64,000 nt of DNA from Sphagnum compactum (GCA_965153455.1 OZ234493.1:33036213-33100212), one strand, 5' to 3'; positions 1 through 64,000 are shown, counted from the stretch's first letter. Notes: generated by a model not told the origin, from the sequence alone. Program-made: numbers and translations.

Positions 1-1487
1 TAAATTAAAATTAAGATTTTGATTTCTTTTTTGATGACAACTCTAGCTTTTGAAAAAAATCAAAATCAAAGGACCTTCGGTTGAAGGTTTTGAAAGATTT
101 TAAAAATAAATAATCATTTAAAATAAATTCTCCAAACATTATTACCATTTGACTTGGCCTACCATTAACAAGTACGTACCACCAAATATTAGGACTCACT
201 TGGATCTCTCATCTCCCAAGGCAAATTAGACTTAATAAGCAAATTTTGATGTGGGTTTGGTGATGAAAGTGTCTTTTTTTAACCTTAATTAAATTAGGCT
301 AACTTAACACCGTATTTCCAAAGTTCAAACCTATGGTCCATGAATGATCAACAAGATCCAATAAGTAGAACATTGTTCCATTTTGTATAGAAACATAATT
401 AAGTTTGATGCTCATAACTTTTTTCTCATTACTTGTACTAATTTTTTATGGCAGCTAAACTTTGAGACCTTGACCTAGGTAAGGGGTCAAACCTTACCCG
501 ATTCTCACATCTGAATCAATAATTCAGTTTTCAATCAGGGTATCATTCATACCCTGAGAGGATCAAACTGGGATGCCTGAATGATGCCCAAGAGTATTTT
601 TTATACCCGCCCAAGGGTGATTTTATCCTCGTCAAATCAATAACCTTTTTCTTATTCTATTTGTGTGGAGATTTAACCAATGTTGGTCAGTTCTGGGTTC
701 TTTCTCCAGGTTCAGTTCTGGTTTTAAGAACTGGACCCTTTGGGTTGAAGCTGCTCAAGACCTAGACAAACTGGATGCACACAAACTTGGCTTGGTGAAA
801 GCCCTTGGTTTGGTAGATCGGGCTCAGGGTCCAAAGACCCTTTTCATAAGGTCCAGGTCTAGGTCTAGATAGGGGTGCGCCAAAAGGGAATGTAGTTCCC
901 CAACTTTCAACTCTCAGACCTCCTTCACAATGAGGAACTCTCCCAACCACTAGGCCACCAATTTTTTTTACATAAAACAATATTATTGCTTGTTTAGTTA
1001 AACTTGTTTGCCAACATTTTACAATATTACAAATAGGGCTATTGGATGCCTTCTATTGATTTTTATTCTTTAAAAAACTTTCTTTCTAGTGATTAAGTTT
1101 TTTTTGGTTAATATTATGTTATTAGAAATGTAGTGGTTTAGATAAGGTTTTTGGTAAGGTCTAAATAGGTCTTAGGTTTAGGTTTTGAAACCCTAAAACT
1201 TGAAACCAATCTTGGACAAGGAATAAATGAGTTCTATAAAGACTAAGAGTAAATGCAAGATATGATGACTCACTTTTTGAAAAATACAAGACTTCACACA
1301 AGTTCATTTTATAATGTTAAATTTGTAATTAAGTCTAGTATCATCGATTAGATGGTAATAAATTTCAGGTATAAAAAAAAAAAGTTTATATAATAGGACA
1401 CCAAGTAGAGATTCAAAAAATTGTGTGGAATCATCATTTGACCCCAAAAAAAATTTTAAATTAAAAAAATTATATTAAGGATGTATG

Positions 1488-1890
1488 ATTCAAATATGGT
1501 TCAATTTTGGTCATCATGCAAAATCCCTAGTTAGAACTATACTACAATTGTTGAAAAAAGAATGTCACATAAAAGTAAATGTTTTTTCATGCTACACAAT
1601 ATATCAAATCATTATAAATAATTTGAAATGAAATTAAGTATGAATAAACTTGCCTATATTTTTTGACCTCAAAAAAGTCTAATATTAATATTCAAATATG
1701 GGTCAATTTCGATCATCATGTAGAATCCCCTAGTTAGAATTTGACTACAATTGTTCAAAAAAGAATGTCACATAAAAGTAAATGTTATTTCATGCTACAC
1801 AATATATCAATTCACTATAAATAATTTGAAATGGGATTAAGTATGAATAAACTTGTCCATATTTTTTGACCTCAAATGTTCAATATTAAG
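1488..1890. repeat. Tandem duplication, two diverged copies of a ~202-bp unit, abutting the ccmC NUMT
   Basis: attcaaatatgg...aagaatgtcacataaaagtaaatg...ttttttgacctcaaa starts at 1488 and again at 1690. Confidence 0.85.
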
Positions 1891-1895
1891 AGTGG

Positions 1896-2645
1896 GTGTT
1901 ACTACAACCTTATTTTCTCATGTTATGTCTTTTTCGCTACGCGCAAATTATCATTGGATTTCGTTGGTTTTTAACAGCAATGGCTATTTATCCAAGTATT
2001 TGGGTGGCACCATCTGATTTTCAACAGGGTGAAAATTCTCGCATTATCTATGTGCATGTTCCTGCAGCTCGGATGAGTTTACTTATTTATATTGCAATGG
2101 CTATCAGCAGCGTGTTGTTCTTGCTAACAAAACATCTTCTTTTTCAATTATTTTTCAAAACCAGTGCCAAAATAAGGGCTTTGTTTACATTGTTTATTCT
2201 AATAATTGGAGGTTTTTGGGGGAAACCTATGTGGGGTACCTTTTGGGTGTGGGATGCTCGTTTAACCTCTGTATTAATCTTGTCTTTTATTTACCCAGGT
2301 GCACTGCGTTTTCAAGAGTTTTCTGCGGACGTTGCTTCTATTTTTATATGAATAGGGCTGATCAATATACCAATAATTAAGTTTTCCGTAAACTGGTGGA
2401 ATACATTGTATCAACCTTCAAGCATTAGCCAATTTGGTACTTCAATACATATTTTTATGCCCATTCCAATCTTGTTAATCTCTACTAGCTTCTTCTTTTT
2501 AACTGGGATTTCTTCCATTTTGGAAACACGTCGAATTATTTTATCTTTTTCTGGTTTTTCTGTAAAAAATCAAATAAATTTGCAAAGCAACAATAGAAAA
2601 CAGGTTTTTTTTTATACGAATAAGAAATCGAGTAAAAGCACCTAG
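1896..2645 (+). pseudogene. ccmC: Nuclear copy (NUMT) of mitochondrial cytochrome c maturation gene ccmC, with an in-frame stop
   Basis: CcmC motifs IYVHVPAA, GGFWGKPMWGTFWVWDARLTS and, after an in-frame TGA at 2349-2351, [22 protein letters not shown] in the same frame. GTG in place of the start codon, no introns, nuclear repeat context. Confidence 0.93.
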
Positions 2646-4399
2646 GGAAAGGTTGGCCTGTTTTTATTAGGTTTCAAAACGCAGCTCAAGGTTTAAGAAA
2701 AACAAAGCAGCGCTCCACGTTAGAAAGAGCAAGAAAATCTATTTTTTTACCATACTACTAGATTTCAAAAATATTCAAAAAAATAGATTTTTTTACCAAT
2801 TACAAGCAAAATTGACCGAAATGTATAATGAATTGGTTATATTAAAAATAATCACATAGGTTTCTTCATATTCAAGTTGTTAATCAAGAACCAATTGTCA
2901 ATTAGCAAGTTCAAAATTATGTTACTTGTTGTAAGCATCTCAAAGGAAAGAGTGTACCTCGCCAAAAATGGCATTGAGTTCAAAAATGAACCATCATATC
3001 TTGCATTTGCTCTTAGAACTATTGAGCGGGAAAGTTAACATTCAAACTAGTATAAAATTGGTACAATGGTGATATTACCTTAGGCCCCAACCAAGCTAAT
3101 ATGTACTATCAATGTTACAGTTTATTTTGGGTTGTGTGGATTGGTTGAATAAACTACTTTTTTTTTTAAAAAATTAGTTGTGTGCAATGAAGATGAAATC
3201 AAATCTGATTTTTTAATTGGACTGGATTCCAATTTTGTTAAAATGAAAAAACAAACCTAGAGGTTTTAGAAACCAAAAGAATCGATTTCAAGATCAAACC
3301 GCAAGGTTCATAAAAAACTTTAAAAATTCATAATTGGGAACAAAGGTTCTTTTTATAAGCAAGAAAGTCTATGAGACATAACTAGTTGATACTAGGCACA
3401 AATGTCTATATGAAGCCAACATTGAATTTATCTTCAATCTATTGCAAAAAATGTGTGATAAGGGTCACACTTTGCTTCAAGTGAAGATTTTGAAAATCAT
3501 AACTTGAGATATACAATGAAATATGAGTTTTTTTTTAAGTATTATATTCATTTGAATTAATAATTCAACTTCGAGATCATTTTCTAAATGTAAAGTTTTG
3601 ATACAATTATCTATCATTCATAAAGTTTAAAAGTTTTTTTTTAAATGTTTAGCCTTGCCATGTGACTTGTGCAATATAATGCACTATGCTACAGTGCATA
3701 TGGACTTTTATTTTAATATTAATATGGACTCCACATATGCTAGAAAGTACTACACTTTAATGTGCTTTCATCGTTTTACCCTAAAAGTCAAAGATGAAAT
3801 TTTTAAAAAAAATTAATGTACCATTTTATTGTCCTAACTTGGTCCCAAGGTAGAAAAAAAATACTTGTCAATTTGAAAGGCCAATTTGCAACCCTTGAAA
3901 TAAATGTTGCTACAAGAAAATATAACACATATTTAATTAATTTAGGACTTTACAAAAGTCCGAAAATGCTAACACATAAATTTCAATGTTAAATTTTTGA
4001 GTCTTCAATTGTGAATGACCTAATGGCCACTAAGACAAAGTTTGTTAACCACAAGAAAAAACTTTTGAAGAACTACAAGTTACATTCCAAGTTATACAAA
4101 TTAAACCTTGAAGACACCATGGCAGGTTGTTTAAAAAAAACAAAAAGAATTTGAATGATAAAATTATGAAATACAATTTACATAGATCAAACAAACATTA
4201 TATTCCATATTAGAAAATCCAATTTGAACCTTGAAGTGTGGTGGCCATTAGGCCTAGAACAAGATGAAAAGAAGTTGCAACAATCATGCTTGGCCTCCAT
4301 AATCTCACGCTACATGCAATAGAAATGTGAGATGATCAATTGACAACAACATAACTATTGTGAATTGAAAGGCGAAAGAAAATTATGAATGAAAATTTT

Positions 4400-5300
4400 T
4401 GTACCTTGAACAATATTTCAGCAAAGGCTAGTTGTGTCAAAAAGTACCAAGTTTGGCCTTCCTCTTTGTTCATTGAGTCTACATATTGCTTATTCAACAA
4501 CATGTCCTTGAATTCCTTAAGATTTATCATCCCTATCATGTTGACCTTAAAGATTGTATGAACAAACTTTTGAGTAACATGAGCCTTTTCATTGGACTTG
4601 AAAATGGAAAACAAAATATAAGACATTAAGAAGACCATGGAAAAATAAGTAATAACACAAAATTATGAAGTAAAAGAAATGAAGGTAAGAGATTACTTAC
4701 ATATTGACACTATCCATAAGTGTTTTGAAGCACCTTATATTCTTGATCTCAACATTAAGGACCCATGTGGTTGGACACACATGCCATGTTTCATCATGAG
4801 GGTGCACTTGATTAATGTAAAGCAACCACACCTCAAGTCAATGATTGCCATCCCACACGTGAAAAAGCTTACCCTTCAAGTGTAAAAGGGTTGGTTTTGT
4901 GTCTAGAAATGCTTCAAACTTGTCATTCACAGATCTCCATGGAGAGCTCCAAGACATCTCTTTTTCAAGTGTGACATTTTCAATTTCACCATGAATGTTT
5001 TCTAAAGAAACATTGAAAACTTGAAAACTTGGATGATACCCAACATAGGATTCCTTCCTCATGTTAGTTACGTCAATCTGCGAGGTAGGTCTAACAACTT
5101 GCATTGGAACCATTCTGCAAAAAGGATGTCCATGATCCCATCTTCAATGAGGAGGTTATTAAAAAGAGTATGAACATTATCCACATTTTCACACTAACGA
5201 GCTTGTCGAACATCAAAAGTGGGTGAAGGGGTTTCATATATGTTTTCCATGATGTTGAACATATCATGAGACCAAGTTCCAGAACCACCTTTTTCTGAAT
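4400..5300 (-). pseudogene. Decayed multi-exon gene with a ParB/Srx-like DGNH(R) motif
   Basis: Minus strand reads MDI/FCRMVPMQVVRP...GKLFHVWDGNH*LEVW...KTLMDSVN, with a frameshift near 5120 and a TGA at 4838-4840 where CGA/Arg would fit. A GTAAGT donor follows, then a further exon-like frame SNEKAHVTQKFVHTIFK...GQTWYFL. Confidence 0.55.
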
Positions 5301-5559
5301 AGGGTCTAGAGGAATGCTTATATGGGGTGGCAATTGTCCAGTATCCTACAAAATGTAACAAACAAAACTAGACTTGAGAAATCACACCCTATGTTTTGCA
5401 GATGTTAGGGAAAAAACTAGACTAGATATAAGTTTGCAAGTGATGGAATATGAACTAGAAATAAGATGGAAAGCCCAAAGAAACAAAGCAAATGAAGTTT
5501 CGCTTGTGAAATTAAATAATGTCCCAGAAATTATACTTTAAGAAAGTTATGAAAAGTAA

Positions 5560-5950
5560 ACTGGATCCAATTTCACAAGCGAAACTATTAGGTGTGTGAA
5601 ACTACACAATATAATTCTACAAGTTTCACAAGTGAAACCACCATATTTGCAAAACTATTAGATCAAATTTCACTTGGGAAAGCATTATGGGATTCAGATT
5701 TGCAAGTAAAACATTAGGTCCCTAGAAGTTCCGGATCTAGTTTTGCAAGCAAAACATTAGGTTCATGAAACTTCTGGATTTGGTTTTGCAAGCAAAACAA
5801 TAGGTCTAGGGAACTTCCGGAGCTAGTTTCGCAAGCAAAACAATAGGTCCACATAATTTCCAAATCCAGTTTTGCAAGTAAAGCTATTAGCATGTCCATA
5901 GAACTTTCAAATCTAATGAAATTCATGAAACTAGTTTCGTTTGTGAAACC
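5560..5950. repeat. Degenerate ~41-bp tandem repeats (tttgcaagcaaaacattagg core)
   Basis: Recurrent gttttgcaagcaaaacat/aataggt and ggatcc/tagttt motifs at about 41-bp spacing. Confidence 0.7.
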
Positions 5951-6232
5951 ATAGTTGAAAAGACATATTCATGGAAAGAAAAGAGAAGGAAAAAATGTCT
6001 TACATACCAATAGCTTTTGTTTTCAAATGGCCAAACCACTCTTCAAAGGCATCCTTGCTCTTATTTGTTGTTTTGGAGTTGTGAAATACAATGATTGTCG
6101 ATGCTTTCGTCGTTTCCTTGGGGTATCTAGAGTTCCACAACAACTTGAAGTAGGTTAAAAAAACGTCAAGGAAGTGAGGCAAGAAGAAGTTGGGAAGAGG
6201 GGGCTAAACATAGTGGTTTATAACTTGAATAA

Positions 6233-6260
6233 GGGTTTAGGGTTTAGGGTTTTAGGGTTT
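6233..6260 (+). repeat. Short interstitial plant telomere-like tract (TTTAGGG)n
   Basis: gggtttagggtttagggttttagggttt. A similar shorter tract lies at about 47293-47310. Confidence 0.7.
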
Positions 6261-6449
6261 CAAATGGGTCGTTGGAATTTTTGCAAAAATATACAACAAA
6301 ATTTCAAAAGTTTGTTTCATAGGTATTACAAATTGGTATTTTTTTGTTTAAATTTGTGCCGAAATGTAATCAATGGATGGTTTCAATTTGTGAAATAATT
6401 TTGGCCATTAAATCGTTTGTTTTTTTTCGATTGTGTATATCTTATATAT

Positions 6450-7115
6450 TCATGGACCATTATGATTACAATGACAAGAATGCCAAAATGGGGGGGGGGG
6501 GAAATCAATATAAAATTAGATTTCAGATGTGGGTTGTATTTTGTTATAAATTGCACATATGTTACATAGTGATAAATCATGAAGGCTTGAAAAACAAGAT
6601 GCCAAACACAAAAAAATGAAATGAAGTAAAATATCAAATTTCAGATTTGGGTTAAAGTATATTGTACACATATTAGGTAGGCATAAAAACCATAATTTTA
6701 AAGACAAGAACGTTGAAATGGATAAAATGAAATAAAAAATCAGATTTCAGATTTGGGTTAAATTTTGCTTTATGTTGTACACATATTAGGGAGGCACAAG
6801 GACCATTATAATTTTAAAGGTCCAAGAATGCCAAAATGGAAGAATTTTTGTTTAAAAATCAGATTTTAAATTTGGTTTATATTTTGTTTTAGTTCCACAT
6901 ATATTATATATGCATGGACCATTATGATTTTTAAAACAAAGAATGCCAAAATGGGCAAAATAAATAAACAAATTTTAAAAATCAGATTTCATATTTGGCC
7001 TATATTTTGTTTTAGATTGCATATATTATATAGGCATAGAAGATTATAATTTTAGAGACAAGAATGCTAAAAGAGAAAATTCAAAATAAAATAAAAATCA
7101 AGTGTCAAATTTGGC
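6450..7115. repeat. Degenerate ~115-125-bp tandem repeats, about 5 copies
   Basis: Repeated gaccattat...caagaatgccaaaatgg...aaaatcagatttcagatttggg blocks. Confidence 0.75.
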
Positions 7116-8204
7116 CAATTTGGCCTTTTAGAGGCCTTGGCTTTAGGCTTTAGGCTTTGCCCTTTGCCCCCCTTATCCCCCAACCTACGTGCCTTAGGCC
7201 TTTCTTAAGATGGGTTTCAACTCATGACCTCTTTGGGGGGAAGAGGAAGCCACTTTATCACAAATGTAACAATAACATCCAGTTTGCTAACATTTTGGGA
7301 TCAATAGATTAAATATGGATGAATGTAGATGAATATAATGGATCATGAAAGATGAAATAATACTAAACCATGAGCCTATGTTTATTTCATGGCTCATGAC
7401 TTAGTTGCACTCGATTCCAAAAGTTCACAAAACTACAGTTTTGCTTACACTCAAGTTTCAACATTGAAGGAGAAGCAAACACTAGACCAGTACCAATACC
7501 AAGAGAACTTGTGGCAATGACAATTGGGAGTCTAATATTAGGGTCCTAGCAGAAACCCTAAAAATGAACATCAGACTGGTTTAGAGTCTGAACCTTGGTA
7601 GTTTTAGCTGCTGGGCTTCATTTTGTAAATTTTAGGGTTATTAAGGGGCAACTAGTTTTATAACTTTTTGACATTTAATGGTATTAATATATTCAGTGGT
7701 CAACTTAACTAGGTGCTATGAAGGTTCACAAATGTCCACTAGATGGAAGGAATTTAGTGAATGACATGAGCTTGTTTAACATTAGTGCATACTAGTTCTA
7801 AAACTGCAATCAAACCTAGTGTTAAGCTCCATACTATTTAGTAAGCTAACATTTAGATAATATTAGGTGAAAGAAGTATGACCTAAGGTTTGGTAATTTT
7901 GACTTAAAAACTAATCAACTTTTCTCTTATCTACAAACACCATGAAAAACCAATTTGTTTACCATTGACTTAAAACCCCATTATATCTTTCATATGAGAT
8001 GCTACTTAACATTGTGTTTTTATGTCAAGATATCTATTATTTTTGCAGATTTTACATTAAATTAACATCCATTTAATTTTGACTTAACAACTACTATAAC
8101 ATTAGATGTCACCATAGATTCCACGTAGGACTTGATGTTAATTATAACATTCTTGACCTGAATGCAACAAAATACGTGCCTTTTTCTAAATCACTTCACA
8201 TTAA

Positions 8205-9039
8205 GGGCCACTTTGGACAAGGGTCCAAGGACCAAAAGCATAAGGACCAATTTGAAGGAAATTGAACCTTGAATTAGAACTTTTTTCACACTTTAAAAAA
8301 AAAACTTTCTAAGGTGCAATGAGTGTGTCTAAAGGCTTGAGTTCTCATTCAAGGGTACAATATAAAAAATGTGTGATTAACATGTGAAGGATTATGTTAA
8401 CCTTTGGTAATTCTCTTTTGTTTTCTATTTTTTTACATGGTTTTTTCTAATTTTTTGTTTCTCTTCTTCTTCCTTTTCTAGCTTTTTCACATTTTTCATT
8501 TTCGTCTTTCACCACAATCACCTTTTTTTTTGTGCTTTTGTTTTTGGAATGGGAATTGGTTTAAGGATCTTTTGTAAATCCAAATCCCCTTCCCCTTGGG
8601 AAAATTGACATTTCAACTTTTCATTTTCTGCCCCACCTTCTAATTCACTTTCATTTTGTGCATTTGGAAAGGCTGAAAGTGCATTCCCTTTAGCAACCAC
8701 CTTGAAAGGATCCACAAAACCAGTCATGTCAACTTTATAATTGGTCCAACAACAAGGGTAAACAAAAATAATGAAATAAATAAATAAAAAATGAGCAACA
8801 TTGGACCCTAGTTTACACCTTGGTTTTCCAAACCATGAACTTTCCTTTAAGTTTTTTTTTTTTTTTTGGACCAATTGGTTTTCCTTTCAAAATGATGCCA
8901 TGTAGGTTAAATCACAATTTGATTTGTCTTGGTCCTAAACCCTCATCTAAAGGCATTGGGACCAATTTAAAGGTATTGACCAATAGGAATGTTTGATTTC
9001 ATTGGACCCTGCTATTGGGACCCTTGTTTAAAATAGCCC
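8205..9039. mobile_element. Non-autonomous PIF/Harbinger-type element
   Basis: Imperfect TIRs gggccactttggacaagggtcc / ggacccttgtttaaaatagccc, flanked by TAA (8202-8204 and 9040-9042). Confidence 0.7.
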
Positions 9040-11320
9040 TAAGTGTGATTGTAGCATAAATTGATGATTCAATTATGTATTTGTGAATCTTCAAATTCTA
9101 CCATTGTTTGATTACCATAGTAATCCTTACACACCAAGGTAAGATTCTATTTTATGACAAGGTGAGCAAATGGTGTGCAAATCAACAAATATTATTATGA
9201 AAAATGACAATTACATGAGTTGTATTTACAATATATTTTCTAGACTTTAATGTGTGCATTGATTTTCCAACTACATAAACAAAACAAATGGTGTGGTATA
9301 CCACTACAACATATAAGTGGCAATCCAAGCACACTTACACACTCCCATAAAACACACTTACAAAAAAAATTAGAAAATTATTAAATTGAATACTTGAAGG
9401 TGAAAGCACATTACAAGGGGATCAATTTGGGCAATTTAATGTCATGTGCATAAAGGGTGTATTCACTTTAAGGCGGCTCATTTCCAATGTATGTTCCACT
9501 CCCTAAAAGTCCATACAGTAATGTTGAAATGATAGTCCATTTTGATATCATTAATTTAGTGGGGAATTACATGGTGATTAATGAACTAAAACGTTCATAT
9601 GAAGAATAAACATTCTAAATAATTCTTTACTATACATGTTAAGAAAATAAAAATTGAAATCCACCCAAAAATGATTATGATATGGATTTATGAAAATATG
9701 GCTCATTTTAGGTCAATCAAAAGTCCATAACTTTTTTTTGGTTAAATTTTTTTTAGCAATTTTTTTGCACATATGTTCTTTTTGTTTTAACCTATCATAT
9801 ATTGAATCCCTGTAATATATCCCAAATAAGATTCATACACAAAAATGCATGTATATAGAGGCACAAATAACAAATTAGTTCATTTTTTCAATTTCATAAA
9901 TCTTTTACTATATATTTGGTGTATATATGTTGCATTATTTATAGATGTCTTCTTCATTAAGTTGGAAATCTAAATCTAGTCACAAATTTGGAAAATTATT
10001 GTTTTTATGCCATGTTAATAGCATATAAATGCATGCCACTTTGCAAAAAACTAGATTGTGATGCAAAAAGTGAGCCACCTTTCGTTGCAACCACCCTAAA
10101 ATATACATTTACAAAATCTATTGCATTAAATTTTGGGATTCACTTTTGGTGTTTGGGCTTTATATTATATTTTCACAAAGTTAATGTGATCTAGTATTAT
10201 TTGAAATGAATAAATAAATTTAAAAGATTAAATTCAAGCAATAATGGATATATTTATGGTACATGCAGTATGATAAAGCTTCACATTTTTAAAAAAAATT
10301 ACATTAGGTTTTGGTTTGAATTAGTCAATAAAAAAATGTTTAAAATGAAACATTTAAAAACAGTTCACTTCATATATTTTATCATTTTCCATTTGAAAAT
10401 GATTATTTATCAAAATTTTAATTTAACGTCTATTGTCATCACTTTGAAAAACACTCATTTGTGATATGATAGCCATCAAACTTCACATGATTCCAAAACT
10501 TATTCCAATCATATGGAATCACAATACTTAATACTTGTTACAAATTTTATAAAAACAAAAAATCATTTCATTCATTTTTTGAATATATTTATATTTTTTA
10601 GTATGAACTATGACATATATATTTTTATCACAAACATATTCTAACATCACATCATATGAAAATATATATATATATATATTTTAGTATTTGATTTCTTTGG
10701 GTTTTAACCTACCATGATATGTGAAAACAAAATATGAGAATCATTCCGAATAATGACATAGTTGAAGTTCAAACACAAGAAAACCCCTAAAAAAATAATA
10801 ATATGAAAACAATCTTGACCTGCGCTAATGTGTTTTCACCATTGAATGATTGAAAGATGCACCGACAAAAATAGCTAATGAACAATAATCCAAAGCCTAA
10901 ATCAAAGAAGGTAAACTAGCCAGGGATAGGTAAGGAACCAACCTGGAGTACTAGGTCAAAACTTAAGTAAGTATTAATCTAAACATCTTTAAACAACAAA
11001 ACATCAGAAGAGTAGAACAGGCACTCACGATCGACCGCATTGATCCAAAATTACTAGTTTGACAGCATTAAATAATGGTCAAGCTATTGCCCATTCTCCT
11101 ACAGACGGTGGCTGGCAAGCCTGATAGGACAAGCCAGTCACAGAACCCTGCAGAATAATATATGCATTACAGAGATCATTAGCTTTACATAAACAATTTT
11201 GGAAATGTGCAGCTATTAAACCATTAGCGAATAGAAATTTTCAATTTATTCTAGAAATTGAAAAGGAGAGCTGACCATTATATTAAATTATAGACATAGA
11301 AAAGGACAGGTGATATATAA

Positions 11321-11627
11321 TAGGAAAATTTTAAATTCACACCTTTTTTGGTTAAATTCACACCCTTTCTTCGCGCGTGGTCAAGAAACGCGGCAGACCT
11401 GCAGGCTCTAAGAACAAGACAAGCACGACCAGAGACAAGTCTCACTTTGAATACGTGGAAGGACGCAAGTGTGGGGTCTGTGGTCAATCAGGGCACAACT
11501 CGAGAACTTGCCCGCAGAAGTAATTGAACTCATAAAGGAACATACTCTTAAAGTTTAATCTGCATAAAATCGAACGTGCGAAGGGTGTGAATTTAACCAA
11601 AAAAGGTGTGAATTTAAAAATTTCCTA
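11321..11627. mobile_element. MITE with 47-bp TIRs and a 5-bp TSD (TATAA)
   Basis: taggaaaattttaaattcacaccttttttggttaaattcacaccctt (11321-11367) is inverted at 11581-11627 with 1 mismatch. An empty-site duplicate at about 11672-11725 fixes the boundaries. Confidence 0.9.
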
Positions 11628-14598
11628 TATAAATCAAGAATTAAAGAAAGTCACCTTGGATGAGAAATTTGCAGGTGATATATAAATCAAGAACTAAAGA
11701 AAAGGCACCTTGGATGAGAAATTTGTTCCATTTAGGATGTGTGTAATGTGACAGCATCTGACATGATCAAAGTAATATTAGTTTAGGGTGATCAAAGTAA
11801 GCAATGCGAAAGAAGTAATGGACCATGAAGATAGCGACCAGTTCGCATTCGCGGTTTTCCCGGGCCTTCAACCATTTGAACCTCCGCGCACTGGCTATGA
11901 TGGCTCTAGCACCGGCTCCTGCTTGCACGGGCATCCGTGCTCCACTGCCTCTTCGCCTCGTAGAGCGTTCAAACCTACATGGCACACGCGACATTATATG
12001 TTAAGATCCACCTCGGCAGGATGATTCAGGCTCCTCGACTGCATCCGCACTTAGCTGCTGCAGACCATGAACCATGTATTTTTCCGTGAAATGTGGTTAG
12101 ACTCATCTCGACGTGATAGGGATCCAAGCCTTGCGGATCCACATTATGCTTGTGCGACGCAATGCCAGTTGAGAAGATATATACCATCCGGATCACGATG
12201 CCCATCCATATTGTCAGGATTAGCTCCAGTACTTCCGGGACGATCACCACACGCCGCAGACATTCCCAGCTTGCCCTCTAGCTCCAAGCTGGTGCGAGGT
12301 GCAGGATTCGCGATTTTCCCAGCTGCTAGAACCTGCAGCAGCTGCAGCAGCTGCATCATCACTAGCCCAGCCGATCTGCGAAGCCTCCTTCATGCCAGAG
12401 CCCAAAACGTCCGTTGCAGCCTGGTCGACGTCCCATGAGCTTCACCTTCATGAAGAACCCAACTCCATAAGGCTCAAATCCACCACAGTGCCGCCATTCT
12501 GATGGAAACTCGCTCTGGGTGGGCCCTCCATCGGTCCCAACTGGTGCGGCATTGCAGCAGCGGCGATGACCCACTAGATGCGGACATTAGGCAATACATG
12601 TGCGTGGGGCTCTTGAGTTTTTACCACATATGCTGCACATTTTCTGTGCTGCAGGGCTTCCAAAAAAAGAGAAATCCAATTAGGACTCGCGATTCTAAGA
12701 CATTTAAAGTTTAAATCTCCAAATATAAACGCAATGTGAGGGTCCTATGTCCTATCCCCTGGGGGGGGGAGCCAGGATCCAATAAACATTTCAAAAACAA
12801 ACCTCGCTCTTTCAGAATGTGTGGACAAACCACCCCTCCCTGCCCCCTGGGGCCCAACTCCAACAACCACCCTCAGGAAGACTTTGATAAAACATGAACT
12901 ATAGTTTATGGGTATCTCAACTGTACTCTGAATCTGACTTTCACATGATTTGATTTTCAATTGTCTCTTCCTCAGGCCCTCACCCCTGAAATCCACTTGC
13001 ACATTCCGACTACCATTTAGTTTAAAATGGTTTGCTAACAAATTTGTAGAAAGAGGTTTTAAGGACTTCTTGATAATCAATGTAGTTCATCTCAAAATTT
13101 CTTCAACAAGCACTTAATATGACTAATTGTTAAATTGAATTTGGGCTATGGCAGGATTCCAATGAAGTTACATGTTGTGTATGTACAAAACTCTTGCCTA
13201 CCAAAAGCCTTCAGGAAAAGCATTTCAATCAAAAATATATTTGGAATTTCAAAGGATCTAATAGTGACTTTCCAAGATTATCTAGATGCAATTCAATATC
13301 TAAGAGGTAATTAACTAAAGGGAATGATATGTGATACATGATAGCTTATGTTTTACCAAGTAACTACAAATATGAAAGCCATTTAGTGCATGTGAACAAC
13401 TACACCTAAAAAGAAAATCTTTTCTCAATGTACTACATTAAGTACTTGTAACCATGGATTTTTGTAGAGAAAGAACAATCACATCATATTAACGTCTTAA
13501 AGCAAGAAAGCTGTACTGAACTGAGTTCTTGTAACCATGAGTTGTGTAGAGAAAAACAATCACACAACATTTTAAAGCGAGAGAGATGGATATATGCAAT
13601 TTTTGCACCCTTCAAGAAGAGGAACATTCATCTTGAGGTGTCCAACATTATAGATACCAATTTTAAGCCTTCTGAAATTGCAACCTAGCCAAACTTAATA
13701 CATAGCCTTAAAGGTTTTTTTAATTTTGAACAATAGCCATGCTATAATTACATGTATTAAATGTTAAATTATGGAGGCTACCAAGTCAAGAACGCATGTA
13801 TGACCTGATCATGCTGTGCTTGTCCTATGGGATGAACAATGCCTTTGATGTTCAAAATCCAATGATGCATTTTATTTTGTTACTCAGATTTTTTCTCTTT
13901 ATTTTTATTCATTTTTTGTGATTTAGGCAAGTTTGTCTAGTAGAGGCTCAGATGTGAAACTAAAAATTAGCGCCTGAGATCCTCCAATACAATCATAAGT
14001 ACCAACCAGCTACAACCTAATATCCTAAATTATATTAAAAATCTGGAAAATATTCAGAGACTTGGCAATTGAAAACCCTGATTTTTCATCCAAAAACAAA
14101 ACGCTGCTCACTGGTTTCATCCAGGTTTCTCAAAAAGAACAAACTAGTCTAAAAGTTGTACATCCTAAACCCAAAAAGCTTCAGTGAAGCAAAAGAGCCT
14201 GAAACTAAAAATTTCACATTCTAACAGCCGGGTAGAAGTCTGAGATCAATTCACTACAAAAAGACACAGAACTTTTCAAAGATTGCAATATGAGTATATA
14301 TCTGGGGGAAAAAAAACAGGAGCTCTCATCTACAGAAAACCCCTATTATTATTATTATATCCTAAAAAACAAATTCCAAGAAAAAAAGGACAAAAATCTA
14401 ATAAAACTGCACAAGGAAACACCCTAGTCCTGGAGATAATATAACTAGCACTTACTAATGAGCAGCTAATATGATGTGAATTAGTTTTGTATCCAATTTC
14501 TACAGAATTAGTTTCATTAATAGATCTTACACCATCGCAGCTCATGGGACCATGGTTAAGTATGCAGGTGTTAGTTGTGGGCACATGACATTGAGCTT

Positions 14599-17068
14599 CT
14601 AGATTTCCTCAGCCAGTTGCTTGGCCCTGAAAGGCATGGCGCGGATCACCAACATCTGGTATGCTGCTGCCAAGGCTGCTCCCAAAAATGGGCCTACCCA
14701 GAACACCCACTGCAGATAGCAAACAACTTGTAATTTAACAACAGGCAATCTGATCCAGAATTCTGAACATATAAAGTTACAGTACTCACACACACAAACA
14801 CACAACATTTTATATTTTTGTGCACATGTATTGACATTTGTTATTTGGGTGATATTATTTCCTTTTGGGACCATCCAAAAGATCTTGAAATACCCCTACA
14901 GGTGCTGCAAACAATACATGTCAAACAAAATCATTTTTTTGACATTGGAAAAATACATAATTTGATCTTTCCCTACTTCTTGAATGGGATTAATAAAAAC
15001 AATGAAATATTGGTCCCACTAGATCCCCTTTGAGCTTTCCCTATATTTTTTGAATCTAGATAAAACTGTTTTTGATCTTGAATTTCTCTGGAACACTTTT
15101 CGGGCTACAAAGAGTGTCAGAACAGTTTCTTATGATATAGTACTGGTCGTTAATTTATTTTATATATAACTAGGATTTCTAGCTAGATTTTGATCAGGAT
15201 CGTGAGTAAGCTTTGAAGTATTGAGGATGCAGAAGTTGCAGGACTTCTGATCTGCGTTCTCAGATATATAGATCGTTTGGTCGTGGTGCAAGACTAGTTG
15301 AACTTGAGGGTAATTCATAGCTCATAGTAATGGATAGCAGCAGCTCCAGCGTTCATTGACGAGGAGTTGGGAGAGTAACTTACCTGATCATTCCAAGCAA
15401 TGTCGCGGTTGAATATGATGGCTGTGCCTAGACTGCGAGCGGGGTTGATGCTTGTGCCTGTAATGGGGATGGTGGCCAAGTGTACCAGGAACACTGCAAA
15501 TCCGATGGGAAGGGGCGCTAGTCTCTGCAACAACAACATCATCATCATCGGGCCGGTGATCAACGCACAGTTAATAATACAGTAGATCAATTTGTGAAGA
15601 AGTTTCGTTCGAATCTCTATATATTTCCAATAAGTCCGAATTTTCAGTTCCGAGTAGTTTCCAATATCTTTTGAAGGACTCAATTTATATTCTTAAGTCT
15701 TAAGCATTTCCAAGACGTGGATTCCTCTCGTGAAGACAGACCGTTATATAGCAAGAAACGACTTTGCGGACTCTAAACCTAGAAGCTAATTCTAGTCCTG
15801 AGAAAGATCAGTTCAGAGAGCAGCAGAGAATTTCTGGCAACCGATCATAACAGTGAAGCTGTGAACATCTTCACTGTGATTGCGGTTACATACCGGCACG
15901 AAGGAATCACGAGCTTGTCGCTTGGAATCTGTAGCAGATAAGACTGTGTACACCAAAATGAAGGTACCGACGATTTCTGCTCCGAGTCCGTCTCCCAAAG
16001 TGTACCCATGCGCCACACGGTTGGCACCACCTCCCGCAGTTTCGTAGAAGTCCGGCTGGAACCCCTTCACCACTCCTGCTCCACAGACTGCACCCAAGCA
16101 CTGACACACCATGTAGAAGATCATCCGAGGGAACGACACTTTCCTTGACAGGAACAGCCCCAACGTGACAGCCGGATTGATGTGACCTCCTGCAAGCAAA
16201 GCAAGAAATTAGTAAGCAAGCACATCGATATAACACTAGAATTCAGACTTGATGAGAAAATATAAATCCATGTCATGTGTCTAGTATAAAGAATTATGAC
16301 AAAGTGGCTTTAACACCAAGCTCATGTTCCTCCATGTTTGCTCCATTCTTTCAAATGCAATCTCTCGTTCAATCAGGCACGAATCTTCTAGCAACTGGAA
16401 TCATTGTCCGTCCCTTGCGCAATAGAGCTGTTGGGGATCAGCTCAGGCATCGATCAATCACGAAGCTTATCCTACTAGCTATAGCTAACCAAGGACAAAT
16501 TACCAACTTCCTCTTTGACATTGGTTCGCAGTACCCTTCTAGATGGCATAATTGAACTTTCCTCGTGAGGCAGGCTCCCTGGGAATGTTGCAAAAGTCCC
16601 TGTGTTGCACAATTCCTTGTTACTTACTAGCGTTTTTAGTCTATTCTTGGAAGTAAAGTTACATAATTTTTCCCACAAGGAAATCATCCAAGAGTGCCTC
16701 CTTGTGAGCTAGTTTTGCAAATCTTTACCTGAGATGCCGGCAGTGCAGTATACCAGAGCAAAGATCATGCCACCAAACGCCCAAGCAATTCCTTGGGTGC
16801 CTACCCCGTTGCAAGCACCCAGACGAACATTACCCATCACCGTCTGGATTGTGATATAGAGGAACAGGAAACTGGCAACAAACTCCGCCACACCGGCTCT
16901 GTAGAAGGACCATTTCCGGAGCTCCACGGCGTCGAAGAATGGCGAGAACACGTCGTGATACGGCTTTCCAGACACCACGGGCGCTCGAGTTCCCAGCGGT
17001 GCCTCGGCATCACCGTACCTCGTAGCTGCACCGACCGAAACGTCCTCCCCCTTAATTTGATCTGTCAT
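14599..17068 (-). CDS. PIP1: Plasma membrane intrinsic protein (aquaporin), PIP1-like, 295 aa; exons 17068-16729, 16189-15894, 15524-15384, 14709-14599
   Basis: Spliced frame [14 protein letters not shown]...[11 protein letters not shown]...[16 protein letters not shown]...[46 protein letters not shown]...[12 protein letters not shown]...[15 protein letters not shown]. Two NPA motifs, GT-AG introns, exon sizes 340/296/141/111 matching the usual PIP layout, total 888 nt with no internal stop. Confidence 0.95.
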
Positions 17069-18269
17069 GACGACGACGACTCGGTCGTGATGCAGAAATT
17101 TCAACAATTGCTGCAACTACTGAATATGATCCTAAGTTGCTGCTACCAAGTCTAGCGAGCTACAGCTACTACTACTTCACTGATGCTCGCTGCTCCCACT
17201 TTCTTTCTTGGATGAATGAGTGGATCAATATTGGTGAGATCACAGTGTAATTTTCTGCAAGTTTGTTTTAGATCAATGACGGGACGTTTCCGTTGTGGCA
17301 TGAGCTTCTAGTTGATCAAGTCCTATGCATCATCACAAATGTGATGTGATCTGCTTCACAATCGCTAACAAAGATTTTCCACAGTGATTCAAGTCCACAA
17401 AGATTATGTCTCTGGATTATTCCGCAAACAAGTGGTCAGATTCTTGCGACTCACGAGAAGCAGACGTCGTCGTGCTGAAGTGCTGCGGCCGCTCACGAGT
17501 CTGTTGTGGCTTTGTTACCTACAGAACGCCGTTAGCCTCGATCCGGCCAACTGTTGAAAGATTTGTACCCGGCTGAGGCTCGATCCGGGCAGCTGTTAAA
17601 AAAAATTCAGTCGCCGAACCTCAAGCGCTTCTCTAGGTTTTTTTTTTTTTTTTTCCACAACGTGCAACAACGGGGAAGAGTGTCAACAATATAAAAACTT
17701 GGAAACTGATTATTCTGCAAATTGACCTAAATTTTATTGTACATATATAGGCTATAAGATGGCCCAACTTGGGAGCAGTGTTTCCTTTTTCAAGAAAAAT
17801 TCTGGGAATTGTTTTGCTAGTGTAAAATATTTGACTAATTGTTCTATTTTGTAATGGAAAAAATTGAAATTTTGGTATTTTATAAAGTTAAATTAAAACC
17901 TCTTTGGGAGGCGTTTGAAACCATGGGGGCTTGCTTTCTCAATTAAATTGTCACTAGTGGGTACCCGTGACCTTTGGACACTGTGAAGTCCCCCGGTTTC
18001 TTTAAACCAAAAGAGACACACACAAAGGCGCAAAGCAGCTATTTTTATTTTATTTTTAATTATTTTTTTACGTTGAAAAGTCCCCCATGAAAACATACAT
18101 GGTGAAGCGAGCATTTTGAAAAAATTTCAAAAAAAAAAATAAATCGCCACATTTCCAAGAGGGGAAAAAAAAGAGTTTCCTGCATGGTCACTTTATCTAA
18201 AATCTATTACATGCCTGGAAATCCTATGGAGGAAATGTTTGATATATATAAAAACCCCATTTTAGTCTA

Positions 18270-18390
18270 ATCCTATATATTAATCCTATATATTATTATC
18301 CCATCTGGGTATATTTAGAGGCCGGTCGGTTCTGCCAAACCCCCTTCTCAAGCCCTGTCACAGACAGACAAGTGAATTAATATATATGAT
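18270..18390. mobile_element. Tiny inverted-repeat-bounded element, nested in a longer cagtgttt...aaacactg element (about 17776-18509)
   Basis: atcctatatattaat versus attaatatatatgat (1 mismatch as inverted repeats) around a short GC-richer core. Confidence 0.45.
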
Positions 18391-20641
18391 ATGAAAAATT
18401 TGATGAATTTTTACAATAATTAGTCTAATTTAAACACTAAAAAAATAGAATTTTCTCAAAATTTTTGTCCAAAAGAACTGAAAAGATTTGACCCAAAAAA
18501 AAAACACTGATTGAAAGCCTTATCATTGAAACTTTGGCTACATATTCTTCTTCATTATATGAAACATTATATGCAATCACTAGGGCTATGTTTGTATTGT
18601 TTTACATTCACTCAGATGATATTTTTTAAAGACTTGTTCACTAAGTTGGTGTCAACAAAGATTATCACACAAAGCAAAGGTGAAAATTTTCTTGAACATT
18701 GTGTGTAAACAATTGGGGAGAAAGGTCTACATTGTGTGCTTTATTGTGATGTTTTAGTAGAACTTTCTTCGCTAATTGGGCCTGCATCGATTTATATCAT
18801 TTGTTGCACATGTTGTTCCTACAAGTATAGTGATTTGCCATGATGCATTAAAATTCAAAACCAAAATGTGCAAAAAATGACAAGTAAAGCTGTAGATTGA
18901 CTGAAGATTTTCAGTATAGATTTTCACATTTGGAATGACATGAAAACCTTTAAAAATTGTTTCATTGCACATAAATTGGGTTGATTTTTGGGTTGATTAT
19001 TTTACTCCTTTTTTTAAATTGTGATAAAACTTGAAACATACATTCAAAAAGTTTACATAAAACACACAGTAAGGGGCGCTCCTTTTCATTTAAATAGGTT
19101 TACATAATGTTCAAGTGAATAATGCATTCTTTTGCTAATTGTGCACTGTAAGGAAAACTAAAGGGTTAACTGAAATGCAACCCTTCAATGAAAAGTGCAA
19201 AACTATAATTACTGCCCATCATTGTGAAAGTTGGAACTTGGAACCACCCTTTAAAGTTAAACATTGCATGGGATTAAACAAAATTTCACCACCTGAAATT
19301 ATGTTGACATAAATCTAAGTTTTAACCACAATACATGTGATGACGCTTCAATGTTTTCATTATTAGAACCATTTTCACTCCACATGTCATTATCATGTTA
19401 TTTTAAGAAAGGTTGTGCAACTTGGGACCAATGCAAGCTACACTAAATCAATATGGATATCACAATGGCATATTTGTAATGAGCATGTAATTCAAATGGG
19501 ACAAATGTATTCAAAATTGAAGTTATCAATTTAAGAACATAATTTAAAATCATAAATTGAAATATCGACATGATGTAGGTTTTTTTATGCATAATACATG
19601 AAAATATAAAAAATATGGACATTTGAAGTGAACATTAAAAAAATTATAACTAACAAAAAATACATATGAATTTCAAACGGCTCTAATCATTGATAAGGCT
19701 ACAATTGTTACGGGCTTAAATTTGATTATACAATTTAATTTCACACCATGTCAATTGTATGTTTTGATTTGAATGAACATTTTCTTTATCATTGAATACA
19801 TTGGTTTTTTCCAAAAGTTCATATCATGTTGAAAAAAATGTATTTAATGCTAGATTTATGCACAAATGTACAAAAGAATGAATTTTAGATGAGGTTTTCT
19901 TTAATAACAAAAAGATGGTTTGAAATCAATAAGTTGTTGGTGCCGGACCACTTAATAATCTCAAGGCTCAAAAAACATGTGGAGGGAAACCATTTTCAAA
20001 TGGACTTATGAGACTTTTTTGGGCCGCTTTTTGGTCCCACTCCCCCCTTGGGATTAGGCTTCAAGATATTGTATGGGCTTGTAAGCAATTCAGGTGGGTC
20101 TTAGCATTGCCCTTTTCCACCCCCCTAGAAAAAGAGCATCATGTTTTTTCCCTTTTCTTTTTTTTGCTTTTGGGAAGCAGCAACTTGGACCTTTATGAAA
20201 CCAATTTATCTGGAACTTTGCACATCAAGCTTAAAGAAGGCTAGAGCTGGGAGCTAGAGTATGTTCACTTTGGAAAACATGATGCTTGACAAATCCCTAT
20301 TGAAGGGCAAAAGGGAAAGAAACAAAAAAAGCTTTTGGAAGAAAAGTAATTTTCAAAGTACCTATGGAGAAAAGTTTTTCAAAAGAAAAACCCTACAATA
20401 AGGTGCATATCACATACTTTTGTCAATAATTTTTGCTTATGGCCATTTCGTAGAATAATTTAAGTTAAGAGAAAATGCACAACCTACCTAAATTAAACAT
20501 CTTAGGCTTCTCTAAAATATTCGAACAATCGGCCTTCCAAACAACTCACAATTGAAGCTATAATGTCTTTCAAAATGGCTCTTAACATCCTTCTCACTCA
20601 TCATGACCCAAAATATACATATAGTAGAGTTCCCTCACAAT

Positions 20642-20906
20642 CAGTGATTTTTTTTTGGCGAAAAATCGCCAAATGGCTACAGAGTCTTCTGAAAAAGGAA
20701 TATTCTGTCACAAATTCCCTGCTTTTGAGAAAAAAATTCGCCAAAAAGCGACAGAAAACTGGTTTTTTGAGGATGGTGTCGCCACATTTATGCCTACTGG
20801 CTACAGTTTTCAGAGTTTCTTGAAATAAATTCGCCAGTTAAATCGAAATCTGCCTGGGGATGCTCGCCACCCAGGCTACATCAGGAAATTGAAAAAAAAA
20901 ACACTG
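20642..20906. mobile_element. hAT-type MITE with 8-bp TSD
   Basis: Ends cagtgattttttttt / aaaaaaaaaacactg. Perfect TSD ctcacaat at 20634-20641 and 20907-20914. Confidence 0.88.
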
Positions 20907-21074
20907 CTCACAATGTAAGGGCAATGATCCAAGCAATCCTTCAACATTAATGACTATAAGTAGCAATTGTTGTTTGGAATATTATCCTAGTCTTTTGATT
21001 GTCATGTGAAAAGTAGAAAATAATGAAGACCTTTAATTCCATTTCTTCTATTTGTTCTAATTGTTAGTTTAAAC

Positions 21075-22020
21075 TAGTGTTGTGCGTGTAAGTGTCAATA
21101 GCCGTATATAGGGCGTGTAAATCCAGTGTAAGTGTAAATAATTTACACTTACACTTATCCTGTTGCAGTCTATATATAGTTTTTTAACACTTACACGAAG
21201 CCAGTGTAAATATTTGTCAAATACGCTTACACGACCCTGAGTAAGTGTTCTGAGGCCTGTAAGTGTAAATACTAAAATTATTTGTAAAGTCACCCTGTCA
21301 TTGGGCCTCTATTCACCCCAAACCCTTCTTTCAGGGCTATCCATAACGTAAAGAAATTTTATTAAATCTGCGAATGAAATGCTAAAAATCAGCATCTAGT
21401 GTACAACGTTCAAGATAATTATAGTAGCTTTACAAGTAGAACCAGTGAAAATAAATGCAGCAACAGTGGAGGTGCTAAAGAAAAAGGGAAGACAGGGTGA
21501 AACTCAGTTCACCGCAAGAGTTCGCCACAAGAACTGAGGTCCCCCCCACCCTTGAATGCTAATGTTTTTTATTTTTTTGAATCACACCCTATTTATGACC
21601 AAACTCAGGGTTCTAGTGTTGTTTTCCTTGCTTTATAGATTATTTTATTATATATATTTAATGACCAGACCTTCCTACAAATCATATGAAGTAGTTGTGG
21701 GTGTATATTTTGATGGTTTTTTTTTTTGCAATGGGCCATTTAGCTGGCTTATCTTCAAAAACATTATGAAATCTCTCCTCCTCAAGATAAAAATCACATT
21801 TTTTACATTGTTATATATTTACATTGTTTTACATAGCCATGCAAAATCATGTAAACATGTATATTTTTACATTTACATTGTTTTATGGGACTCCGTAAAA
21901 CTATATAATCATTTTTTTTATTACACTTACACTGTTTTACACTCATATTTACATGTTTCATATTTTACATTTACACTTACATGGAGTGTAAGTCCCAAAC
22001 CATTTACATGCACAACACTG
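21075..22020. mobile_element. Non-autonomous hAT element, copy 1 (946 bp)
   Basis: TIRs tagtgttgtgcgtgtaa / ttacatgcacaacactg. Perfect 8-bp TSD gtttaaac (21067-21074, 22021-22028). Subterminal gtgtaa/ttacac repeats. Confidence 0.9.
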
Positions 22021-22447
22021 GTTTAAACCACCTTTTGTAATTCATCCAATTTTTAGATTAGAATTTTGAATAGGAAATTGATGGACAATGTGATTCAAAT
22101 GACTTTGTGGTTACTTTACAAATTACCAATGTCCACTTCCTGTGGTCTCTAAATTACAAAGTTGAATACTTTTTTAGAAGATAGCAATATATGTACTATT
22201 AGTCGTCTAGGCTTTGACAATTAGCAAAAAGAAAGCTTTGACAAAATCTTATTAAATCAATTTTTTGGCCCAACAGTTGAAGGTATTAGAAATATTCACA
22301 AGATGATCCCCTTTTGGGCCCTTCTTTCATTCCTGAACTCCTCTTTCGACCTCTAAACACTGTTATCTGCAAAGTAATGAACTCTTATTAAATATGTATG
22401 TAAAATGTTGGAACTCAGGATTAAATGCAGGAGGCTCGATAATATTT

Positions 22448-22834
22448 ATTAGTGTGGCCTCTGCCATTGGCCCAAGTGTTTCCACGTCCGCAACTGATTT
22501 TCCTTCCAAAACCTGGTTTTTTGGAATTTATTTGAATTTTCATCGGCAGAAATCACTTTAAAATCAATATCTCTCACATTCTGAATCCAAATCTTCCCAA
22601 ATAAATTCCATTAAATCCGCTCATTAAGATCTTTCCATCAACACCAAAGGCACATTCCTCCGTAATTTTCAGCCAGGATTTAATCTAATTTTCAGTGAAG
22701 AAATCATTCAATATTCAAGAACGTTTGCACCACAAGTCCAAACACGTCATAGAACCAAGCCCATGCACCCCTCCTCCTCCAGAGCTTTCCAAAGACACCA
22801 AGAACATGATCTGAAGCATACTGGCTCAGTGGAT
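22448..22834. repeat. Dispersed repeat without obvious TIRs; a related copy lies inverted at about 46170-46515
   Basis: tagtgtggcctctgccattggcccaagtgt...ttttccttccaaaacc matches the minus strand of about 46448-46514 (tagtgtagcctgtgccattggcccaagtgt...ttttccttccaaaacc). Confidence 0.6.
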
Positions 22835-23703
22835 TTCATAACTTCAAAACAAAACAAACTACCTTCCTTCATAGATAGATGGTTACAGGACACACAAAAA
22901 ACAGCAGTGATTGATTGAAGGCAACCAGAACAAAAGAAGAAAAAAAACAAGGTGAAACCAGATTTGGCCAAATATGGTGTTAAATTGAGTTTCATTCCCC
23001 CTTGAAGGCCAGTGTACTTTTTTCACTCCTTGTTAGAAATCTCACCTGGTTTATGACCAAACAGGGGGTACTAGTCCTGTGTTTTCTTTACTTTGCAAAT
23101 ATCTTTATTATCTAAAGAAAACTTGTTGCTAAATGGCTGTAACAAAGGTAACCCATGAAAAGAAAGGTTGAGGGGCTTCTGAAAAAGATAACAACCCTTG
23201 ATGGATAGCTCTCTAGTAGTTGTTAGATTCACGCCAACTATTTCTGCCATGGACTTCACATGGACCAACACCAATGATGAACCTTTTTTAATAGGATCCA
23301 ATTCATGATCTAGTGCTCTTGATTTTCTAAGAAGGCACCAACAACAGTTTAAGATAGACTTTTGGCAACATATGCATGAAATAAGGGGGAACAAAGACTA
23401 CAGACAAAGGGGGAGGGAGGGGAGGAAAAGGTACAAAGAAAGGAGGAAATTCAGGCTCACCAAAATCATGCATGCTTACAAGTATACACAGATGTCTGCC
23501 CTTACGATCTCCCTTTTAATATCTCTCTTGACATAAGAGGCATAAAACATGTGGGCTCAAATGTCGGGCATCTTTATTCACAAAGGCTTATGAACCTGCA
23601 AGACTTTATTCCAATGAAAAAGTTATCTGAACATTCACATGCAGTCTAGATTATTTTTTTCTCCTACAATCTTTTTGTTGCTAACTAGGTATAGTTATGC
23701 TTA

Positions 23704-23895
23704 AGGTGCATTCACACTTGATGTTAAGTCAGTGTTAAATGAAAATCTAAATGGCATCCTAGGTGGCACCCAATGTTAAATGGGCCATAGCTCAATGTTA
23801 AGTGAATGCTAGCTTAACATAAAATTTTCATGGCAACTAGGTTGAAGTCCTAGATGGCTAGCATGGTGTCCCTAACACCAAGTGTGAATGCACCT
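23704..23895. mobile_element. Tourist-like (PIF/Harbinger) MITE
   Basis: TIRs aggtgcattcacacttg / caagtgtgaatgcacct, with TTA TSD on both sides. Confidence 0.88.
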
Positions 23896-24054
23896 TTAGT
23901 TAATTATCATGCATATTTAACATGCTCTCGCTTTGAAAAAATGTGGTGAAAAATGGAAAATTAAAAAAAGTGCTGGTCCTGGTAGGGTACACCACAGTTG
24001 GCTGTGATTTGTCTTTTCCTTCTTTTGTTTAGGTATCTTTTGGTGCCAATGACT

Positions 24055-24429
24055 TCCTTGGCTGAACCAGCACCCACACTACTCAACACCTTCACCTTCA
24101 TGAGTTAGGCCTTTTAGTGGCTTTATTCAACCCGAAAATGTTAAATTTGGATTCAGAGACCTTGACATAGTTTTAGGATGGGATATTTATCATGGTTAGA
24201 CTGGTACCATGGACATTAACCATTGACACTGTTACCATGGTAAACATGGTCTTAGGTTAGAAAGTAACATGGTTTTAGGTTGCTTCTAACCATGGTAAAT
24301 ATCCCGTCCAGGACCGAATCAAGGTGGTCTCTTAGTCCAAATTTAACATTTCCGAGGTTTGATATGATGACTAAAAGGCCTAACTCAAGAAGGCAAAGTT
24401 ACCAGTGTAGGTGCTGGTTCACCCTGGCA
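24055..24429. mobile_element. Mutator-like fold-back MITE with ~150-bp inverted arms and a 9-bp TSD
   Basis: tgaaccagcacc...tgagttaggccttttagt...aaatgttaaatttgga is inverted as tccaaatttaacattt...actaaaaggcctaactca...ggtgctggttca. TSD ccaatgact at 24046-24054 and 24430-24438. Confidence 0.8.
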
Positions 24430-26283
24430 CCAATGACTTTGGATAGCAGAAATTGGCATGTGGTTTGTGTACATGAGGTTTCATGATTGAAAGAAAAGAG
24501 CATTGTGCATGCCGTTAACATTGGCCATTCATAGTAGAACAAAAATGGTGAAATCTATTGGAAGTTTTTAGATTCAATTGCTATGAGCTAGATCTACACA
24601 TGTAGACGTTGCACCTTTGTGCTCTCAATATGGCAACCTTGGAATCAAGTGGAGTCCAAATGCAAAATTCCAAATACAGTTTGACTATTGCAATGGCCTG
24701 CAATAGAGGGGTTCTCCTCGCCTATTCCTCAATGGAGCCTTTTTCTATGTGGGAAGGGGCTAACCTATCAAAACCTCCAAGTGGGAAAAAGAAAAAATTG
24801 AACTCGAGAAGCAAAATCTATACCACACATTGTGACATGTAGATATCCCATTGATATTCTGCTTGTTATTAAATCCCTTGTTCGTGCAATGGAATGTTAA
24901 CTTAAAACCTGCCTTTGGTGGTGACCCAGTACTCACAATGGTTACCATTGAACAAAAAAAACCCCCAAAAAAATTTGCTTGCTTTTAATCATCATTAGAA
25001 CCCTAGAAATCTCCTAGGCAAACAGGGTCTTCAGTCCAAAATTTAACATTTGGAGGGTTTAATTTAGCCACTACTAGGAGGCCTCACTCAAGGGCCAGGG
25101 TGAACTAACTGGGAGTCAGAGGCTTGGATTTTGTCTTAGGATGGAATATTTATAATGTTTAGAAGCAACCCAAAAACCCTTTACCATGGTACAAGTGTGA
25201 GTCTACCTACCCTGTTGACAGATTCAACTTAAATTCATTAAAAACTAAGATGTTGAAAAAAATTCAGAAATTCCAAAGATAAAAAATTTGTTGAAAGTGT
25301 AAGAAATTTCAAGACAACAATTATGTCTAATTTACTGAAAATTTCAGATCGGCAAATGTGAAAACACAATAATGGCAGACAGACATAGTTGTATCTATGT
25401 ACGTGTTGAAGTGGGAAACACAAAACTTGTAATCACATGAAATTTCAAAAAATATAAATAATAATGAATTTAAAACTAAAATACATAATAAGGAAATTCC
25501 AGAAACTATAGAAAGCTTCAAACCGCAACACACTTGACCATTAATTTTGTAATCTCGCCATCTTCGACAAGCTCCTCTCAATCTGGGTCTTCAACATCCT
25601 CATCTGGGTCTCATTAGAAAAAACTATTTTTTTGAGCTGTCCCTTGCACAAGTTGTGAAAAGATTAAGATTCAGCACATTGTGTCCAGAGTTAGAAAAGC
25701 TTAACTTTTGACTATCCAATTGACCATAGGGTTAGGGTATTGGTACACACTCAAGGCTCCCTTAAGAAGGTGAAAGTATAACTACAAGCCCTGGCCTTAG
25801 GAAACCCCACCTCTGACTTTGTCTACTTCAGACAAAAGATTTATTATGTATGTGAAAAATTTGCACCAGAATCTAACTTGATGAGAGAAAGAACTAAATT
25901 TGAGGATTGTACAAACAATTTTTTCTAAAGTGAACAAAATGGCATAGTCCACCATTCAATACCAAAATTGCATTCTATACATAGGAGATTGACACCGGAG
26001 CAAGTTGGAAAACAGCAAACGGCTATATTCCCTATACCTGCTGGCAATGAAGCATAGAAAGCATGTAAGGAGATGGTTAAATTGGAGATGCCCTTTGTGT
26101 TCATTAGGTCTTATTCAGGACTAGGAATGAGTCATTTGGTCATTGAGAATAGGGTTAAGCAACAGATCTATGTTCTATTTGCTTTATTTGGGGTAGCAAG
26201 TTGCAATATAGCCGTTGTGGGCTTGAGTTTGAGACATAGATCCAAGAATGGGTCTTCTCTTATCAGGAAAGTTGACATAGTAA

Positions 26284-26628
26284 GAGCATCTCCACCAATG
26301 TTCAGTATGTGACCCCCCCCCCTTCCCCACTGGAAATTTTGGATGAGGTTCATGAGTAAAATCCAGTGCTTGGACCCTGTAAAAACTACACAGTTTTCAG
26401 AGCCCTGGACGACCCCTGGAGAAGTCCAATAAACACAATCAAATCGTATTGATTGAGTGCTCCCTCTTTCTGATTGGCTAGATAGTTTGATTGGTCCAAG
26501 TGGGTTGCTATTACTAGTCTCCCACCCACTTCCAGTCACAGTTTCAGTTTTATGGGTGGGGTTGGAAAAAAGTTAGATGTGAGAAATATTTTTGCAGGGT
26601 CACATACTGAGCATTGGTGGAGATGGTC
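26284..26628. mobile_element. Tourist-like (PIF/Harbinger) MITE
   Basis: TIRs gagcatctccaccaatgttcagtatgtgacc / ggtcacatactgagcattggtggagatggtc, with TAA TSD (26281-26283, 26629-26631). Confidence 0.9.
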
Positions 26629-27999
26629 TAATACATCAGATTTCCTCTTTTTGAGATGTGATGTCTAATGCGCTAAGATGCCACATTTCGAATATGATGA
26701 TATCTGTAATCTGATGCAATACTAGGGCCCCCACAATTGGTTTTCCATAATAAATTTCAATTTTTTTTCTCACTAAGATGTATTCTTTCCATATTTGTTT
26801 TCAACTATGCATTTAAGTCATCCAGCATTTCAACTGCCAGTGAGTGAATCAGATTCCATCACCCATTGGGCAGCTAAGATCTTTTTTCAGTTGCACACAA
26901 AGGGCCATAATCATTTTTCGTAACCCACAAACAATTGAGATCACATTTGATTGTTAACAACAGTAGAGATCCATTCTTCCAATGTACCCTAATAGTCACC
27001 ATTGACCAGGTAAAATTCTAGGTCAAAACCAGTGTTGCGTGTTCTTGACTTTTATAAAGAATTAGTGTCATATTTCTTACAGAGGAGGATCTAAGATCAA
27101 AACCTGTGCTGTGAAGCAAAAACATTTATTCAGAACATTGGTGATGGATGATATGCAGATATTTTTAAATTTTAATGAAATTTTGTCAAAAATTTATATA
27201 TATATATGCATTAAAATAATTTTTTTCAAAATAAAATAATTATTCGACAACAAGATGCCAAACCTGAAAAGGTACTATGGTATTTAGAAAGGTTCCAGTT
27301 CAAAAAAAAACACATTAAAATGATTCTGGTTTCTGGTTCCACAACAAAAATGGAACAGGCCTGATTCTTAAAAACATAAATTCCAATTCTGAAAATCAGA
27401 CCCAGATTCGGTTTAATTCCAAGTAAACAGAACCGACAATTAATTTGCCAGTTACCCTCTGGTTAGCCCCATGCATGTTTTTTTAAAATTATTTATTTTG
27501 TTATGCATGTTCTACTATTCCAGGCAAAATGTGCCTAGGTTTTGATCATATCACATGTTCACATAATAAATAAAAGAAAAACACCTAGCAAAGGAACAAG
27601 AGAAGACAAAAAGAAAGAACCGAAGTCCAAACAAAAAATCACACTTAAAAACACAGAACGCGCAATGAAGAGCCCTAAGAGAAAATAACACAAAACGAGG
27701 ACTTAAATCCACCACCAACTCATCCCCTTTGAGTTTTTGCATAGTCAAATAGACTATGTACAAGAATACAAAAAAAAGTGACACTGTGACAATATTTTGA
27801 TATTTTTTATAACATTCAGACTTTAGTAACATGAAGCTGTTTACTGTTTACAATTATACGTCCGTTTGGGACCAGAGAGTCCATTAGACGAAAGGTAGAT
27901 CATGTAGACCATAGTAACATGAAGCAAATCGTGTAAGAGATGGACAAATCACATAATCATTATTACATATGATATCTTATTATCTTTTGTGATGCAATC

Positions 28000-28706
28000 C
28001 AGTGTCGTGCATGTAAATGGTTTGAGACTTACACTCTGTGTAAGTGTAAATCCCATAATGAAATTTATTTAAACTCTTTGCAAGTGTATAATAGTTATAG
28101 TTATGCTCCCACAACTAATTCATATGACTTTGCAAGAAAGTCTGGTCATTAAAGATATATATTAGAATTATCTATAAGGTAAGAAAAACGACACTTGAAC
28201 CCTGAGTTTGATCAAAAATAGGGTGTGATTCAAAACAATAAAAAAATTAGCATTCAAGGGTGGGGGTTTAGGGGGACCTCAATTTTTATGGTCAACTGAG
28301 TTTCACCATGTCTTTTCTTTTTCTTTAGCGCTGCATATATTTTCACTGCTCCTACTTGTAAAGCTACTATAATTAGTCTTGAACCTTGTGCATTAAATGC
28401 TGACTTTCAGCATTTCATTCTCAGATTTAATAAAAATTTCTTATTTTATGGATACACCTGAAAGAAAGAAGGGTGAGTTTACAAATAATTTTAGTATTTA
28501 CACCTACATGCCCCAAACCATTTACAGGGGCCATCTAAGTGTATTCGACAAATTATTTACACTGACCTCATGTAAAATATATATATATATACACTGCAAC
28601 AAGATAAGTGTAAGTGTAAAAAATTTGGACATGTGAGTGTAAATGATTTACACGGACACTGGATTTACATACCGTACAACTATTGACACTTATACACACA
28701 ACCCTG
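28000..28706. mobile_element. Non-autonomous hAT element, copy 2 (inverted, internally deleted relative of 21075-22020)
   Basis: cagtgtcgtgcatgtaaatggtttg...tattgacacttatacacacaaccctg is the reverse complement of copy 1 with gaps. TSD atgcaatc / atgcaatt. Confidence 0.85.
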
Positions 28707-29390
28707 ATGCAATTCTCATCAAAACAAACCCCCCCCCCCCCCCCTCCCACACACATAAGCTAATGATGTACAAAACAACAAGTTGTTTACAACAAGCACC
28801 TAAAAGTAACATGTTTGTCATATGTGGCTTGATGAAGTCATTGATGAGTTGCCATGTGTCATGTCATTTCAACAAAGTATTAATTAATGCTAGTTGACAT
28901 GGATTAATAGGTGTCTTGCATATTGTGATTAGATTGTTAGCAGTGCTTGTTCATGTGTGTGTCAAATGTCATGTATTTGTGGAGTTAAATGTGGGGTTGG
29001 ACAAGGCCTTCATCTGACCCCACATTTTGAAAATATGCCCCACCCATGGGCTTACCCACCACCATATAGCACAAGGCAAACTTTGTCATGAGGTTTTACA
29101 TACTTGGATCAAGATCTTTTGCATCATCCTACTTGGGAAGCAGATGGACCTTACACCTAGTATGAATAAGATCCTTCCTCCTTTCTAGGTGAGAATTTGG
29201 AATATTAATTTCCTCCAAATATATAGGAAAAAGATTTGGGTGTTTTCTTCAGAGTGTTAAGCTGGGTGTGTAATTTGATGTAATTAAACAATTACCTATG
29301 TAATTGTTTTAGTGGATAAGTTTGGTGATTTACTTGTTAATAGGATTTTATAATTTAATTTAGTCATGATGCATTGACTTTCACATATTA

Positions 29391-29869
29391 ATTTATATGA
29401 AACTCATGGGAAACCATGTGTTTAGTTTCTTTTTGAATATTTTATGTGAAATCGCATGAAGAACCATGTGTTTAGTTTCTTTTTGAATATTTTATGTGAA
29501 ATCGCATGAAGAACCATGTGTTTAGTTTCCTTTTGAATATTTTATGTGAAATCGCATGAAGAACCATGTGTTTAGTTTCCTTTTGAATATTTTATGTGAA
29601 ATCGCATGAAGAACCATGTGTTTAGTTTCCTTTTGAATATTTTATGTGAAATCGCATGAAGAACCATGTGTTTAGTTTCTTTTTGAATATTTTATGTGAA
29701 ATCGCATGAAGAACCATGTGTTTAGTTTCCTTTTGAATATTTTATGTGAAATCGCATGAAGAACCATGTGTTTAGTTTCCTTTTGAATATTTTATGTGAA
29801 ATCGCATGAAGAACCATGTGTTTAGTTTCCTTTTGAATATTTATGTGAAATCGCATGAAGAACCATGTG
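29391..29869. repeat. Minisatellite, 50-bp unit, about 9.5 copies, nearly identical
   Basis: Unit gaaccatgtgtttagtttcYttttgaatattttatgtgaaatcgcatgaa recurs at 29461, 29511 and so on to 29811, with no unique spacers. Confidence 0.95.
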
Positions 29870-31661
29870 ATGTATAAACTTTAGGTAATTTCTTAGTTAG
29901 TTTCATTTTGGATAATATATAAGTGGGTGTTGGTGACCTTGAAAAGGACCTTTGACTTGATGAAAAATTTGTTGTATGATTGTAAAGTTTGTTGGAGTAG
30001 AATTGTGAAAGGATTCGAGATTTTAATTTTGAAAGGTTTTGGTGTTGTTTATGTGTAATTGATAGTAGGAGAATGGTGTGGCATACTAGTTATGCATAGA
30101 CAATAGAAAGGTGAGGAAATATTTCTACAACCAAGAATATAGATTTCCATAGCTATGTAACAAACATACATAGTTTCGATCCTAAACCCATTTGTGATCT
30201 ACAGGTGCATCTAAGTGTTGGCTATTTCTTAGGTTCTAAAAGGAATTGTCAATTTCAATTCCTAAAATTTTCAAAGGTTTTGATTCTAATTCAATTTTGG
30301 TTCTTTTCGTTTAAGGAATTGGAATTCAGTTTTGGTTTAAATTCTGGTTTTTTTCTAAAGCGATTTCAATTCCAATTCTAAAAGCTAGTTTCAAATTGAA
30401 CCAATGTGAGTTACCAGTTCCATAACCTTCAATTCTAGTCCCAATATGCAAAACAACCCAAAACCTTAAAAAATTGGAATCTAATTTGAAATTGAACTAG
30501 TTTTGAGTCCTGATTACATAATTGGCAGTTATAGTTTCAATATGCAAAAGAGCCTAAAAACTTGAAAATACCCACTTTTCTATTTGATGAAAAAATAATT
30601 ACAAATGAGTGAACATGAACCTTAAAAAAACACTAACAAAAGGACCAATGTCAAAAATTACATTGAGAGCAACAAGGTCATAACCAAAATAAGAGGATGA
30701 ACAAACATGATAAGATATTTTATCCTTGTGATCTCACAAGTGGTTTTTTGACTCGTGTAAATGAAGATAAGAAATTATGTTTAACATTTGTGGACCCACA
30801 ACTTGTTTTTTTCAACACACATGGTGTAAAAAAAATGATTGCATAATTACGGGCCCACAAATGGTTTTTTTATTCACGTAGGTGAAGAAAATAATTTGAT
30901 ATTGCACACTTGATTTTTTTGACTCATGCAAGAAAAGAAAAAAAAATGTTGCAAACTTATGGGTTCACAAATAGTATTTCCCACCCGTGGGCTCACAAAT
31001 TTTTTTGTTAACTCACATAGGTGATGAAGCATAACAATATTTCACCCTTGTAGTCCCATAAGTGTTTTTTGAATCATATAGACGATCAAAGCAAAAGGAC
31101 AAACATCTTTAAAGAATGATGACCAAAGCAAGAGGAAACACACTTACCAATTAACCATTGCAATGACCATCACCACCATCGTAACACCTCAATTTACAAT
31201 CACCATTGTTGCCACCAAGAAAACAAACACCATGAAAACAACGCATAACCCCTAAATCAACTGTAAAATATAGTGTTGATAATCAAAGCAAGAGGACAAG
31301 TAATAACAACATCACAAAAGTCGATGAATAACTCACCGTAAGTAAAAAGGAAAAAGATTGGTTAAGGTAAGTTTTAGGTATCAAGATCCAAGGCCGCCAA
31401 TTCTTACCAACAATCTAAAAACCCAACCAACACTAGTGCATTACTATATTAAAGGGCTTAAGACTTGTGATACAACCCCTTATTTTGGAAATGTCACCCA
31501 CCAAGATGTGTTTGACCAAGAGTTCATCAAAGCATAAGTCAAGTCATAATGGACCTAAACATATATAAATCTTAGAACATGGGAAGGGAAGGGTGAACCT
31601 AAACATATATAAATCCTAGAACATGGGAGGGGTAAGGGTTGTTTTACAAACTCCTTAAGAA

Positions 31662-34600
31662 TGGCTTGATTAACCCAACCTTCATGACTACACCCATTCC
31701 ATTTTGGATGAACTTGAATCCATCCAAATTATTGGACCTTTTAAAAGAATTGAAATTAGGTCACTTTCTTTTCTTACCTACCTACCCATAAAAAATAAAT
31801 TTGCCCATCTACCCACCTTCCCCACCCAAGCTACTTAACTATCACGTCCATCTTCCCATCTACACCCCACCCATCTATCTCTATCTGTCAAGCCTACCAT
31901 CACACCACCCATTCTTGGCTTAACATTTGTCTTTTGGCAAAACCTTAATCTCTTCGTAACTAAACTTTTACTTATTGGCAAAACCTTTATATATTTCTAG
32001 CTAAACCTATTTATTCTTAGTTAAACCTCTACCAATTGGCAAAACTTTTACTTAATAACAAAACCTTTATATTTTTTTGGTTAAACTTTTACCACTTGAC
32101 AAAACCTATATTTCCTCTTAACTAAACCTTTGCCTCTTGGCAAAACCTTTTTGTTTCTTAGTTAAACCTTTATTTATCAACAACACTTTTATATTTTCCT
32201 AATTCATAAACCTCTACCCTTTAGTAAAACATATGTCTCTTTTTGGCTAAACCTTTACCATTTGCTAAAATCTTTATTTTGTCTTAGCTAAACCTTTGCA
32301 CCTTAGAAAACTTTTTTTTCTTGGCTCAACTTGTGCCTCTTGGCAAAACCTCTTTTTTATTTTAAACCTTTACCTTCCAACAAAACCTTTTTGTTTATTG
32401 ACAAAACTTTTATCTCTTCTTGGTTAAACTTCTACCTTTTGATAAAACTTCTTTGTGTATTTGCAAACTACCATTCTTAAAAAACCCAAGCCATGAATGT
32501 TCACATTTTGAACAACTTACAAGCACAACAAATTCGTAATGAAAAAAAAAGCAATTGATCGAACAAATAAAAAGGTTGAAACTAAATGGAATCAAATTCA
32601 AATTGAAGCGCAACATTTCAAAAAAGAACAACCTTTTTTGAAAATTAACCTCTAACAAATTATTACACATCACTGGCATACCCTTGTGGAAGATGGAGTG
32701 CATTATGCACCATCTGACGAATTGAAAAGGATGATGATCTTGTTGAAACAACTTAAGTGAATAAGATTGGTTATGCAAAGCCTCGTAGTCTCACACGGGG
32801 TGCTCACAATTGGAATTTTGAATCCAACATGTCTAATCAAGATAAAGAAATGCAAATCATGCACAAATACCACGAATCATGACCAATAAATTTGTAAACA
32901 CTTAACCTTTTTTTTACATTGTTTTTCCATCATACATTTGAATCATGACACTAGTTTTCTTTTAATCATTAGGCTTCAAAATACCACAAAGGAGGCTTTT
33001 GTGACAGATGCAGTTTGGTTGCCCTTCAACTTCAACAATTTTTCACCCATCACCATGCAACAAAGGTTGTAAAAACTAAAACTTATTAAAAAAAACATGA
33101 GCATTTTTATGACTTTTGCTCGAATAAAGGTGCACTTTAGATCATAATGTTAAGCCATTGTAGCCTAGCTTGAGATGGGAAAGTTTTGTATTGCACCAAC
33201 ATTTTTGTGTTGTGTTCATTTTTTATACAATTTTTTAATTTTCCACAAATTTTTATTTTCCCAATTTGGAATATATTTTCCCTATCACACTATGTCATAT
33301 TCCACATGCATGTTTCAATCCACTACAAACAAATTAAATTAAAGCAAAATTAACTAGCAGTACCTTCATCTTTACGTGTAAACATCAAGTATGGGCATGC
33401 CTGATTTTGTTTTCAATCCTTAAGTTGCAATACTTGCATCAAAGAAAGTTTAGAGTCATTTTTAATGTGGCCACAAATGTAATTCTGTCATTATTCTTGT
33501 AGTGTAATATTACCATAGTAACCTTCTCACAATATGTACATAAAAATGTATTATGTAACCTCACCAAAAGCCCCCTTTTGATTTGATAGGATTTTATTAC
33601 ATGGAAGTATTGCAAAAGTTTGTTCCTTCATCATTTAAGGTTTACTTAAGCACATCTTTTCCACCAAACGCAATACTTGCATCTAATGGACCAAATGCAA
33701 TAGGAAATAGTTAAAATACAAAATAAATGAATAATTATTTATAATAATGATTTGTTATACTTTTCTATAAGTTATAATATTTAACATATTGTCAACTATC
33801 ATATTAAACAACCTATTCATAAAATTTTGATTATCAAATTACATACCAATATTGCAAGTTTGTAATTCAAGAAGTAAATAATACCATTAAACTTTAGATT
33901 GAACATTTATTCAAATTAACCTTGAACCTACATCTTAATTGTATTAATATGGAATTGTAGTGATTTGTTTTGGCATTTTTCTTTTAGAAAATAATCTTCA
34001 ATAACATGGTATACAAAATTGCTTGGAATGTTTTTCCAAAAAATCACCACATTTATGAAATCATCAAGATTTTTGGAATTTTAGTGTTTTAAACATTTGA
34101 AATCGCAATATTTAATTTGTAAAATCTAGTGGTTGGCCAACATATTGAGTTCCTCGATTTTTTACTTCTCTATTTGTTTTGTAACTAGATTTGGTTAAAC
34201 CCAAGTAAATAACACAATGAATTTCAGAATATTTTAGCCCTTTTATCAATAGTTATATAACAATATAAATCAGAAATTTATTATAAACCATAGAAAATAT
34301 TGAAATTTAAAATTAACAAAAAATAATACACAATGGAAAACAAAAATGTTTTAGAACTAATTATGCTTTGAATTATAAAGTTAATCAAATAAAAATTTGA
34401 ATGAATGGAAACATTAGCCCTTAAGTTTAAAGCTAATTACCCCAAAATAATTATATACATTCCTAAACAATTCTAGTGGTAGATGTCATAAAACTTAACA
34501 ATTATATAAACATATACAAATGTCATTAAAATGATTTTCTAGGAGTGAAAGATGCATTAAAATGAACATCATGAAATGAAAAAATTAAATGAAAAAAACA

Positions 34601-36219
34601 AAAAATTATTCTTTTACCTTTAATGTGGTCTCTCCAAGTTGAAAGCACAACTTGAGACTTCTCTACTCATTTTCAAAAGAGATAAAATGAGTCTTATTGC
34701 AAATATGTGTAAATGAAAACTTTCCCCCAAAATCCAACCTAGGATTGATTTTAATTAATATTCAAAAAATGTGAAAAAATTCGTAAATGTTTTATGTCTC
34801 TTTAACTTTAAATTTATCAAGCCTATTGCTTAATTAAATCAGATGTTTATTGCTTAATTAAAGAAAGTACATCTTGTGCATTAAATGGTCCAAAGTGGAG
34901 GTGAATTAGGTTTTAAATTGCCACCACAATATTTTCAATGATTATAATACCCACATTTGGGGCTAGTGGCTTATTGTCATCATGGGTTTCAATAGGATTA
35001 AAATAGATATTAGTGGGCTATTTGTAATACTTGCCTTTTACATTATAATTTCATCAATCAAAATTCAATCTTCAAGTGTATAGGCAAGTATGATGATGGG
35101 TGGGTAGGTAGGTTTTGCCAAAAGGTACAAGTTTAACTAAGAAGTAGAAAAGTATTGTTAAAAAGTAAAGTGGTATTGCCAAAAAAAATAAGTTTTGCCA
35201 AAAAAAATTAACCTAAAAAAAGTAGAGGTTTTCACATGAGGTAAGGTTTAACCATGATGAGATAAAGGTTTTGCTAAAAGGTAGCGATTTAGCCAAAAAA
35301 CATTTACCAAAACATAAAAGCTTTGCCATAAAGTATAGATATTTAGTCAAAAAGTATAAAGATTTTGTAGCCCACTAATAATAAGGTTTAACTAGGAAAT
35401 AGAAGTTTTATCAAGAGGTAAAGGTTTAGTTAAAAATCAAAGAGGTTTTGTTAAAAAATAGAGGTTTTAAAGTAAGGAAAAAATAAAAAATTTACCAAGA
35501 ATAGAAGCTTAACCAAAAACCAAAGATTTTTTATAAAAAGGTAAAAGTTTTGCTAAGAAAAAATAACAGTTTTGCCAAGAAATATTAAAATTTTGTCCAA
35601 AGGTAAAGGTTTTCAAGTAAAAAAAAAGGTTTTGCTAAAAAGTAGAAGTTCAACCAAAAAATAAAAGGTTTTGCTGAAAAACAAAAGTTTAACTAAGAAA
35701 AAATAAAGGTTTCGCCAAGTGGTAGAGGATTAACCAAGAAATTAAAAGACAAAGGTTTTGTAATTAGATAAAACCTTTATATATTCTTGGTTAAGGTTTA
35801 ACTAGGGAGTAAAATTGTTTTGCCAAATGATAGAGGTTTAACCATGAAAAAAAAGGTTTAACCAAGAAAATATAAAAGTTTTGTCAAGAAATAAAGATTT
35901 AGCCAAAAAGAGATAGAAGTTTTGCTAAGTGGTAGAGGTTTTGCTAATAAAGGATAAAAAGTAAGTAGATAGGTAAGGCCAAGATGTAGGTGAATAGGGT
36001 ATTTAGATTTGTAGGGTAGCTAAGTGCAAGGGTAGTATAGAGGTCGGGGTTGGGAAAAAAGGCCAAGAAAAATAAAATAAACCAAAAGTTAACAACCAAA
36101 AAACATTAATTATAGTATTATGTTGGTTAACAAAAGGTCAAGAATTCAATGAAAAAACCACCCCATATTAAAGATAAAATGGCCAACTAGTGTAGTCATA
36201 AGGTTGGTTCATTCTGGCC
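31662..36219. mobile_element. Putative large fold-back/TIR element with mirror-image degenerate subterminal arrays
   Basis: An aaacct-motif array (about 31930-32460) is mirrored by an aggttt array (about 35110-35950). Outer inverted match aacccaaccttcatgactacac / gtgtagtcataaggttggtt. No TSD or ORF recognised. Confidence 0.55.
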
Positions 36220-36899
36220 AAAAACAAACGACTTTGGTCTAAGACATCCAAACCAATGTTGTCTGGATATGAAGATTTGAAGTTATGCCTAGGTTATTAA
36301 TATGGCATTTAAGAAAAAAACCTCTAAAATAAGGATATGTATAAAAATAATTAACAAATGCATTTGTTATAACAAACTTTTGTTTTTTTGTCATTTGGCA
36401 TATATGGATTTATCAGTTTTCAAACTTAGAATAACTTCAAGATATGTACAACATTTAAGGATAAAATTTTAAAGTTATGAGTTTTTTTTGCAATCCCACA
36501 TTTGCCCTACAAAAGCAAAAACGTTTCTACAAAACTAAGAACTTATGGGGGATTGAACTTTAGTTCCTTATAAAATTTTGCCTAATGTGCAACACAAGTT
36601 TCTTACCCCAACACACCCCAAATATACCCCACTTGTTACCTAGTAGCATCCAACCCCACACAACACAACTATAAGCTCCATCATCTCTTTTGTTGAATAG
36701 CTCTAGAAGTACAGCTTATAGGCTCACAAGTTCTTTCAAATGCAAACCATTATTCATGTTTGAAATTTTAGCAATCTAAAAAAGCCCAAAAAACAAGGAA
36801 TTTTTTTTTTATCTTACCTTTTAACCATTATTCAATTCTATTTACTCAAAATAATTTGATTCCTCAATCAAGTCATAATTTTCTTCAGCTAACAAACTT

Positions 36900-39000
36900 T
36901 TAATTTTCACAAATTTTGTCAAATCTTTATTCCGTGAGCAATTCAATTGAAGATTATCGGGCCAATTTTTCACCATAATGATGATGCAGTTTAAATTATC
37001 CACCTACAAACTACAACATCTTAAAGTTGTTAACATGCCAACAGGACTGAACATTTGTTCAATTTCAATCTATGACCCTCAAATTCCCATGATTTGTTTG
37101 GCAAGGAAGCCAACATTTGGAAATTAATTCTCATGAATCTGCCACCAAGCTAAGGGATCAGCACATGTAATAAAAGTTATAGATAACTTCTTGAACAAAC
37201 AAACTCTCCAACAAGTGTGCACAAAGATTCTTCCATAGATGCGCCCACACCAAATATATTATTTTCTTCCTATATGAAATCACTAGATCCAACAATTGAT
37301 CCAACAACTGCTATTACACATGTTTGAACAGGGTAGATGCAAGCTATAGTGGCTTAGAAGGGGCCAGAATCCTAGTCTCAAAAGTCCATATAAATGGAAA
37401 AATTAACATTAGAATGGAAAAAAATGTTAAAAACCAATGTTGAATGGGTCCTATGTGGTGATTAATCAATTAATAAGTCCATATGAAAGGTTGCCCATCT
37501 CAAAAACTATTTATTATACATGTTAAGGGGAAAAAAATATCAATCCAACAAAAAATGACCAAGATTGGGACTTTTGAAAATAACGCCCAAATTTGGTCAT
37601 TCAAAAGCCCATAATTATTTATTGATTAAAGTTTTTGTTGTAATTTTTTTCAATCCATATTTTTTTTCCATCATGTATCATATATTGAGTCCCTATAAAA
37701 AATATCGAAATAAAATCATAATTAAAAATGCATTTGAATGCTAATGCAGAATCCAGATTATAATCCATATGTCCACTTTAAATGTCCATTACTATATGAT
37801 TAGTGTGTGTATATTGAATTTTCACTTTTAATAAATATTCTATTCAAGTTGGTGATCTTAATCCATAAATACTTTTTCAAATTAATGATTTTATAATGTT
37901 TTTCTAGCATTTGAGTACATTCTATAGAAAGTTCATAAGGATGCAAGAAAGGGAGCCATCATAGTTTGCATCTGCTCAACAGTAGGGTTTAATATTTCAA
38001 ATATTATCATCAAAAAAAGAATTACTACAGTTGCATCATATTCACATGCAAGACAAATGCAAGCCCTGCGTCCCACATAGTTTTCCACAACCTTCAAACT
38101 TTTGAAACGAAGATCAAGCATAATGGCCAACATATTGTGAACCTTAGGGCCATCATAAGTTTAAAGAAATTGCAAAAGGGTTTAATCACCTTAACAACTT
38201 CGACTCACATGTTATTTCAAAAGATGAAAACCTTAGCATCATTTAATCATCAATAACATCAATATTGGTTCTAATGTCAACCAAAATTTGTGTCAAACTA
38301 ATAGCAGCAGTGGAAGCTCTCATAATAGTTCTTATAATAGTTTTCCATAACATCAAATAATGGACCAGCCATGGAAAGTCATGCGGTTTTATGAACTTTA
38401 AATAAACCAATAACAAGATGCATAAGGCTCCAAGAATCATTCAAATAATTAATTACCAGGACAAATGTTCATTTTGCCTTTGGACATTTAGAGATCAAAA
38501 CTAACAAAGACATTGAATGCTTTAACAAAATGCGGTAGCACATGCAAATTCATGGTTTTTGTGACCATCATCAAAATCACTTCTTCCACCAAGGTAGAAC
38601 GAAAATGAAAGACAACATGTGAGCACTGACATAAAACCAACCTCCATAACCAAATATTTTCACAAATGGAAAGGGCCTTCTACCCCTTATAAATATACAT
38701 CACTAAATTTTCAAGAAATTGTTGTTGTGAGTCATTAGATTTCTGGTAAGGATTTGTGGCACTAAAATATGTCATGATTGCACAACTAGTCGGGCCAAGC
38801 CACTTCTTTCCTAATTGTTGACTATGGTTAATCACCTTGGCAAATTTATTAACTTTCTCAACATTGATGGCCAATTGTCTACTAACAACCAACCTTGGAT
38901 GTGCAAATTCAATGTGGTTTTTCATGGGAGTGACCCCATTAAACTTATTATACTTGATAAGTCCTTTTCATAGAGTAGATCTTTGGCATAAATCAAGGAC
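36900..39000 (-). pseudogene. hAT transposase remnants, including the C-terminal dimerisation (hATC) region
   Basis: CADPLAWWQIHEN*FPNVGFLAKQIMGI*GS*IEIEQMFSPVGMLTTLRCCSL*VDNL...VKNWPD (about 37165-36955) and HNMLAIMLDLRFKSL (about 38135). Multiple stops. Confidence 0.8.
37331..37977. mobile_element. Nested TIR element with a 4-bp TSD inserted in the hAT transposase
   Basis: gggtagatgcaagctatagtggc / gccatcatagtttgcatctgctc imperfect TIRs. TSD aaca (37327-37330, 37978-37981). Removing it restores the frame ILNPTVQTC. Confidence 0.7.
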
Positions 39001-41769
39001 ACTTGCTTGTTCAATTCTATAAATAATGCATTGCAACATTTTTGGGTTCTCAACATCCATAGGTTAGTTGTCATTGACAACAAAAAAACCTCAACATATT
39101 GAACCCCGACTATGTGGTTTCCAAGCTACAACTTTGGCTTATATATTTATAAGCTACTGAATTTCAAGCTTAATTGAACTTGTTGTAGCAATAGAAAAAT
39201 GAATTGCATCAAGAAAATCTATTACAACAAGATGCATATGCATGTTCTTATCATTAGAAATTGATGGTGTGGGCTGATTTTCTCCAACACCACCAATCAA
39301 TGAACTCAACTAACAAAAGATCTTATTCAACTAGTATATTAGGCATAAAGCAAAACCTAACACCTAACCAAAAGAATGCAAAAACAAAAAGAACTTAAGT
39401 AGATGGAAAGTTAGGTGAAATTGTTTATTGCTTGAATCTTGCAAAACCCTAAAATCTATTTTGACAAAACAATAAAACAACAAGAAAAAGGAAATCGAGA
39501 AACAATTTTTTTTAAAATGACAAAGCAAGGAAGTTTGAAAACTCACCTTGCCAAAAGTGGCTACAAGCTTAAAATTGCATTGCAATGGAAATGTAGAGAC
39601 ACTATAGTAGAAAGACAAGTTACATTGTATTTGAGAAATGTTGTAGTAGTTGGAAGATAAAAAATCCACTATGATGGAGATGTAGGACCACTATAGTAGT
39701 TGAAAGACAAAAACTCCATTGTGATGGAGATGCATAAGCATAGGGCATAGTTGGAAGACAAAAAATAGAAGAAAAACATAATGCAATTAAAATAAAATAA
39801 AAATAGAACCTATATATTGTGCAATGGAGATGCAATGATGGAAATGTAGCTTGGAGATGGAAGTTGCACTATAATTCACATAAGTCACAAAAGACAAAAA
39901 TTGCATTATAAAAACATAATTATAAAAGTGTCAAAAGTAGGAATGTGCATTGTACACATACAACGTGCAAAGTTCTTAAACCCTAATGTGTCTCATGAAA
40001 AAACAACAAAACGATTCATAAATAAGAACCCCAATTCAACAAAAACAAAAAACAAAAGATAGTGACGAAAACTTATCAAGCATAAACAAAGGAGACTGAA
40101 CATGTATAGCCAAACATGAAAAACCACAAATCATTGAACACAAATGAAAGAGATTGAGCATGAAAAATGAAACTCATGCAACAAATTTTTAAAAAGAAAT
40201 GACATAGTTCTTCAAGTTAAAGGAGCTCAACATTTAACGCACCTGAAAGTTCAACACTTAACATAACTCCAAGCTCAATCCTCAACACCATTGAAAGTTA
40301 AAAGCTCAACATTCAACAACATCAAAAGCCAAAACTCAACGACTCAACACTTAATGACGTTGAAAACTCAACACTCAATAATGTCGAAAGTACAATTATG
40401 TTCAACACTTGCAATGAAAATCTTGTCACAACAACTAGACATGATACACATTCAAGCTTTGCAATAGCTTGGAAAAAGACTAAACCTAAATTAAAACCCA
40501 AAACCCCAACACAAGCTAAATATTTGAACCTTAAACCCTAAGCACCAAATATGCATATAATCCCACAATCTATATCCGGGCACCTAATAACTTTAGTTGG
40601 CAAATAGGCATCTTGATGATCACACAAGGACATGTGAATATGCATGAGTACAATTATTGATTGAATGCGTTCCACCAGATATGTACAATCTCGAATATTT
40701 TTAAAAAACCTAGATTCCAAATATATTTAGGTGCATATCCAACCTCTAATCGAATTCATATCCGGATTATTTGATATATCCGGACAACACTAATCCAAAC
40801 CTACTTTTAGACTCTTTTCATTTCCCTCAATATGGTGAAATGAGGGATCCTAATGATGCACCAAAACAAGATTGACATACAAAGTTCAAGAATAAATAAA
40901 TAAATTAGAAATAATTGGTCATTAATTATTTCTTTTGTAAAAGATTCATGTAGATTGATTATTTAAATAATTTATTCCTTTACATTAACCATTTTCGTAA
41001 ATTTTTTTAAAAAAAAGACAACCAACTATCATTGCCTTTTCTTTTTGCAATAGTTTTAATTTTATTTTTATTTTTAAATGACAACAACCACCATTCATCG
41101 TCATTTTCTCTACAAGATGACATATAGGATGAGAACCATAAACATATCTCTGCAAGATGAAATATAGTACAAGAATCGTAAGCATAGTTCACCATCATCT
41201 TTTCTGTAACAAAAGACTTAACACAAGCAGACAACAAGAGCATTACCCTACGAGCAATGCCCCGCACTCTTAAGTAAGCATACCTTGCCTCCACCCTTGG
41301 GTAGGCATTTATCGTATTACCTTTACCATTTCGGCATAAATTAAATTAATTTTTTTTTGTTATTGTCACGTTTTGAATCGCAAACACACTTGTTTGTTCT
41401 ATAACACTGAAAAGACCCAGTTTATTATTTGCTATAACCATTACCTGTCAAAAAATTCAGAATTAAAAAACCAAGAGCCAAAGTTAAGATTTCAAATTTA
41501 ATTAATTATTCGACAATTTGTTGCCAAAATGATAAAGGTACTAAGGTACTTTGGGAACTGATATCAAAAGCACACCCCCACTTGGGCTCCTCCCAACTGG
41601 TGGGTGCTACTTCAGTACCACCCAACCATTCCTCAGCCCTTACCCATATACATAAGATCCCTCCGAAGACCCTAATTGAGATCCCTTTGACTATTAAGGA
41701 GTAGGTATAAGATCCCTCCTCTTTCTTTTGTAGGAGGGATATTCGTGGATAGAAGGTGCCTAGGAAATT

Positions 41770-41861
41770 TCTCCACGTGCCTTCCACTTGGATTGGGGCC
41801 CTTTCAAGACACCAAATTCAGACCTTGCCACTCTTGTGTGGGCCCCAATCTCTCACACACA

Positions 41862-41897
<36 letters not shown>

Positions 41898-41950
41898 TTA
41901 CACAAACTCAACACCTTTGCACTGCACCAAAAGCAGCAGGATTAGGGTTT
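41770..41950 (+). promoter_or_regulatory. Likely MPC promoter/5' region: G-box, site II-like TGGGCC, telo-box and a (CA)n(CT)n microsatellite
   Basis: cacgtg at about 41774, tgggcc at 41839, (CA)/(CT) run at about 41853-41892 and tagggttt at about 41943, all within 300 bp upstream of ATG 42062. Motif matches only. Confidence 0.4.
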
Positions 41951-42061
41951 GATACCACAACAACAAACAACAACCCATCTGCCATCTCCCCTCAAGTCTC
42001 CACTGGTTGTTCCCATTACAGGAGAAGCAGGACAAGCAAGGAAAAGAGAGCTTCAGCAACC

Positions 42062-44392
42062 ATGGCCTCCAAGCTGGCTGCGTTCTGGAACCATCCAGCA
42101 GGCCCCAAAACTAGTGAGGCCCTTTTTTTTCTTGTCCCCATCTCTTTTCTTCTGTCCCTTGGCTGCTTGTTATAAATCAGATGTCCTTTCTGTGGTCTCT
42201 TCAATTGAATTGGGTATTGATTGCAGTTTTGGCAAATAAAAGAGTTTCTAAGTTCCTCGTTGTTTTGTTTTGTTTTCGGTTTTTTTTTTCTTTCGTCTTT
42301 CTGGAAACCCTAACCCAGTTCTTTTTGTTTCTAACCATTTGAAACCCTAATCTAGTTTTTTTTGTTTCTTACCATTTGAACCCCACCCATGACCTATGTA
42401 AGGTCATGTGAACAAATCTACCCAGCTATTGTAATTTTGTGAAGGAAGAGGTGCCACTTTTCATCATTTGAAATTCTTTTGAAGCAAATTATTTTTCTGC
42501 CAAACAATCCCACCAGAAGTGACTGAGGTTCCATATCAGCAAACATGAGCAGCTATGTATTTTATGCAAGCGAAAGGAACAAACACATGATGCTCCTTTG
42601 TTTCCTGTTGAAAAGGAATGTAGTTATGTTTCTATCTCACATAGATTCAGCCCTAAGGTTGTATTGTCATTACAAGAGTTCCTTTTTGTGGGCTTCTGAT
42701 CTGAATTCTTCACCACCGATTTTGGGTGTCAATTCAATCCTTCTGGGATGGACTAGAAGGTCCAAAGATCTGCATCCATCAAATGGTGGAGGACTTGTGA
42801 TATGTACTAGTCAACATCTTGGTCTCCAAAAAAGTTAAGTGGTTGCTACTAAATTTGTCAACAATGCTTAGTAGTCCATCTCATCACAGTTTAGACATTT
42901 ATGAAAGAGAGAGACATGAGAATGAGTTTCAGTAAGGCATTGTGTTCATCTTTTCTGTGTTTTGGGTTTTTTGTGTGGTTGTTGTGGTTTCATTGCAGTT
43001 CACTTCTGGGCTCCAACTTTCAAATGGGGCATTTCTATTGCCAATGTTGCTGACTTCGCCAAGCCACCTGAAAAGCTCTCATACCCTCAGCAACTAGGTA
43101 TGAAGAGACTTCACCTGAAAATCTTTATACCTCTTTCTACATTTCAAGGTTCTAAAGTCCTGAGAAACATCTGGTGTTGCTAAATGTGGTGGGAATCTGT
43201 AGCTTACATCAGGTAAGGATGCACCACTTGACTACTTCCTTTTGTGGGAAGGATGATGGACTCACAAAATGGTCTGGTGTCTTGCATGCAACAGCTGTAA
43301 CAGCCACTGGAGTTGTCTGGTCTCGCTACAGCACAGTAATCACTCCAGTAAGTCTGCATCCATCTCTGCAGTTGATTTTATGAACAGCCTTCTTGAGTTT
43401 TCCTTTCAAAAGAATGAACCCATGGATAGTGCCAGTCACATAGAGGGGGGATGAAGGTTCCAAGTATCTTGTGACTTTACCTTTCAACACCCATTTCTTG
43501 GTAGCTCTGACCTGAACTCTGGAGCTCTAATGCTGCCTCTACGAGTGCAACCATAGCATTGGAAATTGAGCCCAGACATACAAGTTTACCACACTTCCAC
43601 AACAGTACCCAACATGAATTTCTAAAGGAAGACCATCCATCACAATGTTTTTTGGTATTCCTGGTATGTGCTTCGAGATATCAACTGGTGTTGTGTGATG
43701 GCTGTTTGTTTGTTTGTTTTTAGAGTTTTACTGAACTGATTGGGCTATTTATGTGCAGAAAAATTGGAACTTATTTAGCGTGAATGTAGCAATGGCTGCA
43801 ACAGGGATATATCAGCTCTCACGAAAAATCAAGTAGGACTTTTGTTTCTACCTGGGATTGATTTTCACAAAGAAGTTCTTATACTCTGTCCATTACTCTT
43901 CTTCATGTTCAGCATTTTCTCTTTTCATGCATCAAGCACCCAAGAGTTCTCTATTGCAATGGAAAGACATACACAAGAGTCTTTACTGTTGTTGTGTTAT
44001 CTCTGCTGGAATTAAGACAAAATCCTTGTATTGTTCTGAGGGTTCATCTCTAGGAGTTGTGGAGTTTTCCTTGGGTCAAAAGTTGCTGATGAATTCTGGA
44101 GAGGCATTTTGTGACCAATACAATTTTCTTTTAGTCTTCTTAGCAGTTCTGCACAGTTCTTTGTTTTTTCCAAGTACCACTTGGGGTTGCACTTGACCCA
44201 TGTTCCATCTTATGTGCATGTGGACTTCAATGTTGTCTTCAGATGTCCAAGCTGGTTCAGTAGAGCTCATCATGGGCCAATGAAACAGTTTTAGAAGCTC
44301 TTAAGGAAATGCATCTAATCAGAGTTCTTGGCCAATGGATTTGCAGGCAAGACTACATGAGTGTGCCAGAGGCGCCACTGAACAAGGTTTGA
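42062..44392 (+). CDS. MPC2: Mitochondrial pyruvate carrier (MPC2-type), 107 aa; exons 42062-42113, 42999-43097, 43295-43347, 43759-43832, 44347-44392
   Basis: Spliced frame MASKLAAFWNHPAGPKTIHFWAPTFKWGISIANVADFAKPPEKLSYPQQLAVTATGVVWSRYSTVITPKNWNLFSVNVAMAATGIYQLSRKIKQDYMSVPEAPLNKV*. All introns GT-AG with consistent phase, total 324 nt. Confidence 0.95.
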
Positions 44393-45171
44393 ATGGGAGT
44401 TGCTAGAATCACATACACATACTGCCTATGTGTATGTTATTGGTTCCAATTCCTAAATTCATAAGCTGCACAAATAAGGCTACTAGTGGGGTACGTTCTT
44501 GGGTCTGGACACCTCAGTAATAAATTATTTTTGTAACATTGCCATGGCAAAAAACACATTAGTACTCCTGTCTTATATCCCCTTCATGGGCACTGAACCA
44601 GCTCTCTTGATGCATCTGCTCTTCATGAATGTGTGTTGTTTACAAATGATAGAAACTGAAGCTGGTAGTAAACATCTCCAGACTGCTTGCTTTTGTGGGT
44701 CCTGGTTATAGGATAAACCTGAAACCTTGCCTGAACAAAACCAACATGTTAGAACCAGTTAACTAAAAATCACAAGGATGAACATAAATATGGCTTCAAA
44801 GCCTTCAGCGAGCATTGTGCTCTGAATGTCCTTGCAACATTGAAACTGCTTCTGAGTATTGCTTGAGCAAGTTTTGTTCATGACAAGGGTTCTTGCATTC
44901 TCTCACAAAATACTTGCCTGCCTTTGAGCAGCCACTTGAAGGCTCTTTTGTGATCAGTTCTGTATGTAAACCCCAGTAGCAAGATCCATAGTACTTCAAA
45001 AGGTTCTACCCATGAAAAAGGCACTTGCAGATGAATGAGTTCTGAAGGTACTGGATATGACAAGAAAAGTTGTGGGCTAGTAAATGATATCCAGATGATT
45101 TGAGACAATTTAGAAATGAAGTGACATTGCATCCAGTTACAGAGAGTTTTGCATTGACTGCTCCAGCTTAC

Positions 45172-45915
45172 TCAGAGAAGATCAGCCATGAGGGTGCCCT
45201 GGCCAGGTCCAAGCTCCACTAGGTGCACATGGTTGGGCTGACCCATCTGATGCCTCAAACACACCCACCATCTGCCAGCCAACACTCCCTTGCCTGAGTT
45301 GTTTAGAAATCACTGAAAACAGAGTTGTTGGCAAAGAAAAACCAGAAGAACTAAACAAGTGCCCAAAAAAACTTGCAACCTGTTCAAACAGATCTGTCTG
45401 CCAATTTCCATTAGATGTAACTAAAGATCCAACAAAATGTTTAGATTTCCATAAAACCCTTTTGTCATAAAACTTGATGCAATCAAGCCATGTAGATGCA
45501 CCTCACCAAACATTTGGCTGATGTCAGGTGACGTGGCCAACTCCCCCACAATGCCAAAAAAATCTCGATTCATGTAGAAGCACACAATAGGGTTTGTCAG
45601 CAATTCTTTCATGTATTCAGTCACTGTAATTGGACCCTCCTCGAAACTGCAAGAGACACATAGACACACAGGTTGCAATTAACAAAATCGCATGACACCC
45701 ACATGGGAGAAAGCTGAACCATTCACAAGTCTTATCATCACATTCCTAATGGAGATAGGAAACAATTGATTGATCAATTACAATAGAGTCCTCATACCCA
45801 ATTCCCCTCAAGAAACAACAAATGCACTTACTTGAATCAAGGATTTGATGTGTTTTGCCATGGCACTCTCCTCATCAACCTTGGCAAAATTAGCCTCTAC
45901 CTCAACACTCCCACA
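45172..45915 (-). pseudogene. NDUFAF7: NDUFAF7/MidA arginine methyltransferase pseudogene fragment (3 exons: ~45915-45832, 45646-45502, 45271-45172)
   Basis: ESAMAKHIKSLIQ|FRGG/PITVTEYMKELLTNP...FYMNRDFFG...TSPDISQMFGE|MVGV/HQMGQPNHVHLVELGPGQGTLMADLL*. Splice sites are retained. There is a 1-nt frameshift after FRGG, a deletion after MVGV and TGA in place of Arg. Confidence 0.82.
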
Positions 45916-46514
45916 CCCTATTCACTTGATCCATCATCACTGTCCTTGACTCCAAAACCTCCGAAGTCTTCTTCTTCTTCTTCTTCTTCTTCTTCTCATC
46001 TGCAATGTTGATGTTGTTGTTTGCAAATCAGTAGGTCTAGGAAAGCTCACAAGGCTTTTTTTCCACAACCTGGAGAATCTGCAGTTCAGGTGTGACCTCT
46101 CCTTTCTTTTGTATGAAATGGTGCAAACATACCCATTGGTGACTGTCTGTCATGATGGGTTGGTTATGTGCATCCACACAACGAGAATCAGAGATGTTGT
46201 TCTGAAATGTTTGGAAATTACAAGAGCAGAATGAATAGCAGATCCTGTCTTGCATTATATTCCAAAGCCCCTGAGGGAGGAGAATCATGGTGTGAATCAA
46301 CATTTATCTATGAAGAAAGGTTGTTTGTTTGTTTTGTATGTTTTGTTTGTTTTGTTTGTCATGTTGAGATCTCCCAAACCACATGCAGGAGATATTGAAT
46401 TTTTCAGTAGTTTTGTCATTGGAATTTCAATGAAATTACACAAAAAATGGTTTTGGAAGGAAAAATTAGTTGGGTAACAAGTTCACACTTGGGCCAATGG
46501 CACAGGCTACACTA

Positions 46515-46830
46515 GTTCTTATGATGGGTGGTTGCCCAGTGGTTGTGGAAAGACAGATTGTGTCAGAGGAACTTGCCAAATTGTCTGTGCATCTCCTTTT
46601 TCTGAAGGGTATGTTGCTTCTCTTAGGTTCTCAAGTTTTTATCGAAAAGCAGGGATGAAAATCCTACTATTTTCTTTTTCAATGTGCTCAAGGTAAAATG
46701 TCTGTCAAAAGCTTCAAGCATGAGCTTCAAAGTCTCTTACCAAACCCAAATCCTACAGGTACTGGAGGCAAGAAACTTCATGTCCACAGATGTAGGCTTG
46801 CAGGGCTTTGATGTGGAACAAACCATCCAG
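46515..46830 (-). pseudogene. Unassigned decayed coding frame
   Basis: LDGLFHIKALQAYICGHEVSCLQYL*DLGLVRDFEAHA*SF*QTFYLEHIEKENSRIFIPAFR*KLENLREATYPSEKEMHRQFGKFL*HNLSFHNHWATTHHK. Protein-like composition, but no family recognised. Confidence 0.4.
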
Positions 46831-48561
46831 GATTTAGGGGAAAAAAAATACAGTATTCTTGCCATGGCAGCCGGTGGGTATCCTTAAACTGAAGAATCTT
46901 CTTCACAAAAAAGCATGTAAGAATGTTGAATCCAAAAAAGAGTGTTGCATATGTAGGTCAAAGAGCTCTGCTCAAGAATTTTGGAGAGCCCAGATCACTT
47001 CTTACTAAAACTGAACTAGAGGCAGTTGAATTCTGACCAAATCACAAAAGACTCAATTCAAGGGTATACAGGTCTGCTTTTGATAACCTACTTGTTTGCT
47101 GGGTCTCAAACTTTCTGAAAAACCAATTAGAGAGAACCTACCCACCTGGTAAGTATCATAGAGAGAACCTGAAAGACATTGATATTTTCAGAATTCTTTA
47201 AAAGAAGCTTGAAAACTCGCAAATTTGGCACTTGTTTCCACATATAACAGGTCAATTGATCAGTTGAGAATACTCCAGGTGCTCAAAAGACTGGTTTAGG
47301 GTTTAGGGTTTATGCTCCATGGTCTATTTACGTCCACCGTTGCCGTTTATGAGAATTCTTTCACATGCATTAAATATGTCAAGATTCATGATTGCTCAAG
47401 TTTTTTATTGCACTCCATTTTGCTTTGATTTTGAGTCATTTTCATGATAGAAATGTCATCTAGAGCTTTTTTTTTTGGTAACACCAAAGGGTTTGGTGCA
47501 TCAACTTTAAAACATTTTTTCCAGCTTTCAAAATCATATTACTTCTAATTATGTCCATAAACGCAGTTTCTACAATAATGGATGTTTTAAATCATGAAGT
47601 TTCGAATGAAATTTCAAATGGAAGCTGAAATGATCAATAGTTTATAACCTATAAATTTATGAATTCCATGGTGAACAAAATGATAATATGTGATTTTTAA
47701 AATGAGTCTAGAGCAAGAAATAATGCCACTCACTAAGGTAGAATTACCTTATCGTCAAGATCTTCCTTTTCCTTTCTTTCCAGCCTCAAGTTCATCTTCC
47801 TTCTATGCCTACTCATCTAAATGTCCGTGCACAATATCAATGTATTCTTTTGTGAAGGTCATAATCTTTTCTTCGTCTTAAATGTTGAATATTTGGTTGT
47901 GAACTAGCGTGACTCTAACTTCTACCAACACAACAAGCTTGATAATTTGATTGACAAACCCATAAAACCCAACCCTAGAAATGTGCAGCACTAGGTTCGG
48001 GCATTTTGCTATAGCCCTACAAGAAATGCTTCATCATTTATATATATGCATGCTTGATTTGCATATATGAAGACATTGGAGTTGGATACATGTATTCTTG
48101 GCTTGTTGCTCGTAATTTCAAACACATATGCATGTAGCTTGTTCTACATTGCATGCATGTAAAGATGATCTTACATTTTAAACATCACATTTAGATTTGA
48201 AAGATTGATTTCATCTCCTTTGATTTTGCCACTTTTTTAATACCTTCAACTTCATAGGCATTTTGTTGGGCAAGGGTGAAAGCACACTAAGGATGAATCA
48301 TTTTTCATCAAAAAAGGTTATACTATGTATAACAAATATTATAATACACAATAAGCTAAAGTTTTGATGGCATCCTTTGACTATCCTAAACATAAGCCAA
48401 AAAAATTTTAATTTTAAAAACATCATTTTGGAACTCGAAATTCATTTTGAGTCAAAATTAATCTTGATCCAATGGTTAGAAGAAGAGGATTAAATAAAAT
48501 TAATGTATATAGAATATATAACTTATAATTTTTTTATGACAATAAGGCCTCATGTTTGTGG

Positions 48562-49412
48562 TGTAACCCTAAATTAGGTTACATATACTTCTGGGTGTCA
48601 CCGATCAGGGAAGTGGGCTGTTGGTCAGTTGAGCCGTTTGTTTCCATGACGGCTGCTTTTACTTTACTTCCGCATGGGAGGTTTTGTTGATTTGGGAACG
48701 GGGTAATGCACTGAGATATTTGCATGGCGGCTGCACTGAATGAGTATGGAGCCTGTGTGGCGGCTCCGAATTATGACTAAGGTCAGCGATGCAATTATGG
48801 AGAGTGGCGGTTTGGCACGGGAGAAGGGCTGAAGCTTCTGGACGAAGCTAACGATGGGGATGAGAAGGATAGGAAGGACGGGTTTTTTTTTGGGGGAGAA
48901 AAGGAAGAACGGACAAGGAGAGGGAACCAAGAGAGTATTGAGGAGAGAGGTAGGAGTTGGATAGGACAGAGCTTAGCTGTGCTGAGAAATTTTTCCGTTG
49001 CGTCTGAGGTAGAGTTGAGCTCTTGTTGCCGAAATAGAGGAGAGGAATTAGGGAATGAGGAGGATAGTGCATTGGGGAACGATAGAACCCTCTGCTTTCT
49101 CTGTGTGAACTGCTGATGGCAAGAATTGCTTGAGCTGTCGAGGATGTATATATTCTGTGAATGAGAATGAAGAATTTCTTTTTGAATTCGCATCAGTGTG
49201 GATGTGCATGTTAAAAAGTGTGAGACGTTGAATTGCTGTGTCGATTGTCTCTCAGTCTGTGAATCATAGAGAGATCAGGGAAAGCAGGAAGCAGCTTGAG
49301 TCCTGGAAATGGAAAGCTGTCAGTGGGCGTGAGACTGATTCGTAGAACATAGACGCCAGGGTCCGCATCATATGGTGTATGTGTCGTCTATTTCCACAGG
49401 ACCCCTTCCTTT
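48562..49412 (+). repeat. 5' LTR
   Basis: tgtaaccctaaattaggttaca...ggaccccttccttt, a direct repeat of 55584-56405. It carries about 30 bp extra near 48865-48897 and lacks the terminal ggctaca. Confidence 0.95.
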
Positions 49413-49424
49413 TGGTATCAGAGC
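49413..49424 (+). promoter_or_regulatory. Primer binding site complementary to the initiator tRNA-Met 3' end
   Basis: tggtatcagagc immediately after the 5' LTR. Confidence 0.92.
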
Positions 49425-49488
49425 GGGTTGCGTATGTGAGTCTCGATAGGACCTGAGAATGTGTAAATGCAATGACAGTTGAGTCATC

Positions 49489-49818
49489 ATGTCGTCGTCT
49501 AGCACAGATGAGATTCCGACAGAAGGACTAACTCAGGACATGCGGGAGCAACGGATCATCATTGCCTTCGATTTTTTCACTAATTCGGGTGGACCACCGA
49601 GAGGGTCTGTTGTCCTGCGTTTTTTTGGTTTCGGCCTCATCACCATTGTAGGAATAGAACCTGAAGAGGCTCGCGTAAGAGATATAGCAGTAGAGATCGC
49701 TCACAGTGGATTCTACACTCGCGCCGAGGTTTGGGTGAAGGTGAGTAATGGATCAGGGGGCTGGGTCTCAACCTCCCAGTTGCAGACACAGTTCTACTTC
49801 ACGACGTACCTTGCGTAG
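49489..49818 (+). CDS. Putative extra ORF 1 (109 aa) in the retrotransposon leader
   Basis: ATG-initiated open frame between the PBS and gag. No recognised domain. Confidence 0.35.
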   Translation: MSSSSTDEIPTEGLTQDMREQRIIIAFDFFTNSGGPPRGSVVLRFFGFGLITIVGIEPEEARVRDIAVEIAHSGFYTRAEVWVKVSNGSGGWVSTSQLQTQFYFTTYLA

Positions 49819-49852
49819 AGTGACACCCTCGTCTGCTGAGCGACAGCGTAGT

Positions 49853-50152
49853 ATGCCAAGATTGGGGGACATTTGGGTTCCCAAATCGACTCCTTCAGCA
49901 AATCATTTTCCCAGGCTTTACATCCCTAGAGTGGAGGACTTGTTCCAGACTGGAGATCGCATTATCCGAGTGGAGCATGGTGGGTCGAGGTCGCGTCTGA
50001 TCAGTTGGAGGATCTGGCGCGATGCAGGAGAAAGCTGGCAATTCCAGCAGGAGTCCTCAGATGAGCAGATCTTTTCTCTTATTTCGTCTGACTTCTCGCC
50101 TTTACCTTTGAGACCTGTCGCTGAAGGTGAGCAGTCTACGTTCTTTGGTTGA
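49853..50152 (+). CDS. Putative extra ORF 2 (99 aa from ATG 49853; frame open from 49748) in the retrotransposon leader
   Basis: MPRLGDIWVPK...SWRIWRDAGESWQFQ...STFFG*. No recognised domain. Confidence 0.35.
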   Translation: MPRLGDIWVPKSTPSANHFPRLYIPRVEDLFQTGDRIIRVEHGGSRSRLISWRIWRDAGESWQFQQESSDEQIFSLISSDFSPLPLRPVAEGEQSTFFG

Positions 50153-50207
50153 ATCGCAACTAACTCTGTCTTGAAGGTTGTGGGTTAGTGTTGCACCTCC
50201 ATTCAGG

Positions 50208-53200
50208 ATGACAAGTCCACAAGGTATGGACGAATTGTTCTGGGGGCGCGAGCATGAAGACGTCAGTGATTGGGCTGAAAGGCTCACCATGGCTGCTGAG
50301 GTGCGAGACCTCAATGCGGACAAGCTTTTTAAGATTGCTAAGCTCAACTTGAGAGGACAGGCCCGTGAATGGTTCAGGAAGCTGCAGCCGGCGCCGGCCG
50401 ACTGGCTTGAGCTGAGAGCACAGATTTTGCAGAAGTATGGCAATGTGGACTATGATGACATTCGAATGAAGCTCGATGTCATCAAGCAGGAGCCCAAGGA
50501 ACGGGTGCAGAAATATTTTGAGCGATTGGATAAATTGTTTCAGCGGGGGAAAATCCCCGATGCTGAACAGAGGAGGCGATTTCTGGGTAAGTTGAGACCA
50601 GAAATTAGGAAAATATGTGTTGTTAGGACCTACGCTGACATAGAAGAAATGGTGGGTGCTGCCACAGAACTCGAAAGGGTGCTAGGTGAGCTTGGCGAAA
50701 CTCCATTCGAACCTCTTAAGGAAGAGCGGGAGGAAGGAGTTGCAGAGACAATGATGGAGAAGCAAGTGAATGCTTTCAATGATACGCTTGTCAATTTTAT
50801 GAAGGGGAATGTGTCTAAACCTGTCACATCGTCCTCTTCCAGTATGTCTACAATGTGCCAAATTTGTAGAGGAGGAGACCACACTGCCTTAGCATGTCCG
50901 AGGCTCAATGAACCCCGGCCCAAATGTGCCAAATGTGGGATGCCGCATAGGACAGAGAATTGTGGTGTGAAGTGTTCCTTCTGTGCAGGATTAGGGCATT
51001 CGGAGGACAGATGCTGGAAGAAACCAAGGGATGGGAAGATGCACCCCGGATCAGCTAACTTCCTGGAAGTGATGCTGGATGATGAGGAAGCGACTCTTCA
51101 CCAGCTTAACGAGCTGTGTGGGCGTAAGAACTTGTTCTCCTATACTCGGGTACCAAGAAGAAGAAATCCTGTGGAGGTTACGCCAGCAGCGTCTGGACTG
51201 ACAGCTGACGATACAATTGTGGGAGCAGAAGGCAATCGGGAGGGGTCTGTCAAGTCTAAGATTCTCTCCCACTTTATCAAAGGAAAGGTATCACTGACGC
51301 CGATGGAGACAGTGATGATGATACCGGGAGAACTGGAGCACCTTGAGAATCTTGTGAAGGTAGCTCGAAGAAAGAAAGACACGGAGGCGGCAAACACTCA
51401 AGTGACGATGGTTTCAGCCATCCCAGCACTCAGGCGCCTGTGCATTAGCAAGACGCACAGGAGCAAAACACTCCACCTGTCGGTGGAAGTGAATCAATGT
51501 TTGATTGAGGGACTGGTAGACACTGGAGCATCCATGTCAATCATGGCAGCTGCAGTGGTTCGAGAGCTGGGTCTAATGCATTTAGTAACTGGATCGGAAG
51601 CATACAAGACGGCCTCAGGTGCCATTACACAGGCACTCGGCCGAATTGAGGAGGTGCCGATAAAAGTTGGAGGGGTACAATGTAGGATGACATTCATGGT
51701 TGTGGATACTGATAGCTATGATGTTTTGCTCGGGCTTGATCTGCTGATCAAGATTGGTGCGATTGTGGATGTAGAGCAGGGGCTGATCCAAATCAAGCGA
51801 GGTCCTGGTGCTGATGTGGAAGTGCTGCCACTCACTGTGGTAAATCTGTTGCAGAGGTCGGGGTCAGCCACTGGTGACCACCATAACGATTATGTTCAGA
51901 GACAAACACCTGGAATTACGGAAGTAAGGAGGGGAGCGTCCTATTTGTCTCGGCAGGATACGGATGAACAGTTAGCTGAGCTGGAGTCCGAGTCGGATCC
52001 TGGCTCAAGCGAAGAATCTGATGAAGAGAATCAATCGAGGGGTACAGTTGAAGGTGGATCTGAGTTCGGGAACACCGAGCTTGAAGATTTAGTGTCAAAA
52101 GAGGGGCCACAACAAATTCTGCAGCTGATGCTGCGAGACAAAACAGACGATTTGCTGAAGGAGGAAATTACTGATGATGAGGACTATGCCGACTGGATCC
52201 AATGGGCTGCAGAAGAGGAGCAACGTATGCAGAGCCTCTCGGAAGCAGCAATTGCAGCCGAAGAATCCGTGCTGCTGCAGCTTCAGCAGATGGAGGTCGC
52301 TGATTCGAGTGGCTGTGTGGAGGAGCGCATCATGAAGAACCCCAAGGAGGAGACACGATGGGGCGAAATTTGTCAGAAGATCAGAATTGATCAGCACTTG
52401 GACAAAGGGATGGAGCGACAGTTATGGTGCGTTCTGGAACAATATCAAGATGTATTCGCCTGGAACAAAGGGGAGCTTGGATGTTGCAACGTTGGAGAGC
52501 ATCAAATCGACACACAAGGGTTCCCCCCTTGTAAGGTAGCCCCTGGTCGATTGTCGTATTGGGAAGAGGTAGAGGTAAACAGGCAGATTAATGTGTTGGT
52601 CGAGTTGGGAAAAATGCGGCCAAGCAACTCAGCCTACGCCTGCCGTGTGACTCTGCCTGTCAAGAAAGATGGAAGTAGACGATTCTGTGGGGATTACAGA
52701 CCCCTCAATTTGCAAACTCGGAGGGATTCATTCCCCATGCCTCTTGTGGAGGATATCATCTCTCAATTGGGCAAGTCAGCGTGGTTCACTGCACTGGATC
52801 TACAGTCGGGATTCTGGCAGATCAAGATGGCTCCAGAGGACATGGGAAAGACAGCACTGGTTACTAAAAATGGGTTGTTCGAATGGACTGTCATGCCATT
52901 CGGACTCAAGAATGCCACAAGTACCTTTACGCGGACTATGACCGAAGTCTTCAAAGGTTTGGGGGACTCATTCCTGAAGACCTTCGTTGATGACCTCAAT
53001 GTCCACAGTGAGGAATGGCAAGATCATCTTCAGCACCTGGGAGCTGTACTCTCCAGACTAAGGGAAGTAAACCTGAAGCTGAACCCGAGCAAGTGTTGTT
53101 TTGCTGCAGGTAGTGTAGTCTTCCTAGGACATGTAGTCAGCAAAGAAGGGACTAGACCTGATCCCAGTAAGGTCGATGCAGTGCGGGGATTCCCGGCGCC

Positions 53201-55538
53201 TACAACAGTTACCAATGTCAAATCCTTCTTGGGACTGACAGGATACTACCGCAAATATATTAAGGGATATTCTAAGTTGGCAGGTCCTTTGTTTGAGCTC
53301 ACTAAGAAAGATGTGGACTTTGTCTGGAATCCGGATTGCCAGAGGGCGTTTGCCGATTTGAAGAAGGCTCTGATGGGAGCCCCAATTCTGGTGAGGCCGA
53401 ATTTCAAGGAGCCATTTTGTCTCGATGTAGACTGGTCGACCAAGGGGGTTGGTGCGATCCTGTCACAGAGAGAAGGTGGATTTGAAAGGGTTATAGCTTA
53501 CGCCAACAAGGCATTGGCGTTGGCACAAAGGAAGTTTCACCCCATGGAAGGGGAATGCTATGCTTTGATATGGGGAATCTTGCATTTCAGGCAATACTTG
53601 CATAGAACCCACTTCACGTTGAGGACGGACCATAAGCCGCTCGAGTGGCTAGCGACTGTGTCTGATGCGCATGGAAGGAGAGGCAGATGGATTGACCTGC
53701 TATAGGACTATAGCTTTAAGATAGTCCACAGACCGGGCATGAGACATGCGAATGCTGATGCTCTTAGTCGGAATCCGGTGGGGAAGGCTGTGGACGATGA
53801 GGACTTCCAACAGGAGATTCAGGATGATCCACATACACAACCCGAAGTGGCCGAGACGATTGAGAAGGTATTAGCTGTTCGGCATGGCCAGCATATGGAG
53901 TGGCTTGGAAATAGGAAGCAGTTATGGGGCCATACTGAGCGCCAAGGGCATAGTCACGGGATCAAACATTGGCATGACTCAGATCCTCACCACCTGTTCA
54001 TGATTGACTTGGTGACAGCAACGGATACTGAGGAAGAGGCGACTCCAAGTGCAGAGCAGATGGAGGTAACTGAGCATGAAAACTTGGAAGTCAACCATGG
54101 TGAGTTGAGGCGTTGGAAGGACTAGACAAAGTATTATGACAGAAGGCAACAGCTGGAGCTGGTTCTTGCTGCTCAAGGATTGTCTGAAATTGAAGGCCGC
54201 GAGATCAACCCAACCACTGCGGGTGGAGAAGCTAAGTATGGGGTTGAAGTGAAGGAGCCCGACATATGGAAGGATGCGATCTGTCTGGCATTCCTGAAAG
54301 AGGGAGTGCTACCCGATATGGTTGAGCATGAGGAGGGCAAGAGGGCTAGAAAGCGAGCAGAACACTACTGTTGGAAGGAGCAGAGGCTTTTCTTCAAAGA
54401 CTTGTATGTGCCCAGGCCTGAAGAAAGAAGGTCACTAGTGATTCAGATGCATGAGGATCTGGGACATTCGGGCGAACAGAGGCTCTTGACCGAGATTTGT
54501 CGAAGGTATTTCTGGCACTGCCGAACTGAGGACGTCAAGTCGGAAGTTGTCAGAAGTTGCCAGCAATGTCAGCTGGTCAAGAGTGAAGGAAGCGTCCGAT
54601 CTGGGGATGAGAGACTCAAAAGCATCCCAGTCTGTGATTTGTTTTACAGAGTGGCGATGGACACTGCTGGACCACTGCCTGAGACCAAGGCAGGAAACAA
54701 GTACATATTTGTAGCCATCGACCATTACTCCAAATGGTGTGAAGCCAAGGCCGTGGCTGATCATGGTGCAAAGACGGCAGCCAGGTTCCTGGAGGACGAT
54801 TTGATTTGTAGGTATGGAGTACCTGGTTTCATACTAACTGACAACGGAGGGGAGTGGGGTGCAGAGTTTGAAGTCATGTGCAAGGACTATGCTATACAGC
54901 ATCAGCGCACGGCACCTCAATGGCCCCAGTGCAACGGGATGGCAGAACGCATGATCAAAACCATCAAGCATGGTATCATGGTTCTGGCCACGAATCCTGC
55001 AAATGTTGACTGCTGGGATGAACACCTGGCGAAAGTTTTGTTTGGGTACAGGTGTGGGGTCCAGGCGAACACCAAGTTCTCGCCATTCATGGTCCTAACC
55101 GGTCGATCACCAAGACTCCGAGCTGACAACTATCTGAGTGCATTAACTGGAGTTGTGGATGATGGAGTTGATGTTGAGCAGATTGCAGCACAGTTTCTGG
55201 AGAAGGTGAAGCTCATAGCAAGCATACATGAGAACGTCTTGCTCAACGTAGAACAGGCACAGAAGAAGCAACGAAGCACGTATGCAAGTAGGAAAGGCAA
55301 GCACCTGTTTGAAAGTCTCACTGCTGGAGAAACCATGGTCAAAATGAAGAAGCCCGGCAAGAAGCGCGCGTTGACCACGAGCTGGGAAGGCCCGTACCGA
55401 TTTGTCGGACATGTGGATGGGAAGGGCGACTATGACTTTGAAGAAGGCTGTCGTCTATGTGTTGTCCAGGATGCTGATGGGCGTCAATGGGAGAGATCTA
55501 GGAGGGACCTACAGATATTCCACATGCAACCAGATTGA
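50208..55538 (+). pseudogene. gag-pol: Single-frame gag-pol polyprotein interrupted by two TAG stops (53703-53705, 54123-54125)
   Basis: Gag with three CCHC knuckles; protease LVDTGAS; RT motifs FCGDYRPLN, LDLQSGFWQ, MPFGLKNA, FVDD; RNase H LDVDWS, RTDHKPL, ANADALSR; integrase HEDLGH..CQQC, MDTAGP, TDNG, GMAER; C-terminal WEGPY. The ORFs at 50178, 53739 and 54180 share one frame. Confidence 0.95.
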
Positions 55539-55563
55539 ACAGAGCTGAGGGACTCAGCTTTTT

Positions 55564-55576
55564 AAGAAGGGAGGGG
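55564..55576 (+). promoter_or_regulatory. Polypurine tract
   Basis: aagaagggagggg, preceded by the hairpin agctgag-gga-ctcagct and a T run, 7 nt before the 3' LTR. Confidence 0.85.
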
Positions 55577-55583
55577 CTACATA

Positions 55584-56413
55584 TGTAACCCTAAATTAGG
55601 TTACATATACTTCTGGGTGTCACCGATCAGGGAAGTGGGCTGTTGGTCAGTTGAGCCGTTTGTTTCCATGACGGCTGCTTTTACTTTACTTCCGCATGGG
55701 AGGTTTTGTTGATTTGGGAGCGGGGTAATGCACTGAGATATTTGCATGGCGGCTGCACTGAATGAGTATGGAGCCTGTGTGGCGGCTCCAAATTATGACT
55801 AAGGTCGGCGATGCAATTATGGAGAGTGGCGGTTTGGCACGGGAGAAGGGCTGAAGCTTCTGGACGAAGCTAACGATGGGGATGAGGAGAAAAGGAAGAA
55901 CGGACAAGGGGAGGGAAAAGAGAGAGTATTGAGGAGAGAGGTAGGAGTTGGATAGGACAGAGCTTAGCTGTGCTGAGAAATTTTTTCCGCTGCGTCTGAG
56001 GTAGAGTTGAGCTCCTGTTGCCGAAATAGAGGAGAGGAATTAGGGAATGAGGAGGATAGTGCATTGGGGAACGATAGAACCCTCTGCTTTCTCTGTGTGA
56101 ACTGTTGATGGCAAGAATTGCTTGAGCTGTCGAGGATGTATATATTCTGTGAATGAGAATGAAGAATTTCTTTTTGAATTCGCATCAGTGTGGATGTGCA
56201 TGTTAGAAAGTGTGAGACGTTGAATTGCTGTGTCGATTGTCTCTTAGTCTGTGAATCATAGAGAGATCAGGGAAAGCAGGAAGCAGCTTGAGTCCTGGAA
56301 ATGGAAAGCTGTTAGTGGGCGTGAGACTAATTCGTAGAACATAGACGCCAGGGTCCGCATCATATGGTGTATGTGTCGTTTGTTTCCACAGGACCCCTTC
56401 CTTTTTGGCTACA
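55584..56413 (+). repeat. 3' LTR
   Basis: tgtaaccctaaattagg...ggaccccttcctttttggctaca, followed by the TSD gtgg. Confidence 0.95.
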
Positions 56414-59400
56414 GTGGTTTATGAAACATTACCAAACAAAAGAAAATTGAAAAAATAATGCAATGCCCATCCATAAAATCTCCTTCTCTCTAATATAATA
56501 ATGGTTTTTTCTTTAAAAAAAGATATTGTTATGTATTTATTGTTGAACAAATGGGAAAAAACAATTTTTAATGAAAATTTTAAATTTCTAAATTGACTTC
56601 GGTAAAAACACGTAACTAAAAGCCAAAAAAGGCGTCGACTGTTAGACATAATCAATCAATATCAAACTTCTTTTTTTAATAACCATTTAAAACCATAGTA
56701 ATCATGGCAAGTTAGTTTTTTTACCATATGAATGTCAAGGAACTCAGAGTAAAAATTCATTCGATCCAATTTTAAGTTTTAGTTTTAATTTAAGATGTTT
56801 GAAATGTACACCTACTGTGTCAGATGAAGTCAATTTTGCCAAGGACTATCAAAAGGACTCATATAATAAAATAATTTTCATTGAAAAAAATATAAATGAT
56901 AAGCACATATTAACCACATTCAAAAAACATTCACTTTTGAAAATGTGGAATTCTAAAACTTTGAAAATTCAAAGACTGTTTCAAAATTGCTTCAAAATTT
57001 CAAAGCTTCAAGAGTCTTTTACCACATATAAATGGGCTATAATGTACATGATGTATGAAGAAAAGTTATAACGTAAAGAATGATAAAACTAAAGAATGTG
57101 AAATTTTAATTTTTGGTGATGACTTAAAATTTTGATCATTTTTCAAGATGAAACATTGAATCTATAAGGAATCTTCACACTTTTAAAAATTCATATTTAT
57201 TCAATAATGACTAACAAAAGAATGTGATGCATTAGGGAACATTTAAATTTTTTTTTTTTAAAGTTATAAAAAAACTCATTCAAAAATTCATTTGCATGTA
57301 AAAGTTTATTTTGGGAAAGAAGACATGTAGTCCTTTCCCAAAGTAATCCCTTTGGTTCCTACTTACAGGTTTTGACCCACCTCCTAGATTTAATTGATGC
57401 ATATCAATATCATACAGTGCCATAAAAAAAATCACCCAAAAATTCCACCCACAACCTTAGTTTTGAAGTATATGTGCAATTTTTCAAACTTTGTGACAAG
57501 TATTATTTTATCACAAATATATTCCATACATTCAAATTCTTCAATGTTAATTATATTTTTTCAAATAATTTAGTAAATTAAGTCTAAAACTAATCAAATA
57601 TACTTGAAAAACCAAAAATAATCTAAAATGTGATGTCCATACATTGCCAAAAAAATTATACTTGTGATTACAAGTTTTGGGGGGTTTAATGTGCTTTCAC
57701 CTATTTCAGCATGCCACTTCCTTTTTATGTTTTCCAACGTGTGATTTGAAAAATCATAGTATCTTTCTCCTATAACAATAGGATTTTTTTCACATGAAAC
57801 CTCATATTATGTTATGAATTTGCATATGCAACTTGGACCCACTCGTTGCAATCAACAACATTGTTAATTTTGAAACCTTGTTTGAACTTAATCCTTTTTT
57901 TTCCCTTTCATGATGTTGTTTCTAGAGTGGTTAGGCATCCAAAAAGGATTGACTAATGAACATATTTCTTTTTATGGTTACAAGGGTATGTGGGCCAAGA
58001 AATCAAGACTACCACCAACTAGTTGTCTTTGTCTGACAATGTTGTTTCCTTTAGTGGAGGAAAAACTCATTACATCACCATTTGCAAATTAAGCCCTAAC
58101 TATTGCAATTCTAATCCTATAGAAAAGAAAACACATTATTTGCATCTTAATTTTGAGAAACAAGGTGTACCACATCCTCCCTTCCCCAGTTGAAGATAAT
58201 TACAAATTTAAAAGCATAACTAATTAATATAACTTAAAGAAGGAAATGTTGTCCATTAACATCCATGAACAATCCAAAATTTTGAAATTTATTGCAAAGT
58301 ATTGGGTAGGACTTAAATCTTATGTTTGAAATGGTTTTGGTGGTAAAATAATATTATATACTTATAAACCCATACACCACCTTTCAACACAAATGACAAA
58401 ACCTTTATAATTGAAAGGCCACACAAACAAACAAGAATTGTTCCTAAAATGTTTATGACATGTTCCTAAATGTGTTCATGAAATTCCTAGCCCCTCATTA
58501 TTAAGTGCCAAGTTGCACCATGTAAAAACAAAAATTGGTTTATCAATTGTAATCATTTGGATATGGTTCTAATTATTGATAAAAACCAAAACATGGGAAG
58601 TATTACAAATTTCTAAACATGAATGCAATGGCCCTTAAAGACCCCCTAATCTTGACCTTTAAAAATTGGTCAAAATTTTATGATTACTTTAATCCATTAT
58701 CTATTAATCAAATATAAAAAAGATCGTCTTAAGACCTCCTATAAATTAAAAGATTAAAAAAATGAAAAAACACATTTTTTTTGTGTTCTTAAACAAAGGA
58801 ATATGAAGTCTTATTTTCTTTAAAAATATGTCCTTGACCACTCATTTGGAATATTAAAACTCAATTTTTTGTTAATCCAATTAGAATTTCAAATTTTACA
58901 CAACTTGGGTAATCTTTAATATAAAATTTGAAGTGAAAAGTCTTTTTTTAATTAATCCTATTTTTTCTAAAATTGAATGGTTATAAGAAATTTGAGCTAT
59001 GATGTTCCTAATGGTACCACCCAAGGATGGCTTTGCCTTTTGACTAATTTTTATTAACCAAAATTGAAATTAATGATTTTAATTGGCCAAACCAAGTAAT
59101 TGCCAAACACTAGTTCATATTATAATCTACCATTATGTTGAAAAATTGGTGTAAATAAGAATAATGCAATAGTCCTTTGAGGTACATTTGTAACATGCAC
59201 TCTTGGAACACATAATAATTGTTTTAACAAAAAGACTAAAAAATATTTTTCTCATCAAAAAAAAATTTAATCAATGATTGGATCTGTGATTCATTTGTAA
59301 TTGTAATTGACATTTACAATTAGAAATATCCCTAGTCACCTTGGACAAGTGGCATAAAGTGCAACTAAAAACATGACATAACCATCAAGTTGAAAGTGTA

Positions 59401-60070
59401 GTCGCAAACCTCACAATTATGTCATAATTTTTCATCCATTACCATGGATGATCGTTAGTATGATGTGGAACCCCAATTTGTAATTGTGTTTGCCACTACA
59501 TTTGGGATATCCACACGCTACCAAATGTCCCATTGATGGGTGGTTTGGATTTAGCCATGTGGCAATTTAAAAAACCAATTATGGCTACAAAATACATGGC
59601 AACTTACCATTTGTTCAAGAAAGATATATTATAATTACATTAATTAAATATCATAATTAATCAATTATAAGTTATAATAGGCTAGGCTAGGTTAGAATAG
59701 GCTACCTAACATAGGCTAACTAAATAGGTAGATAAATAGGATCCTATTTATTATGTTGGTGACAAGCCTTTTTGATTGGTTCATCCCAAATGGCACATGC
59801 ATTTTGAACCATAAAGTTAATCCACTCTTTCACCTAGCTATATATTTTACAAGTTTGAAATTGTAAACAAAGGATAATGAAAGGGAAACACTACAACACT
59901 ATCACATCCTTTGTCCCATACAAAAACCTTATCATATATCCACACAATAAAATATCTACAATTTAGCCTACCTACTACCTATCCTATTTACTACCTACTA
60001 CCTAGATTACCTAGCCTATTAACTAGGCCTAGTAAATTAGCCTACCATTACCTATAAATAATTTAGACCA

Positions 60071-62316
60071 CACTATGAGAAATCGTGTCCACGGAGACTA
60101 AACTAGCATGCAACTAGATTGTCACGAAAACTACTGTGCAATTAAGGTACAACTACAGTATGGAAATACCATGAATTAATAATTAAAATGCCACGTCAGA
60201 ATATTTCATAGTTGTAATTTAGTTGCACATTAGTTACAACTTTGACTCTATACAGTCGCATGTACGCAAAATATATACGGTGATAGTCAACCGTAGTTTG
60301 ACCATGATCACAAGTTACAACGAAGTGGTTAATCTCAATTGTGTTGCAATTTGTGTAGCTTTAATGTTGAGTGAACAACTACTTTGTAACTGGCATATGG
60401 CATTGATGCATACGATCATGCCATGTGTACGGTTAGGTAAAGGTCCATAACATCTGGAACTTATAACTTATTTGCAATTAAAAATCAACTAAATTGGCTA
60501 CTTTTATAACTAAATTACATAACTACTATTTGTCCACTATTTTGGAATTACAGTGTTTAACTCATCTAAAATTAGTTGTCAATTATGTGGTAATTCATAT
60601 TATTAAAAGTTTTACAGATTGTGTAATTCATTGAAAATATAAATGCAGGCCTTCAATTGGATTGGAATGGTGTATTAAAGCGTTTATGAGTATGTACATA
60701 TAGATATCATTGCTTATACACTTCAAACTTTTCTAAACTAGATTATTAAATGTTTTATTGATACGAGTTGATTCGTTTATTGAATTAATTAATTAAAATA
60801 ATTCATTTTCATAACTATCTAAATAACTAAATTTTAAATAATGTAGTAAGTATTATATTCCTATTTTTGTGATTGATGTTCAATTGTTGTGTTAATAATA
60901 TTTCACTACATTGGAATTCACAATATTATGTTGGTATAAATACATATCAAATAATTAAATTTCATGAAAGGTGAAAGTCTATTTTTGAATTGAAATTAAA
61001 AGAAATGTGTATATTTGATTAAACATTCAGTAAGGGTGTACATATGAATAGGTCTTTATATACTTCAATCTCTTCTACTCAAATTCATGTTTATTATTTA
61101 ATATTTTAGAATGAATTATTCGTTACTAATTTTTAATTAATAATTAATATGTAATATACTTAATCCATTAACTAATTAAGTCAACTAAATAATAAACTAT
61201 TCATATAAATTCATTAATCATATTTGATTAATCATATTTAATTTATTCAAATAATTAATTATCTAATAGTTATCTAAAATAATTAATCATTTAATATTTA
61301 TTATAATAATTAATTATTTGATATTTATTTTGGTAATTAATTAGTTGAATTGATCAACTAATTAATTATATTTATTAATTCATATAATCAATCTTGATAA
61401 TTAATTATCATATATTTAGTTCAAATAATTAAATTCCAAATAATTATGTCAGATGATTAATTATAAATTTCAAATTAATTACAAAATTAAAATCAAACAG
61501 AAAGCACGTGGGATTTTTTTTTGGGTAGTTACAACTCAATTGCATTTAAGGTGCCACTAAAATATTTAACCCATATGCTTTGTCTTCAATATCTCATTTC
61601 ACAAATTATATAAAGGAGTGTCTCCTCTTACATTTTCACATTAAAAACATGTGCCATGTTGGGATGAGTTCATAAAAGTTTAACCCTAAAGGCAACACAT
61701 ATAACAAATTAGAAAACTTATGTGGTTACTTTTTAGTTCACCTACTCTTATAGTATTCTACTTTCTTACCTACCTACTTGCCTACCTAAATAAGTTGGTC
61801 CTACTTTTCTACTTACCTAGATAGTAAATGAGTAGGTTGGAGCTATATCAACTTACCTACTTATGACTATGTTCCGACCTACCTAGGTACATATATTTAT
61901 TTATTTCTAAAATTCAATTAATATGCCACGTGGAATTTTTTATTATTATGCCACGTTTCATAATCCAAAACCATCTAAAACAATAATCATAATGGACGAT
62001 GGATATCAATATTTCAAAAAATCATGAAAAATCTTCATAGTGCCATGTGTTAAATTTTGATGGATGGATGAAAAATGATGTCACCATGACATTATGATTG
62101 TAGTCATAGGGGAGTTGCATAATAGCTTAAAAGGAGTTGTTGCAACAAAGTTGTAATTGAGTTGTAATGAGTTGCACCGTATATACGATGAATTGTAATT
62201 CTTGCAACTTGTCCGATATCATTCACAACGTATAAGTATGGTGAGTTGCAAGTGTCCAATGCAACTCAAAAATTGAGTTGTAAGGCTAGTTGCAAAACAT
62301 ACTTTTTTTCATAATG
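60071..62316. mobile_element. Non-autonomous CACTA (En/Spm) element with a very AT-rich core
   Basis: Starts cactatgagaaa and ends ttttttcataatg. 3-bp TSD cca (60068-60070, 62317-62319). Subterminal gcaact/agttgc repeats. Confidence 0.7.
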
Positions 62317-64000
62317 CCAACTAACTAGGTATGTAAGTTAGGCTAAGCTATCAATGTACATAAGCTTACTAAATTTAATTTAACCTATTAGGCTTACCTA
62401 ACTTAGTTTACCTACTAAGTTATAATAGCCTCTTCTAGCAACCTATTAACTACTAAATTAATTTGTATAGTTGGAATTGCAAAAAGATGTCAGGTGTCAT
62501 CTAATCATTTATGTATAGTTACAAATATAGTTGCAAAAACAACTTAGTTGTCAACCATCAATGGATGACATATGTTCAATTTTCATCAATATTTTTATTT
62601 AAACTTATGGTAGGTCACACATTGTAGTTGCATATATGACTAAAATTTGGATTTGTGAAAGTTTAGTTGCATGTACAACTATGAACATTTGCAACTAAGG
62701 TGCCACATAGGATTGATACAAATATAGTTGCAAATTGAGTTGCCTTGGACATTAATTGCACATTAGTCGCAAACATTTGGTCGAAATGGACAAGATTTCT
62801 TTTAGTGTTTTAGTTGAAATTTGTCAATGCAATTTGGACATCAATGTCTATATGAACAAAAAGTGATTTTCCATTAAAGTAATTACAATGTGTTTTTAAA
62901 TTCAACGTTTAAAACCAAATCTAGTTCTAAAACCAAAACAAACTTGGTTTTGGAACTAAAATTAAAACCAAAATTTTTGAAAATAATTTTTTTGGGAGGA
63001 AAGTTTGGAACCAAATGTTAACGAACAATTAATTATTACTTTTGAAATTGAGTTATTCATAACCAAAACCGAGTTTGATTTCCAGAATCAAAACTTGAAT
63101 TTTCTTTTCAAAAACCAAATGAAAACTAGACCAAAGGTTCGATTTTTTTGAACCATTGGAACCATTTTTTTTTCTTAAGAACTAGAATTAGAGATTATTC
63201 ATAAAATCAAGAACCACCCAACATTGATGTGAACTACATTTAATTGAACATTTTGTTTGTAGTGAAAACTAGAAGATTATGAAAAACATTGTGTCCACTA
63301 TACCCTACAAACACCTTAGATACAAAATGTTGAGAGGGGCGAACATGATTTGAAGCAATTGTAATTAGAAGAACATTTTTAAAAGACAAGTTTTCCTTTA
63401 ATTTGTGAATTGTTAAGTACACATGTACACAACTGTGAGGCTCTCAAGGAACTTGTGTTTGGGATGCTTCCAAAGTTTGCTAGGAATCTTGAAACATTGG
63501 ATCTAGCATCCCTAGCAAACTTTGGAAGTAATTAAACATCAAACCAATTTTCTATCTAAGTAACTCCTAAACGTTTATTGCTTATCCTTGTAGGTGAAAC
63601 TATACACCTCATTATACAATACAACTTTCAATACTGCAAATCTATTTTTTTCACATCCACTTTGTGGAGTTTAACTCAATAAAAATTGCATCATTTGAGT
63701 GTTGTTACTTTGCTAAGTATTTTGCCTTGGCAATGTACTAATTTGCATGGTGTAGTAATGTGTATCTAGTATAATATGAATACATATCTTGTATTCATAT
63801 AGGTGTATAAATTAGTGTATTAATATGCTTATGTGTAGACTACAAGGAATGAAAACTATTGTGAAAGGATGTAACTAGTTTCTTGAGATCTCATGGCAAT
63901 GCTTAATGTAAACTTGTGTAACAACATTTAAGAATGTGGCTAGTTCATGAGAAGGAATTAAATTGCTTATCTTGACTCTAATTTCTAACGAAACCTACAT

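Follow-up and report, generated by a model that had tools for sequence, protein, structure and literature searches.

A degenerate Ty3/gypsy copy without CA at its 5' LTR end and a candidate LTR-LTR junction route of integration in its clade

In the textbook view, retroviruses and LTR retrotransposons integrate from linear cDNA, both att ends of which have been written by reverse transcription. Elements of the DIRS1 type lack terminal nucleotides at an end and keep them as an internal complementary region, and the joined or circular cDNA regenerates the ends. An HIV-1 analogue of the cleavage of the 2-LTR junction of prototype foamy virus (PFV) is said to have been described by Delelis et al. 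in 2007. For PFV itself, the report of Delelis et al. (2005) (PMC1180852) states that integrase cuts the palindromic sequence of the LTR-LTR junction, with just two nucleotides lost between junction and provirus. As recounted in PMC11054761, an internal att site at the LTR-LTR junction was proposed as the integration site of spleen necrosis virus (Panganiban and Temin, 1984), and the retroviral circle model was dropped after the precursor had turned out to be linear DNA. Among plant Ty3/gypsy elements, Phygy is described as a moss lineage of non-chromovirus gypsy in the REXdb classification (PMC6317226; PMC6911290), and 4-bp target-site duplications are given as typical of some lineages including Phygy (PMC6911290).

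We analyzed a 64-kb stretch of Sphagnum compactum DNA (64,000 nucleotides; the window), which harbors a degenerate copy of a Ty3/gypsy retrotransposon at 48562-56413. The element has the following features.

48558..48561, plus strand: target-site duplication, left copy GTGG (4 bp), from the sequence and the empty-site joint
48562..~49412, plus strand: 5' LTR, starting TGTAACC and ending in the polypyrimidine ...GACCCCTTCCTTT without a terminal CA, from the LTR alignment
49413..49424, plus strand: PBS TGGTATCAGAGC, adjoining the U5 polypyrimidine end, a single match
49489..55538, plus strand: gag-pol region (gag, protease, RT, RNase H, integrase), from Pfam
55564..55576, plus strand: polypurine tract (PPT) AAGAAGGGAGGGG, from the sequence and a conserved block in the family alignment
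55575..55590, no strand: near-palindrome GGCTACA-TA-TGTAACC (GGCTACATATGTAACC), with the form of an LTR-LTR junction and 2 nt between CA and TG
55577..55583, plus strand: 7-nt spacer CTACATA between PPT and 3' LTR, from the sequence and the family alignment
55584..56408, plus strand: core of the 3' LTR, with homology to the 5' LTR and ending ...CCCCTTCCTTTTTGG, from the LTR alignment
56409..56413, plus strand: terminal pentamer CTACA of the integrated element, from the sequence, the LTR alignment and the empty-site joint
56414..56417, plus strand: target-site duplication, right copy GTGG (4 bp), from the sequence and the empty-site joint

Pfam matches give the pol order of aspartyl proteases, RVT_1, and RT_RNaseH with RT_RNaseH_2, and the in-frame segment that follows RNase H holds Integrase_H2C2 and rve; a Retrotrans_gag match lies upstream of the pol domains. 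This order with the upstream gag, together with direct LTRs inside a short target-site duplication, is that of Ty3/gypsy elements, whereas the ends depart from them, as the 5' LTR lacks a CA end in front of the PBS and the PPT and TG stand 7 nt apart. The coding region is degenerate: two stops interrupt its frame (53703-53705 and 54123-54125), and the N-terminal part of gag carries frame changes. As in Phygy, the element is short, there is no chromodomain match, the region 49489-55538 fills the internal part 49413-55583, and the duplication is 4 bp long, but its sequence GTGG does not follow the NCGN target preference of that lineage. In the relatives, where the target comparison covers the left flank copies only, the four bases left of nine LTR starts are ATGG, GAAC, ACAG, TCAC, GTAG, CTTG, TGTC, TTGT, and GTTC, with NCGN in 0/9.

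Both borders are fixed independently by reads and contigs from paralogous empty sites, i.e., empty forms of the flanking repeat. Aligned to the window, these share a joint from 48557 to 56414 that skips 7856 bases and is found in five raw reads (X21), one contig (X1), and two contigs (X8). The loose-end consensus ...GGCCTCATGTTT passes straight into 56414. A 5-base overlap at the joint would also be compatible with a duplication of 5 bp, GTGGT. Nine non-redundant relatives with unrelated left flanks, however, keep the T of TGT at their LTR starts, which makes a 4-bp duplication with TG...CA ends the right reading. The alignment of reads to the window also indicated a low copy number. The best-supported variants, indels, joints, and loose ends listed from it include none at the 5' junction (49413) or at 56409-56413.

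The two LTRs, 852 and 830 bp long, are 98% identical (16 substitutions over 821 aligned sites, 1.95% divergence) and differ by one 31-bp and one 1-bp indel; their start and end motifs each match twice in the window. The 5' LTR end ...CCTTTTGG passes directly into the PBS, which we take to be that of the initiator methionine tRNA and which has one match in the window at up to one mismatch (0.22 expected). No tRNA genes were found in the 64-kb window. The 3' LTR (55584-56413) ends ...CCTTTTTGGCTACA (...CCTTTTTGG-CTACA). Homology between the LTRs extends through TTTT(T)GG, with a T run four bases long in the 5' LTR and five in the 3' LTR, to position 49415 and thus into the first three PBS bases, leaving only 5 unmatched nucleotides at the 3' end, CTACA (56409-56413) against TATCA of the PBS. 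The terminal CTACA is missing from the 5' LTR and from every related 5' LTR/PBS junction. After ...TTTTTGG at the right end of the element it is identical to the first five bases of the spacer, and the 3' LTR end and the spacer together rebuild ...TTTTTGG-CTACA-TA-TGTAACC, the same 16-mer as at 55575-55590. The core of this near-palindrome, ACANATGTRACC, occurs once in 64 kb (0.16 expected; at least one match in 13 of 100 shuffles). The LTRs, PBS, GGCTACA, GTGG, and near-palindrome named in the original prediction for 48558..56417 were all recovered in place.

The original prediction had also described a 5' LTR that runs into the PBS without CA, which we confirmed in the window and in all related copies: the U5 polypyrimidine directly adjoins the PBS in 24/24 copies, and a CA end before the PBS occurs in 0/24. 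Twenty-three of them come from metagenome contigs, collapse to 14 non-redundant insertions in five LTR families, and share 72-86% identity with the window in the gag region; the remaining one, L029, is a contig of the viral collection. Because the junction pattern left room for 0-30 nt separating the PBS from the U5 motif, it would also have picked up canonical copies. In 23 of the 28 matches U5 adjoins the PBS across a one-base gap (T), and the other five are unrelated elements with the canonical CA, 0-4 nt, and PBS. As the U5 motif belonged to the search pattern for 23 of the 24 copies, its conservation is partly by construction; L029, which was recovered by integrase similarity rather than by the motif, reads ...CCACTTTCTTT/TGGTATCAGAGC. 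The 5'-junction pattern had no match in the viral contig collection, in which integrase searches with a single sequence and with an alignment matched L029 and L030 alone. In L029 the LTRs are collapsed, the ends of the contig overlapping by 98 nt, and the 3' terminus is not displayed; L030 ends 728 nt into its own 3' LTR, short of the terminus. A second U5 motif was found in none of the 14 non-redundant loci, and searches of the relatives' loci and the window for extra U5 motifs, TTTGGNNACA ends, and further clade members returned only reverse LTR starts and chance matches.

These junctions bear on the simple alternative of a deletion private to this copy, according to which about 10 bp (GGCTACA and 2-3 nt) were lost from the 5' LTR end after insertion through TTGG microhomology, the family being canonical, i.e., ...TTTTTGGCTACA-NN-TGGTATCAGAGC. 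The copy is indeed old and damaged (a 31-bp indel between its LTRs, two stops in frame, and frame changes in gag), and TTGG microhomology is present at the site. Nevertheless, the canonical junction was found in 0/24 relatives from six other LTR families even though the pattern allowed it, and a loss in the U5 of a master copy would leave all its progeny without a right end in either LTR. The CA-free junction in 24/24 relatives thus refutes the private deletion, to which we give almost no credence. The pattern set in advance as speaking against the original interpretation, ...TTTTGGCTACA followed by 1-3 nt and the PBS, was likewise seen in 0/24 relatives, and the interpretation survived. The permuted architecture is a property of the clade.

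On the PPT side, the GGCTACA whose conservation had been proposed as a check proved to be kept as GGNNACA-NA-TGTRACC in 3/3 families. The spacers are CTACATA, TTACAGA, and TGACATA (form NNACANA), each followed by TGTRACC. Every GGNNACA agrees at 6/7 positions with the inverted start of its own LTR, compared with 5/7 for the PBS-derived GGTATCA. If right ends are fixed as GGNNACA, the identity of spacer and terminus amounts to two free bases, a chance of 1 in 16. The LTR start TGTRACC is kept in nine non-redundant loci with unrelated left flanks, and integrase should accordingly depend on a right end ...ACA to match, an end not encoded on the PBS side. Over 17 further positions, the left end agrees with the inverted U5 end at 11-13 in 3/7 families, and the extended terminal inverted repeat is weak (7-9/17) in 4/7 families including that of the window; the extended repeat may lend weak support to the junction reading. 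The PPT pattern matched six loci in the viral contigs, namely L029, L030, and four unrelated ones. In the genome contigs, the PPT-junction pattern had no match, and the 3'-end pattern had 74 matches, about the chance number by estimate, none of them clade-like at E <= 1e-5.

In every relative, the U5 end ...CCCTTCCTTTT stands directly against a tRNA-type PBS. With no CA before the PBS, there is no way for ordinary reverse transcription to generate the CTACA of the right end from that side, and the sole templated copy of CTACA is the U3-side end of the cDNA. On balance, we lean towards the reading that in this clade a circular permutation of 5-7 nt separates the integrated ends from those expected of reverse transcription, and that the LTR-LTR junction was what integrated. 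Plus-strand DNA would start directly after the G-run of the PPT and give the left cDNA end (GG)CTACATA-TGTAACC..., and minus-strand DNA would start at the PBS and give the right cDNA end ...CCTTTTT(GG), whose last 1-3 nt may be a retained remnant of the tRNA 3' end. The two ends would then be joined, either by ligation into a 2-LTR circle or by a switch of the plus strand from the minus-strand 5' end to the spacer, into the junction ...CCTTTTTGG-CTACA-TA-TGTAACC.... Nicking of both strands by integrase after CA, at the CA/TA/TG palindrome, would leave a pair of recessed CA-3'OH ends, each with a 5' overhang of 2 nt, and their concerted insertion would create the 4-bp duplication, with the central TA being lost. 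These steps would yield the observed order TGTAACC...TTTT-PBS...PPT-CTACATA-TGTAACC...TTTTTGG-CTACA exactly, and the U5 end and U3 start of the window element do form a palindromic CA-NN-TG junction. A closed circle and a junction made by template switching of reverse transcriptase would both fit and would be indistinguishable. Neither a circle junction nor a tandem LTR or any further by-product turned up in the relatives' loci or among the joints listed. The original prediction of a circular intermediate is partly supported: the permuted architecture is clade-wide, while the mechanism is what we infer with the single 3' LTR terminus inspected, that of the window copy (n = 1). More tentatively, and with less than even confidence, we suggest that the clade may have split its right integrase site between the U5 end, which would hold the inner part, and the stretch after the PPT, which would hold the outer 5 nt. 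Linear cDNA would then be integration-incompetent, and a closed LTR-LTR junction, either the 2-LTR circle or its counterpart made by reverse transcriptase, would be the obligatory substrate opened at CA/TA/TG.

A different account would let the LTR overlap the PBS. Here the first 8 PBS bases, TGGTATCA, would be the usual right end of the clade. Some 10 nt of the tRNA primer would stay on the minus strand after RNase H action and be copied into the plus strand, with integrase cutting behind the CA of TATCA, and the spacer after the PPT would be a mere signal for RNase H or plus-strand priming. HIV-1 keeps one tRNA nucleotide at its U5-side end, and the CA that closes ...TTTTTGGTATCA in 24/24 related 5' junctions shares the register of the one closing ...TTTTTGGCTACA; the inverse of GGTATCA also fits the LTR start at the 5/7 positions given above. 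Yet the sole 3' end seen is CTACA and not TATCA, a change that would take three substitutions within 5 bases (about 1e-6, an estimate from 16 differences over 821 LTR sites), and the overlap offers no reason for a spacer that is an inverted copy of the LTR start in 3/3 families. We therefore consider it unlikely. Improbable, in our judgment, is a one-off aberrant 3' end in a clade that otherwise integrates differently, with CTACA as filler from a 5' flap of the left end or as the product of a rare circle-derived integration. With one 3' end available (n = 1), a 5-nt filler matching the nearby spacer could conceivably come from a flap in the same complex, but the clean 4-bp duplication and the exact TG...CA ends point to concerted integrase action and not to repair joining, and such an event would leave the CA end of all other copies unaccounted for.

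If the junction reading is true, the clade would be unable to make a CA right end on its linear cDNA, and the long-contested role of the LTR-LTR junction would become directly testable in a tractable plant group, this bryophyte-type gypsy clade being a natural instance of the circle-junction route rejected for retroviruses. The predicted integrase substrate would be ...CCTTTTTGGCTACATATGTAACC..., to be compared with blunt ...CCTTTTT(GG) and ...TGGTATCAGA ends. A spacer-derived terminus would likewise predict 3' ends reading ...TTTTGGTTACA in elements of the L029 type and ...TTTTTGGTGACA in those of the L030/L012 type. Annotation programs that assume TG...CA ends and adjacency to PBS and PPT would misplace the borders of such elements and would probably take the PBS's own CA for the 5' LTR end. 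No prior description of this architecture was found in full-text searches covering the main text of articles.

With the canonical plant Ty3/gypsy elements that use a methionine-tRNA PBS, as described by Neumann et al. (2019) (PMC6317226), the window element shares the domain order, LTRs, PBS 12-mer, PPT, and 4-bp duplication. Canonical elements, however, have CA, 0-4 nt, and then the PBS, and a PPT beside TG, whereas the clade of the window element has no CA and a 7-nt spacer after the PPT that resembles a right end. The absence of terminal nucleotides at one end and their presence as an internal copy recall DIRS1, but in DIRS elements the recombinase is of the tyrosine type and no target duplication arises; the DDE integrase (rve, Integrase_H2C2) and the 4-bp duplication set the window element apart from them. 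Compared with the spleen necrosis virus model, which relied on an engineered construct, the window presents the natural architecture of a plant retrotransposon. The likeness to PFV, as reported in PMC1180852, lies in a palindromic LTR-LTR junction, a DDE integrase, and the processing of both ends at once, which we infer here from sequence, as well as in the two nucleotides between the CA and TG steps, corresponding to CA-TA-TG in the window element. The linear ends of PFV, however, already bear att sequences, and its circle route is optional and disputed, whereas the right att half of the window clade is not encoded on the U5/PBS side, so that here the junction would be obligatory.

The region holds one LTR retrotransposon, at 48562-56413, with LTRs of 852 and 830 bp that differ over 821 aligned sites by 16 substitutions (14 transitions), one 31-bp indel and one 1-bp indel. 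Its features on the forward strand are listed below.

48562: start of the 5' LTR, TGTAACC; the sequence then continues to …GACCCCTTCCTTTT-GGTATCAGAGC
49413-49424: primer-binding site (PBS), 12-mer TGGTATCAGAGC, the sole match within the window
Between the LTRs: gag-pol, with the Pfam domains Retrotrans_gag, aspartyl protease, RVT_1, RT_RNaseH and RT_RNaseH_2, then Integrase_H2C2 and rve
55564-55576: polypurine tract (PPT), AAGAAGGGAGGGG, upstream of the 3' LTR
55577-55583: spacer CTACATA, between the PPT and TGTAACC of the 3' LTR
55584-56413: 3' LTR, terminal sequence …GACCCCTTCCTTTTTGGCTACA, with GTGG on both sides of the element

The domain succession of gag-pol corresponds to the Ty3/gypsy order, and a Pfam domain search of the gag-pol region found no chromodomain. 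The copy is degenerate: the N-terminal part of gag shifts frame, and two in-frame stops cut pol into 50175-53705, 53706-54125 and 54126-55538. Streptophyta is the commonest phylum among the labelled members for the RT/RNase H part in the protein atlas. The copy number of the family in the sequenced host is low, with a read depth of ~3 over single-copy parts and ~10 over the summed LTR ends. The gag-proximal stretch 50044-51139 shows a raw-read depth ~10-20x that found elsewhere between the LTRs and contains a sharp loose-end boundary at 50204 (36 reads of the raw-read set X21); it appears to be shared with a related family of higher abundance or with a chimeric segment. Tandem arrays with periods of 50 bp and 43 bp, together with a looser ~41 bp repeat, lie in other parts of the window (29300-29900; 5690-5904; 35216-35951).

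The PBS TGGTATCAGAGC, which we take to be that of initiator methionine tRNA, is of the usual plant type. Parts of PMC6317226 give methionine-tRNA as the commonest plant PBS type. The homology between the two LTRs extends through TTTT(T)GG and then splits into TATCAGAGC (PBS) on one side and CTACA|GTGG on the other. The terminal arrangement described in the original prediction, namely a 5' LTR running into the PBS, a GGCTACA end and a GTGG duplication, was confirmed on sequence check, and GGCTACA-TA-TGTAACC lies at 55575-55590, as had been noted. The window contains a single match to its core, ACANATGTRACC, against 0.16 expected.

The flanks of the element are a multi-copy repeat, other copies of which show the uninterrupted target in raw reads and contigs. 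The joint 48557->56414, skipping 7856 bases, was found in five X21 reads and in one and two contigs of the sets X1 and X8, respectively, and loose ends at 56414 with the consensus …GGCCTCATGTTT in 33 X21 reads, 13 X1 records and 16 X8 records. Together, these empty-site joints and loose ends indicate that CTACA is part of the inserted DNA. The 5-base ambiguity of the joint would also allow a 5-bp duplication, GTGGT, which we rejected because TGT is kept at the LTR starts of relatives; its conservation in nine non-redundant relatives with unrelated left flanks indicates a TG…CA element with a 4-bp duplication. The target repeat (48400-48561 and 56414-56600) has a read depth ~9x the single-copy level, and the runs of three organisms contain numerous paralogous "empty" forms whose joints differ slightly. 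Parts of PMC6911290 and PMC6317226 describe a 4-bp duplication as typical of a few plant lineages, the moss lineage Phygy among them. The element agrees with Phygy on three traits but does not fit its reported NCGN target preference, so that, judged on such traits, we do not file it there.

We scanned metagenome contigs with the pattern CCCTTCCTTT-N{0,30}-TGGTATCAGAGC, which would detect the junction type of the window copy as well as a canonical type with GGCTACA and 2-3 nt. Among 28 loci, 23 read …CCCTTCCTTTT|TGGTATCAGAGC, with a one-T gap and without a CA end. The other five (L007, L009, L011, L022, L024) are unrelated elements, all with the canonical CA, 0-4 nt and PBS, and provide a useful internal control. 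The 23 copies represent 14 non-redundant insertions in five LTR families; no LTR similarity to the window was detectable in any of these five, and in the gag region they share 72-86% identity with it. A viral-collection contig, L029, found by integrase similarity (72%) and not by motif, reads …CCACTTTCTTT|TGGTATCAGAGC. A CA end before the PBS is thus absent from 24/24 related junctions in six families besides the window's, where the U5 motif of 23 copies was built into the search pattern, so that the free observations are limited to how long the gap is, the lack of the heptamer, and L029.

L029 carries an identical 98 nt at 1-98 and 7723-7820, inside the LTR, which marks it as an LTR-collapsed retrotransposon assembly filed as a viral genome and not as circle evidence. 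In the largest related LTR family (L001, L004, L013, L020, L028), some copies have a ~165-200 bp deletion, and the L001/L014 copy has a ~1 kb insertion within the LTR relative to other members. The LTR start of the window element is followed 8 nt downstream by an inverted copy, TGTAACC-N8-GGTTACA, then TATAC (48562-48583, 55584-55605), and the LTR starts of L003, L006, L012, L017 and L029 read TGTRACC-N8-GGTNACC; the inverted copy may form a hairpin or serve as a further site of integrase binding. The U5 polypyrimidine end CCCCTTCCTTTTT (49400-49412 / 56392-56406) matches the reverse complement of the PPT AAGAAGGGAGGGG (55564-55576) at 11/13 positions, and the two could pair in genomic RNA, which would place the PBS region near the PPT and the spacer.

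On the PPT side, L029 reads PPT-TTACAGA-TGTGACC and a second viral-collection contig likewise retrieved by its integrase, L030, PPT-TGACATA-TGTAACC, compared with PPT-CTACATA-TGTAACC in the window. The spacer has the form NNACANA in all three. Joined to the two final G of the PPT, it gives GGNNACA, the form in which GGCTACA, whose conservation the original prediction had put forward for checking, is kept in these three elements. GGNNACA agrees with the inverse of the LTR start of the same element at 6/7 positions, and the PBS-derived GGTATCA at 5/7. At further positions, agreement between the LTR start and the inverted U5 end reaches 11-13/17 in three of seven families and only 7-9/17 in the other four, the window's included. 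The start of the L030 LTR matches those of the 5' LTRs in L012, L017 and L019 at 78-83%, which connects a 3' side carrying the spacer with a family whose 5' junction is of the abutting type. From the junctions and spacers compared, a right end that is permuted and split is conserved across the clade.

The simpler rival in the original prediction, a private deletion at the 5' LTR end of the window copy, is contradicted by the 24 related junctions, and by their comparison this trivial explanation is excluded. A right end that overlaps the PBS, TGGTATCA, templated by a remnant of the tRNA, lies in the same register and may hold for other families; the window copy ends in CTACA instead of TATCA, and by our estimate an LTR divergence of 1.95% makes three substitutions within five bases very unlikely. 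The inverted-repeat-like spacer would also be left without explanation. One-off filler at the window insertion agrees poorly with its exact TG…CA termini and its clean duplication of 4 bp. The 3' terminus is known from the window copy only, and should integrase accept right ends of the form GGNNACA only, the identity of spacer and terminus amounts to just two free bases.

In the standard scheme, the first base copied beside the tRNA primer fixes the right cDNA end, the plus-strand primer cut at the PPT fixes the left one, and the parental 5' LTR supplies U5 of both new LTRs. Reverse transcription of the clade architecture would yield LTRs of the form (GG)CTACATA-TGTAACC……CCTTTTT(GG), in which the right end of the cDNA would lack CA and the left end would carry the right-end pentamer. 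The integrated copy equals this expected cDNA circularly permuted, with the central TA lost: TGTAACC…TTTT-PBS…PPT-CTACATA-TGTAACC…TTTTTGG-CTACA. In the simplest route, the U5 end would be joined to the U3-side end and integrase would nick after both CAs (CA|TA|TG); because just 2 nt lie between them, ordinary processed ends with 2-nt 5' overhangs would result. The junction might be a ligated 2-LTR circle or arise by a plus-strand template switch via GG microhomology, which sequence cannot separate. The fifth T, or TGG, probably derives from a retained tRNA 3' remnant, for which HIV-1 offers a single-nucleotide precedent. No junction molecule was seen, nor, in the 14 non-redundant loci, any by-product such as a tandem LTR. 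We infer that integration from an LTR-LTR junction, with the ends joined in any form, is the best-supported mechanism and slightly favor it overall, while a closed circle as the obligatory substrate seems rather doubtful.

DIRS-type elements keep their missing terminal bases as an internal copy, as the window element does; unlike it, they use a tyrosine recombinase and produce no duplication. An HIV-1 counterpart of the LTR-LTR junction cleavage of foamy virus has reportedly been described (PMC1905944). We found no description of this kind of terminal architecture in retrotransposons in the full-text literature that we searched, any border or PBS data in the supplements of PMC6317226 aside. 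According to a part of PMC11054761, the circle-junction model of 1984 was given up for retroviruses. The nearest described process is that of foamy-virus integrase, which, in a passage of PMC1180852, cuts a palindromic LTR-LTR junction, and there, as proposed here, just two nucleotides disappear on the way from junction to provirus.
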